A stretch of 64,000 bases of DNA, from contig CAKOWQ010000003.1 of NCBI GenBank assembly GCA_934122395.1, positions 186,299 to 250,298 of the forward strand, written 5' to 3'. The first letter of the stretch is position 1. Each line of letters starts with the position of its first letter. This document shows, one piece after another, positions 1-64,000 of this stretch. The DNA comes from an uncultured Bacilli bacterium. Its GTDB lineage: Bacteria > Bacillota_I > Bacilli_A > RF39 > UBA660. The translations under genes were made by a program, and so were the position numbers. The notes under the pieces are model-generated. The model worked only from the letters and a program-made list of their open reading frames with translations. It did not search any database and was not told the DNA's origin.

Positions 1-680
1 TATCTGATATACATGATTTGTTAGCACTTAAAATAATGGTAGATGAAGTAGAAAATTGCTATAGAACATTATATTTAATACATAATGAGTATCATCCAAT
101 AAACGATAAATTTAAAGATTATATTTGTAATCCAAAAACAAATATGTATCAAAGCTTACATACAACAGTTTTTGGACCTGATGATAGGTTAGTACAAACA
201 CAAATTAGAACTTTTGATATGGATAAAGTGGCATCCTTTGGTTTGACTGCATACTGGGATGAACAAAAGGGAAAAGCAAGAGATGCAATGCAAGATGATT
301 TAAAACAAAAATTTCAATTTTTCAAATCATTAACAGAAATTAATTCCATGTTCGGAGATAATCAACAATTTGTAAATCAAGTAAAGACTGAATTATTTGC
401 GGACAAAGTTTATGTTTATACCACAAAGGGTGATATAATAGAATTGCCAAAAGGGGCTACACCAATAGATTTTGCATATAAAATACATACTGATATAGGA
501 AATACAATGGTAGGAGTATTTGTAAATGATGAGTTTGTACCAATAGATTATGCATTAAGAAACAAAGATAGAGTTAGAATTGTCACTGATGAATTATCTT
601 ATGGACCAAGAGAAGATTGGATAGATAAAGCTCAAACAAGTTTAGCAAAAAGAAAAATAAGAGAATTTAATAAAAAGTAG
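1..680 (+). CDS. rel: RelA/SpoT-family (p)ppGpp synthetase/hydrolase, 5'-partial at the window edge; ends about 50 aa after the TGS domain, so it is C-terminally truncated relative to a canonical Rel
   Basis: Synthetase-domain motif YQSLHTTV; TGS domain (VYVYTTKGDIIELPKGATPIDFAYKIHTDIGN...VNDEFVPIDYALRNKDRVRIVT); stop at 678-680 within the helical linker; no ACT/zinc-finger region follows. Confidence 0.85.
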   Translation, partial: SDIHDLLALKIMVDEVENCYRTLYLIHNEYHPINDKFKDYICNPKTNMYQSLHTTVFGPDDRLVQTQIRTFDMDKVASFGLTAYWDEQKGKARDAMQDDLKQKFQFFKSLTEINSMFGDNQQFVNQVKTELFADKVYVYTTKGDIIELPKGATPIDFAYKIHTDIGNTMVGVFVNDEFVPIDYALRNKDRVRIVTDELSYGPREDWIDKAQTSLAKRKIREFNKK

Positions 681-690
681 ACTGGAAGTA

Positions 691-1230
691 ATGAATGTGA
701 AAAGAAAATTTTCTAAGATTACAGAAACTAAATTTGTAAAAAAAGATATTATTTATCAAGATACAAAAGGAACGGTTTTTTGCATAAAATTTGATTCTAA
801 TATAACCCCTTCATTTGTTGAAGATGAAATACCTAAAATATGTATAAAAGATAAAGATTATATTTGGTTTGAATTTTATCCGAATGAAAAATCTTATTTA
901 TTAACTATAATGTTTGATGATAAACTAAATATTATTCAATGGTATTTTGATGTTTCCAAATTTGTTGAGTGTAACAATTGCATACCATATCAAGATGATT
1001 TATATCTAGATTTAGTTATTAAACCAACTGGGAAATTTAAAATACTTGATGAAGATGAATTGTATGAAGCATTACAAAAAAAAGAAATTACAATTGATGA
1101 ATTTAATTATGCATATGAAATATTAAATCAACTGATGAAAAAATTTGCTAATAATTATAATTACTTACTAAATTTAACTAACCATATCTTGAAGATGTTT
1201 GAGGAGGAAATAAAGAATGGAAAAATATAA
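691..1230 (+). CDS. DUF402-like (FomD/Ntdp-type nucleoside-diphosphatase fold) protein; assignment tentative
   Basis: 179 aa; C-terminal segment DLYLDLVIKPTGKFKILDEDELYEALQKKEITIDEF recalled as resembling DUF402 proteins; starts 11 nt after the rel stop with no terminator between. Confidence 0.4.
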   Translation: MNVKRKFSKITETKFVKKDIIYQDTKGTVFCIKFDSNITPSFVEDEIPKICIKDKDYIWFEFYPNEKSYLLTIMFDDKLNIIQWYFDVSKFVECNNCIPYQDDLYLDLVIKPTGKFKILDEDELYEALQKKEITIDEFNYAYEILNQLMKKFANNYNYLLNLTNHILKMFEEEIKNGKI

Positions 1231-2092
1231 TGGAAAATATGTAACTATAATGTTATGTTCACAATGTAATAATAATTGTAAACATTGCTATATAAGTTAT
1301 TCAGGAAGATTTGCTGATGAAGAATTATCAAGAATAATTCCAAATTTAAATGAAAAATATACAATTTTATTAAATGGTACAGAACCGATTATGTATCCTG
1401 AATATTATAAATATTTTAAAATGGTAAACGAACATAGAATAATAACAAACGGAATAACAATTCTTGAAAATCCAAATGTTTTGGATCAATTATCGGAAAA
1501 TGGAATTAATGAAGTTTGGCTTTCATACCATTTTGGTATTCAAAACGAAATATCAAGAATTAATGAAAATCAGTTAAATAATGTTATTCAGATTCTTAAA
1601 AAGAACAATTTTTTAGTAAAATTGATGTGTTCTTTATCAAAACATAATTATCAAAATGTTTCTAAATTCTGTGAAAGAGCATTAGAAATTGGAGCTGACA
1701 AAATAAAATTTACTAATTTTATTAGTCAAGGAAGTGCAAAAAGCAACTTTGATAACTCAGAATTTTTAAATCAAGAACAAATAAATTTTGTTTTGGAAGA
1801 AATAGAAAAAATGAGATCAATTATACCAAAGGAAGATTTGAATATACAAAGATGTGGAACATTTGGACCAAATATTCATAAAAACAATTTTCGATGTTTG
1901 GCTGGACAAGATATGATAGTTCTTACTCCAGATAGAAAACTATACAATTGTGTATTTAACATATCAAGTGATGATTGCATTGGATATATGGATAATGACT
2001 ATAATTTAATTATAAATTCAGAAGTTGCACCAATAAATCAATCATATTGTAAGGTACTAAAAAAACACAACGGAGTTGGAGGAATAAATTGA
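1217..2092 (+). CDS. Radical SAM enzyme with C-terminal SPASM/twitch-like Cys domain
   Basis: CxxxCxxC motif (CNNNCKHC) near the N-terminus; C-terminal CGTFGPN...FRCLAGQDMIVLTPDRKLYNCVF...DDCIGY resembles a SPASM/twitch auxiliary-cluster domain; overlaps neighbours on both sides (operonic). Confidence 0.75.
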   Translation: MEKYNGKYVTIMLCSQCNNNCKHCYISYSGRFADEELSRIIPNLNEKYTILLNGTEPIMYPEYYKYFKMVNEHRIITNGITILENPNVLDQLSENGINEVWLSYHFGIQNEISRINENQLNNVIQILKKNNFLVKLMCSLSKHNYQNVSKFCERALEIGADKIKFTNFISQGSAKSNFDNSEFLNQEQINFVLEEIEKMRSIIPKEDLNIQRCGTFGPNIHKNNFRCLAGQDMIVLTPDRKLYNCVFNISSDDCIGYMDNDYNLIINSEVAPINQSYCKVLKKHNGVGGIN

Positions 2093-3126
2093 AAATTTGT
2101 GGAAGAATTATAAATGTAAAACTAAAAACAAATGTATTGTTTTTATTGATTGAAAACAATAAAATCACACAAATAGTCATAAAAAATAATATTGAATATT
2201 TCTTAAATAATTTGAATGCTGGTGATATAGTTGAATGTCTCGTCACTAAAGATAGAAATAACAACGGAAAATATAAGCCAAAATATGATTCTTTTTTACT
2301 TAGAAGTCTAAAGATAATTAGTAAAAATAAAAAAAATTACAAATTAACATTAAATAAAACAAATATTATAAAATATAGTGATGTTAAATATGAAATAAGA
2401 AAATATTTACACAAATTAGGATATTTAGAAGTTACGTTGCCTATTTTAACTAATGGAGAAGTATCTTCAAAGTCAGAATCATTTTGTACTTTATATTCTA
2501 AGAAAAATATTAAATTATATTTGCGAAAAACTATGGACATATTTTTAAGAATGTATTCTTGTAGTGATTTTAATAAAATTTATTGTATAGGAAATTGCTA
2601 TAGAAATGAATATCTTACAAGTAAATATAAGCCAGAATTCGAAATGCTTTCCATCTTTAGCAATTATCTAAGTAAAAATAATGCAATAAAATTAGCTATA
2701 AAAATAATAAAAATTATAACTTCCAAGGATATTGAATGCAGTTTTATAGATGAAAAATCATATAATGAAATCACCCCGAGTGATAATACTTTTTATGTGA
2801 TAAATAATTATGCCAATTCTACAAATAGTTACTGTGATGTGCTTGAAAATGACAAAACAGATGAATTTAAAGTTAAATACAAAGGTGTTACCATTGTTCA
2901 TGGTGTAAGTGAAATATGCAATTATGATGAATATGTAAAAAAAATAGAGCTTCAAGGGAAAAAAGATGATTATGGTGAATTGCAAATTATTGAGAATTTA
3001 ATTGATTCTGGTGCTCCACAATGTTATAATCTGGGTATTAGTATAGTCAGACTTTTAAGTTTATATAATAATCTAAAAATTAAAGATTATGATATATTTT
3101 CATTTGATAGATTAGGAGAAATTTAA
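2089..3126 (+). CDS. Miniature class IIb aminoacyl-tRNA-synthetase paralog (LysRS/AsnRS-like; OB-fold N-domain plus truncated catalytic core); probable amino-acid ligase
   Basis: TTG start with GGAGG RBS. N-terminal OB-fold-like KICGRIINVKLKTNVLFLLIENNKITQIVIK. Class II motif 1-like LHKLGYLEVTLPIL, motif 2 YRNE...PEFEML (LysRS-like FRNE/PEF) and motif 3-like NLGISIVRLL. Only 345 aa, against about 450-500 for a true aaRS. Confidence 0.7.
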   Translation: MKICGRIINVKLKTNVLFLLIENNKITQIVIKNNIEYFLNNLNAGDIVECLVTKDRNNNGKYKPKYDSFLLRSLKIISKNKKNYKLTLNKTNIIKYSDVKYEIRKYLHKLGYLEVTLPILTNGEVSSKSESFCTLYSKKNIKLYLRKTMDIFLRMYSCSDFNKIYCIGNCYRNEYLTSKYKPEFEMLSIFSNYLSKNNAIKLAIKIIKIITSKDIECSFIDEKSYNEITPSDNTFYVINNYANSTNSYCDVLENDKTDEFKVKYKGVTIVHGVSEICNYDEYVKKIELQGKKDDYGELQIIENLIDSGAPQCYNLGISIVRLLSLYNNLKIKDYDIFSFDRLGEI

Positions 3127-4203
3127 ATGAAAGAAGAAATTGATTTAAAAAAACTAACAAAAGAATATTTAAAATCTTATTATTCTATTAATTCTTATAT
3201 AGGATGTACAATAAATTGTGGATACTGTTTTTTAGCACCAATTAAAATAGTTCCAATGCGTCCAATAAAAGTCATAGATGAAAAAGAATTGATACGTAAT
3301 ATGATTAATGACAATTATTTTGAAAAAGGTAAAACTGTTATATCTTTGAATAATAGAACAGACCCATTTATATCACAAGAAGTTAAAAATAGTACTTTTA
3401 AATTATTAGATATTATGGAAGAATTGAATCTTAAAAATATTGTTACAATAACATCAAAAGGTCTATTAACTGAAGAAGATGCAAAAAAATTAGATAGTTA
3501 TAATAATATTAAAATCGTTATTATTGTAACTTATAATGGAATCCCTTTAAAAATACAACCTATTAATAAAATAAATCAAGAAAATACTATGAAAAATGTT
3601 TCAAAATGTAAAAATGTTTATTTGTTGCATCAATTTAGGCCTATTATTCCTGGGGTAAATGATGATGAAAAAACAATTAGAGAAGTAGTTGATTTTGCTA
3701 AAAAGTATTGTGATGCAACGATTTTCCAAGGAATTAGAGTTAACGATTATATAAAAAATAGACTTGAAGAAAGAGAATACTTGTATAGTGGTACAGTTGG
3801 TGATTCACATAAACAAAAAAGTGCGAGTACGGACGCGATATTTGAACAACTAAGACTTGAAGATAAAAATTATCAAATTTTCGATCATACATCCTGTGCT
3901 TTAAGTTATATTTTTAAAACGGCAGATTATAACTTACATTATTCTAAAAATAATTGCTCTAAATTGTGTAAAAATTATGAATTATGTCATAACTTAAATT
4001 ATAAATTACCTGTAGACTTAGAAGGTAAACTAAGAAAAATTGGTGTTAATTCCAATTGGGAGCTAAGGGATAAAACTTTAATAATTGATGGTTCATTAAA
4101 TGATGAACAAAAATCTTATATTAAACATATATTGAATCTTAATGTGAAAGCTAAAATTAGGGAAAATACATATTCAGAAAAAATAATGGAGGGAAAAAAG
4201 TGA
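3127..4203 (+). CDS. Radical SAM enzyme, SPL/COG1533-like
   Basis: IGCTINCGYCF = CxxxCxYC cluster motif typical of the spore-photoproduct-lyase-like radical SAM group; GGAGAA RBS. Confidence 0.65.
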   Translation: MKEEIDLKKLTKEYLKSYYSINSYIGCTINCGYCFLAPIKIVPMRPIKVIDEKELIRNMINDNYFEKGKTVISLNNRTDPFISQEVKNSTFKLLDIMEELNLKNIVTITSKGLLTEEDAKKLDSYNNIKIVIIVTYNGIPLKIQPINKINQENTMKNVSKCKNVYLLHQFRPIIPGVNDDEKTIREVVDFAKKYCDATIFQGIRVNDYIKNRLEEREYLYSGTVGDSHKQKSASTDAIFEQLRLEDKNYQIFDHTSCALSYIFKTADYNLHYSKNNCSKLCKNYELCHNLNYKLPVDLEGKLRKIGVNSNWELRDKTLIIDGSLNDEQKSYIKHILNLNVKAKIRENTYSEKIMEGKK

Positions 4204-5474
4204 ATATAAAAATATTTTTTGATTTTCACGATGTATTTGTTGATGCAAAAAGCGCGTGGATTAAAGCATTAAAAGAAAAAACTAAATCAAATAAGGCAGA
4301 AATTGACTACAATAGAGGGTTATCAAAAAAAATAATATGCGAAAAATATAAATTAAATTATGAACAACTAGAAAAACTTTACAGAGTATATTTAAATCCA
4401 ATTAATGATAATATTGATTTTGCTGAAAAATTGAGTCAATCATATAAAATAAATATTTTATCTATGTCTAGAAAAGACAGATTACTTAAAGATATGCAAA
4501 AATTCAAACTTATTAATTTGTTTGATACGATAATCTCTAAAGAAGATATAATAGAATATAAAACAAAAGATGAATATTTAGTTTCTATTTCTTCTGATTA
4601 TGATTGGATTATATATTTTAATCATGAAAGTAATACTATTATTCAGAAAGATAATATTATTTATTTACCAGTAAATTTAAAAGGAGATTTATCTAAATTT
4701 AAAAATATTAGTTTTACTGAACATGCTAAAAACAAATTGCTATATAATGACTTATCTAAATATTATATGTATGCGATTGCTAATGATACTTCTTTGGAAA
4801 CAAACTTTTTATCAGAAATATATAAAAGATATAATTTGCCAACCGATGGAAAAATCCTTGATTGCTGTTGTGGTGTAGGACGACATGACTATTTACTTGC
4901 AAATGCTGGCTATCAGGTCACTGGAATCGATATTTCTAAAGAACAAATAACTAATGCAAAAAGAATTCATAATCATAAGAACATTGATTATCATGTTATG
5001 GATGTAAGGCATATTGATTTATTAGAAAAAAATTATGATATGTCAATTTGTATGTGGACAACTTACAATTATCTTTCCCAGGATAGTGATTTTGTAAGCT
5101 TTATCAAGTCAAATTATCAGCACCAACATAAAGGATCATTGATAGTATTAGATTCAAAAAACATTCCTAGATTAAATAATAGACGAGTTTATAAAAGAAA
5201 TAGTTCAACTGATAACGGAATAGAAATAGAACTAATTGTAAACAAATATATTATTAACAACATACAAAATTCACAATACCTATACTTTATAAAAGATAAA
5301 GACGATAAGAAATTTTATTTTGATGATGAATTCGTAAGATTTTATACTCTTGATGAAATTACAAAATTGGTAAATGAGTATTACGAAGTGGTAGATGTAT
5401 TTGGAGATTTTGATTTTAGTTCCTATGATAAAAAAATGAGTAATAGATTTATTGTGGTATTAAGGAGAAAGTAA
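4200..5474 (+). CDS. Two-domain protein: N-terminal HAD-like hydrolase fold (non-canonical motif I) fused to a class I SAM-dependent methyltransferase
   Basis: GTG start with GGAGGG RBS; HAD motif-III-like NLFDTIISKEDIIEYKTKDEY; MTase motif I ILDCCCGVGRHDYLLANAGYQVTGIDIS. Confidence 0.7.
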   Translation: MNIKIFFDFHDVFVDAKSAWIKALKEKTKSNKAEIDYNRGLSKKIICEKYKLNYEQLEKLYRVYLNPINDNIDFAEKLSQSYKINILSMSRKDRLLKDMQKFKLINLFDTIISKEDIIEYKTKDEYLVSISSDYDWIIYFNHESNTIIQKDNIIYLPVNLKGDLSKFKNISFTEHAKNKLLYNDLSKYYMYAIANDTSLETNFLSEIYKRYNLPTDGKILDCCCGVGRHDYLLANAGYQVTGIDISKEQITNAKRIHNHKNIDYHVMDVRHIDLLEKNYDMSICMWTTYNYLSQDSDFVSFIKSNYQHQHKGSLIVLDSKNIPRLNNRRVYKRNSSTDNGIEIELIVNKYIINNIQNSQYLYFIKDKDDKKFYFDDEFVRFYTLDEITKLVNEYYEVVDVFGDFDFSSYDKKMSNRFIVVLRRK

Positions 5475-5983
5475 TGAATAATGAATTAAAAAAATTAAAT
5501 TCATTATTTGATGGTAGTGATGAATCTGCTATGAATATTGCATATGACATTGCACATAAATATTCTTCTTGCAGATTATGTGGAGTTGGTAAAGGTGTTG
5601 GTGCAGTTATAATTAAAGATAATAAAATAATTTGTTATGGATATAATGGTATAATTGATAATATTAAACCATGCACTAAAGATAGTTGTCTAAGAATATC
5701 TAGAAATATTGAACATGGCACAAGAAGAGATGAATGTTATGGAGATTGTGCAGAAAAACGTGCATTCATTAATGCTTACCAAAATAATATAGACATAAAA
5801 AACTCAAAAATATATATTACAAAATCTCCTTGTGTATCATGCTGTAAATTACTAATTAATTTAGGAATAAAAGAAGTCATATATAATGAAATATATAGTA
5901 ATTCAGATTTTTCTTTTGAACTTTTAAATTTAGCTAGAATTAAATATAAAAAATTAGAAAATTTTTATAGAGATGATCATTAA
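5474..5983 (+). CDS. Cytidine/deoxycytidylate deaminase-fold (CDA) zinc enzyme
   Basis: CAEKRA (CAE zinc/catalytic motif) and SPCVSCCKLLINLGIKEVIY (PCxxC zinc motif); GGAGAA RBS; last gene of the 691-5983 operon. Confidence 0.8.
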   Translation: MNNELKKLNSLFDGSDESAMNIAYDIAHKYSSCRLCGVGKGVGAVIIKDNKIICYGYNGIIDNIKPCTKDSCLRISRNIEHGTRRDECYGDCAEKRAFINAYQNNIDIKNSKIYITKSPCVSCCKLLINLGIKEVIYNEIYSNSDFSFELLNLARIKYKKLENFYRDDH

Positions 5984-6059
5984 AATTTTAAATATATAAT
6001 TTTTTTTAAAAATAGTTGAAATTTTAAAAAAGAAATTGTAAAATAATAAATATGTTAAA

Positions 6060-6262
6060 TGTATTGATTGGGACACGGCTAATAACAATTATTTACAAAG
6101 CGAATTGTGGAAGGTGAAAGGCAATTAAATAACTTATTAGTTACTACCCATAAACAGGACTCGAAAGATGTTCCCGGTAATAGCCGTTATTAGTAATTAA
6201 GTTAAACCAAGGATGGTACCGTGTAATTCACTCCTGTTAGAATTTCTAGCAGGAGTTTTTAT
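6060..6262 (+). promoter_or_regulatory. T-box riboswitch leader (Thr specifier) controlling thrS
   Basis: T-box sequence AACCAAGGATGGTACCGTG at about 6205-6225; ACU-ACC threonine codons at about 6145-6150 (candidate specifier); terminator hairpin CACTCCTG...CAGGAGT plus U tract at 6229-6262; upstream promoter-like TTGAAA-17-TAAAAT around 6013-6043. Confidence 0.85.
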
Positions 6263-6279
6263 TTTTAGGGGGAAAATAA

Positions 6280-6465
6280 ATGAACGAAACAAAGAAAGAG
6301 TTAAAAAGACAATTATTTGAATTAAGATTAGCTCAAGCATTTTATATATCAGAACATAAAGAAGATAGTGAAGAAATAGTAAAAGATATTAAGGTATTGA
6401 AAAAGAAATATGCAAGAGTATTGCTTAATGAAAAAATGGGAGGAAAAGAAAATGATAAACATTAA
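6280..6465 (+). CDS. Small 61-aa ORF between the T-box terminator and thrS, overlapping the thrS start by 14 nt
   Basis: Strong RBS AGGGGG 8 nt upstream of ATG 6280; charged, helical, non-repetitive peptide; could be a translated leader peptide or a small protein. Confidence 0.35.
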   Translation: MNETKKELKRQLFELRLAQAFYISEHKEDSEEIVKDIKVLKKKYARVLLNEKMGGKENDKH

Positions 6466-8197
6466 AGAAGATGAAAAATTAAGTGTTATGAATCACTCAT
6501 GTGCTCATTTACTAGCACAAGCAGTAAAACATTTATATCCAAAAGCATTATTTTGGGTAGGACCTGTTATAGAAGATGGATTCTATTATGATATAGATTT
6601 AGGTGATGAATCTATTAATGATGAAGATTTAGCAAGAATTGAAAAAGAAATGAAGAAAATTGCTAAAGATGGAAAGAGAATTGTAAGAGAAGAAATAAGT
6701 AAAGAAGAAGCTTTAGAAAGATTTAAAAATGATCCATATAAAATAGATTTAATTTCTAGGATGGATGAAAATGATACAGTTATTTCTTGCTATACTCAGG
6801 GAGATTTTACTGACCTTTGTAGAGGACCACATCTTGAAAGTGTTAAAGAATTAAAGTATTTTAAATTACTCAAAGTAAGTGGTGCTTATTGGAAAGGTGA
6901 TTCTAATAACAAAATGCTTCAAAGAATTTATGGCATTTGTTTTGATAATGAAAATTCTTTAAGTGAATATTTGGCTTTTTTAGAAGAAGCTAAGAAAAGG
7001 GATCATAAAAAACTAGGTAAGGAATTAGATTTATTTATGATGAGTGAATATGGTCCAGGATTTCCTTTCTTCTTAAATAATGGAATGATTTTAAGAAATC
7101 AATTAGAAAATTTTTGGTATGAAGAACATACTAAAGAAGGGTATGAATTTGTTAAAACTCCAATTATGTTAAATAAAGAACTTTGGGAATTATCTGGACA
7201 CTGGTTTAATTATAGAGAAAATATGTATACAAGTGAAATTGATGATAAAGTATTTGCAATTAAACCTATGAACTGTCCTGGTGGAATGCTTGTATATAAA
7301 AATTCTCTTCATTCTTATAAAGATTTACCATTAAGAATCGGAGAATTAGGTCAAGTACATAGACATGAAGCAAGCGGAGCATTAAACGGTCTATTTAGAG
7401 TTAGAACATTTACGCAAGATGATGCTCATATATTTATGAGAGAAGATCAAATAGAAGAAGAAGTTATAAGATTAATTAACTTTATAGATAGAATGTATTC
7501 TATATTTGGATTAACTTATGATATTGAATTATCGACTAGACCAGAAGAAAAATATATTGGAAGTATTGAAATTTGGAATAAATCTGAAAAAGCTTTAGAA
7601 GAAGCATGTCATAGAGCAGGACATGATTGTAAAATAAATCCTGGTGATGGTGCTTTCTATGGACCTAAATTAGACTTTCATATTAAAGATTCTTTGGGTA
7701 GAGTATGGCAATGTGGAACAATTCAACTTGATATGAATTTACCAGAAAGATTTGATTTAACATATATTAGTTCTGATGGAAGTAAGAAAAGACCAGTTAT
7801 GTTACATCGCGTAATATATGGCTCAATTGAAAGATTTATTGGTATTTTAATTGAACATTATGCTGGAGCATTTCCACTTTGGCTTAGTCCAGTACAAGTA
7901 AATATTATTCCAGTTAATAATGAACTACATATGAATTATTGTAATGAAATTAAGAATTTACTTGAAGAAAATAATATTAGGGTTAAAGTTGATGCTAGAG
8001 ATGAAAAATTAGGATATAAAATGCGTGAAAGTCAAATCAAAAAAATACCTATAACTTTAATTATTGGAGATAATGAAGTTAATAAAAAACAAATTAGTTA
8101 TCGTAAATATGGAAATCAAGAAACTTATACTTGTGAAATTGATGAATTTATTAGTGAAATTAGTAAATGCTTAAAAGATAAAAAATATAATATTTAA
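6452..8197 (+). CDS. thrS: Threonyl-tRNA synthetase (lacks the N-terminal TGS domain)
   Basis: MINIK start with GGGAGG RBS; HSCAHLLAQAVK editing-domain motif at residue about 15; class II core and anticodon-binding domain; preceded by T-box. Confidence 0.9.
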   Translation: MINIKEDEKLSVMNHSCAHLLAQAVKHLYPKALFWVGPVIEDGFYYDIDLGDESINDEDLARIEKEMKKIAKDGKRIVREEISKEEALERFKNDPYKIDLISRMDENDTVISCYTQGDFTDLCRGPHLESVKELKYFKLLKVSGAYWKGDSNNKMLQRIYGICFDNENSLSEYLAFLEEAKKRDHKKLGKELDLFMMSEYGPGFPFFLNNGMILRNQLENFWYEEHTKEGYEFVKTPIMLNKELWELSGHWFNYRENMYTSEIDDKVFAIKPMNCPGGMLVYKNSLHSYKDLPLRIGELGQVHRHEASGALNGLFRVRTFTQDDAHIFMREDQIEEEVIRLINFIDRMYSIFGLTYDIELSTRPEEKYIGSIEIWNKSEKALEEACHRAGHDCKINPGDGAFYGPKLDFHIKDSLGRVWQCGTIQLDMNLPERFDLTYISSDGSKKRPVMLHRVIYGSIERFIGILIEHYAGAFPLWLSPVQVNIIPVNNELHMNYCNEIKNLLEENNIRVKVDARDEKLGYKMRESQIKKIPITLIIGDNEVNKKQISYRKYGNQETYTCEIDEFISEISKCLKDKKYNI

Positions 8198-8227
8198 AAT
8201 TAGAAATGTAAGATGTTATTGGTTATA

Positions 8228-8250
8228 AAGACGAGATTTCGTCTTTTTTT
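8228..8250 (+). terminator. Rho-independent terminator after thrS
   Basis: AAGACGAGATTTCGTCTTTTTTT hairpin plus T tract. Confidence 0.7.
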
Positions 8251-8293
8251 AGTTTGTGGTATAATTTTGTTAGAAATATAGGTGTGATTAAAT

Positions 8294-8890
8294 ATGAAAA
8301 AAGATATTAAACATTATAAACAATCTGGAAACGCTTGTGCTATAGCATGTTTGTTAATGATTTTGGAGTATTATGATGTGATTACAAAAGCTAATTATGT
8401 TTATGAGAAAAAGTACTATAATTCATATTCTTCTCAATATTTATTAGGAGTTCCGTTATCAGCAGTATTTTGGCATTTAATAAAGAATAATATAAATGCT
8501 GAAATGTTTCATTCAGAAAAAAACTTGTTTTCTAATAATAAACAAATAATTGACAATAATATTTTTAATCTTGCAATTATTGAATATAAAGAGTATCTGG
8601 AATATGCAATTCTAAAAGGCGCCAAAGTATACAATGGTGTAAATATAAATATCGATTTAATACAAGAAAAGGTCAAAGACAATTTCATTATTCTTGCTGG
8701 GGTAATCAATCAGAATTTTCATACTATTTTAATTACTTCTTTTAAAAATGATTACTTTATAGTTAATAATCCTGCAGTTAATGTATCTACAAATATAGAA
8801 GGTGAAAAAGTTAATGAGTTTATGAATACTGATATTGGAAAATGGTTTATCGCAATACCAAAAGGAGAAGTCTATGAAAAAGAAATATGA
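8294..8890 (+). CDS. Peptidase C39-like (papain-fold) domain protein
   Basis: KQSGNACAIACLLMILEYY matches the C39 catalytic Cys region (Q...C-G/A-x-A-C-L-x-M-I). Confidence 0.5.
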   Translation: MKKDIKHYKQSGNACAIACLLMILEYYDVITKANYVYEKKYYNSYSSQYLLGVPLSAVFWHLIKNNINAEMFHSEKNLFSNNKQIIDNNIFNLAIIEYKEYLEYAILKGAKVYNGVNINIDLIQEKVKDNFIILAGVINQNFHTILITSFKNDYFIVNNPAVNVSTNIEGEKVNEFMNTDIGKWFIAIPKGEVYEKEI

Positions 8891-9569
8891 AGATGATAAT
8901 TATGTTATATATTATCCTGATGCTTTAGAGGAGTTTGTAAATGATATGATAATTTGTACTAAGGCACAGATAAATAATATATATACTTTCTTTAATGTAA
9001 AAAATCTTAGAAAAATTCAAGTTAATTTATTTGATAATATAGATGAATTTAGAAAATTTGTTATTGATTTGCGTAGTGGTGATGAAAAATCATTACCTCA
9101 GTATGCAAAGGGAACTTTTGATGATGGGATGATTAATGCTTATATTGAACCTAACTTCATTAAAACTTCTAGTCTTTATGAAAAAAGAAAACGCATGATG
9201 CTACATGAAACTGTTCATTTGATATATAATGAAATTCTTTTAATGAATAATTTTGATAATAGAGTAGTATGGCTTGATGAAGGCCTTGCTCAAAACTTAT
9301 CTTTAGAAGAAGAGAAAAATGATAAAAAAATTAAGCAAAGTATTATTTCTAACAATATAGCAATTGATATAAATGATTTGAGTCATGGGGATATTTTTAT
9401 TACTAGTGAATATAACGGTTATGATTTATCATATTTTGCAGTTAGATATTTATTAGATACTTTGAATAGTAAACAAATAATAGAAATTATAAAAGATAAA
9501 GATAAGGCAATTAAACTTGGTAAGACAATAATTATAGACGCAATTAATTTTTATAAAAGGAGAGTATAA
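8874..9569 (+). CDS. Zinc metallopeptidase-like protein (HExxH ... EGLA; Peptidase_MA_2-like)
   Basis: LHETVHLIY (HExxH) followed by WLDEGLAQ; start MKKKYEDD with AAGGAGAAG RBS, overlapping the upstream gene. Confidence 0.5.
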   Translation: MKKKYEDDNYVIYYPDALEEFVNDMIICTKAQINNIYTFFNVKNLRKIQVNLFDNIDEFRKFVIDLRSGDEKSLPQYAKGTFDDGMINAYIEPNFIKTSSLYEKRKRMMLHETVHLIYNEILLMNNFDNRVVWLDEGLAQNLSLEEEKNDKKIKQSIISNNIAIDINDLSHGDIFITSEYNGYDLSYFAVRYLLDTLNSKQIIEIIKDKDKAIKLGKTIIIDAINFYKRRV

Positions 9570-9570
9570 T

Positions 9571-10587
9571 ATGAAAGAATTTATAACTAATGATAATAAT
9601 TTAAAAGAAGAAGATGTAACTGAAATAGTAAAGAGAGTAAAAGTATTAATAATTAATTCAAGTAATGAAGTGTTACTAGGATATTCTCACAATGATTATC
9701 AATTCCCTGGGGGACATGTTGAAGATGGTGAAACTTTGTTAGATACTGTTAATAGAGAAGTTATGGAAGAAGTAGGGATTAACTTAAATGTTAAAGAACT
9801 AAAACCTTTTGCAAAGATGATAGGTTATTATAAAGATTGGCCAGCAATAGGGAAAAATAGAAAAATCGAAATATATTATTATGAAGTTAAAACTGATGAA
9901 AAACCTAACTTGGATAATTTGCAGTTAACTGAGTATGAAAAGGATGGGGGATTTTGTCTTAAATATATTCCTCTTGAAAATATAGAAGAAGAACTTATTA
10001 ATAATATCAATATATATAGTGATAAACATGGTATAACCAAAGAAATGTTAGAGGTGCTTGAGTATTATAAAAAAGAAAAAAGCAAACTAAAACTCGAAAA
10101 TTTGAAATGTGTAGATAATAATATTGATTTGGATAAATACATAAATTTTTATAATAAATTAAAAGCAACTATGGAAGATCCGTCATGGTTAGGAGATTTT
10201 ACTAAAACCGATATAGAATTTATACTAAATAATGGTGGTAAGATATGGATTTATTATTTAAATAATGATCCTGTTTGTTCTATGATGTATATTCCATCTT
10301 CTATAAAAAGTTGTCAAAAACTATTAGATGGTAAGTATGATTATAGAGAAGTTATAGATTATGGCCCTATGATGGTATGGTGCGATTATTTTGGTAATAG
10401 TCTTCAATATCAAATGTTAGAGGTATTAGATGAGTATTCAAGAAATAATGGCAAGAAATATGCTGTTAGCACAGTTCATCCTGATAATGTTTATTCTATT
10501 AATAATTTATTAAAAGATGATTTTAAACATATTGGTACTAAAACTTTTACTAGAGGAGAAAGAAATATATATTTCAAAGCACTTTAG
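9571..10587 (+). CDS. Nudix hydrolase domain fused to a C-terminal GNAT-like domain
   Basis: Nudix box GGHVEDGETLLDTVNREVMEEVGI; C-terminal about 150 aa has an acetyltransferase-like fold signature. Confidence 0.6.
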   Translation: MKEFITNDNNLKEEDVTEIVKRVKVLIINSSNEVLLGYSHNDYQFPGGHVEDGETLLDTVNREVMEEVGINLNVKELKPFAKMIGYYKDWPAIGKNRKIEIYYYEVKTDEKPNLDNLQLTEYEKDGGFCLKYIPLENIEEELINNINIYSDKHGITKEMLEVLEYYKKEKSKLKLENLKCVDNNIDLDKYINFYNKLKATMEDPSWLGDFTKTDIEFILNNGGKIWIYYLNNDPVCSMMYIPSSIKSCQKLLDGKYDYREVIDYGPMMVWCDYFGNSLQYQMLEVLDEYSRNNGKKYAVSTVHPDNVYSINNLLKDDFKHIGTKTFTRGERNIYFKAL

Positions 10588-10688
10588 ACAATTAATTTAC
10601 ACTTTTTTACTTTTCGCGTTTCTATAATCCGTTGCTTGTTTTTATAATCTATGTTAGGATCAAAGTATAAAATAAGGGAGGATATGTA

Positions 10689-12140
10689 ATGAAAAAGAAA
10701 AGCTTATTTATTTTTATATGTGCTGTTATATTTTCTTTAGGAATGGGTGTAGATGCTAAAGAAATAACAGTATGCTCTGATGCAGCAACTTGTGATTATA
10801 CAGTTTTAAGAGATGCTACTGATGCTTCAATTGCAGGGGATGTAGTAAAATTAAAAGAAAATACTACTATAACTAGAGGAGTGTTATTACATAGTGAAAC
10901 TACATTAGATTTAGGTGGATTTACATTAACAGCTGAACCTGGTACATTTATTGCGGTAATAAACGGTAATAAAGATGTTAAAATTGTTAATGGTACAATT
11001 GAATTAAACAATGCTGCTAATGCTACAGGGCAAAATGCTAATGTGGTAATGCAAGGTGTTACTACTAAAGATGGAGCTACTACTTCATTAACAATTGCTG
11101 AAGACGTTACTATTAATTCAAATTTAAATGGTATTGTTATTCAAGCAGAGGATAAAGAATCATACAACACAATTTTAAATCTTTATGGTAAAATTAATGC
11201 TAAAGAAGTAGGTATTACAATTAATGGTTTTATTAGTGTTGTTGATGCACTTCAACCGGTAGTTAATATTTATGAATCTGCATCAATTAAAACAACAGAA
11301 GGACCTGCAATATATGCTGCTGGTTACGGAAGCTGGAACATTTATGGAGGATACTTTGAAGGAACAGAAGCTGTAAGTGTCAAATCAGGTAATATTAATA
11401 TATCTGGTGGTACTTTTAAAGCAATTGGTGAATATAAGGAAACGCCAACAGTAAATAATCGTGGATGGGAAGATACAGGTGCCGCTTTATCAATTACTTC
11501 GAGTACGAATTCTTATGCTAAAAATGTTACATTAAAAATTACTGCAGGACAATTTATAAGTAAAAATGGTCACGCATTATATGAGGGAATAACTGATGCT
11601 AATACTTCTGCTATAGTAAATGCAAGTATTACTGGTGGTATATTTACTTCAGCTACAGGAAAAGATAGTGTTAAAATCACTTCTAATAGTGATACTTTAA
11701 ATGGAGTTATTACTGGAGGAACATTTAGTACTACTCCAAGAGAAGAATTAGTTAATTCTAATGTTTCATCTTCTACTTTGGATGATGGTACTGTATTAGT
11801 TGGTTCTAAACATGGAATTACTGTAGGAACAATTGAAAATGGTATTGTAACTTTAGATAAAAACGTTGGAATTAAAGGTGAATTAATCAAACTTACTATT
11901 ACCCCAAAAGAAGGGTATGAAATAGATAAGATTGAAGTCTTGTGTGATGGTGATGAAGTATTAAGAACTGATAACGGATTTATTATGCCAGACGGTGACG
12001 TTGAAGTAAAAGTTACATTTAAGAAAGTTATTACTAATCCTAATACTTTTGATAATAGCTTAAATACATTGATAATATTAGGGGTTTGTGCATTAGGCGG
12101 ATTTATAACTTATAGAAAACTTGAAAAAAGTGCTAAATAA
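10689..12140 (+). CDS. Secreted beta-helix-like surface protein with C-terminal NPNTFDN sorting-like signal, TM segment and basic tail
   Basis: Signal peptide MKKKSLFIFICAVIFSLGMGVDA; repetitive Gly/Thr/Asn-rich segments typical of parallel beta-helix adhesins; C-terminus ...NPNTFDNSLNTLIILGVCALGGFITYRKLEKSAK. Confidence 0.6.
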   Translation: MKKKSLFIFICAVIFSLGMGVDAKEITVCSDAATCDYTVLRDATDASIAGDVVKLKENTTITRGVLLHSETTLDLGGFTLTAEPGTFIAVINGNKDVKIVNGTIELNNAANATGQNANVVMQGVTTKDGATTSLTIAEDVTINSNLNGIVIQAEDKESYNTILNLYGKINAKEVGITINGFISVVDALQPVVNIYESASIKTTEGPAIYAAGYGSWNIYGGYFEGTEAVSVKSGNINISGGTFKAIGEYKETPTVNNRGWEDTGAALSITSSTNSYAKNVTLKITAGQFISKNGHALYEGITDANTSAIVNASITGGIFTSATGKDSVKITSNSDTLNGVITGGTFSTTPREELVNSNVSSSTLDDGTVLVGSKHGITVGTIENGIVTLDKNVGIKGELIKLTITPKEGYEIDKIEVLCDGDEVLRTDNGFIMPDGDVEVKVTFKKVITNPNTFDNSLNTLIILGVCALGGFITYRKLEKSAK

Positions 12141-12152
12141 TGAACGATTTTA

Positions 12153-12177
12153 AAAGACTTAGTTATAAGTCTTTTTT
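12153..12177 (+). terminator. Rho-independent terminator
   Basis: AAAGACTTAGTTATAAGTCTTTTTT. Confidence 0.65.
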
Positions 12178-12194
12178 GCTTGAAGAGATAAAAC

Positions 12195-12292
12195 TGGACA
12201 AAATTTAAAAAGTGTGGTATAATCTGTCTCATTGAAGCGCTAGTATAGGCTTTTATAGTTTTTGTACTGCGCTTTTTATTTTTGGAAATGTC
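12195..12292 (+). promoter_or_regulatory. Promoter (TGGACA-17-TGTGGTATAAT) followed immediately by hairpin plus U tract; possible tiny sRNA or attenuator
   Basis: -35 at 12195-12200, extended -10 at 12213-12223; stem AGCGCTAGTA...TACTGCGCT plus TTTTTATTTTT at 12235-12285; a second promoter (TTGCAT 12309-12314, TATATT 12331-12336) precedes the downstream gene. Confidence 0.35.
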
Positions 12293-12367
12293 AATTTTTG
12301 TTAGATATTTGCATTTTTAAAAAAATATGGTATATTTAGTATGTACTTACTAAATTAGGGGGTTAAT

Positions 12368-14323
12368 ATGGAAAACTTTAAAATTAATGAAAAAAAATTA
12401 GAAGAATTAGATAATACATCTATTTCTAAAAAACAATTAACAGGGTATGCATCTATTGATACACCTTGGATGAAGTGGTATAACGAATCATTAAAAGATG
12501 TTGATTTTAAACATACTAACTGTTACGATTACTTTTTTGAAGTAACAAAAGAATTTAATTGGCCATTATGGGAATATTATGGTCGTAAATATACTGTTAA
12601 GGACATAAAGAAAGAAACGGATAAAATTATTAAAAAGTTAACAGCTATGGGTATTAAAGAAGGGGATACAGTATCATTTATATTCTTAAATGTACCTGAA
12701 ACTTTATTCTTCCATTTGGCATTATCTAAAATGGGAGCAATTACTAATTTAATTAAATTTGATGAACCTGCTGAACGTATTAAGTTCATGTGTGATTTAG
12801 CAAAATCTAGATATTTATTTGCAACAGAGATTCCACCTATTATAGATAATGTATTAGAAGCCTTAGATTTAGGTTGTGGTGTTGACCAAGTTATTTCTGT
12901 ACCGCTTACTGAAGCTATGCCTAAAGTTGCAGTATTAAACATGTTACATGAACAAAGTAAAAATAACATTCTAGAAGGTAAATCTACTGCTAATATATTG
13001 GTTGAAATGTCAAATCAATATAAAAGAACTCTTGAAATGCAAAAAAAATTGCAATCAAAGATTCTTACAAATCCACGTTTTATGACATATGATGATTGGA
13101 AGAAGAAATATAATGGGAATGACATGAATGTTATTACAGGTGGTGCTGATAACGTATCAGTTATTGTATATACTGGAGGTACTACTGGTAGTCCTAAAGG
13201 TGTAGAATTAACTAATGATAATTTAAATGCAAGTTCTCATGCTTTTACTAGAAGTGATATGGACTTTGATCCAAAAAGAACTTCTATGAGTATATTACCA
13301 CCATCAATTGCTTATTACTTCAATGCTACATACCAATTAATGTGTTGCGGTGTTAGTGTTAATTTGATTTCTAACTTTACTGTTCCAGAATATCCAAAAT
13401 TAATCGCTAAACATAAGCCTAATATATTTATGGCTGGTCCAATATTATTAAAAGAAATAGCAAAAGCTGATATTATGGATGATGTATCATTTATGATTGC
13501 ACCAATATCAGGTGGAGATAAATTAGAAGTATCTTTAGAGGAAGCATTTAATAATTACTTAAAAGAACATAATGGAGACACTATAGTTCGTCAAGGTTAT
13601 GGTTCAAGTGAATGTACTGCTGCTGCTACTTATATTAATAGACATGCAGCTAAATCAGATTGCCTTGGAAGTATTGGTATACCATTAATAGATATGACAG
13701 TTGCTATATTTGATTATATTCCATATGATGAATTCGATATGAATAATTTGGAAGAAAAGAAATATGGAGAAATAGGTGAGATTTGTATAACTGGACCTAC
13801 AGTAATGAAAGGTTATAGAGACAATCCTGAAGCAACTAATCAAGTGTTAAGAACGCATAAAGATGGTAAAGTATGGTTACATACTGATGACCTTGGATTT
13901 ATGGATGAGGATGGTAGAGTATACCACCGTGGTAGAGCTAAACGTATGCTTACAAGATCTGGTTCTAAAGTATGGTTATCACCTATAGAAGATGAGATTT
14001 CTAAACATCCAATGGTTGATGCTTGCTGTTGTGTTAAACTAGCTGATGAAGAAGAAAGTGAAGTTCCAGTAGCTCATATCGTATTAAAAGATGGTGCTTC
14101 ATTTGAAGAAGTTGCAAATGAATTGGATACCATGGTATCTAAAAATAATCCAGAAGTATATGTTCCAAAATATTATGTTAAACGTGATGAATTGCCAGTT
14201 ACAGAAGTCAACAAAAAAGTTAACTTTAGAGCATTAGAAAGTGAAGATATCTTTGATACCAAAGATTATTCAGTAAATGGTAAATTAATTACTAAGAAAA
14301 ACAAAGTAAAAGTTATGAAATAA
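12368..14323 (+). CDS. AMP-dependent synthetase/ligase (acyl-CoA synthetase-like adenylating enzyme)
   Basis: AMP-binding motif YTGGTTGSPKGV; 651 aa; GGGGG RBS. Confidence 0.8.
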   Translation: MENFKINEKKLEELDNTSISKKQLTGYASIDTPWMKWYNESLKDVDFKHTNCYDYFFEVTKEFNWPLWEYYGRKYTVKDIKKETDKIIKKLTAMGIKEGDTVSFIFLNVPETLFFHLALSKMGAITNLIKFDEPAERIKFMCDLAKSRYLFATEIPPIIDNVLEALDLGCGVDQVISVPLTEAMPKVAVLNMLHEQSKNNILEGKSTANILVEMSNQYKRTLEMQKKLQSKILTNPRFMTYDDWKKKYNGNDMNVITGGADNVSVIVYTGGTTGSPKGVELTNDNLNASSHAFTRSDMDFDPKRTSMSILPPSIAYYFNATYQLMCCGVSVNLISNFTVPEYPKLIAKHKPNIFMAGPILLKEIAKADIMDDVSFMIAPISGGDKLEVSLEEAFNNYLKEHNGDTIVRQGYGSSECTAAATYINRHAAKSDCLGSIGIPLIDMTVAIFDYIPYDEFDMNNLEEKKYGEIGEICITGPTVMKGYRDNPEATNQVLRTHKDGKVWLHTDDLGFMDEDGRVYHRGRAKRMLTRSGSKVWLSPIEDEISKHPMVDACCCVKLADEEESEVPVAHIVLKDGASFEEVANELDTMVSKNNPEVYVPKYYVKRDELPVTEVNKKVNFRALESEDIFDTKDYSVNGKLITKKNKVKVMK

Positions 14324-14331
14324 AGTGTCAA

Positions 14332-14367
14332 AAAGATGATTTTTATATAGATAAATCATCTTTTTTT
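14332..14367 (+). terminator. Rho-independent terminator
   Basis: AAAGATGATTTTTATATAGATAAATCATCTTTTTTT. Confidence 0.65.
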
Positions 14368-14393
14368 GTTATAATAATAATAGAGGTGACGAT

Positions 14394-16190
14394 ATGAATA
14401 GTATAGCTTATACAATAATTTCATGTATATTTAGTATTATTCTATTAATTGTTTATTTTAGCAAAGAAAGAATCAATTATATAGAAAACAAAATTTACTC
14501 AATAATAGTAATTACAACATTTGTAAGTTGCTTTACTGAGATAGTTAGCTTTGTTTTAGTTAAGAGTGGAGTATCAGCTTCTTCACTACTATATCATTAT
14601 GTTATTAAGTTATTGTTTTTAGGCTTTTTAACATGGCTTTATTTGTTTACTCTTTATACGGTTGCGGTTGGTCGAAAACTAAGGGGTGTACTAAGAGACA
14701 ATGCTCTACCTGCAAGAAAACTTACGGCAGGTTTTGTTTTAATAGCTTTAATAGTTCTTCTTTTACCGCTTCAAATAATAGAAACTAATGGGCTATTATT
14801 ACCAGTTGGTACTAGTGTTATGTTAATCTATATTTTAGCAATGATGTGTATTATTGTAATGATTATATCGATGATTTTAGGAAGAAAAAACTTAAGAAGC
14901 AGAAAATATATTCCTTTATATTTGTTAATATTTTTCTTTTCTGTAGTTTTACTTGTTCAAAAATTATTACCAGAATTATTTTTAATAAATCCGGCTTTTG
15001 TAGTTATTACTTTCTCAATGTATTTTACTATTGAGAACCCTGATATGAATATGGTTGACGAATTAATTGAAAATAAAAAACTAATTGAGCGAGCAGCTGA
15101 AGAAAAATCTATTTTCTTATTTAAAATGAGTCAAGGATTAAAAGAACCAGTTAATGCAATCGACAAGCAAATTAAAATATTTGAATCTAATAATTTGACT
15201 AAAAAAGATGTAGCTATTCTTATGGAAAATATTAATCAAAATAATCAGAAGATGAGTTATCTAATTAACGATGTTATAGGACTTAACTCATTTAACAATA
15301 ATATTAAAAAAGTAGAGAATACGTATAATATTTATTCGTTATTGGAAGACGTAAGAGTTCGTTCTAAAGGATATATTGCTAAGAATATAGATTATAGTTT
15401 TACTTCAGTATCAAGTATGCCTAAAGAGTTATATGGAGATGCAATTAAATTAAAACAAGTACTAATGTCTGTTATAATTAATGCTAGTAAAAATACTAAG
15501 AGTGGTTATATTCATGTAGATGTTAATTCATATACTAAGTTTGATATATGTAGACTAGTAATTATGATTGATAGTTCTAGTGATATAAGTATTAAAAAGA
15601 TTAATGAAATTCTAAACCAAGATTTAGAAATTTCGGATAAGGATTATTTAAAAATAGAAAAACTAGATGTTGATTTACCACTTGCTTATAAGATTATCAA
15701 ATCAATTGGTGGTACAATGTTCATTAAGAGTGAAGATGACAAAGGAAGCCGTGTTACTATAACTATTGACCAATATATCGTTGATAATGGTGAGATGAAA
15801 TTAAATAGTAAAGTAGATGCATACTTAAAAGCTCGTTCTAATTTTAAAAGAGTTTTAGTTGTTGATGATGATGAACAAGAGTGTAGGAAAATTAAAACTG
15901 CATTAGAAAAGATGGGATATGAAGTATCAGTTTCTATGTTTGGTAATGATTGTATAGAACGTATTAAAAATGGTGAAAAATATGAGTTTCTTTTAATAGA
16001 TGATGAACTAGAAGAGATGAGTGCTTTAAGTGTTATTCAAGCGATTGATGGATTAAAAGATAAAAGTAAGCGAATAGTAATGCTTGAAGAAGATAAGTTG
16101 TTTATTGCTAAGCATTATTTAAAAGATGGATTCTATAATTACATAGATAAAACTAACTTAATAGAAGAGCTAAAAAATAAATGCCATTAA
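14394..16190 (+). CDS. Membrane-bound hybrid sensor-kinase-like protein with C-terminal receiver domain; H-box is degenerate (Gln in place of the phospho-accepting His)
   Basis: About 6 N-terminal TM helices; dimerisation/H-box-like MSQGLKEPVNAI (canonical SHELRTPL); HATPase-like region (G-rich GGTMFIKSEDDKGSRV); receiver VLVVDDDEQE...FLLIDDELEEM. Confidence 0.6.
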   Translation: MNSIAYTIISCIFSIILLIVYFSKERINYIENKIYSIIVITTFVSCFTEIVSFVLVKSGVSASSLLYHYVIKLLFLGFLTWLYLFTLYTVAVGRKLRGVLRDNALPARKLTAGFVLIALIVLLLPLQIIETNGLLLPVGTSVMLIYILAMMCIIVMIISMILGRKNLRSRKYIPLYLLIFFFSVVLLVQKLLPELFLINPAFVVITFSMYFTIENPDMNMVDELIENKKLIERAAEEKSIFLFKMSQGLKEPVNAIDKQIKIFESNNLTKKDVAILMENINQNNQKMSYLINDVIGLNSFNNNIKKVENTYNIYSLLEDVRVRSKGYIAKNIDYSFTSVSSMPKELYGDAIKLKQVLMSVIINASKNTKSGYIHVDVNSYTKFDICRLVIMIDSSSDISIKKINEILNQDLEISDKDYLKIEKLDVDLPLAYKIIKSIGGTMFIKSEDDKGSRVTITIDQYIVDNGEMKLNSKVDAYLKARSNFKRVLVVDDDEQECRKIKTALEKMGYEVSVSMFGNDCIERIKNGEKYEFLLIDDELEEMSALSVIQAIDGLKDKSKRIVMLEEDKLFIAKHYLKDGFYNYIDKTNLIEELKNKCH

Positions 16191-16218
16191 AGATGTCAAG
16201 TTGACATCTTTTTTTTAT
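16191..16218 (+). terminator. Rho-independent terminator
   Basis: AGATGTCAAGTTGACATCTTTTTTTTT. Confidence 0.7.
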
Positions 16219-16284
16219 TTTTTTTATAAAAATATTTTTTGGGTGTTTACAAAACTAAGTATTAATTATACTATAATAGTAGCA

Positions 16285-16308
16285 GTGGTTGATTGTGGTG
16301 AAAAGTGG
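16285..16308 (+). promoter_or_regulatory. MraZ operator: three GTGG direct repeats at exact 10-bp spacing, just downstream of the mraZ promoter -10
   Basis: GTGG at 16285, 16295 and 16305; -35 TTTACA (16248-16253) and -10 region around 16271-16279. Confidence 0.7.
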
Positions 16309-16316
16309 GGGATTTT

Positions 16317-16760
16317 ATGTTAATAGGTGAATATCATCATAATATTGATGAAAAAGGACGAATTATTTTACCTTCTAAGTTCCGTGAAGACTTAGGAGAC
16401 GAATTTTTTGTAACACGTGGTCTTGAAGAATGCCTATTTGTCTATCCAAAAAATGAATGGGAAAAAATCACCAAAAAACTAAAATCACTACCTTTTACGA
16501 AGAAGGACGCTCGTAGTTTTACGAGATTCTTCCTTTCAGGCGCTACTGCAACAGTATTTGACAAACAAGGTCGAATCAATATTACCTCTCCATTGACCTC
16601 TTACGCCGGCTTGAAAAAAGAATGTGTAGTTGTCGGCGTAGGGGATCGCCTTGAAATTTGGGCTGAAGACAAATGGAATGATTTTTATGAGACTAATAAA
16701 GAAGAAATGTCAAATATTGCTGAAGATCTATTTGATTCAAATTGGGAATCGGGTGAATAG
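16317..16760 (+). CDS. mraZ: Transcriptional regulator MraZ
   Basis: MLIGEYHHNIDEKGRIILPSKFRE matches the MraZ N-terminus; duplicated DxxxR-like halves; start ATG 16317 with GGGGGA RBS (ORF-track start 16305 is a GTG inside the operator). Confidence 0.9.
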   Translation: MLIGEYHHNIDEKGRIILPSKFREDLGDEFFVTRGLEECLFVYPKNEWEKITKKLKSLPFTKKDARSFTRFFLSGATATVFDKQGRINITSPLTSYAGLKKECVVVGVGDRLEIWAEDKWNDFYETNKEEMSNIAEDLFDSNWESGE

Positions 16761-16762
16761 TT

Positions 16763-17686
16763 ATGCATGTTAGTGTTTTACTTGAAGAAGCAATCCAAGG
16801 TCTTAATTTGAAAGATGACGGTATCTACGTTGATTGTACATTAGGATATGCTGGACATTCCAGCGAAATTTTAAAGCGAGTAAGAAGGGGTTGTCTTTTC
16901 GCCTTTGACCAAGATAGTGATGCTATTAAGTATAGTAGGGAAAAGCTATCAAAGATAGGAGACAATTTTACTATTATATATAGTAACTTTGTTAATATTA
17001 AAGAAGAATTATTAAAAAGAGATGTCACTAAAGTAGATGGTATTTTATTTGATTTAGGTGTTTCATCAGTCCAATTAGATGAAGCAGATAGAGGCTTTAG
17101 TTATCATCAAGATGCACACTTAGATATGCGTATGGATAGAAATCAAACGTTATCTGCATATGGAGTTGTAAATAATTATGAAGAAACTAAATTAAGAGAT
17201 ATATTCTTTAAATATGGAGAAGAGAAATATTCTTCAAGCATTGCAAGAGCAATAGTAAAATATCGTGAAAACAAAAAAATAGAGACGACACTTGAATTAG
17301 TAGAAATAATTAAAAGTGCTATGCCTATGAAAGCCAAAAGAGATAAACATCCGGCTAGAAAAGTTTTCCAAGCAATAAGAATAGAAGTTAATCATGAGTT
17401 AGATATTTTGGATAAAGCAATTCGTGATTCACTTAGTCTATTAGATATAAATGGACGTCTTGCAATAATTACTTTCCATTCATTAGAAGATAGAATAGTA
17501 AAAAATATATTTAAAGAAGTTACACATATAGATGAAAGAGTAAAAGGACTGCCAAATATTCCGGAAGAATATTTAAGCAATTTTAAATTAGTAAATAACA
17601 AAGCAATAATTCCTAGTGATGCGGAACTTGATAATAATAATAGATCAAGAAGTGCTAAATTAAGAATAATAGAAAGAATAAGATAG
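16763..17686 (+). CDS. rsmH: 16S rRNA (cytosine1402-N4)-methyltransferase RsmH
   Basis: MraW/RsmH family signature (YVDCTLGYAGHS, FDLGVSSVQLD); follows mraZ. Confidence 0.9.
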   Translation: MHVSVLLEEAIQGLNLKDDGIYVDCTLGYAGHSSEILKRVRRGCLFAFDQDSDAIKYSREKLSKIGDNFTIIYSNFVNIKEELLKRDVTKVDGILFDLGVSSVQLDEADRGFSYHQDAHLDMRMDRNQTLSAYGVVNNYEETKLRDIFFKYGEEKYSSSIARAIVKYRENKKIETTLELVEIIKSAMPMKAKRDKHPARKVFQAIRIEVNHELDILDKAIRDSLSLLDINGRLAIITFHSLEDRIVKNIFKEVTHIDERVKGLPNIPEEYLSNFKLVNNKAIIPSDAELDNNNRSRSAKLRIIERIR

Positions 17687-17696
17687 GGTTGATAAC

Positions 17697-18008
17697 ATGA
17701 AAAAGAAAAAACGTATGAAAAAGATAGTTAGAATGGGAAAGTTTGAGAGACTTTTATATACTTTTACTATTGTCTTATTAGTAATTACACCTTTTGCTGT
17801 CGTTTTTTCTCAAGCAACTTTATCTAAGGTAAACTTCGATGTTGAAAAAGTAAAAAAGCAAATATCAACTCAAGAGAAGAAGAATGAATCTCTTGCTATG
17901 AAAGTTAATGAACTTGCTTCTCTTGATAATATTAAGACTGTTGCTGAGCAACAGGGATTGAGTTATAATAATAATAATATTAAATCAATTATTTCAAGTG
18001 ATGAATGA
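17697..18008 (+). CDS. ftsL: Cell division protein FtsL-like (single TM, coiled coil)
   Basis: 103 aa, basic N-terminus, one TM helix, coiled-coil tail; position between rsmH and the PBP gene. Confidence 0.65.
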   Translation: MKKKKRMKKIVRMGKFERLLYTFTIVLLVITPFAVVFSQATLSKVNFDVEKVKKQISTQEKKNESLAMKVNELASLDNIKTVAEQQGLSYNNNNIKSIISSDE

Positions 18009-18021
18009 TAGGTGAAAAAGT

Positions 18022-20163
18022 ATGAAGAAAAAGCTAGAAAATAATAATGTTAGAATAAGTTTATTCTTAGTTGTTATTGCTCTAGTTTTTTTTGTTTTGA
18101 TTATTGCAAGAACTGCTCAACTTGCTTTATCTAAGAAGATAGATGGAATTGATATACAGGAATTTGCTAGTAGTAGAACTACTAAAAATGAAATATTAAA
18201 GGGTAAAAGAGGTACTATTTATGATAAGAATGGAACTGCTCTTGCACAAAATGTTTCATCTTATACTTTAATAGCTTATTTATCATCATCTAGAACTACT
18301 GATATAAAACATCCTAAACATGTAGTTGATAAAGAATATACAGCAGAAATGTTGTCAACAGTACTTGATTTAAGTAAAGAACAATTATTACAGTATTTAT
18401 CGAAAGAAAATGTATATCAGACAGAGTTTGGTAGTAAGGGAAGAGGGTTAACTGAACTTACTAAAGATGCTATTCTAGCTTTAGGACTTCCTGGAATTGA
18501 TTTTATTGAAACACAAAAAAGATATTATCCTTATGGAGATTTTGCATCATATACTTTAGGTTATGCTAAAACTGAAATAACTGAAAAAGATGATGGAAGT
18601 AGTTCTGAAGCAATAGTAGGTGAAATGGGAATTGAAAAACAATTTGATGAAGAGTTAAAAGGAGAAGATGGTTATACTTTCTATCAAAAAGATAGAGCTG
18701 GTTATAAAATTGCTGGCACTAAAGAAGTAACGGTACCGGCTAAAGATGGTAAAGATGTATATTTAACGATCGATTCAAATATTCAATTGTTCCTGGAACG
18801 TGCTCTTGATAAGGCTGATTGGTATAATTTTGAATGGTCTACTATTCTAGTGGCAGATGCTAAGTCTGGTGCTATTCTAGCTTCATCTTCTAATCCGTCA
18901 TTTGATCCTAATTTAAGAAATATGACTAATTATATTAACTATAATACTAGTTATGCATATGAGCCAGGATCTACTATGAAAATATTCTCTTATATGGCAA
19001 CTATGGAAAATGGAAACTATAATGGTAGTGATACATATAAATCAGGTGTTTATGTAACAAAAGATGGTACTGAAATAGGCGATCATAATCGTAATGGTTG
19101 GGGAGAAATAACTTTTGATTATGGATTTACTTTATCTAGTAACGTAGCAGTTATTAACCTTATTAATAGATACATTAGTGGTGCAATATTAAAAACATAT
19201 TATAATAAACTTGGTTTTGGTTCTAAAACAGGAATAGAGCTACCAAATGAAGTTACAGGAAAAGTAGCTTTTAAATATGAAACGGAAATACTTAATGCTG
19301 GTTTTGGACAAGGGATTACTACAACTCCTATTCAAAATATTAAGGCACTTACTTCACTTACTAATAATGGAGTATTAATGCAACCATATATTGTTGATAA
19401 GATAGTTGATCCTGATACTAATGAAGTAGTATATCAAGGTGGTAAAAAAGAGCTTGATAAAGTTGCTAGTAAAGAGACTGTTGCTAAAATGAAAAATTTA
19501 ATGCGAACCGTTATAGAAGATCCTATGGGAACAGGTCATGGTTATTATATGGAAGGTTATGATTTAATAGCTAAAACAGGTACTGCACAGGTTGCTGATA
19601 AAAGTGGTTATGGTGGTAGTGTTATTCGTGGCTTTGCAGGACTATATCCAGGAAATGACCCTAGTATCATAATATATTATGCATCTAAAGATAATGGTTT
19701 AGGTGGTTTATATGCTATGAGAACAGTTATCAAGGATCTAATTGCAAATGTCAGTAAATATTTAGAACTAGATGGTAATAGTGTAGATAATACTACAGCT
19801 TTAAAGAATTATACAATGCCTTCTTTTATAAATAAAAATACTGTTGATGTTACAAATAAATTAACTAGTGAAGGATTAACTTATATAGTTATTGGTAATG
19901 GTAATAAAATAGTTAAACAATATCCAAGTGTTGATACTAAAGTATCTGAATTAGATAAAATTTTCTTAGTTACTAATGATAGTAATCTTGTTATGCCAAA
20001 TGTAATAGGTTATAGTATAAATGATGCTAAAGTTTTATTAAATCTATTAGGTATTAATCATTCTATAACTGGAAACGGTTATATAACTTCTCAAAGTATT
20101 GCATCAGGTGTAATTATAAAAAAAGAAGATATAGTCTCTTTAGAAGCTAATCCTAAGTTTTAA
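18022..20163 (+). CDS. Class B penicillin-binding protein (FtsI/PBP2B/SpoVD-like) with two C-terminal PASTA domains
   Basis: N-terminal TM; transpeptidase motifs (STMK-like S-T-M-K at GSTMKIF, SSN, KTGT); two PASTA repeats at the C-terminus. Confidence 0.85.
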   Translation: MKKKLENNNVRISLFLVVIALVFFVLIIARTAQLALSKKIDGIDIQEFASSRTTKNEILKGKRGTIYDKNGTALAQNVSSYTLIAYLSSSRTTDIKHPKHVVDKEYTAEMLSTVLDLSKEQLLQYLSKENVYQTEFGSKGRGLTELTKDAILALGLPGIDFIETQKRYYPYGDFASYTLGYAKTEITEKDDGSSSEAIVGEMGIEKQFDEELKGEDGYTFYQKDRAGYKIAGTKEVTVPAKDGKDVYLTIDSNIQLFLERALDKADWYNFEWSTILVADAKSGAILASSSNPSFDPNLRNMTNYINYNTSYAYEPGSTMKIFSYMATMENGNYNGSDTYKSGVYVTKDGTEIGDHNRNGWGEITFDYGFTLSSNVAVINLINRYISGAILKTYYNKLGFGSKTGIELPNEVTGKVAFKYETEILNAGFGQGITTTPIQNIKALTSLTNNGVLMQPYIVDKIVDPDTNEVVYQGGKKELDKVASKETVAKMKNLMRTVIEDPMGTGHGYYMEGYDLIAKTGTAQVADKSGYGGSVIRGFAGLYPGNDPSIIIYYASKDNGLGGLYAMRTVIKDLIANVSKYLELDGNSVDNTTALKNYTMPSFINKNTVDVTNKLTSEGLTYIVIGNGNKIVKQYPSVDTKVSELDKIFLVTNDSNLVMPNVIGYSINDAKVLLNLLGINHSITGNGYITSQSIASGVIIKKEDIVSLEANPKF

Positions 20164-20174
20164 TTAATAAAATT

Positions 20175-20201
20175 ATACAAGACTTTAAGTCTTGTATTTT
20201 T
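20175..20201 (+). terminator. Rho-independent terminator after the PBP gene
   Basis: TACAAGACTTTAAGTCTTGTATTTTT. Confidence 0.65.
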
Positions 20202-20246
20202 ATTTTGTATTTTGTGATACAATATACCTATCAATTGAGGTGAATT

Positions 20247-21119
20247 ATGAAAATAGCAGTTGTTCCTAGTAGTAATAAAGAAATAGATAAATATACAAGT
20301 CCTTTAGTTAGTGCTATAATATTTGGACTAAAAGATTTTTCGGTTAATTATCCAGAATTAGGTCTAGAAGAAATAAAGAATTTTTCTCTTAAAAACAAAG
20401 ATATTGATATATTTGTAAGTATTAATAAAACTATTTTTAATGAAGACTTAGAAAGTGTTGAAAAGTATTTAATTGAATTAGATAAATTATCTATAAAAGG
20501 TGTTTTATTTTATGATTTAGGTATTTTAAATATTTATAAACGTCATAAATTTAAGTATTCTTTAGTTTGGCATCAAACTCATATGGTAACAAATTATAAT
20601 ACATGTAATTACTATTATAATGAAGGAGTTCAATATGGAGTGATTGCAGGAGAAATAACTAAGGATGAGATAATAGAAATAAAAAATAAAACTAAGATGA
20701 AGTTATTTGTTACTTTAATAGCTCGTCCTATTATGGCACATTCTAGAAGAAAACTGTTATCTAATTATTACAAGAGTATTGATAAGAATTATGATGGAGA
20801 GATTAAAACTATAAAAGAAGGCTTACATGATTATTTGATTAAAGAAGATAAGAATGGTACTTGTATATTAGAAGATAAAATAGTAAATGGTCTTACATAT
20901 ATAAACGAATTTAATGATAATAAAATAGAATATGGAATAATTAATGGCATGGAATTAGGAGACAAACTGCTATTAGAATTAATTCCACTAGTAAATGAAG
21001 TATTAAATAATAACGATAAAAAAAGTTTAGAAAAAATAATAAAGTTAATTGGTAATAATACTTTATTCTTTGATAAGAAAACGGTGTTTAAGGTGAAGAA
21101 AGATGAAAAAAAGAATTGA
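20247..21119 (+). CDS. Peptidase U32-family protein (YrrN/TrhP-like, tRNA ho5U-associated)
   Basis: U32 family composition; tandem with the second U32 gene and near greA, as in the Bacillus yrrN/yrrO locus. Confidence 0.6.
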   Translation: MKIAVVPSSNKEIDKYTSPLVSAIIFGLKDFSVNYPELGLEEIKNFSLKNKDIDIFVSINKTIFNEDLESVEKYLIELDKLSIKGVLFYDLGILNIYKRHKFKYSLVWHQTHMVTNYNTCNYYYNEGVQYGVIAGEITKDEIIEIKNKTKMKLFVTLIARPIMAHSRRKLLSNYYKSIDKNYDGEIKTIKEGLHDYLIKEDKNGTCILEDKIVNGLTYINEFNDNKIEYGIINGMELGDKLLLELIPLVNEVLNNNDKKSLEKIIKLIGNNTLFFDKKTVFKVKKDEKKN

Positions 21120-22287
21120 GTTATTATCTCCAGCAGGAGATTTAGAAAGATTAAAAGTAACTTTATTATATGGAGCTGATGCTGTATATATCGGGGGACA
21201 ACATTATAGCCTAAGAGCTAATGCTAGTAATTTTTCGATTGATGAGATAAAAGAAGCATGTGATTTTGCACACTCTTTAGGTAAAAAAGTTTATTTAACT
21301 CTTAATATTGTTTTTCATAACGAAGATATTAAGGGCGTAGAAGATTATATTAAAGATGTAGCGAATGCTGGAATAGATGCCTTTATTGTAAGTGATCCTT
21401 TTATTATTAAATATATTAAAACAAATTTTCCTAGTGTTGAGGTTCATTTAAGTACACAAAATTCTACTTCTAATATAGAAGCAGTTAAATATTTTAAGGA
21501 TCAGGGAATAGATAGAGTAGTTTTAGCTCGTGAGTTATCTTTATGTGAAATAGAAAAAATAATTTTAGCAACAGGTATGGATATAGAAGTATTTATACAT
21601 GGCGCTATGTGTACTTTTTATAGTGGTAGATGTACTTTATCTAATTATTTGACTAATAGGGACTCTAATAGAGGAGGATGTAGTCAGGTATGTCGTTTTG
21701 CATTTAATATTGAAAATGAAGATAAAAAGTTTACTATGGCTACTAAAGATTTAAATGCAGTAAGATATATTAGTAAATTAATTGATATTGGAGTAGCATC
21801 TCTTAAAGTTGAAGGTAGAATGCGTTCGTTATATTATTTAGCTACTGTAATTGGATGTTATAGAAAAACTATTGATAGTTATTATGATGGCGTTTTAACT
21901 AACGAAGAATTAAATTATCAAGAACTCATTTTATCAAGAGTTGCTAATAGAGAAACTTCAGCACATTATTTGTACCATTTAGCAGATGATACTGATCAGT
22001 ATTACACTGGAAGACAAGAAATATCTAATCAAGATTTTTTAGGATTAGTATTGGATTATGATAAGAAAACTAAAATAGTAACTTTAACTGAACGAAATTA
22101 TTTTAGTAAAGGAGATTTGGTTCAATTATTTACTCCTAGTGGTAGTACATATTCTTTTGTGATTGATAAAATGTATAATGAAAAAATGGAAGAAATAGAT
22201 GTTGCAAGGCATCCTGAAGAAATTATTAAAATAGTAGTAGATGGTGATGACATTTGTCCTTATTCAATGTTAAGAAAGAAGGTTTAA
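21103..22287 (+). CDS. Peptidase U32-family protein (YrrO/TrhP/PrtC-like) with C-terminal domain
   Basis: U32 collagenase-like core (E-x-R-MRS/LYYLA; Cys-rich GGCSQVCRF) plus C-terminal beta-barrel-like extension. Confidence 0.7.
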   Translation: MKKRIELLSPAGDLERLKVTLLYGADAVYIGGQHYSLRANASNFSIDEIKEACDFAHSLGKKVYLTLNIVFHNEDIKGVEDYIKDVANAGIDAFIVSDPFIIKYIKTNFPSVEVHLSTQNSTSNIEAVKYFKDQGIDRVVLARELSLCEIEKIILATGMDIEVFIHGAMCTFYSGRCTLSNYLTNRDSNRGGCSQVCRFAFNIENEDKKFTMATKDLNAVRYISKLIDIGVASLKVEGRMRSLYYLATVIGCYRKTIDSYYDGVLTNEELNYQELILSRVANRETSAHYLYHLADDTDQYYTGRQEISNQDFLGLVLDYDKKTKIVTLTERNYFSKGDLVQLFTPSGSTYSFVIDKMYNEKMEEIDVARHPEEIIKIVVDGDDICPYSMLRKKV

Positions 22288-22289
22288 TA

Positions 22290-23423
22290 ATGGATTTAGA
22301 AAAAATTAAAAAGGAAATATTAAAAAGAGAAGATAATTTATCTAGTTATGCTACTCATAGTAGTAGTGCTATTAGACTAAAAGATGAAGAAGTAGATATT
22401 AGACCAGCTTTTTTTAGAGATGTCGATAGAATTATTCATAATATTTCTTATACAAGATATATTGATAAAACCCAAGTCTTTTCGTTCCGCGATAATGATC
22501 ACATATCTCATCGCGTTGTCCATGTACAATTAGTTAGTAAGATTGCCAGAACCATTGGTAGATGTTTAGGATTAAATGAAGACTTGATTGAAGCAATAGC
22601 ATTAGGTCATGATATTGGACATGTTCCTATCGGACATATTGGAGAATCTATCCTAAATGAGATTTCTAAAAAAGAGTTAAATGAATATTTTATGCATAAT
22701 GTTCAAAGTGTAAGAACATATATGAACATTGATAATAATGGAAATGGTGAGAATCTAACAGTTCAAGTGTTAGATGGAATATTATGTCATAATGGGGAAG
22801 TATTGAATAATATTTATGAACCTATTTTTACTAAAACTAAAGAGGATTTTTTAAAAGAATATAATGATTGTTATACAGTATTAGAAACATCTAAAAAAAT
22901 ACGTCCAATGACTCTTGAGGGGTGTGTTGTACGTATATCTGATGTTATCGCTTATATAGGAAGAGATGTTGAAGATGCTATTCAATTAGGAGTAATAAAT
23001 AGAAGTGATATTCCAGAAGATGTTACTAAAGTTTTAGGTAATAATAATAGAGAAATAGTTAATAATATTATTTTAGATATAATAGAAAACAGTTATGGTA
23101 AGCCTTATATTAAATTAAGTGAATCTATTTATGAAGCTATCGATAAATTAAAAGATTTTAACTATAAGAATATATATGCTAAAGCCAATGATGAGACTAC
23201 TTTAAAGTACTATAAAAAAGCTTTTAATATTTTATATAGTAAATATTTAAGTGATTTAGAATATACTAAAAAAGATAGTGAAATTTATACTTTATTTATT
23301 GATAATATGAGTGGTGATTATATTAGTAACACTTCAAATAAAAGAATAGTTATAGACTTTATTGCAGGTATGACAGATAATTTCTTTATTAAATGTTATG
23401 AAAATATAGAAAAGGCGTGTTAA
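22290..23423 (+). CDS. dGTP triphosphohydrolase-like HD-domain protein
   Basis: HD motif (HRVVHVQLV...LGHDIGHVPIGH) characteristic of Dgt-like dNTPases. Confidence 0.75.
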   Translation: MDLEKIKKEILKREDNLSSYATHSSSAIRLKDEEVDIRPAFFRDVDRIIHNISYTRYIDKTQVFSFRDNDHISHRVVHVQLVSKIARTIGRCLGLNEDLIEAIALGHDIGHVPIGHIGESILNEISKKELNEYFMHNVQSVRTYMNIDNNGNGENLTVQVLDGILCHNGEVLNNIYEPIFTKTKEDFLKEYNDCYTVLETSKKIRPMTLEGCVVRISDVIAYIGRDVEDAIQLGVINRSDIPEDVTKVLGNNNREIVNNIILDIIENSYGKPYIKLSESIYEAIDKLKDFNYKNIYAKANDETTLKYYKKAFNILYSKYLSDLEYTKKDSEIYTLFIDNMSGDYISNTSNKRIVIDFIAGMTDNFFIKCYENIEKAC

Positions 23424-23490
23424 CAAAAAGAACTTGACAAATATCAAAGCTTGTAGTATCATTTTAAAGTATATAAAAAGAGGTGATATT

Positions 23491-23961
23491 ATGAGCGAAA
23501 AGAAAATATATTTGACTGAAGAAGGTTACCGCGATTTAAAGAAAGAATTAGATGAATTGATAAATGTTAAACGACCTGAAAATATTCAAGCTATAAAAGA
23601 AGCAAGAGCATTAGGTGATTTATCTGAAAATGCTGACTATGATGCAGCTAAAAACGATCAAGCTGAAATTGAAGGACGTATTAAAAGAATAGAAAAAATG
23701 TTAGAAAACGTTGAAATAATTGAGAAAAAGAGTAGCGATGTAGTAGCACTTGGTTCAACAGTAAGCATTAAATATTGTGATGATGAAGATGAAACTGATG
23801 AATATGAAATAGTTGGAAGTCAAGAAGCAGATCCATTTGTAAGTAAGATTTCTAATGAGAGCCCTATTGCTAAAGCTATCATGAATAAAAAAGTAGGGGA
23901 CGTTGTTGAGGTTGAAAGCCCAAATGGCGTTTATAAAATAGAAATTACTGCTATAAAATAG
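23491..23961 (+). CDS. greA: Transcription elongation factor GreA
   Basis: MSEKKIYLTEEGY...LKKELDEL N-terminal coiled coil; C-terminal FKBP-like domain; AAAGAGGTGA RBS. Confidence 0.9.
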   Translation: MSEKKIYLTEEGYRDLKKELDELINVKRPENIQAIKEARALGDLSENADYDAAKNDQAEIEGRIKRIEKMLENVEIIEKKSSDVVALGSTVSIKYCDDEDETDEYEIVGSQEADPFVSKISNESPIAKAIMNKKVGDVVEVESPNGVYKIEITAIK

Positions 23962-23969
23962 TGTAAACA

Positions 23970-23998
23970 AAAGTGTCATTTTGACACTTTTTTATTTT
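23970..23998 (+). terminator. Rho-independent terminator after greA
   Basis: AAAGTGTCATTTTGACACTTTTTTATTTT. Confidence 0.7.
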
Positions 23999-24056
23999 TG
24001 ATATCTTTACATTTTGCCTATATATGTTATGCTTTATATATAATAAGGAGGATGAA

Positions 24057-24719
24057 ATGAAGAAGTTTAAATTAATTAGTATTGTATTAGCATTTATAGT
24101 ATTTGTTACTATGCCAGTTGTATATGCTCATGAAGTTGAATTAAGTAGTGATATTATTACTATTCCTACTACTAGCGAGTCTGCAATATGGAAAGGTACT
24201 AAAGTTCAAATTGCCAGTAGTTATGGAGAATATAATTTTTATTATCAATATGTAGTAATAACGGACGAACAATATAAAAATTATATAGGAATAAAAGAAG
24301 AACAAAAGAAATATGAAGCGGAGCATAAACCAGTAGCAGGTGCAACTAAAGAAGAACAAAATGCATATGAAGAAGAAATGAAAAACTATGAAAAATCAAA
24401 AGAAGGTATTTTACCATCATATGATGATAAAAAATGGATTGCATCTAGTGATAATACTGTACCAATAGATGAAGAAAAAAATACAGAACCTGCTAAATAT
24501 GTTTTATGGGTAAAAGTTGAAAGTAAAACAGGAACAGATAAAAATGCTAAATACAACGATTTAGTAGTTGTATATAACCCTACTACTAAGAGTGATGATA
24601 ATAGTAAAAGTGAAGAGGAAGCTAATCCAAGTACTAGTGATAATATAATACTATTTGCAGCAGGTGCAGCATTAATTGCTGGTGTTATGGTTGTAAGTTT
24701 TAAAAAATCAAGAGCTTAA
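24057..24719 (+). CDS. Secreted surface protein with C-terminal NPSTSDN sorting-like signal, TM and basic tail
   Basis: Signal peptide MKKFKLISIVLAFIVFVTMPVVYA; charged, Lys/Glu-rich middle; C-terminus ...NPSTSDNIILFAAGAALIAGVMVVSFKKSRA; AAGGAGGA RBS. Confidence 0.65.
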   Translation: MKKFKLISIVLAFIVFVTMPVVYAHEVELSSDIITIPTTSESAIWKGTKVQIASSYGEYNFYYQYVVITDEQYKNYIGIKEEQKKYEAEHKPVAGATKEEQNAYEEEMKNYEKSKEGILPSYDDKKWIASSDNTVPIDEEKNTEPAKYVLWVKVESKTGTDKNAKYNDLVVVYNPTTKSDDNSKSEEEANPSTSDNIILFAAGAALIAGVMVVSFKKSRA

Positions 24720-24723
24720 AATA

Positions 24724-24756
24724 AAATAAAGTAGCAAAAGCTACTTTATTTTTTTG
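24724..24756. terminator. Bidirectional rho-independent terminator between convergent genes
   Basis: AAATAAAGTAGCAAAAGCTACTTTATTTTTTT. Confidence 0.65.
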
Positions 24757-24865
24757 TATAAAACATGATACCAGTTAACAGGATAAGGATTAATAATATT
24801 AAAAACATAATTAACAAATTAAATGTATCAGGAGTAATTGCTCCTGGATTTAATGCTACAAACAT

Positions 24866-25534
24866 TTATAGTACTACTAATGCTAGTAAAATTAAATTAT
24901 AAATAACTCGTGCTATTATGTTTAATATAATATTATTGGTTTTGCTATATAGAAAAGATAAAAATAGTCCCACTAAATAGTAAGAAATAAAGAAAATATT
25001 TAGATTATTATATATCAAGTAAAATATTCCAATTAATATACTAGACACTAATATAAAGACTATATCATTGTTAAATGCTTTTCTTAAATTTTGTCTAAAT
25101 ATTAATTCTTCTATTATTGGTGAATATAGTATTAAGTAAAAACAAGATATAATAAAATTTTTACTGATACTATGTGTGATCGTTAAATCATTATTAGGAA
25201 TATTTATTTTTCTAGTAATTATAAAACTTAATATATTTACTGATAACATAATAAAGAATATTGCAAGGATAGATATTAGTATAATAATACTAGATTTTTT
25301 CTTATCTTTTATAGTTCTATCGATGCTTTTATCAATATCTTTTTTATAAACTAAATATATAATAAAAATATACAATGAATTTAGTATTATCTCATATACT
25401 GATATTAATTTATTATTATGAATACTTAATAGATTAAGAGGAACCTGTATAAAAGTAGACCATAATAAGTAACTAATAATAATTCCTAATGAAATAATAA
25501 ATTCTTTTCCATTTTTTTTATTTTTTAGTATCAC
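24866..25534 (-). CDS. CPBP (CAAX protease/Abi-family) intramembrane metalloprotease
   Basis: Multi-TM; EExxxR motif in SPIIEELIFRQNLRK. Confidence 0.75.
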   Translation of the reverse strand: MILKNKKNGKEFIISLGIIISYLLWSTFIQVPLNLLSIHNNKLISVYEIILNSLYIFIIYLVYKKDIDKSIDRTIKDKKKSSIIILISILAIFFIMLSVNILSFIITRKINIPNNDLTITHSISKNFIISCFYLILYSPIIEELIFRQNLRKAFNNDIVFILVSSILIGIFYLIYNNLNIFFISYYLVGLFLSFLYSKTNNIILNIIARVIYNLILLALVVL

Positions 25535-25757
25535 TTTTATACCTAGATTCTAATAGAAATATAGAAATTGTTTTAACCATTTTAAAAAACTTTTCATTAG
25601 GCCTCCTTTATCCTTATAGAAAGTTAACAAACAAGTAACTTTCTATTTTTAATTTTACCATAGAAAAGGTAAAAGTCAACATTTTGTTAACTTCGGCGTT
25701 GCTTATTGCAAGTAATCGAATAAAGTGTTATTATATAGGAACAAATCGGGGGATTTT

Positions 25758-26927
25758 ATGAGTGAAGTAACTTTAAAAGATAAGAAAGAAGTTCTTGTTA
25801 TGGCAAGTAAAGAAGAAAGGAAAGCTAAAATTTGTAAGGCTCTTATGGAAGCTAATTTTAGTCTTGTGTTTGATATCGCAAATATTCATAATTATTATGA
25901 TCAAGATGAATTAATTTCGGTAGGAACTCAAGGGCTTGTGAAAGCTGCTAATAGTTATGATACTACTAGAAATACACTGTTTAGGAATTATGCTTCAAAA
26001 TGCATTAGTAATGAGATTAATAATTTTTTAAAAAAGGCAAGTATAAGAAATGAAAATGTAAGTTTAGAAACACCAGTACAAACTAGTTATGGTAGTAAAA
26101 GATTAAAAGATATTATAATAGATGATGATCCATTTCGTAAAATATTCGATGAAGATGTTCATGCTTCTATTAGAAGTGCAATTACTTTATTACCATCACC
26201 TGAACGTGAAATAGTACAAATGCGATTTGGTTTTATTGATAATAAAATATTTAGTTTAAGAGATATTGCTAGTAAACTTCATTTATCATATGGTTATGTA
26301 AGTGAACTCTTAAATAATGGCGTAGAACTTGCTGCTATAATACTATCTAAAAAAGGAATAATAGATTTGAATAAGGACGAATATACTCTAGTTCACGATA
26401 AAAAAGGAAAAGTAAGAGCAATAAAAAAAGATAAGTTGTCAATATATAAGTATTTTAGCGATTATAGTGAAGATGAAATTAATTATGCATTATCAACTTT
26501 GACTCAAAGTGAAAGAGGATTGTTACCAAGTGCTTGTGGTGAAGCAATTCCTAATGAAATGTCTGAATTTATATATATTAGTCGAAAATTAAAAAAACGA
26601 CTTGATGCTTTTAGAGAAAATAAAGGTGCTGGTGCTGATAGGTTAACTACTGATGACTATAAAGAAATAGTTGATATATTAAATGGTGATAATATGCCAA
26701 AAAGAATTCAGGCGTTGGAAGAAAGCGAAAAAATTGTGGCATTATTAAGTTTGGGGTATGTAAATGGGAAGTATTTTTCAAGTGAATTTGTTTCAGATAC
26801 TTTAGGTATTCCACAAGAACGCGTTTTGGAAATAATTGATAAAACTGAAGAATTTGCTAGACAAGAGAGAAAAGAAGAAATGGAAAAATATCTAACCGGA
26901 ATAAAAACCAAAAGCAAAAGACCTTGA
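25758..26927 (+). CDS. Sigma-70-family sigma factor with about 185-aa C-terminal extension containing additional region-4-like HTH segments
   Basis: Region 2 (FRNYASKCISNEINNFL) and region 4 (PEREIVQMRFGFIDNKIFSLRDIASKLHLSYGYVSEL). Then LSTLTQSERGLL... and LEESEKIVALLSLGYVNGKYFSSEFVSDTLGIPQERVLEI repeats. Start MSEVTL with GGGGGA RBS. Confidence 0.65.
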   Translation: MSEVTLKDKKEVLVMASKEERKAKICKALMEANFSLVFDIANIHNYYDQDELISVGTQGLVKAANSYDTTRNTLFRNYASKCISNEINNFLKKASIRNENVSLETPVQTSYGSKRLKDIIIDDDPFRKIFDEDVHASIRSAITLLPSPEREIVQMRFGFIDNKIFSLRDIASKLHLSYGYVSELLNNGVELAAIILSKKGIIDLNKDEYTLVHDKKGKVRAIKKDKLSIYKYFSDYSEDEINYALSTLTQSERGLLPSACGEAIPNEMSEFIYISRKLKKRLDAFRENKGAGADRLTTDDYKEIVDILNGDNMPKRIQALEESEKIVALLSLGYVNGKYFSSEFVSDTLGIPQERVLEIIDKTEEFARQERKEEMEKYLTGIKTKSKRP

Positions 26928-26976
26928 ATTAAAACGCTAATTCATATATAATATAATAAGTATTGGAGGAAATATT

Positions 26977-28239
26977 ATGTCAAAAAAAGATAATAAACAT
27001 GAAATTACAGTTAAAATAGAAGGTGAATCTTGGAAAAATGCCTTAGACAAAGCATTTAACGAAGAAGTAAAAAAAGTAAATGTTGATGGATTTAGAAAAG
27101 GTAAAGTACCAAGAGAAATATTTGAAAAGAAGTTTGGTAAGGAACGTTTATATATTCCTGCTGTTGATAACGTTATTGAAGAAGGATATGTTAAAGCATT
27201 AGAAGAATCTAAATTAATACCAGTAGTACAACCAAAACTTGATATTAAAAGTATTGATGAAAATGGTGTTGAATTAATGTTTACTATTATTACTAAACCT
27301 GAAGTTAAAATTAAAAAATATAAAGGATTAAATGTTAAACCAGAAAAAATTAAAGTAACTAAAGAAGAAATCGAACATGAACTTCATCATGTATTAGAAA
27401 GATACAGTGAAGAACGTGTTAAAGAAAATGGTGAAGTTGCTATGGGTGACGTTGCTATTATCGATTTTGAAGGATTTAAAGATGGTGTAGCATTCGAAGG
27501 TGGAAAAGGTGAAAACTATGAATTAGAAATTGGTAGTCATTCATTTATTCCGGGATTTGAAGAACAATTAGTAGGGATGAAAACAGGTAGCAAAAAAGAA
27601 ATAGAAGTAACTTTCCCAGAAGAATATCCAGCTAAAGATTTACAAGGACAAAAAGCTACATTTAAAGTAAAAGTAAATGAAGTAAAAGAAAAAGTTCAAA
27701 GAGAATTCGATAAAGAACTATTTGATGATTTAGGAATTGAAGGCGTTGATTCTAAAGAAAAACTAGAAAAAGAAATAGAAGAAAACCTTAAAGCTCATAA
27801 AGAAGTTGATGCTGAAAATAATTATGTAGATAAATTACTAGAAACAGTTGGAAAAGAAACTGAAGTTGATATTCCTGAAGAAATGGTTAATGAAGAAGTA
27901 GATAGATTATTACATAGATTTGAGGATCAAATTAAAATGCAAGGTATCTCACTAGACTTATATTACCAATTTACTAATACTAAAGAAGAAGATTTAAGAG
28001 CACAATTAGAAAAAGAAGCATACAGTCATGTATTATATCGTTTAATGCTTGAAGAAGTTGCTAAACAAGAAAAAGTTGAAATTACTGATGAAGAAGCAGA
28101 AAAAGAAGCTGATAGTTTATCTAGTAAGTACCAAATGGAAAAAGAAGAATTCTTAAAAATGTTTGGTGGACTAGATATGATTAAATATGACTTAGAAATG
28201 CGTAAAGTAATTGAACTATTAAAAGAATTTAATAAATAA
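26977..28239 (+). CDS. tig: Trigger factor
   Basis: N-terminal ribosome-binding domain (GFRKGKVP signature), PPIase middle and C-terminal arm; 420 aa. Confidence 0.9.
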   Translation: MSKKDNKHEITVKIEGESWKNALDKAFNEEVKKVNVDGFRKGKVPREIFEKKFGKERLYIPAVDNVIEEGYVKALEESKLIPVVQPKLDIKSIDENGVELMFTIITKPEVKIKKYKGLNVKPEKIKVTKEEIEHELHHVLERYSEERVKENGEVAMGDVAIIDFEGFKDGVAFEGGKGENYELEIGSHSFIPGFEEQLVGMKTGSKKEIEVTFPEEYPAKDLQGQKATFKVKVNEVKEKVQREFDKELFDDLGIEGVDSKEKLEKEIEENLKAHKEVDAENNYVDKLLETVGKETEVDIPEEMVNEEVDRLLHRFEDQIKMQGISLDLYYQFTNTKEEDLRAQLEKEAYSHVLYRLMLEEVAKQEKVEITDEEAEKEADSLSSKYQMEKEEFLKMFGGLDMIKYDLEMRKVIELLKEFNK

Positions 28240-28261
28240 GCCAGATCTTGGCTTTTTTTTT
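28239..28261 (+). terminator. Rho-independent terminator after tig
   Basis: AGCCAGATCTTGGCTTTTTTTTT. Confidence 0.7.
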
Positions 28262-28303
28262 ATGTTGTTTTGTGGTAGACTAATTGTAGAATAGGGTGAT
28301 TAT

Positions 28304-28795
28304 ATGACAGATAACAATGGTTCAATTAAAATGGTAGGATATTTAGGTATTTTTATCTTATTATTATTTATTATACTTCCTCCATTATTTAGAGTACTTT
28401 TTCCGGAAGATGAAAATAAAGATGTAGAAAAAGAAAAGTTAGTGATGAATTTAACTTGTACTAAAGATGAAGACTTCGTTGAATATAAACTTAAAACTAT
28501 TATTAGTACTAATTATGTAGATAGTAAAATAAGTGACTCTACTTTTACTTATGAAATTTCAGCAAGTGATTCTTATTTTTCTAGTGGTATTAGTATAGAA
28601 GAATATGAAAGCTTAAAGAAAGTATCTAATGTTGACTTTACTGAAAATAATAATAAATACATATTAAAAATTGATTATGATAAATTTGATTATAGTAATG
28701 AAGAATTATTAAAGAATCATAGTAAAGTTATATCAGAACAAATGGCAATATATAGTGATGATTCTTTTGAATGCACAACTACTAGGAAAAATTAG
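28304..28795 (+). CDS. Hypothetical membrane-anchored/secreted protein
   Basis: N-terminal TM/signal anchor (YLGIFILLLFIILPPLF); no recognisable domain. Confidence 0.4.
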   Translation: MTDNNGSIKMVGYLGIFILLLFIILPPLFRVLFPEDENKDVEKEKLVMNLTCTKDEDFVEYKLKTIISTNYVDSKISDSTFTYEISASDSYFSSGISIEEYESLKKVSNVDFTENNNKYILKIDYDKFDYSNEELLKNHSKVISEQMAIYSDDSFECTTTRKN

Positions 28796-28803
28796 GAGGA
28801 GTT

Positions 28804-30165
28804 ATGAATATTAATAAATATATATTTAGAGGATATGATATAAGAGGAGTATATCCTAAAGATTTAAATAGTGATGTTGCATATATCATTGGTAGAAGTT
28901 TTGGTACATATGTTAATAAGATGGGTAAAAAAACTTGTATAGTAGGAAGAGATAATAGATATTCATCTTTAGAGTTAGCATCATTCTTAATTGAAGGTAT
29001 TTTATCAACTGGTGTTGACGTTATTGATTTAGGACTTGTTACTACACCTATGTATTATTATGCATGTATATTAAAGAATAATCCTACTGGTATCATGGTA
29101 ACAGCTAGTCATAATCCTAAAGATGATAATGGATTTAAATTTGCATTTGATGAACGTGGTAATGCAAGAGGAGAGATGATTGAAGAGTTCCGTGATTTTA
29201 CTTTTAAGGGTGAGTTTATTAATGGTAAAGGAAAATTATCTAAGTATGATGTAAGAGATGAATACATTAAATTAATGATTGATAATATTTCATTAGGAAA
29301 ACGTCCACTTAAAGTAATATTAGATTTAGGAAATGGTACTACTACTTGTATAGCAAAAGATATATATTATAGATTACCAATAGATATTGAAACATTATTT
29401 GGAGAAAGTGATCCTAATTTTCCTAATCATCATCCAGATCCTTGCGTTGAAGAGAATTTGAATTTTTTGAAAAAAGAAGTTTTAGATAAAAAAGCAGACA
29501 TTGGTATTGCATTTGATGGTGATGGTGATCGTGTAGGTATAGTGGATGAAAAAGGAAACTATATTCCTACTGATAAATATATGATTATAATTATTAGAGA
29601 CATAATTGATAAAGTTAAGAAAAAAACATTCTTATATGATGTTAAATGTTCTAAAGCACTTGATGACGAAATAATAAAATTAGGTGGTAAAAGCATTTGT
29701 TATAGAACAGGTAACTCTTATACTAAAGCTAAAGTAAGAGATGAAGACTTGCCTTTTGGTGGAGAATTATCAGGGCATGTTTATTTTAGGGATAGATGGC
29801 CAGGATTTGATTCAGGAATATATGCTGGACTTAGATTAGTAGAAATATTATCTCATACTAATAAGCCACTTAGTGCATTATTAGATGGTATATCACATTA
29901 TGAATCAACACCAGAATTAAAATTTCCATCGCCTGATGATAAAAAATTCATAGTAGTTGATAAAATAATTAATTACTGTAGAAGTAAGGGATATGATACT
30001 TTAACAATAGATGGAGCAAGAGTAACATTTAATGATGGATGGGCTTTAGTAAGAGCAAGTAATACCGGTCCTAATATTACAACAAGATTTGAAGCAACCA
30101 CTAAAGAAAGATTAGAAGAAATACAAAAAGAATTTACTGATTTAATAAATGAATATAATAAATAA
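28804..30165 (+). CDS. Phosphomannomutase/phosphoglucomutase (alpha-D-phosphohexomutase family)
   Basis: FRGYDIRG N-terminal motif, active-site TASHNP, metal-binding DGDGDR and sugar-binding GELSGH. Confidence 0.85.
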   Translation: MNINKYIFRGYDIRGVYPKDLNSDVAYIIGRSFGTYVNKMGKKTCIVGRDNRYSSLELASFLIEGILSTGVDVIDLGLVTTPMYYYACILKNNPTGIMVTASHNPKDDNGFKFAFDERGNARGEMIEEFRDFTFKGEFINGKGKLSKYDVRDEYIKLMIDNISLGKRPLKVILDLGNGTTTCIAKDIYYRLPIDIETLFGESDPNFPNHHPDPCVEENLNFLKKEVLDKKADIGIAFDGDGDRVGIVDEKGNYIPTDKYMIIIIRDIIDKVKKKTFLYDVKCSKALDDEIIKLGGKSICYRTGNSYTKAKVRDEDLPFGGELSGHVYFRDRWPGFDSGIYAGLRLVEILSHTNKPLSALLDGISHYESTPELKFPSPDDKKFIVVDKIINYCRSKGYDTLTIDGARVTFNDGWALVRASNTGPNITTRFEATTKERLEEIQKEFTDLINEYNK

Positions 30166-30186
30166 GGAACTTTGGTTCCTTTTTTT
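30165..30186 (+). terminator. Rho-independent terminator
   Basis: AGGAACTTTGGTTCCTTTTTTT. Confidence 0.7.
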
Positions 30187-30263
30187 GTGAAAAAATAGTG
30201 AAGTTGATTGACTTTATGACAAGGTGTCATATATAATGAAAAAGTACGTTTGGTGGTGATATT

Positions 30264-30869
30264 GTGGCTAAGGATAAATTCTTTGAATTAGATAAAGATA
30301 AACAAGAAAAATTGTTAAAAGCAGCTAAAGTGGAATTTTCAACTAAAAGTTATGAAGAAGCATCTATTAATAAGATAATTAAAAGTATTAATTTAGCGAG
30401 AGGTAGTTTTTACTTGTATTTTGATAATAAAGAGGATTTATATTTATATATACTTAAAAGTTATATAGAGAAATTTAGAGAAAAACTTTTAGTTATTCTA
30501 AATAATAATGACAGAGATATATTTAAAAGTTTAATTATCTTTTACGATGAAATAGTAAAGACTAAAGATAGTGACTATAATTTAGTTCATAATTTATTTA
30601 TTAATATGAATTCTAAACAATTAGATATTGCTTTTCCTAAAGTAATTGAAAGTGAAATTAATGGCTCTATTCTAAATACTATAGACTTTTCAAAGTATGA
30701 TATTTCTTTTGAAGAAAGAAAAATCTTACTTAGTATATTAATGCCTATACTATTTCATTCGATTGCAATATCATTTGATGATTTTCACCAAATTAGTGAT
30801 GTACGTGCACATTATATTGCACAACTTAATATAATTAAAAGAGGCTTAGAAAGGAAGACGTTATGTTAA
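30264..30869 (+). CDS. TetR/AcrR-family transcriptional regulator
   Basis: N-terminal TetR HTH (FSTKSYEEASINKIIKSINLARGSFYLYF); overlaps the ABC transporter gene (operon). Confidence 0.8.
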   Translation: MAKDKFFELDKDKQEKLLKAAKVEFSTKSYEEASINKIIKSINLARGSFYLYFDNKEDLYLYILKSYIEKFREKLLVILNNNDRDIFKSLIIFYDEIVKTKDSDYNLVHNLFINMNSKQLDIAFPKVIESEINGSILNTIDFSKYDISFEERKILLSILMPILFHSIAISFDDFHQISDVRAHYIAQLNIIKRGLERKTLC

Positions 30870-33052
30870 AATTATTTAAATATTTAAAAACATCAATATT
30901 TTCTATACTTATAATTATTGCTTTATTAGTATGTCAGGCTGAGCTTGATTTAGCATTACCAGATTATACTTCTAAAATAATAAACGTTGGTATTCAACAA
31001 AATGGTATAGAAGATGCAGTACCTAGTGTTATGACAGTTGATACATATAATAATTTAATGTTATTAATGAATGATCATGAAAAAGATACTGTTAGTACAC
31101 ATTACAAATTAGTAAATAAAAATGATAAAGATTATGTAGCTAAATATCCAATTTTAAAAAGTGAAGATATTTATGTATATAACGGTAAGGATAGAAAAGA
31201 TGTAAATGATTCATTGGAGCATGCTTTTGCTATATCTTATATTGCTACTATGATTGACAAGAATCCATCTAGTTTTGATATTAATTTACCTAATGGAACA
31301 TCTTTTTCCGATATGCTTAAAATGATGGATGATAATACAAGAAGTGAAATTATTAAGCGTATTGATGAAAAACTAGAAGATATGCCAGGAACCATTTTAA
31401 GTAGCGCAGCAATCGAAAGTATAAAATCAGAATATGAAAAAGTAGGTCTTGATTTAGGAAAAATTCAAACTAATTATATTTTAATTAGTGGTGCTAAAAT
31501 GCTAGGAATAGCATTATTAATAATGGCTATTGCTGTATTAATTATTTTCTTTGGATCACGTCTTGCAGCAAGACTTGCTAAAACATTAAGAGAGAAAGTG
31601 TTTGACCGAGTAATACATTTTTCTAAGAGCGAAATGAAAGAGTTTGGTACTTCATCATTAATTACTAGAACTACTAATGATATTCAACAAATACAGCAAG
31701 TAGTAGTTATGCTTATGAGAGTAGTATTCTATGCACCAATTATTGCTATAGGAGGAATACTTAAAACTACTAGTGCTGAAAACTCAATGCTTTGGATAAT
31801 TATTATTGCTGTAGCTGCACTTTTGATAATAGTTGGTACGTTATTTATTGTAGTAATGCCTAAATTTAAAATATTCCAAAGTTTAGTAGATAAATTAAAT
31901 TTAGTATCACGTGAAATATTAGAAGGAATTCCAGTTATAAGAGCTTTTAGTAATGAACGACATGAAGAAAAAAGATTTGATGATGCGAATAAAAACTTAA
32001 CTAAAGTAGATTTATTTGTTAATAGAACTATGTCTCTTATGATGCCTTTAATGATGCTACTTATGAATGTAGTATGTATTGCTATTGTATGGTTTGGTTC
32101 TAAAGGAATAGATGCTGGTACTATCCAAGTTGGAGATATGATGGCATATATTCAATATACAATGCAAATAATTATGGCTTTCTTAATGATATCTATGATT
32201 TCGATTATGTTACCAAGAGCATCTATTTCAGCTAAGAGAATTATTGAAGTAATTGATACTCCATCTAGTATAAATAATCCTTTAGAAGAAAAGAAATTTG
32301 ATAAGGATAAGACTGGTATTATAGAATTTAAAAATGTATGTTTTAGATATCCTGATGCTAATGAGGATGTAATAACTGATGTCAATTTTACAGCTAAAAA
32401 GGGTGAAGTTATAGCGTTTATTGGTTCTACTGGAAGTGGTAAATCAACTTTAATTAATTTGATTCCTAGATTCTATGATGTTACAGAAGGCTCTATTACA
32501 GTAGATGGTGTTGATATTAGAGATATAAATATTGATACATTAAGAAAAAGAATTGGTTATGTTCCTCAAAAAGGAATACTATTTAGTGGAACAATAGAAA
32601 GTAATATTAAGTATGGTAATGATAAAATTACTGATGATAAAATGATATCTTCGGCTGAAATTGCTCAAGCAACAGAATTTATTGATGCAAAAGAAGATAA
32701 GTATTTATCTCCTATAGCACAAGGTGGTACTAATGTATCTGGTGGTCAACGTCAAAGATTATCTATAGCAAGAGCAATTGCAGTTAATCCGGATATTTAT
32801 ATCTTTGATGATAGTTTCTCAGCACTTGACTTTAAAACTGATGCTAAACTTAGAAAAGAATTAAAGAAAGTTACAAAAGATAGTACTGTATTTATAGTAG
32901 CTCAAAGAATTTCTACTATTATGAATGCTGATAAAATAATTGTGTTAGATGAAGGTAAGGTAGTAGGAATAGGCACTCATAAGGAACTCATAGATACTTG
33001 TGAAGTATATAAAGAAATCGCACTATCACAGTTAAGTAAGGAGGAGATATAA
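30863..33052 (+). CDS. ABC exporter permease/ATPase subunit (heterodimer partner 1) with about 160-aa extracytoplasmic insertion after TM1
   Basis: 6-TM domain plus NBD: Walker A GSTGSGKST, signature VSGGQRQRLSIARA, Walker B IYIFDDSFSALD; long soluble segment between TM1 and TM2. Confidence 0.85.
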   Translation: MLKLFKYLKTSIFSILIIIALLVCQAELDLALPDYTSKIINVGIQQNGIEDAVPSVMTVDTYNNLMLLMNDHEKDTVSTHYKLVNKNDKDYVAKYPILKSEDIYVYNGKDRKDVNDSLEHAFAISYIATMIDKNPSSFDINLPNGTSFSDMLKMMDDNTRSEIIKRIDEKLEDMPGTILSSAAIESIKSEYEKVGLDLGKIQTNYILISGAKMLGIALLIMAIAVLIIFFGSRLAARLAKTLREKVFDRVIHFSKSEMKEFGTSSLITRTTNDIQQIQQVVVMLMRVVFYAPIIAIGGILKTTSAENSMLWIIIIAVAALLIIVGTLFIVVMPKFKIFQSLVDKLNLVSREILEGIPVIRAFSNERHEEKRFDDANKNLTKVDLFVNRTMSLMMPLMMLLMNVVCIAIVWFGSKGIDAGTIQVGDMMAYIQYTMQIIMAFLMISMISIMLPRASISAKRIIEVIDTPSSINNPLEEKKFDKDKTGIIEFKNVCFRYPDANEDVITDVNFTAKKGEVIAFIGSTGSGKSTLINLIPRFYDVTEGSITVDGVDIRDINIDTLRKRIGYVPQKGILFSGTIESNIKYGNDKITDDKMISSAEIAQATEFIDAKEDKYLSPIAQGGTNVSGGQRQRLSIARAIAVNPDIYIFDDSFSALDFKTDAKLRKELKKVTKDSTVFIVAQRISTIMNADKIIVLDEGKVVGIGTHKELIDTCEVYKEIALSQLSKEEI

Positions 33053-34861
33053 ATGGCTAATGGACCAATGCATGGATCTAAAGGTCCTGATAAAGCAAAG
33101 GACTTTAAAGGTACTTTAAAGAAAATATTAAATTATACTAAAAAGTATCGTATTGCTATTATTATAGTAATGATATTTGCTATATTAAGTACAATCTTCT
33201 CTATAATAGGACCTAATATTTTAGGAGATGTTACTACTGAAATATTTAATGGATTAGTAAGAAAAATTACAAGACAAGGCGGAATGGACTTTGACTTTAT
33301 CAAAAAAACTTTATTACTTTTATTAGGCTTATATGCTTTCAGTGCTTTTTGTTCTTTTATCCAAAGTTTTATAATGAATTCAGTAGCATGTAAAATATCT
33401 TATAATTTAAGAGATCAAATAAGTAAGAAATTACATAAATTACCATTATCTTATTTTGAGACTAGAACTCATGGTGAAATATTATCTAGAATTACTAATG
33501 ATGTAGATACTTTTTCTCAGAATTTAAGTCAAACACTAAGTCAATTAGTATCATCATTTGCAACTTTAGTTGGTACTATAATAATGATGATTAGTATTAG
33601 TGGTAAAATGACTATTGCATCTATTATAATTCTTCCTATATCAGTAATGGGAATGGGATTTATTATGAAAAAATCGCAAAAGTACTTTACTAGACAACAA
33701 CATAATTTAGGTAATATGAACGGCCTTGTTGAGGAAGTGTATGGAGGACATGATGTAGTAAGTGTTTTCTGTGCTGAAGATAAAGAATTAGCTCGTTTTA
33801 AAGAGTTAAATGATAAATTATATGATTCAGGTTGGAAAAGTCAATTTGCATCAACATCAATGCATCCATTGATGAACTTTGTAGGTAATATCAATTATGT
33901 TTTAGTATCTATTTATGGTGGTTATTTAACTATAAAGAATCAAATGAAAGTAGGGGGAATATTATCTTTCTCACAATATGTTAGAAACTTAAATAGTTCT
34001 GCTGCTACACTTGCTCAAATATTTTCAATGTTACAACCTACAGTGGCATCAGCTGAACGTATTTTTGAATTTTTAGATGCTAAGGAAGAAGTGTCTGATG
34101 TTAAAAATCCAGTATCAGTTGCCAATATTCGTGGTAATGTTGAGTTTAAAGACGTTAAATTTGGATATGACGAAGATAAAGTTGTAATTCATGACTTTAA
34201 TGCCAAAGTAAAACAAGGTCAAAAAATTGCGATAGTAGGGCCAACCGGGGCTGGGAAAACCACTATGGTGAAATTATTAATGCGTTTTTATGATGTTAAT
34301 AGTGGAAAAATACTAATAGATGGACATAATATTAAGAACTTTAAGCGAAGTGATTTAAGAAGTTTATTTGGTATGGTACTACAAGATACTTGGTTATTTA
34401 ATGGTACTATTGCTGATAATATTAGATATGGTAAGTTAGATGCTGATATAGAAGAAGTTAAGAATGCTGCTAGAAGTGCTAGTGTTCATCACTTTATTAA
34501 AACATTACCAGATAACTATAATATGGTTTTAAATGAAGAAAGTGATAATATATCAGGTGGTCAAAAACAACTACTTACTATTGCTAGAGTTATTTTAGCA
34601 GACCCTAAAATATTAATACTAGATGAAGCAACCAGTAGTGTTGATACTAGAACTGAAATACTTATTCAACAAGCAATGGATAAACTTATGGAAGGTAGAA
34701 CGAGTTTTATTATCGCACATAGATTATCTACTATTAAAAATGCTGATTTAATATTGGTTATGGATAATGGTGATATTGTTGAACAAGGTAGTCATAAAGA
34801 ATTATTAAAGAAAAATGGCTTTTATGCTAAACTATATAATTCACAATTTGATAATGTATAG
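33053..34861 (+). CDS. ABC exporter permease/ATPase subunit (heterodimer partner 2)
   Basis: Walker A GPTGAGKTT, signature ISGGQKQLLTIARV, Walker B ILILDEATSSVD. Confidence 0.85.
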   Translation: MANGPMHGSKGPDKAKDFKGTLKKILNYTKKYRIAIIIVMIFAILSTIFSIIGPNILGDVTTEIFNGLVRKITRQGGMDFDFIKKTLLLLLGLYAFSAFCSFIQSFIMNSVACKISYNLRDQISKKLHKLPLSYFETRTHGEILSRITNDVDTFSQNLSQTLSQLVSSFATLVGTIIMMISISGKMTIASIIILPISVMGMGFIMKKSQKYFTRQQHNLGNMNGLVEEVYGGHDVVSVFCAEDKELARFKELNDKLYDSGWKSQFASTSMHPLMNFVGNINYVLVSIYGGYLTIKNQMKVGGILSFSQYVRNLNSSAATLAQIFSMLQPTVASAERIFEFLDAKEEVSDVKNPVSVANIRGNVEFKDVKFGYDEDKVVIHDFNAKVKQGQKIAIVGPTGAGKTTMVKLLMRFYDVNSGKILIDGHNIKNFKRSDLRSLFGMVLQDTWLFNGTIADNIRYGKLDADIEEVKNAARSASVHHFIKTLPDNYNMVLNEESDNISGGQKQLLTIARVILADPKILILDEATSSVDTRTEILIQQAMDKLMEGRTSFIIAHRLSTIKNADLILVMDNGDIVEQGSHKELLKKNGFYAKLYNSQFDNV

Positions 34862-34887
34862 AATTCTTGAAAAAGAATTCTTTTTTT
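34861..34887 (+). terminator. Rho-independent terminator
   Basis: GAATTCTTGAAAAAGAATTCTTTTTTT. Confidence 0.7.
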
Positions 34888-34991
34888 AGGAATTTAATAT
34901 AGATAAGGATAATAATATAATTAGGAATATGTATATTATTGACAAAATTCTTTTTAACTAGTATAAGTATAAAGAGTGAAGGAGTGGTTTC

Positions 34992-37013
34992 ATGCCTAAG
35001 AATTTAGTAATTGTGGAGTCTCCAAGTAAAAGTAAAACAATTGAAAAATATTTGGGAAAAGATTATAAAGTAGTGTCTAGTAAAGGACATATTAGAGATT
35101 TATCTACTACTGGTAAATTTGGATTAGGAGTAGATGTAGATAATGATTTTAAACCTAATTATATTCCTATTGCAGGAAAGAAAAAGGTTATTAGTGAATT
35201 AAAAAAATATATAAAAGAATCAGATAAAATTTATCTTGCAACTGACCCAGACCGTGAAGGGGAAGCTATATCATGGCATTTAAAAGATGCATTAGGTATT
35301 AAAGATAAAGATTATGAACGTGTATTATTTCATGAAATTACTAAAGATAAGGTTATTGAAGCATTTAAAAGCCCACGTAAAATAGATGATAATTTAGTTC
35401 ATAGTCAAGAAACTAGAAGAATTTTAGATAGAATTATAGGATTTAGATTAAGTAGATTAATGCAATCTAAAACAGGGGGAAAGAGTGCCGGACGTGTACA
35501 AAGTGTAGCGCTTAAACTTGTTGTTGATAGAGAACGTGAAATAGAGAACTTTGTTAAAGAAGAGTACTGGACTATTACTGGTATTTTTGATGAGTTAACA
35601 AGTGAGTTATTTAACTATAATCATAAAGATATTGAAATAAAGAGTGAAGAAGCAGCAGATAAGATATTAAAAGAATTAAGTGATAAATTTACAGTAGAAA
35701 GTATTGAATCTAAAAAGAAAAATAAGAAAGCTAAACCTCCTTTTATTACAAGTACATTACAACAAGAAGCTTCTACTAAATTAGGATTTACTGCTAAAAA
35801 AACTATGTCTATTGCCCAAAAGCTTTATGAAGGAATAGATTTGGAAAATGAAACAGTAGGTTTAATTACTTATATGAGAACTGATTCTATTAGATTAAGT
35901 GATGAATTTATTAAAAGTGGATATGCTTATATAAATAAAGAATATGGTAAGGATTATGTTGGGTATGTTAAAACTACTAAGAAAAAAGAAAATGTTCAAG
36001 ATGCTCATGAAGCTATAAGACCTACTAGTGTTAATAGAGATCCGTTAAGTGTTAAAAAGTATTTAACAAATGATGAATATAAACTTTATTCAATTATTTA
36101 TTATAGAGCACTAGCAAGTATTATGGCTGATGCTAAGGTTGATGCTACTACTATTATTTTTGATAATAATAATTATCAATTTAAAACAACGGGGCAAGTA
36201 CTTATCTATGATGGGTATTTAAAAGTATATAAGGATTATGAGAAAAGTGAAGATAGAGTTCTACCATCTATAAAAGAGGGTGAAGTTTTAACATCAAAAG
36301 AGATAAAGAAGGAACAACACTTTACTCAACCGCCTGCAAGATATACTGAAGCTAAATTAATTAAAGAGATGGAAGATTTAGGAATAGGTAGACCATCTAC
36401 TTATGCTAAGACAATTGATACTATAAAAGAACGTGACTATGTAACACTTGAAGATAAGAAGTTTAAACCAACAGAAATAGGAATTGAAACTACTGATAAG
36501 TTACAAGAGTTCTTTTCTGACTTGATAAATGTTGAATATACGGCTGCAATGGAAGAGGATTTAGATAAAGTTGCAGAAGGTAATAAGGATTCTATAAAAA
36601 TATTGAGGGATTTCTATAATCAATTTGAACCAGAAGTAGAAGCAGCATTTAAAAATATGGAAAAGAAAAAAGCAGAAGAGACTGGAGAAGTTTGTCCAGA
36701 ATGTGGAAGTCCTTTAGTGATTAGAAAGGGTAGATATGGAGAGTTTGTTGCATGTTCTAACTATCCGGTTTGTAAATATATAAAAAAAGAAGAAAAAGAG
36801 ATAAAGGTAGTTTGCAAGTGTCCTAAGTGTGGAAACGATATGGTAGAAAAGAAAACTAGAAAAGGTAAGATTTTCTATGGATGCTCTAATTATCCAAAAT
36901 GTAGGGTGGCAGTTTGGGATCTTCCAACTGGAGAAACATGTCCAGAATGTGGTGAACTTCTAGTAGAAAAGAATAAGAAAATTAAATGTAGCAGTTGTAA
37001 TTATGAAAAGTAA
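34992..37013 (+). CDS. topA: DNA topoisomerase I
   Basis: TOPRIM start (LVIVESPSKSKTIEKYLG); active-site region; three C-terminal C4 zinc ribbons (CPECG...C..C motifs). Confidence 0.9.
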   Translation: MPKNLVIVESPSKSKTIEKYLGKDYKVVSSKGHIRDLSTTGKFGLGVDVDNDFKPNYIPIAGKKKVISELKKYIKESDKIYLATDPDREGEAISWHLKDALGIKDKDYERVLFHEITKDKVIEAFKSPRKIDDNLVHSQETRRILDRIIGFRLSRLMQSKTGGKSAGRVQSVALKLVVDREREIENFVKEEYWTITGIFDELTSELFNYNHKDIEIKSEEAADKILKELSDKFTVESIESKKKNKKAKPPFITSTLQQEASTKLGFTAKKTMSIAQKLYEGIDLENETVGLITYMRTDSIRLSDEFIKSGYAYINKEYGKDYVGYVKTTKKKENVQDAHEAIRPTSVNRDPLSVKKYLTNDEYKLYSIIYYRALASIMADAKVDATTIIFDNNNYQFKTTGQVLIYDGYLKVYKDYEKSEDRVLPSIKEGEVLTSKEIKKEQHFTQPPARYTEAKLIKEMEDLGIGRPSTYAKTIDTIKERDYVTLEDKKFKPTEIGIETTDKLQEFFSDLINVEYTAAMEEDLDKVAEGNKDSIKILRDFYNQFEPEVEAAFKNMEKKKAEETGEVCPECGSPLVIRKGRYGEFVACSNYPVCKYIKKEEKEIKVVCKCPKCGNDMVEKKTRKGKIFYGCSNYPKCRVAVWDLPTGETCPECGELLVEKNKKIKCSSCNYEK

Positions 37014-37035
37014 TTAAGCACTAACAATTTTGTTA
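37008..37035 (+). terminator. Rho-independent terminator after topA
   Basis: CACTAACAATTTTGTTAGTG plus TTTTTT. Confidence 0.65.
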
Positions 37036-37119
37036 GTGTTTTTTATTTATTTTTGGTTGCTTAATATTAAAAAATAAACTATAATTATCTTAGAATAGAA
37101 GATAGTTGGTGATTAGGTA

Positions 37120-38400
37120 ATGAATAAGAAGATACTATTGATGTTTACTTTTTTATTTTCATTTTTCATGTTTAAAGATAATGTTTTCGCTGGTACCGTT
37201 CTAAAAGAGACTGATTATACTTTAGAATGTTTATATAGTGATGGAGGCCTTTATACCAATGAGTGGTCTAATGGAAGGGGAGCATATATAGTAAATCGTA
37301 CATCATATAATTTAACTGATGCTTCACAATCAGATACTAATAAAGGTGGAGATATGGTTTTTGTAAATACACCCGCTATTAGAGGTAGGACTAATCAACA
37401 ATACACAACATGTGCTTTAAAACTGTATTCTGCTGTGGTTCAAGGAAGTAATGATGCAGCAATGTCATATTTTAAATTCAATACCTCTTTTACTTGCAAT
37501 ACTTCTGATAATTCATGTCCTGAATTTGGCGTTGAAAAAAGTGGATGGTCAAAATTTTGGGGAACTGCTGGAGCTTTAAAAGAATATGCATCAGCTGCAG
37601 AAGCTGCTAATAATTCTCCTTATAATTTGATTTCTGAACGTTATTTATTTAGCAATAATATTCCGGAACCCAACAAGACTTTATATTATGTATTACCGGC
37701 TACTCAAAAAATAGGAACTAATATGTATGTAAAAATATATATTTACGACAATATCACTTTGTTAGATAAAGATGGGCGCATTACTAGATTAGATGGTGAT
37801 ACTAGTCTATTTTCTCAAACAACTTTGCCAGAAAAAATATATTTAAATTCCCCAGAGCCTATTCCAGTTACAGGAACTAATTCTGTTGTTTCTTATAAAT
37901 ATAATGCAGATCAAATAATTTATTCTTTTACAACTGCTTCAGATCCTACTCACACTATAGGATTTACAAATTCAACTGATAATCCACCTGATGATAGTGA
38001 TACAAGTAGTAGTTTATGTACTGAAAAATTAAAAAACACATCTCCTGTGTTGAAAAGTATCATTCAATTTGGTCAAATTTTACTTCCTGCGCTTGTTATT
38101 ATTTTAACAGGATTGGATATTGGAAAAATAGTTGTAACAGGTAATATCGAAGAAGAGTTACCTAAACGTAAGAAAACAATAATTAATAGAGCTATAGTAT
38201 TGTTAATTTTATTATTCTTACCTTTACTTGTTAAAGTTATGTTGAAGATAGTTAAGGATACTGGTAGTGATATTGCAAATAACATTGAATATATTGATTG
38301 TTTATTTGATTCTAGTGCTAAAGCAGGAACAGCTAAAAAAGGTTCAACAACAAAAAAATCAAATAATTCAAAAAATGAAAATGTTGCCGTAGAAAAGTAA
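37120..38400 (+). CDS. Secreted Cys-containing protein with two C-terminal TM helices and Lys/Ser-rich tail
   Basis: Signal peptide MNKKILLMFTFLFSFFMFKDNVFA; about 300-aa extracellular region with 8 Cys; C-terminal hydrophobic helices (ILLPALVIILTGL, AIVLLILLFLPLLV). Confidence 0.55.
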   Translation: MNKKILLMFTFLFSFFMFKDNVFAGTVLKETDYTLECLYSDGGLYTNEWSNGRGAYIVNRTSYNLTDASQSDTNKGGDMVFVNTPAIRGRTNQQYTTCALKLYSAVVQGSNDAAMSYFKFNTSFTCNTSDNSCPEFGVEKSGWSKFWGTAGALKEYASAAEAANNSPYNLISERYLFSNNIPEPNKTLYYVLPATQKIGTNMYVKIYIYDNITLLDKDGRITRLDGDTSLFSQTTLPEKIYLNSPEPIPVTGTNSVVSYKYNADQIIYSFTTASDPTHTIGFTNSTDNPPDDSDTSSSLCTEKLKNTSPVLKSIIQFGQILLPALVIILTGLDIGKIVVTGNIEEELPKRKKTIINRAIVLLILLFLPLLVKVMLKIVKDTGSDIANNIEYIDCLFDSSAKAGTAKKGSTTKKSNNSKNENVAVEK

Positions 38401-38442
38401 TACGGCAAAGAAAAGTAAGAAATTTAATATTGAGGTGATAGC

Positions 38443-40458
38443 ATGGTAGACTTTTTTGCGGCGGCTCAAAGAGTTATTTCAATGATTATGACTGGTACTG
38501 AGTTAGTGTTTATTGTATGGCTTACTTCTGGTGGCGTTATTTTTGTACTAAGAGGAATAAGCTTTTGGATAGATTGTACTATAGTAAAGTGCATTGGTGC
38601 AATTTATAGTTACTTTATGACATTATTAAATGGTACTATGTTTAACAAAACACTGGTTAATGCAGTTATGAAAAATGTATATATATTTATTGGAGTGTTT
38701 ATATTCTTTAGAGTAGCCATGCTTCTTATTAAATATATAATGAATCCGGAAATGGTTGCCGATCAGAAAGCCGGTGCTAATGCATTAATTAAAAGAGTAA
38801 TAATTGGTATGATGGGAATAATTTTTATACCAACTATATTTGATTATGGTTTAAAACTTCAATCTGCTGTAATTGAGGATCAACTGATTCAACAGTTATT
38901 TATTCCAAGTGATATGATAAAAGAGGTTGAAAAACAAACAACAAATGGAGGAAATGGAATAGGTACCACAATTTTTTCTGGTTTTATTAATCCTAGCTCC
39001 AAGGCGCCGGATAAAATTAAGAATGAATACAAGAAGGCCTTGGAACAGAAGGATTTATCATCTATAAATTTTAATAGCGGGGGATTCCTGGGAATAGGAT
39101 ACTCGAGTTATGATTATAGTTATTTTTACTTAATTTCGACCTTTGTTCTTGGATATGTATTGTATCTTATGCTTAAATATTGTTTAGATATAGTTGTCCG
39201 TTTCTTTAAGCTTTTTCTATTTCAATTAATTGCGCCAATTGCTATGGTGGAATATATGGCGAATGGTGCAGACGATGGCGTTTTCAAAAATTGGAAAAAT
39301 GCTGTTCTTGGTAGCTATTTGATGCTATTTACTAGAATTATGTCTATTTGGTTTGTCTTGTTTGTTATGACTTTGTTAAACGGCAATTTTCCTAATTATA
39401 GCAATGGGTCATTATTAGCTGAAAATGATTACTTATTAAAAGCCTTAATAATGATAGGATTGCTAGCATTTATGATGGATCTGCCTAAAATCATTGGTAG
39501 TATATTTGGCCTTGATCTAGAACAGGATTCATCTGCTACAGGTTTATTAAAATCATTTGGTGGTATGATCAAAGGTGTCGGATTAGGCGCTGTTTCTTTA
39601 GGCGGCGCAGCAGCAGCAGGTGGATTTAAAAGAATTCAGAATGCCGGTGGTGCTGCTAGTAAAATGCATGCCTTAAATCAACAAAAGAAGAGTGATATGG
39701 CAGCAGGAACATTTGATGCTGCTAAATATAATCAAAATAAGGCTGCTATAATGAAAGATTTCAAGACTGGAAAATCAAATGCTATGAGAGCTACAGGTGT
39801 TGGAATGCTTAAATCATTAGCTGGTAATAGTAAGATTGTTGGCGCTGCTTATAGTGGTGCTACTGGTGTTACAGAAGATATTAAAAAGAAAGAGGGTAAA
39901 GCTGAAGCTAAGGCACAAGCTGAGGAAGAAAGAGCTTATAGACAGCATCAAATAGAAGTTACTGATGAAATTAATACTAATACACATGTAATAGTTGGTC
40001 AGCAAGCTGTTGCTAATGTTAAACTTGATAATTTAGTAGACAATTCTGAACAAACATTGACTCAAACCGTTAATATTGATCATAAATTAGGCAATGTTAG
40101 TAATAATGTTGAAGCGATTGCTAAAAATACTGAAACTACAGCTCAACAAACAGTTAACATTGATCAGAAACTAGGAACAGTTAGTGGCAACGTTGAAGCA
40201 ATTGCTCAAAATACTGAGACTGCGGCTCAACATACTGTTAATGTTGATCAAAAATTAGGAAAAATTAGTGGTAAGATTGATACGATTGCAGATAATACAG
40301 AAATTTCTGCTGAACAATCAATTGATATAAATCAAAAAGTTGGTAACATTAGTGGCGATGTAAGTAATATTTCTGATAATACAGAATTAATAGGGGATGC
40401 TACTTTAAACATTGAACATAGCACTAGAGATGATGATAAAGAATCATTAAATAGTTAA
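38443..40458 (+). CDS. Polytopic membrane protein with C-terminal coiled-coil tandem repeats
   Basis: At least 7 predicted TM helices in residues 1-360; Gly/Ala-rich linker; C-terminal five or more 21-aa degenerate repeats (TVNIDQKLG-VSGNVEAIA-NTET-AQ). Confidence 0.55.
   Translation: MVDFFAAAQRVISMIMTGTELVFIVWLTSGGVIFVLRGISFWIDCTIVKCIGAIYSYFMTLLNGTMFNKTLVNAVMKNVYIFIGVFIFFRVAMLLIKYIMNPEMVADQKAGANALIKRVIIGMMGIIFIPTIFDYGLKLQSAVIEDQLIQQLFIPSDMIKEVEKQTTNGGNGIGTTIFSGFINPSSKAPDKIKNEYKKALEQKDLSSINFNSGGFLGIGYSSYDYSYFYLISTFVLGYVLYLMLKYCLDIVVRFFKLFLFQLIAPIAMVEYMANGADDGVFKNWKNAVLGSYLMLFTRIMSIWFVLFVMTLLNGNFPNYSNGSLLAENDYLLKALIMIGLLAFMMDLPKIIGSIFGLDLEQDSSATGLLKSFGGMIKGVGLGAVSLGGAAAAGGFKRIQNAGGAASKMHALNQQKKSDMAAGTFDAAKYNQNKAAIMKDFKTGKSNAMRATGVGMLKSLAGNSKIVGAAYSGATGVTEDIKKKEGKAEAKAQAEEERAYRQHQIEVTDEINTNTHVIVGQQAVANVKLDNLVDNSEQTLTQTVNIDHKLGNVSNNVEAIAKNTETTAQQTVNIDQKLGTVSGNVEAIAQNTETAAQHTVNVDQKLGKISGKIDTIADNTEISAEQSIDINQKVGNISGDVSNISDNTELIGDATLNIEHSTRDDDKESLNS
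40063..40400 (+). repeat. About 63-nt degenerate tandem repeat (about 5 copies) encoding 21-aa units inside the 38443-40458 gene
   Basis: Repeated ...ACnGTTAAyrTTGATCAraAATTAGGaAmaGTTAGTGGyAAyGTTGAAGCrATTGCnmAAAATACTGAaACTrCrGCTCAAcA... Confidence 0.6.
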
Positions 40459-40487
40459 GAGGAATTAGTGATAATTCTTCTTTTTTT
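40459..40487 (+). terminator. Rho-independent terminator
   Basis: GAGGAATTAGTGATAATTCTTC plus TTTTTTT. Confidence 0.55.
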
Positions 40488-40523
40488 GTGTCTAAAATGT
40501 TATAATATTTATAGGTGATTATA

Positions 40524-43136
40524 ATGAAAAGAGTAATATTAATAGATGGTAACAATCTTTTATTTAGAAGTTTTTATGCTACAGCATATACTGGTGCAAT
40601 TATGAAAAATTCTAAAGGATTTCCTACTAATGCTTTATATGGTTTTATTAATATGATTAATAAAATAATTAATGAAGAACGTCCTGAATATGTAATGATA
40701 GCATTTGATAAAGGTAAGACTTTTAGACATGATAAATATCAAGTATATAAAGATGGAAGAAAAGAGACACCTCCTGAGTTAAAGGAACAATTTCCGGTTG
40801 CTAAAAAATTAGTAGAAGCTATGGGAATTGCATGTTACGAAATAGATAACTATGAAGCTGATGATATAATTGGTACATTTGCTAAGAAGGTTGATGAAGA
40901 TCCAGAATATAATGCCACTATAGTAAGTAGTGATAAGGATTTATTACAATTAATTAGTGATGAGGTGGAGGTTAAGTTATTAAAACAAACTGGCTTTATC
41001 AGAATGGATAAAAATGAGTTCATTAATACCTATGGAGTTGAACCTCCTAGAATGGTTGATTTGAAAGCTTTGATGGGTGACCAATCAGATAATATCCCAG
41101 GAGTTAAAGGAATAGGTGAAAAGACTGCTATTAATTTATTAAAGGAATATGGTACTCTTGAAAGCTTATACAATAATATTGATAAAGTTAAGGGTAAAGT
41201 AAAAGATAAACTTATAGAAGATAGAGACAATGCTTTCATGAGTTATGATCTTGCTACTATTTGTAAAGAAGTTCCTATTGATACTAGCTTTGATAAAATT
41301 AAATATCAAGGAATAGACGCTTTAAAATATATCGAAATATTAGAAGAATTAGAATTCTATTCTTTATTAAAAAAAGTAAATATAGATAAAGATATGATTA
41401 GAGATAATGTTGAACATGACATAGAATATGAGGTTCTTAATAATTTGGATAATGTTACTTTTAGCAATAACTATGCAATATATTTAGAAACGTTTGGTTA
41501 TAATTATCATAAAGATACTCCTATAGGAGTTAGTATTTATGATGGGGTTAAATCATATTATATTCCTTTTGAAATATTAGAAAAATATCCTAACTTTTTA
41601 GAATCAAATGTAGAAAAATATACTTACGACTTAAAAAAATTAATTGTAGTATTATCAAGATATAATATTAAAATTAATAATTTAGTATATGATGCGATGA
41701 TTGCAGGTTACATATTAAATTTAAATGTTAAAGATGATATTGGTTACTTAATGAATAATAAAGGTTATAAAGTAGATTTCTATTTAGATTCGTTTGGTAA
41801 TCCTAATAAATTGAAAATGCCTAGCGAAGATATATATATTAAAAATATTGTTAAGAAAGCTAAATTTTTATATGAAACTAAAGATGAAATGATTTCTTCA
41901 TTAAAGAGTGAAGAAGCATATAGTTTATATAATGATATAGAAATACCTCTAGCATTTGTTCTTGCTGACATGGAAATGACAGGTATTAGAATAGACTGTG
42001 AATTCTTAAAAGAAATGGGAAAAGAATTAGATGCTAAAATAGAAATACTTGAAGATACTATTCATGAATATGCAGGAATAGATTTTAATATTTCTTCACC
42101 TAGACAACTTGCTGAAGTATTATTTATTCATTTAGGAATTCCTTATCCTAAAAAGGTAAAGGGAGATGATTATTCAACTAGTAAAGATATATTAGATAAA
42201 ATAGTTGATGTACATCCAATTATACCTGCTATTATGGAACATAGATTATTATCTAAACTAAATAATAACTATGTAACAGGACTTTTAAACGAAGTCCATA
42301 GTGATGGAAAGATTCATACGATATTTAATCAAACTTTAACTAGAACAGGTAGATTATCTTCGTCTAGTCCTAATCTTCAAAATATTCCTATTCGTCAAGA
42401 ATATGGTAAATGGATTAGAAAGGCTTTTGTTCCAGAAGAAGATTCAGTACTGTTATCAAGTGATTACTCACAGATTGAACTTAGAATTTTTGCTCATATG
42501 GCTAAAGCTAAGAACTTAATAGATGCTTTTAAACATGGTAAAGATATTCATACTAAGACTGCAAGTGATATATTTGGGGTGCCTGAATCTATGGTCACTA
42601 AAGAAATGCGTCATCAAGCTAAAGCGGTTAACTTTGGAATTTTATATGGTATAAGTAGTTTTGGGCTTGGGGAAGACTTAAATATTGATTATGTTACTGC
42701 TAAAAAGTTCATTGAAAACTATTTAGCAAGTTATCCTGAAATTAAAGAATACATGGATGCAGTTATTAAGGATGCATATGACAAAGGATATGTTAAAACT
42801 ATTATGAATCGTAAACGTAGTATTGAAGAGTTAAATAGTAAAAACTATATGGTTCGAAATAGTGGAGAAAGAATTGCATTAAATACTCCAGTTCAAGGCA
42901 GTAGTGCGGATATATTAAAGAAAGCTATGGTAGAAATATATAATGAATTTAATAAAAGAAATTTAAAGAGTAAAATGCTTATTCAAGTACACGATGAACT
43001 TGTAATAAATACTTTAAATAATGAAAAAGATGAAGTTGAAGAAATAGTAAAAGATATTATGGAAAATACTTATAAATTAGATGTTCCGTTAAAAGTAGAA
43101 ATTAGTACAGGTTCTAATTTATATGATGCAAAGTAG
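40524..43136 (+). CDS. polA: DNA polymerase I (5'-3' exonuclease plus Klenow-like polymerase; 3'-5' exo domain likely inactive)
   Basis: 5'-nuclease N-terminus (ILIDGNNLLFRSFYA), polymerase motifs (DYSQIELRIFAH, motif B KAVNFGILYG, motif C VHDEL); AGGTGA RBS. Confidence 0.9.
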   Translation: MKRVILIDGNNLLFRSFYATAYTGAIMKNSKGFPTNALYGFINMINKIINEERPEYVMIAFDKGKTFRHDKYQVYKDGRKETPPELKEQFPVAKKLVEAMGIACYEIDNYEADDIIGTFAKKVDEDPEYNATIVSSDKDLLQLISDEVEVKLLKQTGFIRMDKNEFINTYGVEPPRMVDLKALMGDQSDNIPGVKGIGEKTAINLLKEYGTLESLYNNIDKVKGKVKDKLIEDRDNAFMSYDLATICKEVPIDTSFDKIKYQGIDALKYIEILEELEFYSLLKKVNIDKDMIRDNVEHDIEYEVLNNLDNVTFSNNYAIYLETFGYNYHKDTPIGVSIYDGVKSYYIPFEILEKYPNFLESNVEKYTYDLKKLIVVLSRYNIKINNLVYDAMIAGYILNLNVKDDIGYLMNNKGYKVDFYLDSFGNPNKLKMPSEDIYIKNIVKKAKFLYETKDEMISSLKSEEAYSLYNDIEIPLAFVLADMEMTGIRIDCEFLKEMGKELDAKIEILEDTIHEYAGIDFNISSPRQLAEVLFIHLGIPYPKKVKGDDYSTSKDILDKIVDVHPIIPAIMEHRLLSKLNNNYVTGLLNEVHSDGKIHTIFNQTLTRTGRLSSSSPNLQNIPIRQEYGKWIRKAFVPEEDSVLLSSDYSQIELRIFAHMAKAKNLIDAFKHGKDIHTKTASDIFGVPESMVTKEMRHQAKAVNFGILYGISSFGLGEDLNIDYVTAKKFIENYLASYPEIKEYMDAVIKDAYDKGYVKTIMNRKRSIEELNSKNYMVRNSGERIALNTPVQGSSADILKKAMVEIYNEFNKRNLKSKMLIQVHDELVINTLNNEKDEVEEIVKDIMENTYKLDVPLKVEISTGSNLYDAK

Positions 43137-43144
43137 GTGATGTT

Positions 43145-43966
43145 ATGCCCGAATTACCAGAGGTCGAAACAGTTAAGGAAACTTTAAAAAGAAAAATATT
43201 AAATAAAACTATAGATAATGTTATTGTACGTTATTCCGGTATTATTGAAGGAACTAGCATTGATAATTTTGTATCTAAGTTAAAAGGTCAAACTTTTAGA
43301 GATATTACAAGAAGAGGTAAGTGGTTAATATTTCATTTAGATGATTACTATTTATTGTCACATTTACGTATGGAAGGTAAGTATTTCTTAAAAGATGAAA
43401 GTATGGAATTCGGTAAACATGAACATGTTATATTTAAGTTTACCGATCATACTGATTTAAGATATCAAGATACTAGAAAGTTTGGTAGAATGATTTTGGT
43501 TGATAAGGACAAATTAAATAGTTCTAGACCAATGTTAGAACTAGGATTAGAACCATGGGATAAAAGTTTAACAATTGATTATCTTAAAGATAAATATAAA
43601 AATAAAAAACTGCCAATTAAAACAGTTATATTAGATCAAAGTATAATTACAGGAATTGGAAATATATATGCTGATGAAATATTATTTTTAAGTAACATTA
43701 ATCCATTAGTTAGTGCTTCTTCATTAAAAGATAAAGATTTGAAAAAAATTATTTCTAATACTAAAACAGTATTAGAAAAAGCTATTCTAGAAGGTGGTAC
43801 TACTATTAGAAGTTATACATCTGATTTAGGAGTTACTGGAAGATTTCAAAATGAACTTTTTGTACATTGCCGTGAAAATGAAAAATGCCAGAAGTGTGGT
43901 AGTACTATTTTAAAAACTAGAGTAGGTGGAAGAGGGACTTATTATTGTCCTAAGTGCCAAAAGTAA
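43145..43966 (+). CDS. mutM: Formamidopyrimidine-DNA glycosylase
   Basis: N-terminal MPELPEVETV; H2TH; C-terminal zinc finger CxxC...CxxC. Confidence 0.9.
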   Translation: MPELPEVETVKETLKRKILNKTIDNVIVRYSGIIEGTSIDNFVSKLKGQTFRDITRRGKWLIFHLDDYYLLSHLRMEGKYFLKDESMEFGKHEHVIFKFTDHTDLRYQDTRKFGRMILVDKDKLNSSRPMLELGLEPWDKSLTIDYLKDKYKNKKLPIKTVILDQSIITGIGNIYADEILFLSNINPLVSASSLKDKDLKKIISNTKTVLEKAILEGGTTIRSYTSDLGVTGRFQNELFVHCRENEKCQKCGSTILKTRVGGRGTYYCPKCQK

Positions 43967-43968
43967 AA

Positions 43969-43997
43969 GCATAGATATTATATCTATGCCTTTTTTT
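43969..43997. terminator. Bidirectional terminator between convergent mutM and the 43984-44502 gene
   Basis: GCATAGATATTATATCTATGC flanked by T tract (+) and A tract (that is, T tract on the - strand). Confidence 0.6.
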
Positions 43998-44502
43998 CAT
44001 ATAATCCTTCTATACTATATTCTTTTATTTTGCTAGATCTTCTAACTTTACTACTTTGATAGAAGTCTTGCATACTTGTTAGAGTTTTATTTATATTATC
44101 ATAACTTGTAGTGGATAGTTTTTTAACTACCAAGGTATGTGGGTCAGTATCCATTGTATTAAGATACAATTGAAGTAAAAATACTCTAGTTTGGTAACTA
44201 TCAAAAATACTATTTTGGGCTTTAGCAAAATCTAGACTAGCTACATTAGTACTTAATACTCTATTATCTACATTTAGTAAATAAAACTGTTTTAGTAAAA
44301 AGAAATAAATATTATTTTCGCTTATTAGGTTATTAGCAAAAAGAAGCTTAAATGCACCTTCATTTTTTAAAGCAAGTAATAATCTTTCTTCCCCATGAAG
44401 TTCTACTAAATTTCTGCATTTATCTTTGAAGCGACGTTCTTGTTCTGTTTCAACTTCCCACTTTATTATATCATTATTGAAATAAGACATTCCTATTACC
44501 AC
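43984..44502 (-). CDS. Hypothetical protein
   Basis: 172-aa ORF downstream of and co-directional with murD; no recognisable motif. Confidence 0.45.
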   Translation of the reverse strand: MVIGMSYFNNDIIKWEVETEQERRFKDKCRNLVELHGEERLLLALKNEGAFKLLFANNLISENNIYFFLLKQFYLLNVDNRVLSTNVASLDFAKAQNSIFDSYQTRVFLLQLYLNTMDTDPHTLVVKKLSTTSYDNINKTLTSMQDFYQSSKVRRSSKIKEYSIEGLYEKKA

Positions 44503-44551
44503 CTTTGCGAAGTGTTATTGTATCACAAAAGTATATATAAAGCAAAAAAAA

Positions 44552-45913
44552 TTAGTTATTTTCTCTAACTAATTTTTTAAAAGCATTACCTTTTTCTTCA
44601 AAATTTTTAAAATATTCATAGCTGGCAGCAGCTGGTGACATTAAGCATATCATGCCTTTCTTAGTAACTAGTTTTGCCTTATCAACAGCTTCTTCCAACG
44701 TATCAACTAAGTAAATATTTTTGTTTGCTTTGGCATTGATTAAGATATTGGCAATTTTATGACCGGTACTAGGCATACATATTAAATTCTCAATGTCTGC
44801 TGTTTTTAAGTAATCAATAAATTCATTATAATTTATTCCACGATCAAGTCCCCCAAATATTAAAGTATTTACTTTTTTTAGTGCTTTAATTCCATTAACA
44901 GTTGCATCAGGTATTGTTGCTATAGCATCATTATAGTAAGTTACATCATTAAATGTTCCAACTAATTCTAATCGGTGTTCTAAAGGGGTAAAGTTGTTAA
45001 TAGCAGTTGTTGTTTTTGATAAGTCTAAATTTAATATTTCACTTAGGGTAAAGCACATCATAATATTGATTAAATTATGATCCCCAATAAGGTTTCTTTC
45101 TTCTTTTACATCATATATCTTTTTACTATTAACATAGATGAATTTATGATCACAATATGTTTCTATATCTTTAGTATCAAAATTAACCCTAAAAATATTG
45201 GAACATGGGTTTAATTTTTTTATTCGTGTATCTAATGCTTCACATCCATTATAGTATATCAATACGTCATCGCTAGTTTGATATCTTGTAATATTAAGTT
45301 TAGCGTGATAATAATCTTCTAATCCGTTAGTGTGATCTAAGTGATCTTCATAAAAATTTGTAATAAGAGAAATATGAGGAGAATTAGTTATAAACTCTAA
45401 TTGATGTGATGACATTTCTACTACTAGTAATGTATCACTTTCAATTTTATCAATATAATCGAAAATAGGCGTTCCTATATTTCCAAGTAAAAAACATTTC
45501 TTATTATTAGCTTTTAATATTTCATAAATTAATGATGAGGTAGTACTTTTTCCTTTAGTACCAGTAATACCTATAATATTTTTTCTGAAGTATTTTATCA
45601 ATATTTCAAGTTCAGATGAGATTTTATTTTTAATTTTTGATGTATCAATATCTCTAAAAGATATTCCTGGTGCTTTCATAATCAAGTCATATTCGTCTAG
45701 ATTGTCTAGATAATTTTCACCAGTTATAATAGTTGCATTCTTATCATCTTTTAATAATGATTCGTCTTTTATTTTGTCGTTTTTATCTTTTATTGTTAGA
45801 TTAATGTTTCCCAAATATTTTCTTATAAAAGAATAGGTTGATTTTCCCTCTTTACCAAATCCTAAAATAACTATTTTTTTATCTTTAAATTCATTAATTA
45901 TATCATTAATCAT
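44552..45913 (-). CDS. murD: UDP-N-acetylmuramoylalanine--D-glutamate ligase
   Basis: N-terminal Rossmann KIVILGFGKEGKS; Mur-ligase ATP motif GITGTKGKSTT; 453 aa. Confidence 0.85.
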   Translation of the reverse strand: MINDIINEFKDKKIVILGFGKEGKSTYSFIRKYLGNINLTIKDKNDKIKDESLLKDDKNATIITGENYLDNLDEYDLIMKAPGISFRDIDTSKIKNKISSELEILIKYFRKNIIGITGTKGKSTTSSLIYEILKANNKKCFLLGNIGTPIFDYIDKIESDTLLVVEMSSHQLEFITNSPHISLITNFYEDHLDHTNGLEDYYHAKLNITRYQTSDDVLIYYNGCEALDTRIKKLNPCSNIFRVNFDTKDIETYCDHKFIYVNSKKIYDVKEERNLIGDHNLINIMMCFTLSEILNLDLSKTTTAINNFTPLEHRLELVGTFNDVTYYNDAIATIPDATVNGIKALKKVNTLIFGGLDRGINYNEFIDYLKTADIENLICMPSTGHKIANILINAKANKNIYLVDTLEEAVDKAKLVTKKGMICLMSPAAASYEYFKNFEEKGNAFKKLVRENN

Positions 45914-47278
45914 TTAAATCATCTCCTTGTGTAATAGGTCAATATACTTAGTAGGAATATTATTTTCTATATTAAAGTGTTCTTCTAAATTATTGGTATA
46001 GAGTTTATAGTTATCTTTATAAAACTTTAATAAATAAGGAAGCTTTTCGCTTTTTTCTTCTAATCTAAGAATTGTCTTACTACAAGCAAATCTTACCTCA
46101 TCATATGTTCCTACACATTCAAATGGTTTATTTTTAGCATCTCCTAAGAGTTCTTTAAATGTTTCTAACATATCTTCTTTGTCTAATAAATTAGTTGAAA
46201 ATATATTTTGTAACGTATTAGTATCAATATATGGGCTTAGTATAATATATATAAATAAACACTTAGAACAATTACAACACCAGTTAGTTCCCGTTTTTTT
46301 ACTACTTAAATTACAACTTCTAAAAATGTTATAGTATTTAGGATATTTACTAAATATTTTTGCTATTTCAATTTCTAAAAGAGGTCTTAACAAACTAAAG
46401 TATTCTGTTTCTTTATTGAAATATTTATTGGTATAAATTCTAAAATCATTTTCAAATTCTAAGCTTTTAGAGTATTGATGGTTAACATTTGTTCCTTTGA
46501 CATTTCCTTCATTACTACTGTCTTCATTTGATACAATAATATATTTTTTGTTATTAAGATAAGCCATTATATATGCTGCAAAAGCTAATTGTGATGATAA
46601 TGGAACATGGCCATTTAAAAATCCTTCTTTATTTAGTTTAAGTAGGGTACTATCAATTTCAGATGTCAATATAACGATATCATCATCAGTATATCCTGCT
46701 TGATATATGGAATTATATGATGGCATGTTTTTTGGATAAATATTTCTTTCAAAAAGGAAACATAAATTATCATCTTTTTCTTCTTTTAAAATCTCCATTG
46801 AGACAATAGAATCTTTTCCACCACCAACTAGTATTAAATTGCCGCTAGGATTTAATTTAGGTATATTATGTTCTTTTTTATTACTCTTAACTATAAAGTT
46901 AGTAAACTCATCATAAGATAGGTCAATTTCATTACGATAAAAATATTCGCTTAATCCATTAAAGATCAATTTTTTAAAGAAAGATATTTGATCTTCATTT
47001 ATGTAATCTGCCTCGATAATAATTTCCTTTGGACAACTTAATTTGAAGTAATTAATAATATTTACTAATCCAAAATTAAAGAATAAATAATTTAAATAGT
47101 CTTCATCAATATCTTTGGTCTTAATATGTTCTTTATCAATATAAATACTAGGAGTAAAAGTATATTCACCAAGCATATATGTATATTTTACTTGGATGTT
47201 GGTATCATTATTTATAACTTCGTAACTTTTATATATTAACTTATTATATTTTTCTCTTAGTTCTTTGTAATTTGTCAT
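45914..47278 (-). CDS. PP-loop (adenine-nucleotide alpha-hydrolase) ATPase with C-terminal Cys cluster; uncharacterised; co-operonic with murD
   Basis: SGGxDS-type PP-loop LILVGGGKDS at about residue 150; CNLSSKKTGTNWCCNCSKC Cys cluster at about 320-340 plus FECVG; stop abuts the murD start (45913/45914). Confidence 0.6.
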   Translation of the reverse strand: MTNYKELREKYNKLIYKSYEVINNDTNIQVKYTYMLGEYTFTPSIYIDKEHIKTKDIDEDYLNYLFFNFGLVNIINYFKLSCPKEIIIEADYINEDQISFFKKLIFNGLSEYFYRNEIDLSYDEFTNFIVKSNKKEHNIPKLNPSGNLILVGGGKDSIVSMEILKEEKDDNLCFLFERNIYPKNMPSYNSIYQAGYTDDDIVILTSEIDSTLLKLNKEGFLNGHVPLSSQLAFAAYIMAYLNNKKYIIVSNEDSSNEGNVKGTNVNHQYSKSLEFENDFRIYTNKYFNKETEYFSLLRPLLEIEIAKIFSKYPKYYNIFRSCNLSSKKTGTNWCCNCSKCLFIYIILSPYIDTNTLQNIFSTNLLDKEDMLETFKELLGDAKNKPFECVGTYDEVRFACSKTILRLEEKSEKLPYLLKFYKDNYKLYTNNLEEHFNIENNIPTKYIDLLHKEMI

Positions 47279-47416
47279 AATTCCTCCTAATAAAAGGTAT
47301 TCATTTATATATCTAATTATATCACGAATGTAAACTTATATTAACTGAAATGACAAATAGTTGACATATTATTTAAAATGATAGTAAAATAATCTTATGA
47401 TAAGGGGTCGATGAAC

Positions 47417-47917
47417 ATGGGTGATAAGAATACCAAAAATGTAGTAATTGTTATGTTGCTTACCATTATTGTGGTAATGGTAACAGCTGTAGTGGTTTTA
47501 GCTCATAACAATGATATTTATAAACCAAAGCCAGAACATGGTAGATGGAATGTAGTATTTACAAGTATTGCTGAAGGTGAAAAAACTGGTAATGCTAAGA
47601 GCTTGTACTATCCTTATTACACAGCAACTTATGCTTCATTTTATGCAACTTTTGTAGCACCTGGTGACTCAATAGAGTATGATGTTCAAATATCTAATTT
47701 AGGGAATATTGATTCTAGATTAAGTAATATTGTCTATGTGACTAACCCGTATAAGGATGCTATCAAATATGAGATCGAAGGCATTAATAGAGGCGATATA
47801 TTAAAGGCGGGAGAAGTACGCAATATTAAAATAAAAATATCCTATGAGTTAACATCTACTGTAGCATATACTTTTGATAAGCCTATAGCTATATTATTTG
47901 ATTTTGTCCAAGCTTAG
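47417..47917 (+). CDS. TasA/camelysin-like (SipW-type signal peptide) small secreted protein
   Basis: N-terminal TM/signal; ATFVAPGDSIEYDVQISNLGNID resembles the TasA/CalY LKPGD...F.F.N.GSL core. Confidence 0.55.
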   Translation: MGDKNTKNVVIVMLLTIIVVMVTAVVVLAHNNDIYKPKPEHGRWNVVFTSIAEGEKTGNAKSLYYPYYTATYASFYATFVAPGDSIEYDVQISNLGNIDSRLSNIVYVTNPYKDAIKYEIEGINRGDILKAGEVRNIKIKISYELTSTVAYTFDKPIAILFDFVQA

Positions 47918-47942
47918 ACAACCAGATGGTTGTCTTTTTTTA
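47916..47942 (+). terminator. Rho-independent terminator
   Basis: AGACAACCAGATGGTTGTCTTTTTTTT. Confidence 0.7.
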
Positions 47943-48186
47943 TGATTTTTATTGACAGTTTTTTACCTGATTATAAGATATTATAAAATAGTGAAAAGTA
48001 GTGTCTAGTTTTGAAAAAATATTTCTTAAGTCTTTTGAATTGGTAGAATAATATTGTATACTGATATAGTGATAAAGTTTGAAGTGCAATAAATATGATA
48101 GCAAAAAATAAACTATATGTTATAAAAACCAATTAATGCATTAAAAAAGATTAAACTATTAAATGTTGATAGTTTAATCTTTCTTT

Positions 48187-48648
48187 TTATTTACAAGTAT
48201 ACATTTCTCCTTCTTCATAATCTTTTGCAATACTTTCTTTAGTCATTGTACTAGCTTCTTCTTTGTTGTTTTCATGATTTAAATCAGCTTCTTTACTTAC
48301 AGTAAGTACATTGTCTTTTACTGATGCTTTACAATTGATATATCCATATTCTTTACCGTTTTCACAACCTTCTAGATATTTACTTTTTTCTTCGTTCATA
48401 TCTACATCTTTAGTATAAGTATAAGTTGCAATTTCATAGTATCCTAGTAATTTGTCTCCTTCTTTGTTAAAGTCATAAATTTTAGTTATTGTAACTTCAC
48501 CATTACCATTATACATTTTTTCTGTTCTTGTACATTCAAACTTATTAGTATAATCTTTCTTTATAATATCTTCATCTTTTGTTAGCTCTTTACCACCACA
48601 TCCAGTTAGTAGTAGAGCTACACCCATTAATAATAAACCTTTTTTCAT
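48187..48648 (-). CDS. Lipoprotein, unknown function
   Basis: Lipobox LLLTGCGG after the signal peptide; Cys-rich mature part. Confidence 0.6.
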   Translation of the reverse strand: MKKGLLLMGVALLLTGCGGKELTKDEDIIKKDYTNKFECTRTEKMYNGNGEVTITKIYDFNKEGDKLLGYYEIATYTYTKDVDMNEEKSKYLEGCENGKEYGYINCKASVKDNVLTVSKEADLNHENNKEEASTMTKESIAKDYEEGEMYTCK

Positions 48649-48763
48649 TATATTCTCCTTATATTTATTTAACTAAATTATATTATTATTAATGCATTTT
48701 TACAAGGAAATGTTGAATACAAAAATGATTTTTAGTATAATAGTGATCAGTTTGGAGGTATAT

Positions 48764-50488
48764 ATGAATAATCAAAATATTTTCAATGAAATAAGAGAAA
48801 AAATTGATATAGTTGATTTAATCGGTGAATATGTACCTCTTGTTCAAAAAGGTCGTAATTACTTTGGAGTGTGTCCATTTCATAATGATACTAATCCATC
48901 AATGAGTGTTTCTCGTGAAAAACAAATATACAAGTGCTTTTCTTGTGGTGCTAGTGGTAATATCTTTACGTTTGTAAAAGATTATGAACATGTAGATATG
49001 AGAGATGCTTTAGAGATACTTGCAAATAAAGCAGGAGTAACACTAAGGAACAATAATATAGCTAGAAAAACTACTAAATATGATAAATTTTATGAAATAT
49101 ATGACCTTGCTAATAAGTTTTATCAAAATAATATAAATACTAAGGAAGGTATTAATGCTAAAGAGTATTTAAAAAATAGAAATATTAATGAAGATATTAT
49201 TAAAGAATTTGAAATAGGTCTATCTCTTGATAGTATGGATTCACTTACTAAATTATTAACTAAAAAGGGATATGATGACTTAACTTTAGATAAACTAGGA
49301 CTTTCTAGTAATAATCATGACTTATTTATTAATCGAATAATGGTTCCTATCCAAGATATGAATGGTAGAGTAGTAGCGTTTTCTGGACGTGTTTATAATA
49401 AGAAGAGTGACCATAAATATGTAAATACTAAAGAAACTGAAATATTTAAAAAAGGTACTATCCTTTATAATTATCATAGAGCTAAGGAAGAAGCACGTCG
49501 TAATAAATATGTAATTATAATGGAAGGCTATATGGACGTATTTAGAGCATCATCGGTGGGATTTAAAAACGTTGTAGCAATAATGGGAACAGCTTTAACG
49601 ATAGATCAAACTAATTTGGTTAAAAAATTATCTAATAATGTCTATTTATGTTTAGATGGTGATAATCCCGGCCAAAAGGCTATGTTATCAGTTGGTGCTG
49701 AGCTTGAAAAAGCAGGAGTTAATGTAAAAATAGTACTTCTTACGAATGATGAGGATCCTGATACATATATATTAAAGTATGGAAAAGAAAAATTTAGTAA
49801 TTTAATTGATAGTGCTATTAGTTTCAGTGACTTTAAGTTACAAGCATTAAAAAAGGGGGTTAACTTTAATAGTGATTTGGAATTATCACATTATGTTAAC
49901 TCTGTAATTAAGGAAGCTAGTTTAATTGATGACGAGATAAGAAGGGAAATAATACTAAAAAAACTTGCATTAGAAGTGAATTTGAGTTATAATACCCTAG
50001 AAAAAAGGTTGAATGAGTATTTAGAAAAAAGAAAGCCAAAAGATGTAATCATAAAAGAAGTTGTGCCAACTAATAAATTATCTAGATATGATAAAGCAGT
50101 TTATGGAATGATTTATGCTACTTTGATGGATAAGAAATATTTAAAAAGATTTGAAGATGAATCACTATATTTTGTTAATCAAAAAGCTAGATACTTATTG
50201 ATGGAAATTGAATATTATTATAAGAAATTTGGTAACATACAAATAGCGGACTTTTATACTTATTTAATGGACAAAGAAGAACTCTTAGAACTATATAATA
50301 ATATTATTAACTATGTTGATAGTAATAGTATTAGCGATGAAGCAGTTACTGATTTTATGAATGTCATTAGGTCATATAATATGAGGCTAGAGATTAAACG
50401 CCTAACTGATAAATTGAGAAACGAGACGGATGAGTTGGAAAAATCAAAAATTGCTGAGGAGATTAGGTTACTAAGAATAGGGGAGTGA
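48764..50488 (+). CDS. dnaG: DNA primase
   Basis: Zinc-binding [19 protein letters not shown] (EGYMDV...DGDNPG); GGAGG RBS at [19 protein letters not shown]. Confidence 0.9.
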
Positions 50489-50493
50489 ATACA

Positions 50494-51582
50494 GTGGTCG
50501 GAGAAATAAAAACAATAGAAGATAGAAAAAAATCTTTATTAAAGTTTGGAAAAGAAAACGGATATGTCACTTATGAAAAATTAGCAGAAGAATTAAAAGG
50601 ATTAGATGTTGATAGTGATACACTAGATGATATCTATAATATGTTAGTAGAAAATAATATTGAGATTATGTCTGATACAACAGATAATAGTGAAGAAGAT
50701 GAAGATCCTTCTAATTTAGTAGTAGAAGATTTGACCTTAACTAAAGATATTAAAATTAATGATCCAGTACGTATGTACTTAAAAGAAATCGGTCGTATTA
50801 ACTTACTTACAACTGATGAGGAATTTGAATATGCTCGTCTTGCTGAACAAGGCGATGAATACGCTAAAAAGATGCTAGCAGAATCTAACTTACGTTTAGT
50901 AGTATCTATTGCTAAAAGGTATGTAGGTCGTGGTATGTTATTTTTAGACTTGATTCAAGAAGGTAATATTGGACTTATGAAAGCTGTAGATAAATATGAT
51001 CCTGATAAAGGATTCAAGTTTTCTACTTATGCAACATGGTGGATACGTCAAGCAATAACAAGAGCTATAGCAGACCAAGCAAGAACAATACGTGTTCCTG
51101 TTCATATGGTTGAAACTATTAATAAACTTGCAAGGGCACAACGTCAATTAACTCAAGAATTGAATCGTGAACCAACCGAAGAAGAACTTGCAAAAAAATT
51201 AAATATAACAGTAGATAAAGTAAGAGAAGTATATAAAATATCTCAAGATCCTGTATCTCTTGAAACACCTATTGGTGAAGAGGATGATTCTCATTTAGGA
51301 GATTTCATTAAGGATGAGAGAACAATGTCTCCAGAAGAGTATGCAACTGTAGAAATGTTAAAAGAAGAATTAGCAAATGTTTTATTAACTTTAACAGATA
51401 GAGAAGAAAAAGTATTACGTCTTCGTTTTGGACTTGATGATGGACAATGCAGAACACTTGAAGAAGTTGGACAGATTTTTGGTGTAACTAGAGAAAGAAT
51501 TCGTCAAATTGAAGCTAAAGCGCTAAGAAAATTAAGACATCCATCAAGATCTAGAAAATTAAAAGACTTCTTAATAGATTAA
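50494..51582 (+). CDS. sigA: Primary sigma factor (RpoD/SigA)
   Basis: Regions 1.2, 2 ([37 protein letters not shown]), 3 and 4; GTG start (50485 or 50494) overlapping/abutting the dnaG stop. Confidence 0.9.
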
Positions 51583-52244
51583 TGAAATTAAGTAAAAGAC
51601 TTATATCTATAAGTAATTTTATAGATGATAATAGTAAAGTAATAGATGTCGGGTGTGATCATGCACTTTTAGACATCTATTTATTTAAGAATAAAAAAAA
51701 CATTTCGCTAATAGCATCGGATGTTAGAAGTGGTCCTTTAAAACAAGCTAAACGTAATATTGATAAGTATAATTGTGATATTAAAGTAAAATTAGGATAT
51801 GGCATTTCTACTATTGAAAGTGATGTTGATACTGTAGTTATTGCTGGTATGGGTGGAGATACTATTGTTGATATCTTAAATAATGATAGTAATTTATTAG
51901 TTAATGTAGAAAAAATGGTTCTTTCTCCTCAAAGTGAATGGATGAAAGTTAGAAAAGTTATTTCTTCTTTAGGTTTTTATATTAGTAATGAAATACTAGT
52001 TGAAGATGGTACTAAGTATTATTTAATAATTGAAGCTAAAAAGGGGTATAAGGATTATAATGATTTAGAATTAGAATATGGTCCTCTTCTATTAAAAAAT
52101 AAATCTTTAGAATTTTTATCTTACTACAAAAAAGTTTTAGCTGAAGAGAAAAAGGTATTAGAAAAGATTCCTAAAGAAAAAATAGAAGAATATAAGAATA
52201 AAGAAAAAGAAATAAATATATTAAAAAACATGATTAATGAGTAA
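51582..52244 (+). CDS. trmK: tRNA (adenine22-N1)-methyltransferase TrmK-like
   Basis: SAM-MTase fold (VIDVGCDHALL), 220 aa, directly after sigA as in Firmicutes (yqfN position). Confidence 0.7.
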   Translation: MKLSKRLISISNFIDDNSKVIDVGCDHALLDIYLFKNKKNISLIASDVRSGPLKQAKRNIDKYNCDIKVKLGYGISTIESDVDTVVIAGMGGDTIVDILNNDSNLLVNVEKMVLSPQSEWMKVRKVISSLGFYISNEILVEDGTKYYLIIEAKKGYKDYNDLELEYGPLLLKNKSLEFLSYYKKVLAEEKKVLEKIPKEKIEEYKNKEKEINILKNMINE

Positions 52245-52304
52245 TAGTCATGCTTTTTTATTGAATAGAAAATAATTTAATGATATATTTTTATCGGTGA
52301 TATA

Positions 52305-52835
52305 ATGCAAGTAAAAAGAGTAGTTACTGGTGATTTATTAGAGAATTGTTATATTTTAATTAATAATAACAAATGCTTAGTAATTGATCCAGGAGATGAT
52401 TATTTTAAAATAAAAAAAGAGTTGGGCTCTTTAAAAATAGAAGGAGTTCTTTTAACGCATAAACATTTTGATCATATAGGGGCATTAAATGAATTGTTGC
52501 AAGACTATAATACTTTGGTTTATTCTAAAGATAATTTAAAAGAAGGTGTAATTAATATAGACTCTTTTAAATTTGAAGTTATATATACTCCTGGACATAC
52601 TATGGACTCTGTAACTTATTATTTTGAAAGTGATAAAACAATGTTTACTGGTGACTTTTTATTTAAGAATAACATTGGTAGATGTGATTTACCAACTGGG
52701 GATTTTGATATGATGAAGAAGTCTTTGTCTAAGATTAAAAAATATCCTTGTGATACAATTATTTATCCTGGACATAAAGAGAGTTCTACTTTAGATTATG
52801 AATTTAATAACAATTATTATTTATTTACGAACTAG
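52305..52835 (+). CDS. MBL-fold metallo-hydrolase
   Basis: THxHxDHxG motif LLTHKHFDHIG. Confidence 0.8.
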   Translation: MQVKRVVTGDLLENCYILINNNKCLVIDPGDDYFKIKKELGSLKIEGVLLTHKHFDHIGALNELLQDYNTLVYSKDNLKEGVINIDSFKFEVIYTPGHTMDSVTYYFESDKTMFTGDFLFKNNIGRCDLPTGDFDMMKKSLSKIKKYPCDTIIYPGHKESSTLDYEFNNNYYLFTN

Positions 52836-52878
52836 AAAAATTATGATATAGTTATCTATATGATAAAGAGGTGTTAAG

Positions 52879-53187
52879 ATGTATATTGATGTGATAGTAT
52901 TATTAGTTTTATTAGGTGTAGTTATATTCTTGTTTAGAAAGTTTTCTAGTTTTGTTTATGCTGTTGCAATAATAGATATATTTTTAAGAATTTTAACTTT
53001 TATTAGAGATAATAGTGTTCCGGAATTAAAAAGTTTAATTGGTAAATATTTTCCAGAGTCTATTGCAGGTATTATAGGACATTATTCTAGTGGAATATTT
53101 TATACATTATTAATGTGGGCATATGTAATAATATTTGCAATATTCTTAGGATATATAACTAAATACTTTATAAAGAAAAGAAAATAA
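52879..53187 (+). CDS. Small membrane protein
   Basis: 102 aa, 3 predicted TM helices. Confidence 0.4.
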   Translation: MYIDVIVLLVLLGVVIFLFRKFSSFVYAVAIIDIFLRILTFIRDNSVPELKSLIGKYFPESIAGIIGHYSSGIFYTLLMWAYVIIFAIFLGYITKYFIKKRK

Positions 53188-53199
53188 TAGCAGTTGCTA

Positions 53200-53682
53200 T
53201 TATTTTTTTGTACTTTTTTCTAAATATGGATTGTATAATCCGTAATAATCATCTCTTATCCATTTATAGCCACAGCTAGCGGCAGTTCTAATACTAGGTG
53301 TATTATCGTGAGCAATTTTTACTTTTATACATTCTATTTTATTATAATTTTGAAATAAATAATCACTTACATCTTCTAAAGTTCTTTTTCCATAATGTTG
53401 TCCTCTTAAATCTTTATCGATTGCAGCTCTTAAATATACACATTTTTCTTCAGTACTAAATTGACCTATTTCTACAAAGCCTACTAATGTATCTTCATCT
53501 GAAATGAAAAAACCTTTTCCTAGTATTCCATCTTCACTATCTTTTGTTAATTGAGGAAGCATTCCGTTAAATCTGTTAGTAATAGAAGTATCACTAACCA
53601 GTTTTTTTAAAAATAATAAATGCTTTTTATTTTCTTTATCAAATGTCCTTAAAGATAAAGTATTTAATTTTATATCTTCCAT
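53200..53682 (-). CDS. GNAT-family N-acetyltransferase
   Basis: Acetyl-CoA-binding LRGQHYGKRTLEDV (R/Q-x-x-G-x-G/A motif). Confidence 0.75.
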   Translation of the reverse strand: MEDIKLNTLSLRTFDKENKKHLLFLKKLVSDTSITNRFNGMLPQLTKDSEDGILGKGFFISDEDTLVGFVEIGQFSTEEKCVYLRAAIDKDLRGQHYGKRTLEDVSDYLFQNYNKIECIKVKIAHDNTPSIRTAASCGYKWIRDDYYGLYNPYLEKSTKK

Positions 53683-53786
53683 AATATCACCACAAATATA
53701 TTAACATATTCTTTTATTAATATAAAGAATAATGTTATTGTACATTTGTTTGCAATGTGTTATAATCTTATGTGAGGGTGAAGAGA

Positions 53787-54344
53787 ATGTACGATTATAT
53801 TATAGGTAAAATTACAGGTGTTTATAGTACACACATAGTTCTTGAATGTTATGGGATAGGTTATGCTATTAATACTCCTAATCCTTATTCATTTCAAGAA
53901 GGTAATGAATATAAAGTTTATTTATATCAACAAGTAAAAGAAGACGAGTTATCATTATATGGATTTAAAACAGTAGAAGAAAAAGAAATGTTTTTAAAAC
54001 TTATTAGTGTTAAGGGATTAGGTCCTAAAATGACACTTCCTATTTTAGCAACAGGATCAGTTGCTGGTGTATGTGATGCTATAGAAAGAGAAAATCTATT
54101 GTATTTAAGAAAGTTTCCAAAAATTGGTGATAAACTTGCTAAACAAATAATTCTTGACTTAAAAGGTAAGCTAGGTAATGTATCAACATTAGAGTTAAAA
54201 GATAATAGTTATGAAGAATTAATTGAAGTATTAAAAGGCTTAGGTTATAAAGAAAAAGAATTTAAAGCTATTATACCTAAAGTTAATAGTGAATTATCAA
54301 TAGAAGAACAAGTAAAAGAGGCTTTAAAATTGTTACTTAAATAA
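53787..54344 (+). CDS. ruvA: Holliday junction DNA helicase RuvA
   Basis: [13 protein letters not shown]-terminus; HhH motifs ([11 protein letters not shown]; [14 protein letters not shown]); promoter TTGCAA-17-TATAAT immediately upstream. Confidence 0.9.
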
Positions 54345-54355
54345 GAGGTGATAGT

Positions 54356-55375
54356 ATGATTGAAAATAAAATATTAACTGGGGAAGAGCTTAAAGAAGAT
54401 GTATATGAAGAAAGTATTCGCCCTAGCTTATTTAAAGATTATATAGGACAAAGTGATGTCAAAGAAAATATTAAAGTTTTTGTAGAAGCTGCTAAAATGC
54501 GTGAGGAAAGTTTAGATCATGTTTTATTATATGGACCTCCTGGATTAGGTAAAACAACCCTTGCTTATATAATTGCTAATGAACTTGGTACCAATATTAA
54601 AACGGCCAGTGGACCTTCCATTGAAAAAGCAGGAGATTTAGCAGCAATATTATCTTCGCTTGAACCAGGGGACGTATTATTTATTGACGAAATACATAGA
54701 ATGCCATCATATATAGAAGAAATATTATATCCTGCTATGGAAGACTTTACACTAGATATTATAGTTGGTGGAGAAGGGAATAGTAGGAATATTAAAATTA
54801 ATCTACCGCCATTTACTTTAGTTGGAGCAACTACAAGAGCAGGCGATCTAACAAGCCCTTTAAGAGATCGTTTTGGGATTATTTCAAAACTTCAATATTA
54901 TACTGATGATGAACTATTTAGTATTATTAAAAGAACAGCTAAAGTTTTAGGAGTTGAAATAGAAGATGATGCAGCATTAGAACTTGCTAGTAGAAGTAGG
55001 GGAACTCCTAGAATTGCTAATAGACTTTTAAAACGTGTACGTGATTTTTCACTAGTAAAAGGTAACGGAGTTATTGACTTAGAAATTACTAAGATGGCTT
55101 TGGATAAGTTAAAAGTTGATAAGATTGGTCTTGATGAAACTGACTATTTACTACTTAAAACCATCGCATTAAAATTTAATGGAGGTCCAGTTGGAATTGA
55201 ATCCCTTGCTAGTATAATAGGTGAAGAAGTATCAACTCTTGAAGATGTTTGTGAACCATTCCTATTACAAAGAGGACTACTTAAGAGAACACCTAGAGGA
55301 AGAATGCTTACTGATTTAGGATATAAACATCTTAATATGAATAAACAAGGTACTTTGTTTGATTGGAGTGAATAA
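54356..55375 (+). CDS. ruvB: Holliday junction ATPase RuvB
   Basis: Walker [10 protein letters not shown], Walker B LFIDEIHR, sensor/arginine finger, winged helix. Confidence 0.95.
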
Positions 55376-55376
55376 A

Positions 55377-56009
55377 ATGGCAAGAAAGTTTTTATTTTCT
55401 AATCCTAATATGAGCTATGGTGATTATTTAGAAACTGTTAAAGAAAATTCTAAAGATGGCAGTATTATTTTTGCTTCAAAAGAGTGTGCTGAATTAGGAC
55501 TTTTATCTCTTGCTAAATTGGATGATGAAGAAAAGATTAAGAGAATTATGGATTTTTCTTTATTTGTAGATAGAGAATATAATAGTCCTCCTGGGAATAA
55601 TGCTAGTCACAAATTGGCTTATATTTTTAGTGGTGTTAATATGATTTGTAATTATTCTAGTTATGTTGAGGGACTAAATAATAATGAATTGAGTTTACTT
55701 ACATTTTTCTCTTATGTTGTAGATGATTGCTATATGAAGGATCACTTAATGCTTTTTGCGTCACCCGATCTATTAGATTCTGTGTTAGAAAAAACACCAA
55801 AAAGAAGTGAGCAAGCATCTATTTTAGGCATAATAGAAGATAAATATTTTGAATTTGATATTGACACACATAACGAATCTGAGTTTAATAGGTTTAAGCA
55901 AACAAGTATAGATTTTGTTAGAAATAATTCTACCGAAGAACTTTTAAGTCACGTTCAAACTTATAATGATAGAATAGATAAATTAGCAAGCGAAGGAATA
56001 TATTTCTAG
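55377..56009 (+). CDS. Hypothetical protein inserted between ruvB and queA
   Basis: MARKF start with GGAGTG RBS; 210 aa; no recognisable motif. Confidence 0.45.
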   Translation: MARKFLFSNPNMSYGDYLETVKENSKDGSIIFASKECAELGLLSLAKLDDEEKIKRIMDFSLFVDREYNSPPGNNASHKLAYIFSGVNMICNYSSYVEGLNNNELSLLTFFSYVVDDCYMKDHLMLFASPDLLDSVLEKTPKRSEQASILGIIEDKYFEFDIDTHNESEFNRFKQTSIDFVRNNSTEELLSHVQTYNDRIDKLASEGIYF

Positions 56010-56021
56010 TTAGGAGTTATT

Positions 56022-57059
56022 ATGAAATTAGAAGATTTTGATTATGATTTACCAGAAGAGTTGATTGCACAAACCCCATTAAAGGAAAGAGATTCTTCTA
56101 AATTATTAGTTTTAGATAAAGATACAGGTGAAGTGAGTCATTATCATTTTAAAGATATAATTAATTATTTGGATCGTGGTGATGCATTAGTTATTAATGA
56201 TACAAAAGTAATACCTGCAAGAATTATTGGTGAAAAAGAAGATACTAAGGCAGTTATTGAATTACTTTTATTAAAAAATATAGAAGGCGATACTTGGGAA
56301 TGTTTAGCACGACCTGCTAAAAGAGTAAAAGAAGGAACTATTATTAGTTTTGGTAATGGAAAGTTAAGAGCTAAATGTACTTTTATTGGTGAGGATGGAA
56401 TAAGACATGTTAACCTTATTTATGATGGTATTTTATATGAATTATTAGATGAATTAGGAACTATGCCACTACCGCCTTACATTCACGAACAACTAGAAGA
56501 TCAAAGTAGATATCAGACAGTGTATGCAAGATTAGAAGGAAGTGCAGCAGCTCCTACCGCAGGGCTTCATTTTACTAAAGAATTATTAGATGAAATTAAA
56601 GCTAAGGGCGTAAATATTGTTCCAGTAACACTACATGTTGGATTAGGTACTTTTAGACCTGTTAATGTTACTGATGTAGAAAAACATAAAATGCACAGTG
56701 AATTTTATTCTTTAAGTCAAAGTACAGTTGATATATTGAATAAAACTAAAGAAAATAACAAGAAAATAGTAGTAGTTGGTACTACTTCAGTAAGAGTATT
56801 AGAAACTGTTATGACAAAGTATGGCGAATTAAGAGAATGTAGTGGTTGGACAGATATTTTTATCTATCCAGGATATAAATTCAAAATAGTAGATAACTTA
56901 ATTACAAACTTCCATTTACCAAAGTCTACTTTGATTATGCTAATTAGCGCTTTAGCTGGACGTGATCATGTTTTAAGAGCATACAATGAAGCAGTAAAAA
57001 ACAAATATCGTTTTTTCTCTTTTGGAGATAGTATGTTTATTAAAAGTAGTAACAAATAA
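56022..57059 (+). CDS. queA: S-adenosylmethionine:tRNA ribosyltransferase-isomerase
   Basis: [18 protein letters not shown]-terminus, characteristic of QueA. Confidence 0.9.
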
Positions 57060-57104
57060 TATTAATATATTTTAATTTTCTTCATATTATTTACTGGTGA
57101 TATT

Positions 57105-58304
57105 ATGAAGAAATTAATAGTAGTAATGATTATATTTGTAGTTATTACTTTTTTTATTATTGAAAATAAAAAAGAATCATCAAAAGATGAAGCAACGCTT
57201 TCATATAATTTAAAAGATGAAAAAAGGGCAATCTTTATCTCTTACATAGAACTTCAAGAATATTTAAAAGAAAAAGATATCGAAGAAGGAAAAAACGCTA
57301 TCAAAGAGATGGTAAATAATCTTTATAACGATAACTTTAACATGATAATTTTGCATGTTAGACCTTTTTCGGATGCAGTATATAAATCAAGTATTTTTCC
57401 TTATAGTAAAGTAATTTCTAAAGCTGAAGGAAAAGATCCAGGGTACGACGTATTAGAAGTCTTTATAAATGAGGCACACAAAAAGAATATGCAACTACAT
57501 GCTTGGGTAAACCCTTATAGAATAAGAAATACCACAGATACTAGTGATATTTCAAAAGATAATCCTGCTTATAAATATTTAGATACTAATAATGTTAAGG
57601 TAATTGAAAATAAAGGAATTTTTTATAATCCAGCAAGTGATGTTGTGACTGAACTTATAATAGATGGAATAAAAGAGATAGTAAGTAATTATAATGTTGA
57701 TGGAATTCATTTTGATGATTATTTTTATCCGGATGATACAATCGATTTAGAAAATTATCAAGAATATATTGATAATGGTGGAATGTTATCCTTAAGTGAT
57801 TATAGGCTTAATAATACTTCTAATATGATAAAGAAAGTATATGAAACAATTAAAAAAGTTAATAAGAATATTACATTTGGAATATCTCCTGAAGGAAATA
57901 TTAATAATAATTATGATAGTAATTATATAGATACTAAAAAAATATTAAGCGAAGAAGGTTATATTGATTATATAATGCCACAAATATATTTTGGATTTTC
58001 TAATGAATTAATGCCATTTATGGATGTTATTAATATGTGGAACTCTTTGATTAAAGTAAAAAGTGTTAAATTAATGCCTGCTTTAGCTTTTTATAAAGCT
58101 GGTATTAGTGATACTTTTGCTAAAAGTGGTGAAGATGAATGGATTTGTAATAATGATATTATAAAAAAGCAAGTATTAACTAGTAGAAATGTGAGTAATT
58201 ATTCTGGTTATTCTTTATTTAGATATAGTTACTTATATAATGATAATTATAAAACTGATGCAGTTTCTAATGAATATAATAACTATCTTTCAATTGTAAA
58301 ATAA
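57105..58304 (+). CDS. Glycoside-hydrolase-like (GHL10/YngK-type) secreted or membrane-anchored protein
   Basis: N-terminal TM/signal; TIM-barrel-like region (HAWVNPYR, GIHFDDYFYPD) typical of the DUF4015/YngK family. Confidence 0.6.
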   Translation: MKKLIVVMIIFVVITFFIIENKKESSKDEATLSYNLKDEKRAIFISYIELQEYLKEKDIEEGKNAIKEMVNNLYNDNFNMIILHVRPFSDAVYKSSIFPYSKVISKAEGKDPGYDVLEVFINEAHKKNMQLHAWVNPYRIRNTTDTSDISKDNPAYKYLDTNNVKVIENKGIFYNPASDVVTELIIDGIKEIVSNYNVDGIHFDDYFYPDDTIDLENYQEYIDNGGMLSLSDYRLNNTSNMIKKVYETIKKVNKNITFGISPEGNINNNYDSNYIDTKKILSEEGYIDYIMPQIYFGFSNELMPFMDVINMWNSLIKVKSVKLMPALAFYKAGISDTFAKSGEDEWICNNDIIKKQVLTSRNVSNYSGYSLFRYSYLYNDNYKTDAVSNEYNNYLSIVK

Positions 58305-58338
58305 AAAAGCTTTGCAAAAATATTTGCAAGGCTTTTTA
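58305..58338. terminator. Bidirectional terminator between convergent genes
   Basis: AAAAAGCTTTGCAAAAATATTTGCAAGGCTTTTT. Confidence 0.65.
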
Positions 58339-58596
58339 GTAGTAATAATAGTTTTCAGTATATGATGGATAATTATTAGGGGCATAATAAGGCATTGGCA
58401 GAGGGTAAGGATATGGTGCAGGATAATTAGGTCCAAATCCACCTGGCCTTGATAAAATTCCTCCAGTAATTCCACCTAAAATAAAAGGCACAGCAAATCC
58501 ACCACCAAAGAATCTATCACCGTTATTTCTAATATTTCTAAAGCCACCTCTAGGCATATTCATACGATATTGGGGCATAATATTATTTGAATACAT
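58336..58596 (-). CDS. Small (86 aa) Gly/Pro/Tyr-rich protein with C-terminal YYYY
   Basis: GGAGG RBS about 12 nt upstream on the - strand; sequence ...GGGFAVPFILGGITGGIL...YPAPYPYPLPMPYYAPNNYPSYTENYYYY; shares the bidirectional terminator. Confidence 0.5.
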   Translation of the reverse strand: MYSNNIMPQYRMNMPRGGFRNIRNNGDRFFGGGFAVPFILGGITGGILSRPGGFGPNYPAPYPYPLPMPYYAPNNYPSYTENYYYY

Positions 58597-58654
58597 AAAA
58601 CACTTATTCCTCCTTCAGAGTATTTTATGTGTAAAATAAGATAAGGGTGATAAT

Positions 58655-59779
58655 ATGGAAGAAAAACAAGAAAAATTAGCAGATACAATAGTTAATTATT
58701 CATTACATGTAAATGAAAACGATAAAGTACTAATAACGTATCAAAGTATTGAATCAAAAAGCTTTGTTGAAAAATTAATTAAAAAAATATTTTTAAGAGG
58801 AGGTATACCTTTTACTAATTATGTAGATCCTTTTATTAGTAATTTATTAAAAGAAAACTCTACATCAAATAGAATTGATTTAATAAAAGAATATCAAAAA
58901 TTTGAACTTGATCATTTTGATTCATTTATAAATATAAAATATAATTTAAATGATTATGAATCTGGTAGTATCCCTAAAAAGATAAGAGATGAGATTAGTT
59001 TTAAAACTTATGAAATACATAATAAATTAGTTAATGAAAGAAAATGGGTATTATTAAATTATCCAAGTTATGTAGATAGTTATAAGGCTAAAATGAAATA
59101 TGAAGACTTTTTAAATTATAGTTTTGATGTTATGAATGTTGACTATAGTAAAATGAGCAAGGATATTGAACCATTAAAAAAACTAATGGATAAGACTAAG
59201 AAGGTTAGAATAATAGGTAAGGGAACTGATATTACTTTTTCTATTAAAGGAATGAAAAGTATTCCTTGTACCGGTGAATCTAATATTCCAGATGGTGAAA
59301 TATTTACTTGCCCTGTAAGAGATAGTGTTAATGGAGTAATAAAGTATAATACTACTAGTACTTATAATGGGGAAGTATTTAGTAACATTAGACTTGAATT
59401 TATAAATGGTAAAATAATAGATGCAACGTGTGATGATGAGTCTAAGAATGAAAAATTAAATAAAATATTTGATACTGATGAAGGTAGTAGATATGTTGGT
59501 GAGTTTTCTTTAGGATTAAATCCTAAGATTTTAATACCTATGGGTGATATTTTATTTGATGAAAAAATCTTCGGAAGTATTCATTTTACTCCTGGTGCGG
59601 CATATAAAGAATGCTATAACGGAAATGATTCTAATATTCATTGGGATTTAGTTTTGATTCAAAGAACGGAATACGGTGGGGGAGAAATATATTTTGACGA
59701 TGTATTAATAAGAAAAGATGGATTGTTTGTTCTACCAGAACTACGTCATTTAAATTATTATTTAGATACTGTAAAGTAA
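58655..59779 (+). CDS. Aminopeptidase, M29 (AmpS/PepS) family
   Basis: N-terminal LADTIVNYSLHVNENDKVLI and overall about 370-aa length match thermophilic-metalloprotease M29 aminopeptidases. Confidence 0.6.
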   Translation: MEEKQEKLADTIVNYSLHVNENDKVLITYQSIESKSFVEKLIKKIFLRGGIPFTNYVDPFISNLLKENSTSNRIDLIKEYQKFELDHFDSFINIKYNLNDYESGSIPKKIRDEISFKTYEIHNKLVNERKWVLLNYPSYVDSYKAKMKYEDFLNYSFDVMNVDYSKMSKDIEPLKKLMDKTKKVRIIGKGTDITFSIKGMKSIPCTGESNIPDGEIFTCPVRDSVNGVIKYNTTSTYNGEVFSNIRLEFINGKIIDATCDDESKNEKLNKIFDTDEGSRYVGEFSLGLNPKILIPMGDILFDEKIFGSIHFTPGAAYKECYNGNDSNIHWDLVLIQRTEYGGGEIYFDDVLIRKDGLFVLPELRHLNYYLDTVK

Positions 59780-59803
59780 GTTTTTAACTTACTTTTTTTC
59801 TTG
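59777..59803 (+). terminator. Rho-independent terminator
   Basis: TAAGTTTTTAACTTACTTTTTTT. Confidence 0.6.
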
Positions 59804-59856
59804 ATGAAATAGAAATTTAATAGTATACTATACTTGTATAATAATGGAGGCCTGTT

Positions 59857-61638
59857 ATGTATAGTAGCAAGAAAAAAGTTGTAATAATAGTAATGTGCGT
59901 TATGATGATATTTATGGCTATTGGATATGCTGTACTATCAACAAATTTAAATATAAAAGGTACAAGTAATCTTACAGGTACTTGGGGTATTAGAATTGAT
60001 TCAATTACTAGTACTGCTACAGGTAGAGCTTATAATATTACCGATCCTACATATACTGATACTAATATGACATTTAATGTAGGAGTAAAGGAACCGGGAG
60101 ATAAGATGACTTTTGAGGTTGTACTTAAGAACTATGGTTCTATCGGAGCAATATTAGATGATATTGAAGCTAGTAGTAGTGGTAGTCCTTCAATTAATTA
60201 TAGTATTAGTGGCATTAAAAAAGGTGATAAATTAAGTGGGTATGCTAGTACTACTCTTACTATAGTGACAGAGTTTGATATTAATGCAACAGAACTACCT
60301 ACAGCAACTAATAAAACATTAAATATTAAATTATCATTTATTCAAGATGATGGTCAAACTATAACAGGAGATGATCCAACAATTGATGAGAAAGTTGTTA
60401 AAGTTTATGGAAAACCTGATACTATAGGAACTGAAATGCAAATAGGCAATGAAAAATTCTATGTAATATCAAGTAATTCTACTAAAGTTGTAGCTTTAGC
60501 TAAATATGGTTTGGATATAGTTACAGCTGATCCTAATGCGACTTACAAAGGAACTGGAAGGCAGGATAAAAAAATATTAACTTATTCAGAAGATGGGGTA
60601 TTATATGGTACACTTGCATTTACGAGTGATGATTTTTCGGCTTGTTCTAGTTATTGCACAAGTTATCCGTGTGATGCTTTTAATAGTTGTTCTGCTACAT
60701 ACACACCAGTTATGAATTATAAGACTTATTTAGAAAGTTTAGGTGCTCAAATATCAAAAGCTAGATTAATAACTTATGATGAATTAATTAATTTAGGTTG
60801 TACTGGCGATGTTGATAATAGTGGTAATTGTTCAAACGCACCATTTTGGACTCATGATATTTCATATTGGACAGGTACTTCTGGTAGTGAATATAGAGTA
60901 TGGGCAGTAAGTGCTCCATATAACATGTTTGTTAATGATGATTATGATGATAATCCTAGTGCACCTGGTACAACTTATGGAATTCGTCCAGTAATAGAAG
61001 TATTGAAGTCAAATATTGACTATATAGACTTGAAACCTAAAGCAAATGGAAATATTACAAAAGTTGGTACTGATATTCAAATAGGTGATGAACATTTCTA
61101 TGTAATATCTAGTGACTCATCTAAAGTAGTGGCTTTAGCTAAATATAATCTGGATATAAATAATGCACTTCATGTGTATAAAGGCACTGGAATACAAGAC
61201 GAACACGTAAGAGGTGCCGATTCTGATTCTACTACTACTGATTATGGCACTATAGCTTTTTCAACTACTAATTATTGGACTAGTACTTGTTCAAGTTATC
61301 CTTGTTATGTGTATAATAATAATTCTAACTTATATACACATGTTGAAGCATATAAGTCATATTTAAAAAATTTAGGTGTTTCAGTCACTAATGCTAGATT
61401 AATAAAAGCGGAAGAATTAACTGCATTGGGTTGTACAATTACTGGTGGATATATGAATTGTCAAAACAGTTCATACAATTGGATATATGAAACAGCTTAT
61501 TGGGCAGGTACGGCAGCAGAAAGTACTTTGTTAATAAATTCTAATCGCATTGGAAATTCTATCGTAGGAAGCTATACACATACTAATTATCTCGGCGTTC
61601 GTCCAATAATAGAAATACCTAGATCTGAATTTTCATAG
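59857..61638 (+). CDS. Secreted protein: TasA/camelysin-like N-terminal domain fused to two tandem about 230-aa Cys-containing repeat domains
   Basis: SipW-type signal region plus EPGDKMTFEVVLKNYGSIGAIL; internal duplication (KFYVISSNSTKVVALAKYGLDI / HFYVISSDSSKVVALAKYNLDI; LGCTG...C; YWTGT/YWAGT; GIRPVIE/GVRPIIE). Confidence 0.65.
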   Translation: MYSSKKKVVIIVMCVMMIFMAIGYAVLSTNLNIKGTSNLTGTWGIRIDSITSTATGRAYNITDPTYTDTNMTFNVGVKEPGDKMTFEVVLKNYGSIGAILDDIEASSSGSPSINYSISGIKKGDKLSGYASTTLTIVTEFDINATELPTATNKTLNIKLSFIQDDGQTITGDDPTIDEKVVKVYGKPDTIGTEMQIGNEKFYVISSNSTKVVALAKYGLDIVTADPNATYKGTGRQDKKILTYSEDGVLYGTLAFTSDDFSACSSYCTSYPCDAFNSCSATYTPVMNYKTYLESLGAQISKARLITYDELINLGCTGDVDNSGNCSNAPFWTHDISYWTGTSGSEYRVWAVSAPYNMFVNDDYDDNPSAPGTTYGIRPVIEVLKSNIDYIDLKPKANGNITKVGTDIQIGDEHFYVISSDSSKVVALAKYNLDINNALHVYKGTGIQDEHVRGADSDSTTTDYGTIAFSTTNYWTSTCSSYPCYVYNNNSNLYTHVEAYKSYLKNLGVSVTNARLIKAEELTALGCTITGGYMNCQNSSYNWIYETAYWAGTAAESTLLINSNRIGNSIVGSYTHTNYLGVRPIIEIPRSEFS

Positions 61639-61643
61639 AATAT

Positions 61644-61672
61644 AGGATATAGAAATATATCCTTTTTATTTT
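61644..61672 (+). terminator. Rho-independent terminator
   Basis: AGGATATAGAAATATATCCTTTTTATTTT. Confidence 0.65.
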
Positions 61673-61723
61673 GTATATCGAAATATTGTGTGGTATAATT
61701 AATTTACAATAGGAAGTGATACT

Positions 61724-62869
61724 ATGAAGATACTTAGATATATTGATAAGTGGTTATTATTAATTACTACTATTTTATTTGTAATAGGACTAGTTATGGT
61801 ATTTTCTGCATCTAACGTAGCTTCCTTTATGAGATATAAGGCGAGTCCTTATCATTTTATAATAAGACAATCTATCTTTTTGCTAGTGGGAATTATTATC
61901 TCGTTAATTGCTATTAGATTTTCTACTAAAGTATATGGGTTTGTTTCTTGGCCGGGACTTATTGCTATTACAATAGTTTTAGCTTTAGTTTTAGCTTATG
62001 GTAAAATAGCTGGTGGTGCTTCTTCTTGGATTCAATTAGGTCCTTTTAGATTCCAACCTAGTGAATTTGCTAAAGTCATTATGATAGCATGGATGGCAAG
62101 TTTTTATGATATAAATAAAAATAGTTTAAATAGATATTCAACAGCTTTGTTTCCATTACTTATATGTGGTATTATTGTGGTTTTATTAATGCTAGAACCG
62201 GACTTGGGTACTGCTATAATATTTGCGGGAATTGTAACTTTTATATTTATGATTGTACCGATAGATTTAAAAATAAAAGTGCGAACTGTTTTGATTGTAT
62301 TAGTAATTGGTCTTTTAGGCGTTGCTATTTTAATTGGTAATGGTAAGAATTTATTTTTCCATCACCAAATTCAAAGGTTAGATTTTTCAAACCCTTGTAG
62401 TGAATCTAAATTCTATAAAGAAGGTAACCAGGTTTGTAATGGGTATATTGCTATAAACAATGGAGGACTTTTTGGAAAAGGACTTGGTAATAGTACTCAA
62501 AAATATTTGTATTTACCTGATTCACACACAGACTTCATTTTCCCAATTGTTGTTGAAGAATTAGGATTGTTATTTGGAGCCTTTGTAATTTTATTATATA
62601 TATTCTTGTTAGCTCGTATTTTTATAATAGCTCATAATAGTACTAATAATAGAAATGCTATCATGTGTTATGGTGTTGCTTTTTATATTTTCTTACATGT
62701 TGTAGTTAACTTAATGGGTGTTCTTGGAATGATGCCAATGACAGGAGTACCGCTTCCATTCTTAAGTTATGGAGGAAGTTTTACTATATGTTTGATTGTA
62801 GCTCTTACTATGGTTCAAAGAGTAGCAATAGAAAATAATACAAAAAATCTTTCAAAAAATAAAGGATAA
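61724..62869 (+). CDS. ftsW: SEDS-family peptidoglycan glycosyltransferase (FtsW/RodA/SpoVE)
   Basis: 10-TM SEDS topology, conserved PDSHTDFIF and GG...G motifs; promoter TTGTAT-N17-TGTGGTATAAT upstream. Confidence 0.85.
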   Translation: MKILRYIDKWLLLITTILFVIGLVMVFSASNVASFMRYKASPYHFIIRQSIFLLVGIIISLIAIRFSTKVYGFVSWPGLIAITIVLALVLAYGKIAGGASSWIQLGPFRFQPSEFAKVIMIAWMASFYDINKNSLNRYSTALFPLLICGIIVVLLMLEPDLGTAIIFAGIVTFIFMIVPIDLKIKVRTVLIVLVIGLLGVAILIGNGKNLFFHHQIQRLDFSNPCSESKFYKEGNQVCNGYIAINNGGLFGKGLGNSTQKYLYLPDSHTDFIFPIVVEELGLLFGAFVILLYIFLLARIFIIAHNSTNNRNAIMCYGVAFYIFLHVVVNLMGVLGMMPMTGVPLPFLSYGGSFTICLIVALTMVQRVAIENNTKNLSKNKG

Positions 62870-62911
62870 TTTAAAGAAAAAGATAATAATCTCCTTAGGG
62901 AGGTTTTTTTT

Positions 62912-63622
62912 ATGATTTTAGATAAAGTAAAAGATTTTGTTTATGAGCACAAAATTAATATAGCTTTGTGGGGAGTATTGCTTTTAATAATAATATTATC
63001 CAATGCTGGTATTTATTATTGCTTAGCGGAAGAAATTAAAAATATTGATGTTTCTAGTAAAGTTGAAGTTGATACCGAAAAGACGGTGAAAGATTCTAAT
63101 AATGAAATAAAATATTATAAGTTTGATATTAAAGGAGCAGTTGCTAATCCAGGTGTTTATAAGATAGAAGAATCAGCTAGAATAATTGATGCTATTAATA
63201 TGGCAGGAGGACTATTAGAAAATGCTGATACAAGTGTAAATAATTTAAGCAAATTCATCAAGGATGAAATGGTTATTATTATATATACCAAAGATGAAGT
63301 ATTAAATTTTAGTGAGGTTATAGAAAAAGAAATTAAAGAAAATGATACTTGCAAGAAAAATAACGATGTAATACTTAATGATAGCTGTATTAATAATGAC
63401 CAAGAAAAAGAAAGTAATAATGATATAGATAAGAAAATATCTATAAATACAGCAGATTTGGATTTAATGATAACTTTACCAGGAATAGGTGAAGAAAAAG
63501 CTAAAACTATTATTGCGTATCGTAATGAGCATGGTTTATTTGAAAAAATAGAAGATATTATGAATGTTTCTGGTATTGGAGAGAAACTATTTGAAAAACT
63601 TAAAGATTATATTACAGTATAA
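62912..63622 (+). CDS. comEA: Competence protein ComEA (DNA receptor, tandem HhH)
   Basis: N-terminal TM; C-terminal ISINTADLDLMITLPGIGEEKAKTIIAYR...IMNVSGIGEKLFEKL helix-hairpin-helix pair. Confidence 0.85.
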   Translation: MILDKVKDFVYEHKINIALWGVLLLIIILSNAGIYYCLAEEIKNIDVSSKVEVDTEKTVKDSNNEIKYYKFDIKGAVANPGVYKIEESARIIDAINMAGGLLENADTSVNNLSKFIKDEMVIIIYTKDEVLNFSEVIEKEIKENDTCKKNNDVILNDSCINNDQEKESNNDIDKKISINTADLDLMITLPGIGEEKAKTIIAYRNEHGLFEKIEDIMNVSGIGEKLFEKLKDYITV

Positions 63623-64000
63623 TTGGATTTTTTATATTATTTTTATTAGTGCTATTATTTACTGTGTTATTTATAACTTAGTACCACATTCAAGTAAGTA
63701 TAATGTTAATGATAATAGTTTTAAAATTGTTATTATTGATATTAATATTTCTGGTAATTATCTAAAAATAATAGGTAGAGGTAAGGAAAAGATACAAGGA
63801 ACTTACTTTTTTGAAAATTATACTGAGAAAATTAACTTTATTAATGAATATAAAATAGGGGATATAGTAGAACTTTATGGCAACTTAGAAATACCTAGTA
63901 ATAATACTAACTTTAATTTATTTAATTATAAAAAATATTTGTATTATGAAGGGATTAATTTTAATTTGAAGATAGATTCTTATAAGAAAAATGTTAGTTG
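63591..64000 (+). CDS. comEC: ComEC/Rec2 DNA internalisation channel, N-terminal fragment (3'-partial)
   Basis: Open frame to the window end; hydrophobic N-terminus then DUF4131-like region (IGDIVELYGNLEIPSNNTNFNLFNYKKYLYYEGI); TTG 63591 with GGAGAG RBS (alternative ATG 63564); overlaps the comEA end. Confidence 0.6.
   Translation, partial: MKNLKIILQYNWIFYIIFISAIIYCVIYNLVPHSSKYNVNDNSFKIVIIDINISGNYLKIIGRGKEKIQGTYFFENYTEKINFINEYKIGDIVELYGNLEIPSNNTNFNLFNYKKYLYYEGINFNLKIDSYKKNVS

Follow-up and report, generated by a model that had tools for sequence, protein, structure and literature searches.

The six-gene region at positions 691 to 5983 of the window, a 64,000-nucleotide stretch of DNA from an uncultured Bacilli bacterium, is best explained as an accessory, horizontally mobile biosynthetic cassette and not as a housekeeping pathway. 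We tentatively favour the view, to which we give somewhat less than an even chance, that the cassette serves in biological conflict by producing a nucleotide or nucleoside analogue that is aminoacylated and N-methylated, and that the aaRS, peptidase and GNAT genes nearby are self-protective. Its core would comprise a LysRS-derived class IIb adenylate-forming ligase (aaRS*), an SPL-fold radical-SAM enzyme (rSAM2), a HAD-fold hydrolase and an amine-type SAM methyltransferase, to which the lineage of the window appears to add three more genes, for an enzyme resembling dCMP deaminase, a DUF402 protein resembling nucleotide phosphohydrolases and another, small radical-SAM enzyme (rSAM1).

Organization of the gene cluster

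The six overlapping or abutting ORFs of the original prediction were confirmed by the ORF list, with exact coordinates and junctions on the plus strand. The DUF402 protein (691..1230, 179 aa) is followed by rSAM1 (1217..2092, 291 aa) and by the core genes for aaRS* (2089..3126, 345 aa, TTG start), rSAM2 (3127..4203, 358 aa) and a HAD-methyltransferase fusion (HAD-MTase; 4200..5474, 424 aa, GTG start), and the dCMP-deaminase-like CDA-fold enzyme (5474..5983, 169 aa) comes last. The successive junctions overlap by 14, 4, 0 (abutting), 4 and 1 nt. Upstream, the 3' part of rel (18..680, plus strand) ends 10 nt before the first cluster gene, and the terminator scan found none between rel and 6230, as predicted. 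The six genes are very probably co-transcribed as a single operon, and rel is probably the promoter-proximal gene of their transcript. The rel gene had been called truncated, but it is cut by the window edge only; it is whole in a related locus (L001, 480 aa) and encodes a short RSH with HD_4, HD, RelA_SpoT and TGS domains (Pfam, L001 and L002).

Downstream, on the same strand, lie a promoter-like site (6016-6044), a Thr T-box leader (6055-6238), the T-box terminator found by the scan (6230-6256) and thrS (6452..8197; 581 aa with the start as called in L001), which lacks a TGS domain. The predicted T-box is real (62.9 bits, E 2.6e-13); it falls short of the Rfam gathering score (93), which is why an Rfam gathering search of the whole window came back empty. 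In our reading of the sequence, the specifier at about 6143-6146 would be ACU followed by A, i.e., Thr. With its ordinary Thr T-box, this thrS may be the housekeeping copy, a point against the favoured reading.

Family status of the six proteins

Searches with Pfam and NCBIfam models agreed with the predicted domains at the superfamily level, except for the SPASM/twitch domain of rSAM1, which no model supports. None of the six proteins meets a curated family cut-off (Pfam-specific, NCBIfam or PADLOC models). All NCBIfam matches lie far under the equivalog cut-offs (LysRS, 74.6 against 468 bits; ComEB, 71.9 against 219 bits), and PADLOC gave no specific match for the six proteins. The claim that the set matches no housekeeping pathway is supported to the extent that none of the curated housekeeping families is matched.

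The aaRS-derived ligase

The ligase aaRS* matches Pfam tRNA-synt_2 (E 2.6e-26) and consists of an anticodon-type OB domain and a minimal catalytic core. Its predicted structure (pLDDT 89) aligns over the full length to LysRS, with a TMq of about 0.8. The invariant residues include K11/F18/Q28, motif 2 (R172-N173-E174 and F184), motif 3 (R321), E259, E275 and D150, the equivalent of LysU E240. The ligands of the lysine epsilon-amine are swapped (E278 to S188, Y280 to F190). The ATP site is intact and the Lys side-chain pocket altered, and a role as an adenylating ligase is plausible.

An EpmA/EpmB-style pathway (PoxA/YjeK; EF-P beta-lysylation) had been proposed for the cluster. Both systems encode a LysRS paralog beside a radical-SAM enzyme, and the EpmA models rank among the best NCBIfam matches (63.4 against a cut-off of 264 bits). 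However, the cassette ligase has an OB domain and has lost the lysine side-chain ligands, and no KamA-type aminomutase is present, so the analogy does not hold.

K11, F18 and Q28, together with D46, are the sole invariant OB residues across 22 family members. The triad is kept as R/K-F-Q in L016- and L026-type paralogs at 19-35% identity and is present in all three divergent ligase clades. Class IIb synthetases read the anticodon bases U35/U36 with this K/R-F-Q triad. In human LysRS, R136, F144 and Q155 contact U35/U36 (PMC11643047). A free-nucleoside acceptor gives no explanation for the invariance of the triad, which counts against our favoured reading, and a tRNA-directed function, also raised in the original prediction, stays a serious rival because of it. 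In this rival explanation, aaRS* would bind a tRNA whose anticodon has U35/U36 (as in the Lys, Asn or Asp type) and would either charge it with a non-canonical, lysine-derived and N-methylated amino acid made by the radical-SAM and methyltransferase enzymes, or take part in hypermodifying it. The LysRS-like two-domain architecture and the motif-2 loop length are both kept in the family, genuine LysRS genes adjoin clade II cassettes, and the E278-to-S and Y280-to-F substitutions would fit a lysine with an alkylated amine; no exporter would be needed. MnmL (MnmL/YtqA in NCBIfam) and MnmM, which act at xm5U34, are a precedent for a radical-SAM enzyme and a class I N-methyltransferase working on the wobble uridine, and GluQRS is an analogue for base aminoacylation by an aaRS paralog. 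Against this stand the absence of tRNA genes from the window and from the cassette borders in 45 loci, the replacement of the ligase by a nucleotide-kinase-like protein in some variants, the deoxynucleotide type of the accessory genes (dCMP deaminase, DUF402 and NUDIX; ThyA-like and NDK in relatives) and the lack of a tRNA-binding domain (THUMP, PUA or TRAM) in rSAM2 and the methyltransferase. A dispensable, mobile cassette would also be unusual for core tRNA modification, and we regard a tRNA-directed role as unlikely, though to be taken seriously.

Radical-SAM enzymes

Both rSAM1 (motif CNNNCKHC) and rSAM2 (motif CTINCGYC) match Radical_SAM. In addition to this generic match, rSAM1 gave weak matches of the MoaA/NirJ/BlsE/viperin type; its best PDB sequence match is BlsE (E 0.045), and its matches to SPASM-family enzymes (E 1e-9 to 1e-5) are far under the cut-offs. 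Its family comprises 35 clusters only, and homologues were found beside other aaRS genes. The motif NNRTDPF is invariant in rSAM2, whose C-terminal part has a cluster of Cys residues (C257, C277, C281 and C287), and the enzyme probably carries a second metal or Fe-S site.

Distant relatives of rSAM2 are placed between Shedu, ABC-three-component, HEPN/Toprim and PIN-XRE genes, and have genes for a DEDDh exonuclease, for a kinase and for an HD protein next to them; plasmid relatives inside defence islands occur with DEDDh exonuclease, AAA_28 kinase, HD, ThyA-like and NDK genes. The radical-SAM superfamily thus has a setting that points to nucleotides or conflict, and its fusions involve TIR, Nuc_deoxyrib_tr, NTP_transferase and TCAD9-APH. 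In the variant form Id, the partner kinase matches the PADLOC VakA model (E 3.2e-10), and this pairing of a radical-SAM enzyme with a nucleotide kinase resembles pVip/VakA, as does the presence of relatives in defence islands. Such neighbourhoods, the TIR and TCAD9 fusions and the VakA-like kinase favour intracellular anti-phage defence, in which a viperin-like modified (deoxy)nucleotide would poison viral replication or transcription, or pyrimidine pools would be depleted or altered, and the amino-acid ligase would be a sensor or an additional tailoring step. The lack of an exporter, the weak matches of the deaminase to anti-phage dCTP-deaminase models and the exchange of clade I and clade II cassettes after rel, which looks like hotspot-type turnover, point the same way. 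The chemistry would be identical to that of the favoured pathway, with a different use and target. However, neither rSAM2 nor the ligase has a match among the PADLOC models, no sensor or regulator is obvious, the stable place beside thrS is atypical for defence genes, and MccF-like and GNAT partners better suit toxin immunity; we consider a defence role quite unlikely. The PADLOC null for rSAM2 counts against the favoured reading as well.

HAD-MTase, deaminase and DUF402 proteins

In HAD-MTase, a HAD fold with the motif FDFHD occupies residues about 1-165 and a class I SAM methyltransferase residues about 170-424; the protein matches HAD_2 and Methyltransf_25/11/31 in Pfam. The nearest solved relatives of the methyltransferase are small-molecule amine N-methyltransferases, including nucleotide-sugar N,N-dimethyltransferases. 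The two domains are separate genes in clade II, and the HAD domain is absent from the kinase variant.

The deaminase has the zinc motifs CAE and PCVSC and matches dCMP_cyt_deam_1 (E 7.5e-16), with S. mutans dCMP deaminase as the best PDB match (E 2.7e-16). It is conserved in clades Ia and Ib, yet among close relatives it is missing in L005 and decayed in L008 and L009, and it is a frequent but dispensable cassette partner. The DUF402 protein scores 46.8 bits against a Pfam cut-off of 23.9, weakly matches FomD and S. aureus SA1684/Ntdp, and is a candidate nucleoside di- or triphosphatase or nucleotide-conjugate hydrolase. It is present only in Ia loci and L008.

Distribution and mobility of the cassette

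Across 60+ related loci, co-conservation of the six-gene set was partial. The conserved core is aaRS*, rSAM2, the HAD domain and the amine-type methyltransferase; aaRS*, rSAM2 and HAD(-MTase) occur together repeatedly, arranged in four gene orders, and their hosts span 24-51% GC; for rSAM2 with the methyltransferase, the form Id with its kinase swap extends this range to about 60% GC. DUF402 and rSAM1 are confined to the window's own lineage. The cassette is accessory and dispensable, as deletions or frameshifts have disrupted it in some genomes: L010 has a deletion-fused remnant, and L007 has frameshifts.

No mobile-element genes had been noted, which is true of the window but gives a wrong picture of the family, since in relatives the cassette is part of serine-recombinase elements. 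A peroxiredoxin gene in L003 is interrupted by an 11-kb insertion that carries aaRS*-rSAM2-HAD-CDA-T-box-thrS-GNAT/DUF402 and has a 17-nt direct repeat and a large serine recombinase at its bounds, and recombinases lie at the cassette edge in L016/L017 and L033. In related organisms (rel 66-85% identical), the same place after rel is taken by a cassette of either clade I or clade II. thrS adjoins every Ia-type locus, on either side, and this position is stable over deep divergence.

The six genes could also be read as ordinary metabolism, either as a pathway for nucleotide salvage and for an amino acid or cofactor in a gut Firmicute with a small genome, placed between rel and thrS by chance, or as genes that are not one functional unit. 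In favour of this, the window has no mobile genes, and GC content is 21-28% in cluster and flanks alike, so that the cluster does not stand out as a compositional island; the genes around it are core genes (rel, thrS, then mraZ/mraW/PBP), and co-conservation with the cassette core is lacking for DUF402, rSAM1 and the deaminase. This explanation is very improbable given the rarity of the ligase family (about 34 clusters in 5.8 billion proteins; 2 intact copies and 1 remnant among 185,579 species representatives), the decay and mobility of the cassette in relatives and the lack of any curated equivalog.

Among the partner genes, one for an S66 peptidase (MccF-like) overlaps that of the ligase in two distinct genomic settings, an S51 peptidase occurs in clade II, L016 has GNATs, L003 has a GNAT fused to DUF402, and NUDIX recurs. 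These partners resemble known aminoacyl-nucleotide immunity genes; unrelated functions in the cell wall and in metabolism are also known for the S66, S51 and GNAT families, which counts against the favoured reading. Distant cassette variants adjoin genuine LysRS genes of either class (class I at L048/L053/L055, class II at L052/L047), and a thymidylate-kinase-like protein replaces the ligase in some variants. The suggested aminoacyl-nucleoside and nucleotide-conflict roles gain support because of the S66/S51/GNAT/NUDIX partners, the kinase-swapped variants, the TIR fusions and the defence-island relatives.

Proposed pathway and related systems

In the favoured pathway, one or both radical-SAM enzymes would remodel a nucleotide, either of the (deoxy)pyrimidine or of the adenine type, phosphates would be trimmed by DUF402 and HAD, and the deaminase would convert or supply the base. 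The ligase would activate an amino acid other than plain lysine as the acyl-adenylate and join it to the nucleoside or nucleotide, and the methyltransferase would N-methylate an amine. The product may be an aminoacyl-nucleoside or -nucleotide analogue, as in the albomycin nucleoside, puromycin, ascamycin and processed microcin C. The producer would be protected by the co-travelling T-box-thrS, LysRS of either class, MccF-like S66/S51 peptidases, GNAT acetyltransferases, NUDIX and DUF402. The cassette has no conserved exporter, which argues against a secreted antibiotic.

The likeness to the albomycin nucleoside (SB-217452) and other aminoacyl-nucleoside aaRS inhibitors lies in enzyme inventory and logic, not in sequence similarity to Abm, Acm, Mcc or Pur. 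In albomycin-type logic, a pyrimidine nucleoside is remodelled by radical-SAM chemistry, a methyltransferase acts on the base or an amine, an aaRS paralog supplies or attaches the amino acid, and nucleotide phosphohydrolases also take part. Albomycin and ascamycin clusters contain aaRS paralogs and resistant aaRS copies, and aminoacyl-nucleoside producers are protected by a co-located aaRS copy, MccF-type peptidase or GNAT, partners that cassette loci also carry. In contrast, the cassette ligase is LysRS-derived and retains an anticodon-type OB domain, a siderophore or peptide carrier is lacking, and the hosts are uncultured low-GC gut Firmicutes.

In Photorhabdus, thmABC encodes a radical-SAM enzyme, a nucleoside kinase and a nucleoside triphosphatase that make 4'-thiothymidine, with the NTPase providing self-resistance (PMC12691670). 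The kinase variants of the cassette (TMPK-like protein, rSAM2 and methyltransferase) mirror this set in gene inventory, and the NTPase has a counterpart in the protection that DUF402 and NUDIX may provide; unlike the cassette, thmABC lacks a ligase, a HAD protein and a methyltransferase. In phage M6, the SPL-like radical-SAM isomerase gp53 tailors amino-acid-nucleobase (pyrimidine) conjugates, and thymidine hypermodification also involves a 5-HMUDK kinase, an amino-acid transferase and a dCMP deaminase (PMC8989533). Cassette variants share with phage hypermodification a dCMP deaminase, a ThyA-like enzyme, a dNMP kinase, nucleotidases and acetyltransferases, but they lack an aGPT-Pplase, and activation of the amino acid would fall to an aaRS paralog, in place of displacement onto a pyrophosphorylated base. 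None of the phage or viral contigs searched carries rSAM2 or its distant relatives, which also counts against the favoured reading.

No published description of the cassette was found in the literature. The cassette is an uncharacterised, sometimes mobile gene set of gut Firmicutes, and the product of the favoured pathway would be directed at competitors or phage.

Organization and transcription of the locus

The six overlapping or abutting genes of the original prediction were all found by ORF listing on the plus strand, with overlaps of 14, 4, 0, 4 and 1 nt: a DUF402 protein (691-1230), the small radical-SAM enzyme rSAM1 (1217-2092), a LysRS paralog referred to here as the ligase (345 aa, 2089-3126), rSAM2, a radical-SAM enzyme with the fold of spore photoproduct lyase (SPL) (358 aa, 3127-4203), a HAD-methyltransferase fusion, HADMT (4200-5474), and a deaminase, CDA (5474-5983). 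The rel stop lies at 680, and 10 nt separate rel from the first cassette gene. The "truncated" rel proved to be cut by the window edge only; full-length rel encodes 480 aa with HD_4, HD, RelA_SpoT and TGS domains (window 18-680; related locus L001, 7150-8592), and no C-terminal regulatory-domain family, such as ACT, was among its domain matches.

The claim that no terminator follows rel held in a simple terminator scan, in which the first one (6230-6256, plus strand) belongs to a T-box leader (6055-6238, plus strand, 62.9 bits, E 2.6e-13). A promoter-like site was read from the sequence upstream of this leader (6016-6044, plus strand), and the T-box specifier appears to be ACU-A, which would denote Thr. 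Since the promoter-like site and T-box precede thrS (6452-8197, plus strand, without an N-terminal TGS domain), thrS is regulated independently and the six genes are most likely transcribed together with rel. The T-box leader (6055-6256 with its terminator) scores below the Rfam gathering score of 93, so a gathering-threshold scan of the whole window reported no RNA family and the T-box surfaced only in E-value mode. The homologous leader in L003 (13312-13507) reached 78.6 bits. The GC content is 21-28% throughout the cassette region, and the very AT-rich T-boxes of the window's clade seem to be systematically under-called. In 14 other loci, the sequence 5' of the cassette yielded no riboswitch or T-box; the only T-box found in other loci precedes the element-borne thrS of L003.

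A 61-aa ORF (6280-6465), preceded by a strong Shine-Dalgarno sequence (GGGGG), lies between the T-box terminator and thrS and overlaps the longest thrS frame; it is also annotated as a gene in L001 and L002 (56-61 aa). A by-eye impression that it is uL29-like was dropped, as it had no Pfam match. ThrRS lacks the TGS domain in the window, L005 and L010 (581-595 aa), and the element-borne copy of L003 (13560-15476, 638 aa) has it. Downstream in the window are peptidase-like genes, a 338-aa NUDIX protein, an acyl-AMP ligase, a hybrid kinase and an mraZ-mraW-PBP cluster. The stretch 3' of thrS (8294-10587) encodes a C39_2-like peptidase and an MA_2-like metallopeptidase in overlapping ORFs, followed by the NUDIX protein, and in L003, too, the cassette is followed by a NUDIX fragment. 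The region is core chromosomal DNA of a walled low-GC Firmicute known from gut metagenomes only.

Family assignment of the six proteins

The predicted domain identities were borne out by Pfam at the superfamily level: DUF402, Radical_SAM (twice), tRNA-synt_2, HAD_2 with a class I methyltransferase, and dCMP_cyt_deam_1. None of the six proteins reached a curated family cut-off in NCBIfam, and PADLOC gave generic or sub-threshold matches only (pVip for rSAM1, mad2 for the methyltransferase, and the dCTPase zinc motif), with none for rSAM2. Prokaryotic viperin was rejected, as rSAM1 scored 16 bits against a cut-off of 180 in NCBIfam and 27.8 bits in PADLOC, and rSAM2 had no match. The deaminase matched its Pfam domain at 58.3 bits and ComEB at 71.9 against 219 bits; its best PDB matches are dCMP deaminases, and its first zinc motif is CAE, not HAE. 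An anti-phage dCTP deaminase was also rejected (52.6 against 400 bits, NF041025), the match being confined to a zinc-motif region of about 50 residues; the PADLOC dCTPase architecture consists of a kinase-like N-terminal domain and a deaminase.

The DUF402 protein weakly matched FomD and S. aureus Ntdp. The rSAM1 family comprises 35 clusters only and resembles, in a generic way, small radical-SAM enzymes that act on nucleotides or sugars; its best PDB sequence match, BlsE (E 0.045), is uninformative. The methyltransferase half of HADMT is very conserved, and its nearest solved relatives are small-molecule amine N-methyltransferases, namely PEAMT, CalS10, dTDP-aminosugar N,N-dimethyltransferases of the TylM1/DesVI type, and glycine/sarcosine N-methyltransferases. 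In the HAD half, FDFHD(I/V)FV is present in all seven HAD-bearing sequences, giving D-x-H rather than D-x-D.

The ligase retains an adenylation site and an anticodon-type domain

The structure model of the ligase (pLDDT 89, from a 22-member alignment) gave full-length class II LysRS enzymes as its best Foldseek matches, with both the OB and catalytic domains covered (TMq about 0.8). In profile and pairwise alignments with genuine LysRS, the ligase has two deletions, the N-terminal helix and an insertion of about 75 residues after motif 2. The class II motifs of the ATP site, motif 2 (R172-N173-E174...F184-E185, loop length unchanged) and motif 3 (R321), are retained together with E259, and an acidic residue, D150, is at the alpha-amine position. 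Of the motif residues, R172, N173, E174, F184 and R321 do not vary within the family. The invariant residues S188, F190, T268 and H271 occupy the aligned positions of LysU E278, Y280, E421 and N424, and E275, also invariant, is the retained equivalent of LysU E428. In LysU, E278, Y280 and E428 are the lysine epsilon-amine ligands, and E421 is a Mg ligand. The ligase has S188, F190, E275 and T268 at these positions and thus differs from the ligand set of housekeeping LysRS (LysS). Membership in that family was rejected, as the ligase scored 74.6 against 468 bits (NF001756) and 68.2 against 427.6 bits (TIGR00499), compared with 561 and 515 bits on the same models for the LysRS neighboring the cassette in L052. 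Because the ATP-site residues are kept and the side-chain pocket is changed, the ligase has the appearance of a functional adenylate-forming enzyme that probably no longer uses plain lysine as its substrate.

Only K11, F18, Q28 and D46 are invariant in the OB domain of the ligase family. The first three align with R136, F144 and Q155 of human LysRS, which contact anticodon bases U35/U36 (PMC11643047), and this R/K-F-Q triad is also retained in two more clades of paralogs (19-35% identity). The invariant triad keeps alive a tRNA-directed function, in which the ligase would attach a non-canonical amino acid to a U35/U36 tRNA or act in a tRNA modification like that of MnmL/MnmM or GluQRS; we consider this rather unlikely. 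Together with the remodeled side-chain pocket, the triad also bears on a still less probable mobile module for rewiring translation. Here, a lysine-derived amino acid made by the radical-SAM enzyme and methyltransferase would be loaded by the LysRS paralog onto an existing tRNA of the Lys/Asn/Asp type, for proteome-wide incorporation or as a poisoned aminoacyl-tRNA weapon, and neighboring aminoacyl-tRNA synthetase (aaRS) genes would buffer the host.

Two known ligase systems were rejected. EpmA consists of a catalytic domain only, whereas the OB domain is present in the ligase, which scored 37.5 against 286.9 and 63.4 against 264 bits on the genX/EpmA models; the partner radical-SAM enzyme is also not of the lysine 2,3-aminomutase type (KamA, PLP) of an EpmA/EpmB system. 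A search of the window and of the surroundings of the cassette in 45 loci found no tRNA gene, so pyrrolysine-type code expansion with a dedicated tRNA and PylS/PylBCD was discarded; the PylS model matched at E 6e-4 only.

rSAM2 belongs to a small SPL-like superfamily

The most conserved cassette protein is rSAM2, which combines a CX3CX2C radical-SAM core with an SPL-type fold. Its invariant motifs are CX3CX2C, NNRTDPF, RPI...ND and HTSC, and it has a small C-terminal alpha/beta domain and three or four further cysteines (C257, C277, C281 and C287), which suggest a second metal site. It is 11% identical to SPL and had no match in a PDB sequence search. Membership in the curated SplB/COG1533-type families (PA0069, Rv2578c, mobile pair B) was rejected, with best scores of 20.4 against 410 and 19.8 against 360 bits. 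The family forms 83 clusters, and 160, 490 and 856 representatives were found at E<=1e-30, 1e-10 and 1e-3, respectively, among 1.84 billion.

Plasmid relatives of rSAM2 (about 26% identity) have genes for a DEDDh exonuclease and an AAA_28 kinase on their flanks. In some of them the neighborhood also includes an HD protein, or ThyA-like and NDK genes, and some lie inside defense islands with Shedu, ABC-three-component, HEPN/Toprim and PIN genes. The kinase of the cassette variant Id matches the viperin-associated kinase model. Distant members of the superfamily are fused to TIR, nucleoside 2-deoxyribosyltransferase-like, NTP_transferase, GT2 or TCAD9-APH (TCAD9 plus APH kinase) domains. These kinase, exonuclease and defense-island neighbors and the domain fusions place rSAM2, by context, among nucleotide-centered conflict systems. 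The fusion proteins among the distant members are P0190, P0206, P0208, P0176, P0254 and P0270; to our knowledge, the TIR, deoxyribosyltransferase-like, TCAD9-APH and NTP_transferase fusions are uncharacterized. A purely intracellular antiviral nucleotide system would be another reading of the cassette, one to which we give a low probability. Phage records and IMG/VR yielded no match to rSAM2 or its distant clades, and only LysRS-type partial matches to the ligase.

Cassette architectures and recurrent neighbors

The ligase family is rare, with about 34 clusters (42-97% identity) in 5.8 billion proteins, and with two intact copies and one remnant among the 185,579 species representatives of the GTDB set. 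A protein panel mapped on 62 loci gave the following architectures. In clade Ia, DUF402-rSAM1-ligase-rSAM2-HADMT-CDA lies between rel and T-box-thrS, as in the window, with sub-variants lacking DUF402 and CDA (L005) or lacking rSAM1, with thrS upstream (L008). Clade Ib, from organisms with 51% GC, has ligase-rSAM2-HADMT-CDA (L032, L033), and clade Ic has rSAM2-HADMT-ligase (444 aa)-S66, in some cases followed by NUDIX (L016/17, L024/25, L036, L038-40). Clade Id combines two small paralogous proteins, a thymidylate-kinase-like protein, rSAM2 and a methyltransferase without HAD (L013-15, L022/23, L034/35/37). Clade II, in which rSAM2 is 25-33% identical, has a ligase, a B12-type radical-SAM enzyme, rSAM2, HAD and methyltransferase after rel (L026, L048, L053, L061), and its ligase-less forms add a P-loop kinase (L018, L049-L062). 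Of the six genes, the core recurs, the deaminase is a common add-on, and DUF402 and rSAM1 are local additions. These architectures identify the functional unit as rSAM2 and the methyltransferase, with or without HAD, and an ATP-using partner, which is the LysRS paralog in most cases and a kinase in some.

Genes upstream of the kinase-rSAM2-methyltransferase variant always encode an HSP70(-vWA) protein, a HerA/TraG-like P-loop protein of about 1100 aa and the 193/199-aa paralogs (L013, 995-10042; L022, 403-10042), which had no family match; with these genes it may form a larger conflict system.

Aminoacyl-tRNA synthetase genes recur beside the cassettes. A thrS gene is beside every Ia-type locus, on either side, and in L003 it shares the mobile element with the cassette. 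Class I LysRS genes are next to the clade II cassettes of L048, L053 and L055, and class II LysRS genes are next to those of L052 (above the cut-off) and L047 (divergent). The class I LysRS of L055 (4694-6712) carries a C-terminal Trbp111/CsaA-type tRNA-binding domain and lies directly upstream of the B12-type radical-SAM enzyme, rSAM2, HAD and methyltransferase genes. An S66 (MccF/LdcA-family) peptidase gene overlaps that of the ligase in two distinct genomic settings, an S51 peptidase lies 3' of clade II cassettes, and GNATs and NUDIX proteins are recurrent neighbors.

In L064 (4219-9091), the syntenic place of the window's cassette, 5' of the genes for the acyl-AMP ligase and hybrid kinase, is taken by an rSAM1 homologue together with two TyrRS genes in tandem, a metallophosphoesterase and a GNAT; farther upstream are genes for a carbamoyltransferase and a ROK kinase. 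This may be a different aaRS-linked cassette. Another rSAM1 homologue, in L063, adjoins a class I aaRS-like gene.

The cassette is mobile and dispensable

In L003, the cassette is part of an 11-kb insert that splits a peroxiredoxin gene at its active-site motif, GDFTPV|CTTE. One piece (7937-8098) ends in FSHPGDFTPVIY and a stop, and the other resumes at (V)DFTPVCTTE from 19136 (to 19699). A 17-nt direct repeat is at both junctions, a large serine recombinase is at the edge, and the insert encodes an HTH protein, an HD-like protein, the ligase, rSAM2, HAD and CDA, followed by the T-box, thrS and a GNAT-DUF402 fusion. L016 and L017 have the same layout with the recombinase at the right end, and a resolvase follows the deaminase in L033.

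Decay was observed in other loci. In L010, an Oscillospiraceae-labelled MAG, a single 241-aa ORF (9998-10723) joins ligase residues ~143-225 to the C-terminal ~150 residues of rSAM2 and is what remains after an in-frame deletion; asnS and asnA are its immediate upstream neighbors, and HADMT, deaminase and thrS genes follow downstream, all intact. The cassette of L007 is frameshifted, and L008 and L009 retain deaminase fragments only. The clade II cassette occupies the same post-rel position in organisms whose rel is 66-85% identical to that of the window, and in several related organisms rel is followed by a cassette of either clade I or clade II. The cassette is co-conserved, mobile and dispensable. 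A role in housekeeping metabolism is unlikely.

Proposed function

Our best reading, held tentatively and at somewhat less than even confidence, is that the product of the cassette is a methylated nucleoside or nucleotide analogue carrying an amino acid, and that the immunity-like partners and neighboring aaRS genes would protect the producer. This reading draws on the mobility, the intact adenylation site with an altered pocket, the SPL-fold radical-SAM enzyme, the amine-type methyltransferase, the nucleotide-processing accessories, the immunity-like partners and the aaRS neighbors. The main fact that it leaves unexplained is the invariant anticodon-type triad.

The immunity logic of albomycin, ascamycin, puromycin and microcin C provides precedents for an analogue pathway. 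A microcin C-type system itself, with the ThiF-like adenylyltransferase MccB and a precursor peptide, was rejected, as the six proteins have no ThiF-type domain and MccF-like S66 and GNAT genes occur in relatives only. Phage thymidine hypermodification (5-HMUDK kinase and the amino-acid:DNA transferase aGPT-Pplase) was rejected as well, with no such Pfam match in the six proteins and the family absent from phage and viral collections. Further precedents are thmABC, in which a radical-SAM enzyme and a kinase are joined by an NTPase that confers resistance (PMC12691670), and the SPL-like enzyme M6 gp53, which acts on glycinyl-thymidine (PMC8989533). The radical-SAM defense system Ophion has PHP and PRTase partners, unlike those of the cassette. 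No description of the gene set as such was found in literature searches, curated models or the defense catalogue. We class the cassette as a candidate aminoacyl-nucleoside or nucleotide-analogue conflict pathway with an unprecedented enzyme combination, and see a slight probability of an entirely new category of system acting on tRNA.

Under either reading, the core (ligase, rSAM2, HAD and methyltransferase) is well defined, small (about 3.4 kb) and testable by heterologous expression. A tRNA-directed function would represent a new tRNA-directed or code-altering system, and translation rewiring would amount to a new way of altering the genetic code in nature that needs no dedicated tRNA. If the cassette makes an analogue, it would be a compact mobile aminoacyl-nucleoside or -nucleotide antimetabolite pathway in uncultured low-GC Firmicutes of human and animal guts, and a candidate source of a natural ThrRS or LysRS inhibitor with built-in resistance genes. 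Its enzyme set, a LysRS paralog with an anticodon-type domain, an SPL-fold radical-SAM enzyme and a HAD-N-methyltransferase, would be unprecedented, and would imply a new function for an aaRS paralog and a new activity for a small SPL-like radical-SAM superfamily of about 160 representatives (E<=1e-30).

Follow-up and report, generated by a model that had tools for sequence, protein, structure and literature searches.

A mini lysyl-tRNA synthetase-like protein with a retained OB domain in a rare, mobile radical SAM cassette of gut microbes

The 345-aa protein encoded at positions 2089 to 3126 of the window (the whole 64-kb stretch of DNA that was analysed) is a class IIb aminoacyl-tRNA synthetase (aaRS) paralog made of an OB domain and a minimal LysRS-type core, and it is not a LysRS, an EpmA or an AsnA. 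Very probably it acts together with the adjacent radical SAM enzyme or enzymes in a pathway outside translation. Its gene is part of a cassette that is rare, mobile and found in gut microbes, in which a constant trio of genes is bordered by flanks that vary from one clade to another. We tentatively favour a reading, which we would put at just short of an even chance, in which this mini LysRS-like protein carries out the amino-acid coupling in a cassette that makes an aminoacyl-nucleotide or aminoacyl-nucleoside antimetabolite, with the flanking genes giving immunity. The features of the window that bear on this are:

691..1230, + strand: DUF402 protein (a family of nucleotide hydrolases), a recurrent accessory that is fused to a GNAT in L001
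1217..2092, + strand: rSAM1, a SPASM/twitch-type radical SAM protein, confined to the window sub-clade (window, L003/4, L007, L027-29)
2089..3126, + strand: mini LysRS-like class IIb aaRS paralog, 345 aa
2089..2325, + strand: OB-fold (anticodon-binding-type) domain, residues 1-79, in which G5, K11, F18, Q28 and D46 match canonical LysRS residues
2596..2667, + strand: motif 2 region, residues 170-193, with R172, E174 and F184 kept, and S188 and F190 replacing the lysine-binding Glu and Tyr
2863..2913, + strand: LysRS Mg/amino-acid strand-turn-strand, residues 259-275, with E259, K261, T268, H271 and E275 for R, E (Mg), E (Mg), N and E
3022..3060, + strand: motif 3 region, residues 312-324, with C312, N314, G316, S318 and the invariant R321
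3127..4203, + strand: rSAM2, a spore photoproduct lyase (SPL)-like radical SAM protein with CX3CX2C at C27/C31/C34, the invariable partner
4200..5474, + strand: HAD-like domain, whose motif I (FDFHD) is non-canonical, in fusion with a class I SAM methyltransferase (MTase), the HAD part being present in every cassette with the aaRS-like gene
5474..5983, + strand: dCMP-deaminase-type protein, its start overlapping the preceding stop, which recurs in the cassette in hosts of 25 to 52% GC
6016-6044, + strand: promoter-like site before thrS
6055..6256, + strand: T-box leader (62.9 bits in a focused search) and terminator hairpin before thrS
6410..8197, + strand: thrS, encoding a genuine ThrRS that scores 747 bits (cut-off 384) and has no TGS domain
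9571..10587, + strand: NUDIX-domain protein 1.4 kb past thrS, a possible, weak accessory

The reading frame of the mini LysRS-like protein starts with a TTG that has a GGAGG Shine-Dalgarno sequence 6 nt upstream and shares letters with the stop codon of the radical SAM gene before it (TTGA); its TAA directly abuts the ATG of the next one. It is not a chance ORF, as it has 34 homologous clusters (42-97% identity) with shared invariant columns. The protein scores 92.9 bits against Pfam tRNA-synt_2 (cut-off 25), and its AlphaFold model (pLDDT 89, pTM 0.83) consists of a beta-barrel at the N-terminus (approximately residues 1-78) and an alpha/beta core. A Foldseek comparison, as suggested in the first-pass annotation, placed LysRS folds first, with class II LysRS providing all 50 best PDB matches (TMq 0.76-0.81, E ~1e-24). 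The family profile (2-342) aligns end to end with residues 60-491 of the LysRS 3a74 at 139 bits. The architecture, OB domain plus class II core, is that of LysS/LysU, the best match by both fold and profile. The mini protein differs from them in being ca. 150 aa shorter, without the N-terminal helix, the hinge and the insertion of ~90 aa after motif 2, and it misses the curated cut-offs of the LysRS models by far (PRK00484, 74.6 against 468; TIGR00499, 68.2 against 427.6). Scores, residues and architecture together exclude LysRS orthology. The first-pass annotation had described a truncated class IIb paralog working outside translation, shorter than a real synthetase, placed between two radical SAM genes and unusual among such paralogs in retaining an OB fold. 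These points were supported, the role outside translation as very probable: the three class II motifs that it quoted are found in the translation, both neighbours carry CX3CX2C, the OB domain is present and unusual, and the rechecked 345-aa ORF shows no orthology to a standard LysRS or AsnA.

Much of the LysRS active site is retained in the family. The motif 1 Pro (P118), motif 2 Arg (R172) and motif 3 Arg (R321) are invariant, as are the adenine and alpha-phosphate contacts (R172, the stacking Phe F184, and R321) and the acidic contacts to the alpha-amino group (D150 and E275); an R/F/Q-type anticodon triad is kept too. The differences from LysRS lie in the remainder of the site and in the setting, a mobile cassette beside radical SAM genes. 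The pocket for the lysine epsilon-amino group of LysU is replaced by E278S (S188), Y280F (F190) and N424H (H271), and E428 alone is kept (E275). Seven canonical controls all kept the pocket E, Y and E, and six of them N424. The Mg-ligand glutamates of LysU are likewise replaced across the 33 family sequences, by E414K/R (position 261) and E421T (T268), the one exception being P0054, with Ile at the second position; controls had E, Q or Y at the first and, in six of the seven, E at the second. Residues of the motif-2 loop that hold the beta and gamma phosphates are not conserved in the family. Judged from these residues, and by the refuting condition set in the first-pass annotation, the proposal of an ATP-dependent amino-acid ligase is uncertain: the adenine, alpha-phosphate and alpha-amino contacts are there, and the Mg ligands and the beta/gamma-phosphate loop are not. 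A ThrRS-like Zn site made of the invariant C158, C312 and H271 was also considered, but C158 falls on a buried position in a helix, and we make no claim for such a site.

The canonical anticodon (U35) triad of the OB domain, K11/F18/Q28 (K/R-F-Q), is kept in all clades, and so are G5 and D46. A loop that is both enlarged and conserved, D55-x-x-N58-N-G-K-Y, occurs in the window clade alone. The first-pass annotation had suggested that the OB fold might bind a nucleic acid or a nucleotide; the kept triad points to a tRNA as the probable ligand rather than a free nucleotide.

At every locus with a long enough contig, rSAM2 and a HAD domain adjoin the mini LysRS-like gene. The order of this trio is aaRS-like, rSAM2, HAD in the window clade and rSAM2, HAD-MTase, aaRS-like in the 444-aa clade, with reading frames that overlap or abut. 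rSAM2 (motif CTINCGYC) reaches 31.2 bits for the Pfam radical SAM family, above the cut-off, and has four further conserved Cys at 257, 277, 281 and 287. Its model (pLDDT 91.6) matches SPL and PFL-AE, and SPL is the closest fold, with a TM-score of just ~0.5. rSAM1 (motif CNNNCKHC) stays slightly under the Pfam cut-off (26.8 bits) and has many NCBIfam radical SAM matches. Neither of them matched the lysine-2,3-aminomutase families of Pfam or NCBIfam, and an EpmB-type aminomutase identity was rejected for this reason. Elsewhere rSAM2 and the MTase are found together with a thymidylate-kinase-like gene where the aaRS-like gene is missing, and distant rSAM2 relatives on plasmids adjoin genes for thymidylate synthase, NDP kinase and a small ATPase. 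No solved relative of the DUF402 protein was found by sequence.

Around the trio the flank varies by clade, and includes ThrRS (window clade), HisRS-like, MccF-type S66, MccG-type S51, GNAT, NUDIX, DUF402 and dCMP deaminase genes. ThrRS adjoins the cassette, on either side, in seven arrangements (window/L027/L028, L003, L005, L006, L001, L013 and L008), and in two further clades a HisRS-like gene precedes the aaRS-like gene (L021/22; L024, with a 4-nt overlap). An S66 peptidase, which groups with MccF-type enzymes and not with LdcA, follows the trio in two clades (L011; L014/15 and L033-37), and an S51 peptidase sits beside it in two (L023; L025/26); these are sister clades, and the window itself has no immunity-type S66, S51 or GNAT gene. 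GNAT, NUDIX, HD and DUF402 genes recur near the cassette, including a GNAT-DUF402 fusion, and NUDIX genes flank it also in L001, L014 and L029. L030 and L031 have no immunity-type flank except the deaminase. MccF (S66), MccG (S51) and MccE/RimL (GNAT) are well documented as enzymes that protect against aminoacyl-nucleotide warheads (PMC9239234), and in the ascamycin and SB-203208 clusters an aaRS-like aminoacyl transferase is paired with an extra, resistant aaRS copy (PMC12945691). An MccE/RimL identity of the GNATs was considered and is not supported, their matches showing generic GNAT membership only. The thrS of the window is the only copy in the 64 kb, and it may be a plain housekeeping gene, since it has its own promoter-like site, T-box leader and terminator and scores as a normal ThrRS.

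The family is small: at 50% identity it makes up 19 clusters in a set of 1.84 billion representatives. A full-length copy is found in only 2 of 185,579 GTDB species representatives, and a third, L008, has a remnant. Hosts of the cassette range from 24 to 52% GC, and recombinase, relaxase or DnaB-like genes lie near it in L001, L011, L012, L014/15 and L030. The literature search found the family nowhere described.

What we infer for the cassette, as to product, amino acid, donor or energy source, target and immunity, can be put as follows. The antimetabolite would be an aminoacyl-adenylate mimic poisoning a tRNA synthetase, and the unit making it would comprise the aaRS-like protein, the SPL-like radical SAM protein and the HAD(-methyltransferase), often with the dCMP-deaminase-type gene. 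The scaffold would be a pyrimidine (deoxy)nucleotide or a related nucleoside, remodelled by rSAM2, the HAD/MTase and the deaminase. Such nucleotide chemistry would agree with the SPL-like fold of rSAM2, with the thymidylate-kinase-like, thymidylate synthase and NDP kinase genes near it or its relatives, with the dCMP-deaminase type of the deaminase, and with the SPL-like phage M6 gp53, which acts on an amino-acid-pyrimidine conjugate (PMC8989533). The former ATP site of the mini LysRS (R172, F184, R321) would then hold a nucleoside monophosphate-like moiety, while D150, E275, H271 and clade-specific pocket residues would hold a non-lysine alpha-amino acid, and the enzyme would join the two. 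Immunity would come from a spare copy of the target synthetase (ThrRS in the window, HisRS-like elsewhere) or, alternatively, from destruction or acetylation of the compound by the MccF-type S66, MccG-type S51, GNAT and NUDIX/DUF402/HD hydrolase proteins. A tailoring role is just as conceivable for the S66, S51 and GNAT enzymes. Pocket residues vary by clade and, against the favoured reading, do not neatly follow the flanking gene; the pocket of P0047, which is HisRS-linked, resembles those of P0045 and P0046 (S66- and S51-linked).

As for the energy source within the antimetabolite reading, we lean slightly, and short of an even chance, to aminoacyl transfer from an aminoacyl-tRNA, as in AcmF and SbzA, because the residues handling Mg and pyrophosphate are lost and the anticodon triad is kept. 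Nearly as likely would be direct activation of the amino acid by ATP, with K/R261 acting for Mg as Arg259 does in HisRS. There a basic side chain replaces the catalytic Mg ion at the alpha-phosphate, as reportedly described by Arnez et al. in PNAS in 1997. K/R261 sits at a Mg-ligand position and would be the equivalent residue, and HisRS belongs to subclass IIa whereas the mini LysRS-like protein is class IIb. tRNA-Thr has G35, not the U35 read by the conserved OB triad, so that Thr-tRNA would fit poorly as the donor. The cassette includes no gene for an exporter, an uptake-carrier peptide or a siderophore; for this reason nothing clearly indicates a secreted antibiotic, and the site of action may be intracellular.

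The closest parallels to this are AcmF/AcmD of ascamycin and SbzA of SB-203208, in which an aaRS-derived enzyme is likewise encoded next to a genuine aaRS gene in a small-molecule cluster, and for which the proposed logic is also that an amino acid put onto a nucleoside-like acceptor gives a synthetase inhibitor (PMC12945691). However, AcmF and SbzA are full-length AlaRS-like and IleRS-like proteins of Streptomyces that transfer the amino acid of their own ancestry, whereas here a mini LysRS derivative is paired with ThrRS or HisRS, an SPL-like radical SAM protein and a HAD-MTase in anaerobic gut microbes. Microcin C systems are similar in that the peptidase families that cleave the warhead, and GNAT genes, recur beside the cassette (PMC9239234). 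They differ in that the cassette has no MccB-type ThiF adenylyltransferase (none of six cassette proteins matched the ThiF/MccB families of Pfam or NCBIfam), precursor peptide or MccC exporter, and in that its warhead would come from an aaRS-like enzyme and not from a ribosomal peptide.

If the antimetabolite reading is right, the family would be a new branch of the aaRS paralog tree, the first LysRS derivative to keep the anticodon domain while dropping the metal site. It would also mean that microbes of the human and animal gut have a new, compact way of making aminoacyl-nucleotide inhibitors of synthetases, in which the pairing with ThrRS, HisRS, MccF and MccG would name the likely targets. 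Synthetase inhibitors, for example mupirocin, are validated antibiotics, and mining guided by self-resistance has, to our knowledge, yet to extend to these uncultured, low-GC anaerobes. The variable flanks suggest a compound that would be of a kind not yet described. A more elaborate version, doubtful when taken as a whole, is that of a mobile modular cassette in which a Mg-independent LysRS-derived enzyme joins an amino acid, from aminoacyl-tRNA or by metal-free activation, to a radical-SAM-remodelled pyrimidine nucleotide, giving adenylate mimics that vary by clade (Thr, His, others) with matched immunity. This would amount to a non-ribosomal, non-peptide route to microcin-C-like warheads, and it would put the class II fold to a catalytic purpose new for it. 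Even with another product, the strict trio of aaRS-like protein, SPL-like radical SAM protein and HAD-MTase (with its DxH motif) would probably represent an undescribed system acting on nucleotides.

Among the other explanations the best is pyrimidine hypermodification or the making of an antiviral nucleotide analogue, which we consider unlikely. The aaRS-like enzyme would add an amino acid to a pyrimidine, either a free dNMP or dNTP or a base in the DNA or RNA of the host or the mobile element, and rSAM2 would rearrange the conjugate; the MTase, GNAT and peptidases would sculpt it, NUDIX, HD and DUF402 proteins would police the nucleotide pool, and the purpose would be evasion of restriction or defence against phage instead of the poisoning of a synthetase. 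Phage M6 gp53, an SPL-like radical SAM enzyme with two Fe-S clusters, rearranges an amino-acid-pyrimidine conjugate, and acetyltransferases are known sculpting enzymes of thymidine hypermodification (PMC8989533); rSAM2 resembles gp53 in its SPL-like fold and its second set of four conserved Cys. The dCMP deaminase, thymidylate-kinase-like, thymidylate synthase and NDP kinase genes beside rSAM2 or its relatives are consistent with this, as are genomic contexts that are mobile or resemble defence islands. However, rSAM2 has no BLAST-level similarity to any phage protein, and its substrate is probably a free nucleotide and not DNA. Neither it nor the mini LysRS-like protein has a relative in 50,697 phage records (INPHARED) or in IMG/VR, an absence by which we also ruled out a phage origin of the cassette. 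PADLOC gave nothing for rSAM2 and, for the cassette, weak generic matches alone (pVip-like for rSAM1, dCTPase for the deaminase), so that identity with a known anti-phage system was rejected. Missing from the cassette are a 5-hmdU kinase, an aGPT-Pplase, a dUMP hydroxymethylase and a glycosylase. Hypermodification would also leave unexplained the three independent adjacencies to class IIa synthetases and the peptidases of the two families known to cleave aminoacyl-nucleotides, and the catalytic site of a tRNA-bound class II enzyme faces the 3' end, not the base.

It is improbable, in our view, that the mini LysRS-like protein is a tRNA-directed enzyme that binds a tRNA with a central-U anticodon and charges it, following a pyrrolysine-like logic or in a tRNA-dependent pathway, with a non-canonical amino acid that the radical SAM and MTase proteins produce, or else modifies its 3' end, with the ThrRS and HisRS neighbours as a shared link to translation. 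The conservation of the triad, G5 and D46 across all clades, that of motifs 1-3 and the alpha-amino contacts, and the recurrence of the gene beside genuine synthetases would agree with such a role. But the Mg ligands for canonical activation are absent, and a search of the window and of nine cassette loci for a dedicated pyrrolysine-like tRNA showed no tRNA gene travelling with the cassette; the single tRNA gene found near a cassette is a tRNA-Arg in L008, 4 kb off and on the opposite strand. Moreover, the contexts of rSAM2 indicate free nucleotides and not amino acids, the S66, S51, NUDIX and DUF402 flanks would be unexplained, and a sporadic, mobile spread would be odd for a role in translation.

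Very improbable, too, is a non-catalytic subunit, an aaRS-like protein that has lost adenylation and binds substrate, scaffolds or regulates rSAM2 (in the manner of HisZ/HisG), or serves as a decoy for a molecule resembling an aminoacyl-adenylate. The loss of both Mg-ligand glutamates and of conservation in the motif-2 loop would be expected from it, as would the strict coupling to rSAM2, and rSAM2 with the MTase can function without the aaRS-like protein. Against it, the 49 invariant columns of the family (alignment A1, 25 sequences) cluster on R172, F184, D150, E259, T268, H271, E275 and R321, including new invariant polar residues, a pattern typical of a working pocket, and this pocket diversifies by clade as expected for changing substrates.

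The analogy with EpmA/PoxA and EpmB, or with AsnA, raised in the first-pass annotation, is largely refuted: EpmA/PoxA/GenX, the EF-P beta-lysine ligase, is indeed a truncated LysRS paralog with a role outside translation and ranks second among the solved relatives (the family profile gives it 85 bits), and here too a truncated LysRS relative adjoins radical SAM genes, but EpmA has no OB domain and works with EpmB and EF-P, its models score far under their cut-offs (PRK09350, 63.4 against 264; TIGR00462, 37.5 against 286.9), the pocket and metal residues are altered, the cassette has no aminomutase-type radical SAM gene or efp, and AsnA is absent from the NCBIfam matches and from the 60 of 74 PDB profile matches listed, so that protein aminoacylation with an EpmB-like aminomutase, or an AsnA-like amidation, has hardly any chance of being correct.

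L005 shows gene fragmentation. UGA recoding was considered for this and discarded; the pieces lie in different frames, so that frameshifts are more likely.

The open reading frame of the aminoacyl-tRNA-synthetase-like (aaRS-like) gene lies exactly where the first-pass annotation had placed it (2089-3126, + strand, 345 aa, TTG start). All the motifs quoted there are found in its translation, and the genes on both sides, already named as radical SAM genes, both carry CX3CX2C and match radical SAM families. The genes concerned are as follows.

691-1230, DUF402 gene
1217-2092, radical SAM gene of the SPASM/twitch type (rSAM1)
2089-3126, + strand, aaRS-like gene encoding a LysRS-like class IIb paralog (mini-LysRS)
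3127-4203, radical SAM gene similar to spore photoproduct lyase, SPL (rSAM2)
4200-5474, HAD-methyltransferase gene
5474-5983, deaminase gene
6410-8197, thrS (ThrRS)

There is a GGAGG 6 nt 5' of the TTG. As this start shares bases with the rSAM1 stop codon (TTGA), and the next ATG comes immediately 3' of the TAA, rSAM1, the aaRS-like gene and rSAM2 are translationally coupled.

The protein matches Pfam tRNA-synt_2 (92.9 bits), and its AlphaFold model, built from 25 family sequences (pLDDT 89, pTM 0.83), shows an N-terminal beta-barrel ahead of an alpha/beta core. In the Foldseek comparison of this model, a check proposed in the first-pass annotation, the best 50 PDB matches were all class II LysRS (TMq 0.76-0.81). 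The family profile, searched against the PDB, aligned over its full length with Geobacillus LysRS (139 bits), followed by EpmA/GenX (85 bits), AspRS (71 bits or less) and AsnRS (42 bits); AsnA was absent among the 60 profile matches listed. Curated models scored far under their cut-offs (LysRS 75 vs 468, EpmA 63 vs 264). Unlike LysRS, the protein has no N-terminal helix, no hinge and no insertion of ca. 90 aa.

The alignment comprised 33 family sequences and, as controls, seven canonical LysRS- or EpmA-like proteins; positions are those of E. coli LysU, whose reference sequence was verified via its motifs. The residues kept were R262 (family R172; motif 2, alpha-phosphate), E264 (E174), F274 (F184; adenine stack), E240 (D150; alpha-amino contact), E428 (E275), G475 (G316) and R480 (R321; motif 3). 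Replaced were the lysine side-chain pocket (E278, Y280 and N424 by S188, F190 and H271), the two Mg-ligand glutamates (E414 and E421 by K/R261 and T268), R412 (by E259), G216/A217 (by S126/S127), and T471, G473 and G477 (by C312, N314 and S318), all these replacements being invariant or nearly so across the 33 sequences. The motif-2 loop residues for the beta/gamma-phosphates (H270, N271) show no conservation in the family. The protein is, in short, a paralog whose active site has been remodelled; as judged from the alignment, the portion of the site for an aminoacyl-AMP-like moiety is preserved, and those for Mg-pyrophosphate and the lysine side chain are not. In the OB domain, K11/F18/Q28, matching the R/F/Q readers of the central anticodon base in LysRS, are kept in every clade, and so are G5 and D46.

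Window proteins were mapped by tblastn onto every fetched locus (L numbers). Wherever the sequence allows, the aaRS-like gene adjoins rSAM2 and a gene for a protein with a HAD-like domain, in most cases joined to a SAM methyltransferase as in the window (4200-5474). The window clade and two divergent ones, P0048 and P0049, have the order aaRS-like, rSAM2, HAD(-methyltransferase), and a clade of 444-aa proteins (L014/15, L033-37) has rSAM2, HAD-methyltransferase, aaRS-like; that these three genes are kept together despite such shuffling is strong evidence for a functional unit. Within this trio rSAM2 is more conserved (62-85% identity across loci, vs 42-81% for the aaRS-like protein). Motif I of the HAD domain is FDFHD[IV]FV in all clades (window 4200-4260 and homologues), so that the usual DxD reads DxH, His standing where the second catalytic Asp would be; this suggests a chemistry unlike that of a standard phosphatase. 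A dCMP-deaminase-type gene recurs 3' of the HAD gene (window, L001, L005, L008 and L030/31; host GC 25 to 52%), and the closest relatives of the window copy are true dCMP deaminases. The rSAM1 and DUF402 genes are limited to sub-clades. In one Oscillospiraceae MAG (SIG553, 43% GC; L008 7998-8723) a 241-aa ORF fuses aaRS-like residues ca. 143-225 to rSAM2 residues ca. 208-355; it is a deletion remnant of both core genes, and the HAD-methyltransferase, deaminase and ThrRS downstream are all intact. Frame-split genes, either cassette decay or assembly error, were found in L013 (rSAM2 and HAD-methyltransferase, 9050-11374) and L005 (most genes, 3795-8816).

The rSAM2 family is about twice the size of the aaRS-like family. 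At L016/L017 (7429-10042; Selenomonas-type, 57% GC) it occurs without either the aaRS-like or the HAD gene, in a translationally coupled unit of thymidylate-kinase-like gene, rSAM2 and methyltransferase with overlapping starts; next to this unit are genes for an HSP70-like protein and a HerA-like protein of 1099 aa. Distant relatives (26% identity over the full length) are found on plasmids of Streptomyces (L018), Nostoc (L019) and Gluconobacter (L020), in a recurring operon of radical SAM, 3'-5' exonuclease, small ATPase and aldo-keto reductase genes, perhaps a nucleotide-based system not described before; the Streptomyces operon has genes for thymidylate synthase and NDP kinase on its 5' side. 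Toxin-antitoxin, HNH and integrase genes are among those around these plasmid operons. The rSAM2 model (pLDDT 91.6) has spore photoproduct lyase as its nearest fold (TM ca. 0.52-0.54), followed only by generic radical SAM cores, and the protein has four further conserved Cys besides CX3CX2C; it is predicted to bind two [4Fe-4S] clusters. Given these contexts, the SPL fold and the dCMP-type deaminase, the partner enzymes most plausibly act on pyrimidine (deoxy)nucleotides. Chemistry of this kind has a precedent in gp53 of phage M6, which is an SPL-like radical SAM enzyme, has two clusters and rearranges an amino-acid-thymine conjugate (PMC8989533); no BLAST-level similarity was found between rSAM2 and phage proteins.

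The most informative result is the variability of the flanks, summarized below.

Table. Genes recurrently flanking the cassette.
ThrRS downstream: window/L027/L028, L003, L005, L001, L008
ThrRS upstream: L006, L013
HisRS-type gene directly upstream: two divergent clades, L021/22 and L024 (4-nt overlap)
S66 peptidase 3' of the trio: two clades, L011, and L014/15 with L033-37
S51 peptidase with the trio: two clades, L023 and L025/26
GNAT, NUDIX, HD and DUF402 genes: recurrent, including a GNAT-DUF402 fusion in L001

The ThrRS that adjoins the window-clade cassette is genuine and occurs in seven distinct arrangements. The S66 peptidase groups with MccF-type structures (280, 141 and 108 bits) rather than LdcA (36-72 bits). 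Only a deaminase and a resolvase flank L030/31. Recombinase, relaxase or DnaB-like genes are close by in L001, L011, L012, L014/15 and L030, and the host GC of cassette loci lies between 24 and 52%. Downstream of the HisRS-linked cassette of L021 there are, on the opposite strand (9777-11721), a second radical SAM/SPASM gene, which recalls rSAM1 of the window, and a small methyltransferase gene. The P0049-clade cassette of L025 (894-14347) has neighbours with archaeal-type Pfam matches (DNA_primase_S, MJ0538), as well as Fic and ParE. A canonical class IIb synthetase of 494 aa is encoded on the other strand at a distance of 6 kb. This locus may belong to an archaeal host or to an archaeal mobile element.

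Immunity to microcin C, whose warhead is an aminoacyl-nucleotide, is known to be conferred by MccF (S66), MccG (S51) and MccE/RimL (GNAT) (PMC9239234). Gene clusters that make aminoacyl-nucleoside inhibitors of synthetases encode, in addition to a resistant second copy of the synthetase under attack, an aaRS-like transferase with aminoacyl-tRNA as its amino-acid donor, e.g., AcmD/AcmF in ascamycin and SbzA in SB-203208 (PMC12945691). These are the nearest functional analogues, although here both the enzymes and the hosts differ. The S66, S51 and GNAT genes and the ThrRS and HisRS flanks match their logic, and on this basis we infer, with slightly less than even confidence, that the cassette would yield an aminoacyl-nucleotide or -nucleoside antimetabolite, its amino-acid linkage formed by the mini-LysRS and immunity given by the flanking genes. 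The residue pattern fits an acceptor of the nucleoside-monophosphate type, which would be seated in the old ATP site, and together with the conserved anticodon triad mildly favours aminoacyl-tRNA as donor. Activation may also proceed directly with ATP, because the place of the catalytic Mg can be taken by a basic residue, as it is by Arg259 in the class II enzyme HisRS.

The antimetabolite proposal has its weaknesses. No exporter or uptake carrier is part of the cassette, tRNA-Thr has G35 and the OB triad reads U35, the pocket residues of the family differ by clade without a neat match to the flanking gene, and the cassette GNATs match generic GNAT only. In the main rival, the S66, S51 and GNAT proteins could be tailoring enzymes of a nucleotide hypermodification pathway. 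Lesser rivals are a tRNA-directed role of the aaRS-like protein, in which the anticodon triad is kept, and a non-catalytic role, its Mg ligands being replaced. An EpmA-like function, suggested among others in the first-pass annotation, is essentially excluded by the low score of the EpmA model and the replaced lysine pocket.

A further weakness of the antimetabolite proposal is that the window thrS may simply be the housekeeping gene. It forms its own unit, with a promoter-like site (6016-6044), a T-box leader (6055-6238) and a terminator (6230-6256, 12-bp hairpin). The leader (RF00230) scores 62.9 bits, under the Rfam gathering score of 93, and was found only by a 321-nt search, the whole-window and 8-kb Rfam scans having given none; its elements are an F-box GCCGTTA, a T-box AAGGATGGTACCGTG and a specifier region ACUACC. 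A 61-aa ORF (6280-6465) lies between the terminator and thrS, its end overlapping the predicted thrS start (6410); the true start may be further in, since homologues align from residue 11-29. Directly 3' of thrS (8294-9569) are Peptidase_C39_2-like (198 aa) and Peptidase_MA_2-like (244 aa, under the Pfam cut-off) genes, both missing from the otherwise syntenic L003. The 64-kb window has neither a canonical LysRS nor a tRNA gene; its GC is 23-32%, GC skew is positive almost throughout, and nearly all large ORFs are on the + strand.

The aaRS-like family is small and has a sharp boundary. A word-indexed search retrieved 34 homologous clusters (42-97% identity), and when 1.84 billion representatives were searched exhaustively with the profile, only 19 clusters (at 50% identity) had E < 1e-30, the bulk of ordinary LysRS coming next. 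Only two of 185,579 GTDB species representatives, both uncultured gut Bacilli-type MAGs, have a full-length copy, a third (L008) having only the deletion remnant. The exact window protein is present on 51 public contigs, and a human gut metagenome is among the assemblies with a 96%-identity copy. Carriers of the cassette include the MAGs JAUNFS01, JAGARQ01 and SVOA01 and the assembly GCA_030588405.1. No source gives the family a functional name, the sole label being one automatic "lysyl-tRNA synthetase class 2", and LysU, PoxA and LysX are the LysRS paralogs named in a review of aaRS duplications from 2022, which has nothing resembling this family (PMC9437257). These proteins are a real, conserved and previously undescribed family of class IIb aaRS paralogs, and their cassette of three to four genes, found in gut and host-associated microbes, is likewise undescribed. 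In the 25-sequence family alignment, six Gly positions that are otherwise invariant (G5, G123, G168, G272 and others) are occupied by Trp in one member (P0027). This pattern would be expected if UGA means Gly in its host (code 25, Gracilibacteria/SR1-type) but was rendered as Trp when the gene was translated, so the family may extend to candidate-phylum bacteria.

Follow-up and report, generated by a model that had tools for sequence, protein, structure and literature searches.

A predicted accessory sigma factor with a region-4-derived C-terminal tail in an uncultured Bacilli bacterium

The sigma-70-family gene analysed here lies in a 64,000-nucleotide stretch of DNA from an uncultured Bacilli bacterium (hereafter the window). 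It encodes a putative accessory alternative sigma factor, and the C-terminal ~185 residues of this protein consist of two modules, A and B, which are both descended from sigma region 4. The sigma2-sigma4 core is SigE/SigK-like, at scores far under the ortholog cutoffs. Judged by its modules, the protein is a minimal (one A plus one B) and rather degenerate member of a lineage-restricted repeat family. We found the tail to have no demonstrable link to the neighbouring CPBP gene. An accessory sigma factor whose region-4-derived tail would act as a region-4 mimic, with the CPBP gene as a separate matter, is our best overall explanation, and we give it about an even chance of being right.

The mechanically called ORF of the sigma gene starts at a GTG (25725..26927, plus strand, 400 aa). 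Its likely start is the ATG at 25758, which is preceded by GGGGG and lies at the position used as start in all three full-length homologs, resulting in a protein of 389 aa (Table 1). Membership in the sigma-70 family follows from regions 2 and 4 both scoring above curated thresholds. Pfam Sigma70_r2 (PF04542) matched with 26.9 bits (cutoff 24) and Sigma70_r4 (PF04545) with 29 bits (cutoff 24.1, residues 155-199 of the 400-aa form), while the NCBIfam superfamily model TIGR02937 reached 57.2 bits (cutoff 42.9). Both Pfam domains fall inside the first ~200 residues and ~185 residues remain C-terminal to them, just as an earlier sequence-only reading of this DNA had described. For residues 6-185, the best-scoring named families in NCBIfam were of the SigE/SigK type, and region 2 carries the SigE/K-type signature NYASKCISNEINNFLKK. 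The protein is an equivalog of neither: it scored 100 bits against the SigE model NF006158 (cutoff 339), and 98 and 88 bits against the SigK models NF004471 and TIGR02846 (cutoffs 252 and 299). A pro-sequence is absent, as the SigE match begins at profile position 41, which corresponds to residue 6 when counted from the ATG and to residue 17 when counted from the GTG. The recognition segment of the canonical region 4, HLSYGYVSELLNN, contains no basic residue. PADLOC returned only a generic region-2 match to MzaA and no sign of a defence system, and an Rfam search over the whole window gave no match.

Table 1. Features of the sigma locus, in window coordinates; promoters and modules are predictions
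Feature	Position	Strand	Remarks
CPBP/Rce1-like membrane protein	24866..25534	-	EExxxR kept; motif-2 His = Tyr, motif-3 His = Arg
Mini-ORF MKSFLKWLKQFLYFY	25550..25597	-	15 aa; RBS GGAGG 25602-25606; directly upstream of CPBP gene
Perfect 11-bp inverted repeat, 9-nt loop	25616..25646	-	between minus-strand promoter and mini-ORF RBS
Predicted SigmaA-type promoter TTGACT-N16-TAAAAT (with TG), mini-ORF/CPBP operon	25652..25679	-	hexamers invariant in 4 lineages
Predicted SigmaA-type promoter TTGCAA-N17-TATTAT, upstream TG, sigma gene	25706..25734	+	conserved in L001
Sigma-70-family gene	25758..26927	+	389 aa; SigE/SigK-like, ortholog of neither; carries A+B tail
Sigma region 2	25809..26048	+	residues ~18-97; Pfam r2; helices 18-97 in AF2 model
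Canonical sigma region 4	26130..26351	+	residues ~125-198; Pfam r4; B-HMM match at 136-191
Module A	26433..26627	+	residues ~226-290; A-HMM 42 bits; hhalign vs region 4; PDB matches of A profile
Module B	26643..26915	+	residues ~296-386; B-HMM 71 bits; hhalign; pLDDT 85-94; PDB matches to region 4
Predicted trigger-factor promoter TTGAAT-N17-TATAAT	26924..26952	+	-35 hexamer overlaps sigma stop codon

Searches of Pfam, NCBIfam and PHROGs with the tail alone gave no match. Profile comparison with sigma region 4, a check that the sequence-only reading had suggested, matched both modules: hhalign gave a probability of 98.5% for module B (E 2.5e-15) and of 95.6% for module A (E 1.2e-8). An HMM built from the terminal module of the relatives matched residues 299-375 of the tail (71 bits) and also the canonical region 4 at residues 136-191 (51 bits), and the A-HMM matched residues 228-269 (42 bits). 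When the tail alone was compared with PDB sequences by phmmer, SigA region 4 accounted for six of the nine matches, including the top three, all of them weak (E 0.07-0.6). The best PDB matches of the A profile were SigA region 4 as well. The phmmer, B-HMM and hhalign matches are the reason why we take the likeness of the two tail segments to region 4, which had been noticed at LTQSERGLL (residues 248-256) and LEESEK...EEME (residues 319-375), to be beyond chance.

In the family, module A retains helix 4.1 and an LRYG-type turn; its second and third helix-turn-helix (HTH) helices are not recognisable, and its C-terminal end is a basic helix (consensus KIKKLL). Module B retains the whole region-4-like HTH plus a long C-terminal helix and forms the terminal cap. 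At the sites of the A consensus (turn LRYGxDLxNP, helix FYxxLIPKIKxxL) the window protein has LLPSACGEAIPN and FIYISRKLKKRL, with loss of the turn but not of the basic helix. With the RYGEDL turn of the family gone and 42 bits compared to the typical 60-100, its module A is degenerate.

AF2 modelling of the window sigma from a 49-sequence alignment resulted in a pLDDT of 75 and a pTM of 0.30 (a 5-sequence alignment gave a pLDDT of 47 only). Module B was the best-predicted part (pLDDT 85-94), and the tail was modelled as soluble helices only. At this pTM the packing between domains is unreadable and no confident docking of A or B onto the core was seen, so an AlphaFold model, also proposed earlier as a check, informs on the fold of module B and not on the arrangement of the domains. 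Foldseek comparison of the whole model with the PDB returned sigma factors only and nothing specific to the tail.

We searched 1.84e9 representative proteins (E<1e-3) and obtained 269 relatives. Their architecture can be written as a short sigma, a primary-like sigma or nothing, followed by 0-19 copies of A, near-identical within arrays, and one terminal B. Among the best 151 of the 269, 56 combine a short sigma with A/B and 36 a primary-like sigma with A/B, while 59 have no sigma region 4 before the repeats; nearly all of the 151 terminate in exactly one B. The order of sigma core, A and terminal B was as in the window in 146 of the 151 top representatives, and the stand-alone A-B genes were confirmed to be real. 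The window sigma itself has what defines the family, at least one A and then a terminal B, C-terminal to any sigma core. Nearly all of the 78 GTDB loci that encode family members belong to gut metagenome-assembled genomes (MAGs) of uncultured Bacilli/Tenericutes, and the evidence for the family is computational throughout and comes from MAGs. Pfam, NCBIfam and PHROGs hold no model specific for A or B, we found no published work on the repeats, and a tblastn search of phage genomes with an A+B protein found nothing. The family is apparently undescribed, and the suspicion that such a tail is unusual was well founded.

What the tail might do is suggested by its charge. In the 13-residue recognition segment, the mean charge was +1.83 among 88 canonical region 4s versus -1.23 among 150 terminal B modules. 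At the position that holds Arg or Tyr in canonical region 4, which we take to be the equivalent of an Arg by which SigA contacts the -35 element, 83% of the B modules have E or D. From this change of the recognition helix from basic to acidic we infer a protein-contact or regulatory role and not a second -35 reader. The tail would then be a mimic of region 4 and not a second promoter-reading head, a proposal that we hold at slightly under an even chance. According to it, the -35-reading residues of region 4 would have been replaced by Glu/Asp in module B, and the tail could dock where region 4 does on RNA polymerase, for example at the beta-flap, or else bind a true region 4 or other proteins with A/B modules. 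Such docking might tune, tether or auto-inhibit the window sigma, and the effect of stand-alone A(n)-B proteins would be in trans. Outside this mechanism lies the CPBP-like gene, in a separate operon with a conserved gene for a 15-aa aromatic peptide.

A wider form of the proposal, tentative and in our judgement rather doubtful, is that the A/B modules constitute a network of region-4 mimics that regulate RNA polymerase in cis and in trans and replace classical anti-sigma factors. Within one clade of uncultured gut Bacilli with reduced genomes (RF39/RFN20/ML615J-28-like), region 4 would have been duplicated and remodelled into an amplifiable A (0-19 copies) and a charge-reversed cap B. Placed on primary-like and alternative sigmas and on free proteins, such mimics could compete for the beta-flap or mask the true region 4. 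The window sigma would be a minimal, fast-evolving and strain-variable member of this network.

The sequence-only reading had instead considered extra DNA-binding modules. In that case the sigma would recognise an extended promoter whose upstream sites are read by A and/or B as additional heads, and would thereby carry its own activator, in a genome with few transcription factors. In favour of this reading, B keeps the full region-4 HTH fold, A terminates in the basic KIKKLL-type helix, and in the window protein the recognition helix of B keeps one Arg (GIPQERVLEIIDK) where that of the canonical region 4 has no basic residue. DNA reading itself is nonetheless unlikely, given that the recognition segment of B is acidic family-wide, with Glu/Asp where canonical region 4 has Arg/Gln, that A has no recognisable second and third HTH helix and that 0-19 near-identical copies of A are hard to square with a fixed promoter geometry. 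Against the region-4-mimic reading, it may be said that an acidic helix is also compatible with DNA or RNA binding through another surface.

The evolution of the gene bears on a further alternative. The sigma gene occurs in part of its lineage only, as an indel of ~1.24 kb flanked by the CPBP operon and the trigger-factor gene tig; the promoter-like site of the latter marks the right edge of the indel. No other gene of the locus diverges as fast as the sigma gene (dN 0.33 versus 0-0.11 for the neighbours), and between close strains, too, it is the most diverged one. Compared with the ortholog at the related locus L001, amino-acid identity is 55% with an intact ORF, and dN/dS is 0.48 overall, 0.33 in the tail and 0.68 in the core. 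Since the frame is intact and these ratios are 0.48 and, in the tail, 0.33, the gene appears to be still under selection. The tail might still be a relic of a duplication within the gene or between paralogs, nearly or entirely devoid of function and carried by an accessory, decaying paralog. The rapid divergence, the core dN/dS of 0.68, the degenerate A, the canonical region 4 devoid of basic residues and the sister lineages that have no sigma gene would all fit such a relic. We nevertheless regard it as distinctly unlikely: the frame has remained open in three lineages down to 55% identity at dN/dS<1, the tail is under stronger constraint than the core, B is both the best-predicted part of the model and a 71-bit match to the family HMM, and the architecture is kept in hundreds of proteins. 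As regards the region-4-mimic reading, fast divergence and a degenerate A may indicate relaxed constraint on a decaying extension.

The CPBP gene is divergent from the sigma gene. Its product matched Pfam PF02517 (Rce1-like/CPBP) with 47.5 bits (cutoff 22.4) and has the motif-1 sequence IEELIFR (EExxxR), so the sequence-only description of a CPBP/Abi protein with EExxxR holds. That description had overlooked that the catalytic histidines of motif 2 (FxxxH) and motif 3 (HxxxN/D) are missing. The window clade reads IGIFYLIY (H to Y) and ARVIYN (H to R; K in P0187) at these sites, versus FGLIHV/FGYLHV and HAFHN/HMMHN in the distant homologs P0188 and P0189. NCBIfam gave a weak MroQ match for the CPBP protein, and a phmmer comparison with PDB sequences found none. 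L001 and L085 encode the identical mini-ORF peptide, the nucleotide changes being all synonymous, and in L087 a stop codon interrupts it.

The intergenic region is 95% identical between the window and L001. We withdrew an initial view of this value as extraordinary, since the neighbouring genes are 85-95% identical; the argument for constraint rests on comparison with the synonymous divergence (pS ~0.35) and with the more distant L085 and L087. The sigma gene has its own predicted sigmaA-type promoter, and that of the CPBP operon is kept where the sigma gene is absent. The 11-bp inverted repeat probably folds into a stem-loop at the transcript's 5' end. Its interpretation as an intrinsic terminator was dropped, because no upstream plus-strand gene ends there; the location just downstream of the conserved minus-strand promoter also counted against it.

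In three related contigs (L085, L087 and L088), the orthologous CPBP gene with its mini-ORF is directly divergent from tig, with no sigma gene in between. None of the 78 family loci has a CPBP neighbour by phmmer, neighbour clustering at these loci found no recurrent partner save other sigma paralogs, and no anti-sigma family matched among the neighbours in the window. The idea that sigma and CPBP form a self-contained signalling unit, with the CPBP controlling the sigma via its tail by regulated intramembrane proteolysis or by processing of a peptide, is largely refuted by the presence/absence pattern, and conservation of the pair across genomes, to which that idea had pointed, was not found. 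It is very improbable, even though in the window, L082/L083 and L001/L002 the two genes sit side by side in divergent orientation, CPBP relatives such as MroQ process signalling peptides and a conserved mini-ORF lies between the two genes: adjacency is confined to close relatives (neighbour genes 85-95% identical in DNA), both CPBP histidine motifs are lost, the CPBP operon promoter persists without the sigma, and the sigma apparently has no transmembrane segment and has no anti-sigma gene beside it.

Few bacterial regulators have been studied as thoroughly as sigma factors. Here, copies of the promoter-reading domain itself appear to have lost the residues that read DNA and to have multiplied to as many as 19, on housekeeping-like sigmas, alternative sigmas and free-standing proteins of poorly known uncultured gut bacteria. 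Should these modules make contact with RNA polymerase or with other sigmas, they would represent a new control of transcription initiation and a handle on gene regulation in reduced genomes. They are almost invisible to current domain libraries, which leaves the proteins mislabelled or unlabelled. The results also correct a tempting but wrong guilt-by-association link between sigma and CPBP, the latter being paired instead with a conserved gene for a 15-aa peptide.

CPBP relatives include MroQ, bacteriocin-immunity Abi proteins and the catalytically inactive SpdC. Like them, the window CPBP matches PF02517, keeps EExxxR and adjoins a short peptide gene; it differs in that both histidines are replaced, the 15-aa peptide has no leader and no link to the sigma is supported. 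With SigE and SigK, group 3 sporulation sigmas of Bacillota, the window sigma shares YASxCIxNEI in region 2.3/2.4 and an SYxYVS-type region-4 helix, motifs that we presume to be those of B. subtilis sigmaE/sigmaK. The N-terminal pro-sequence of SigE and SigK is removed by SpoIIGA or SpoIVFB. In contrast, the window sigma reaches only 100 and 98 bits (cutoffs 339 and 252), has no pro-sequence and lies outside a SpoIIGA or SpoIVFB context, and its 185-aa tail is missing in sigmaE and sigmaK. Duplication of a core domain within one protein is a rare, non-canonical pattern among cyanobacterial sigmas (PMC11119718). Those belong to a different phylum, and A/B repeats, arrays of up to 19 and a charge-reversed cap are absent from that paper (PMC11119718). 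Sigma70 region 1.1, Rsd and T4 AsiA are only functional analogies to the window tail, in which a paralog of region 4 is joined to the sigma. In region 1.1 auto-inhibition and with Rsd and AsiA, acidic or region-4-directed modules change promoter use without DNA reading. To our knowledge, C-terminal extensions of sigma factors are confined to ECF sigmas and built from unrelated sensor domains. Such domains, carried by group 4 sigmas, are of the SnoaL-like, TPR or zinc-binding type; in ECF41 and ECF42 the fused extension, with no separate anti-sigma gene, is thought to regulate in cis. Like ECF41 and ECF42, the window sigma carries an additional domain at its C terminus and is not accompanied by a separate anti-sigma gene. 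However, the A/B extension is made of region-4 paralogs that can be amplified in tandem, sit on sigmas of the group 1-like and group 3-like kinds and exist as stand-alone proteins too.

The window has a G+C content of ~26%, and nearly every gene lies on the + strand; an Rfam search over the 64 kb returned nothing at gathering score (no tRNA, rRNA, riboswitch or T-box). Since ATG 25758 of the sigma open reading frame is preceded by GGGGG and is the start of all three full-length homologues (MSEV.../MEKG...), the sigma protein is most likely 389 aa long. Pfam Sigma70_r2 and Sigma70_r4 scored barely over their cutoffs, both within residues 1 to ~200. The protein had been correctly described from its sequence as a sigma factor with regions 2 and 4 at the front, followed by a long tail. 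The nearest NCBIfam models to the core were SigE and SigK, far under the equivalog cutoffs (100 bits versus 339 and 98 versus 252). The match starts at profile position 41, indicating that no pro-sequence is present. Because the primary sigma factor, encoded in a normal dnaG-rpoD pair, lacks the extension described below, this extension is restricted to the accessory sigma factor in the window's genome.

We then analysed the tail by several approaches. Against PDB sequences, a tail-only query (196 aa) gave weak matches (E 0.07-0.6), six of nine of which, including the top three, were to SigA region 4. From relatives found by exhaustive phmmer search, two HMMs were built, one for module A (~65 aa, consensus TIYEYFSDYSKEEIDEAISKLSEEEKELLKLRYGEDLDNPV...KKFYNILIPKIKKLL) and one for module B (~78 aa, consensus EDYIKILELLKTPEF...LSEKEKIIISLRFGYIDGKYFSLEEIAKFLGISEEEVREIIKKALKKYKENLNKFLD); the latter also matched the canonical region 4 of the window protein, that is, region 4 of its core. 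When each module was compared with the canonical region 4 of the same family, profile against profile, B matched across the entire helix-turn-helix (probability 98.5%, E 2.5e-15), while A matched with a probability of 95.6% (E 1.2e-8), confidently over helix 4.1 and the LRYG turn. The best PDB matches of the A profile were Firmicute SigA region 4 (E ~1e-3), and just three of 25 individual A modules reached Pfam Sigma70_r4 at E<0.01. An AF2 model of the sigma factor (49-sequence alignment; pLDDT 75) had a pTM of 0.30, at which domain packing is unreadable. Its best-predicted part was B (pLDDT 85-94), with helices H322-331, H342-349 and H353-386 mirroring H149-157, H167-174 and H178-198 of region 4. 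A and B are thus both region-4-derived.

Feature coordinates (window positions unless marked as residues of the sigma protein)
Feature	Position	Strand	Remark
231-aa protein gene	24024-24719	+	
Terminator-like hairpin, 13-bp stem	24723-24752		after the 231-aa protein gene; common to the convergent CPBP gene
CPBP gene	24866-25534	-	divergent from sigma gene
Mini-ORF, 15 codons	25597-25550	-	encodes MKSFLKWLKQFLYFY; directly upstream of CPBP gene
Ribosome-binding site GGAGG	25602-25606	-	mini-ORF
Perfect inverted repeat, 11 bp, 9-nt loop	25616-25646	-	between promoter-like site and mini-ORF ribosome-binding site
Promoter-like site TTGACT-N16-TAAAAT, upstream TG	25679-25652	-	invariant in four lineages
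~1.24-kb indel	~25684-26922		right of minus-strand -35 element to sigma stop codon
Sigma open reading frame	25725-26927	+	400 aa counted from GTG
Canonical region 4	residues 136-191	+	
Module A	residues ~228-290	+	A HMM
Module B	residues 299-375	+	B HMM
dnaG-rpoD pair	48692-51582	+	primary sigma 365 aa, regions 1.1-4

The phmmer search, covering 1.84 billion representative proteins, yielded 269 relatives at E<1e-3, in many of which up to 12 stretches matched. Domain order was strikingly consistent among the best 151 of these: 56 consisted of a short sigma factor (region 4 at ~150-215) followed by 1-18 copies of A and then B, and 36 carried 1-14 copies of A plus B behind a primary-like sigma factor (regions 1.2-4, with region 4 at ~400-465). 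The remaining 59 had no sigma region 4 before the repeats and were mostly made up of 0-19 copies of A plus B. Such stand-alone A-B genes are genuine and not split-off pieces of sigma genes (loci L054 and L057). Nearly all 151 ended in exactly one B, and sigma-A-B, as in the window, was the commonest short form. Several A copies within P0006, a family protein of 1347 aa, are nearly identical, suggesting that they were amplified in tandem, and changed in number, recently. When one genome was scanned for each GTDB species, 78 family loci were detected, nearly all in metagenome-assembled genomes from the guts of human, rabbit, ruminant and chicken that belong to uncultured "Bacilli", "Tenericutes" or Erysipelotrichaceae, and including Candidatus Faecisoma (Mycoplasmatota incertae sedis). 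The genomes scanned leave out the window's own species, whose close relatives come from gut metagenomes. Within this sizeable family of uncultured gut Bacilli, the window sigma factor is the minimal member.

To compare the 13-residue recognition segment, canonical region 4s were aligned to one HMM together with the terminal B modules of the same proteins. Canonical region 4 (n=88) had a mean net charge of +1.83 and the consensus (N/G)-I-S-R-E-R-I-(S/R)-Q-I-E-x-K, versus -1.23 and G-I-E-E-E-E-V-I-E-I-T-K-K for terminal B (n=150). An Arg/Tyr position of canonical region 4, which we take to be the -35-contacting Arg of SigA, was Glu/Asp in 83% of terminal B modules. These shifts indicate that B kept the fold, while its DNA-reading face was lost and reversed. 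Since, in addition, A has no recognisable second half of the helix-turn-helix, we infer that the tail serves for contact with proteins, as a mimic of region 4, and does not read the -35 element a second time. It might dock at region 4's site on RNA polymerase, at a genuine region 4 or at other A/B proteins, and would act in cis in the window sigma factor and in trans in stand-alone A/B proteins. The window's B retains one Arg in the recognition segment (GIPQERVLEIIDK). The canonical region 4 of the same protein has zero basic residues there (HLSYGYVSELLNN), so promoter recognition by this sigma factor may be unusual in any case.

The sequence-only reading had proposed that the sigma factor may form a self-contained regulatory unit with the divergent CPBP gene. 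The gene itself was correctly described (Rce1-like/CPBP, 47.5 bits in Pfam; EELIFR as EExxxR motif). In an alignment with distant homologues retaining FxxxH and HxxxN, its clade kept EExxxR and had both conserved histidines replaced, by Tyr in motif 2 and Arg/Lys in motif 3. These replacements make a canonical protease mechanism doubtful, and the protein may have become a pseudo-protease or altered its activity. The pairing is not supported across genomes: CPBP occurs without the sigma gene in three contigs of relatives (L085, L087 and L088), and none of the 78 family loci adjoins a CPBP homologue. The only recurrent neighbours of these loci were further sigma paralogues, with which family members frequently stand in tandem (24 neighbour genes in 11 loci, including L051, L063, L040, L013 and L060). 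On the other side of the CPBP gene lies a gene for a 231-aa protein, syntenic in all relatives. This protein is hydrophobic in an N-terminal segment and in an anchor-like tail at the C terminus, and gave a weak LPXTG-anchor match (E 0.23).

In L085, in the identically arranged L088 and in L087, the trigger factor gene (tig) itself is divergent from the CPBP gene, with no sigma gene in between. Between tig and the CPBP operon, the sigma gene and its promoter show a presence/absence polymorphism (L085 520-600; L087 3753-3850; also L088). The TGA that ends the sigma gene shares bases with the -35 hexamer of the conserved tig promoter (TTGAAT-N17-TATAAT), and a terminator-like site was not detected between sigma gene and tig. 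Compared with the related species in L001, neighbouring genes showed 85-95% DNA identity, dropping to 66-78% exactly across the sigma gene; the edges of the diverged stretch coincided with the gene boundaries against both L001 and the close strain L082. Nei-Gojobori estimates against L001 gave dN 0.33, dS 0.68 and dN/dS 0.48 for the whole gene (core: 0.33, 0.49 and 0.68; tail: 0.32, 0.98 and 0.33), versus dN 0-0.11, dS 0.36-0.54 and dN/dS 0-0.31 for U32, HD, GreA, a hypothetical protein and CPBP. Against L082, the sigma gene was again the most diverged, with the top values in the region (dS 0.158, dN 0.033). It is therefore an accessory gene and the fastest-diverging one of the locus, and its intact frame and dN/dS<1 show that it is not dead. 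With three alleles compared, recombination, relaxed constraint or diversifying selection may account for the divergence.

Upstream of the CPBP gene, the MKSFLKWLKQFLYFY peptide of the mini-ORF was unchanged in L001, whose mini-ORF has a single synonymous change, and in L085, whose mini-ORF has four and ends in another stop codon; the CPBP protein of L085 is only 57% identical. Besides these, the mini-ORF occurred in one further metagenome contig only, L088, in the same CPBP context. In L087 (3920-4501), a premature stop in the mini-ORF (MKSLLKWLK*) together with a CPBP gene truncated to 166 aa suggests that both are decaying jointly. The inverted repeat, whose stem is mostly retained and whose loop varies in L085, is probably a stem-loop at the mRNA 5' end or an operator. 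A distant CPBP homologue without the histidines (L086 259-918; 33% identical), located in an unrelated genomic context (obg, fmt), is likewise preceded by a short aromatic mini-ORF, MWNWFWRAMLKWY (118-159), with a strong ribosome-binding site. Mini-ORF and CPBP gene thus resemble a small-peptide/CPBP pair that might serve immunity, handling or signalling, and this pair is independent of the sigma factor.

That a sigma factor with such a tail is unusual was confirmed. Family proteins bear no assigned name in the source databases, neither Pfam, NCBIfam nor PHROG contains a model specific for A or B, and a literature search found no A/B-type repeat. The window protein is best filed as a sigma-70-family factor with an apparently undescribed, region-4-derived A/B extension. 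The A-module N-terminal motif of the family protein P0009 (residues 181-202) weakly matched NF045770 (NCBIfam, E 2e-4, under cutoff), a model of the C-terminal domain of Mycoplasma MG284/MPN403 family proteins, which may be a distant relative in cultured Mollicutes. The nearest parallel in the literature is the rare duplication of core domains in cyanobacterial sigma factors (PMC11119718).
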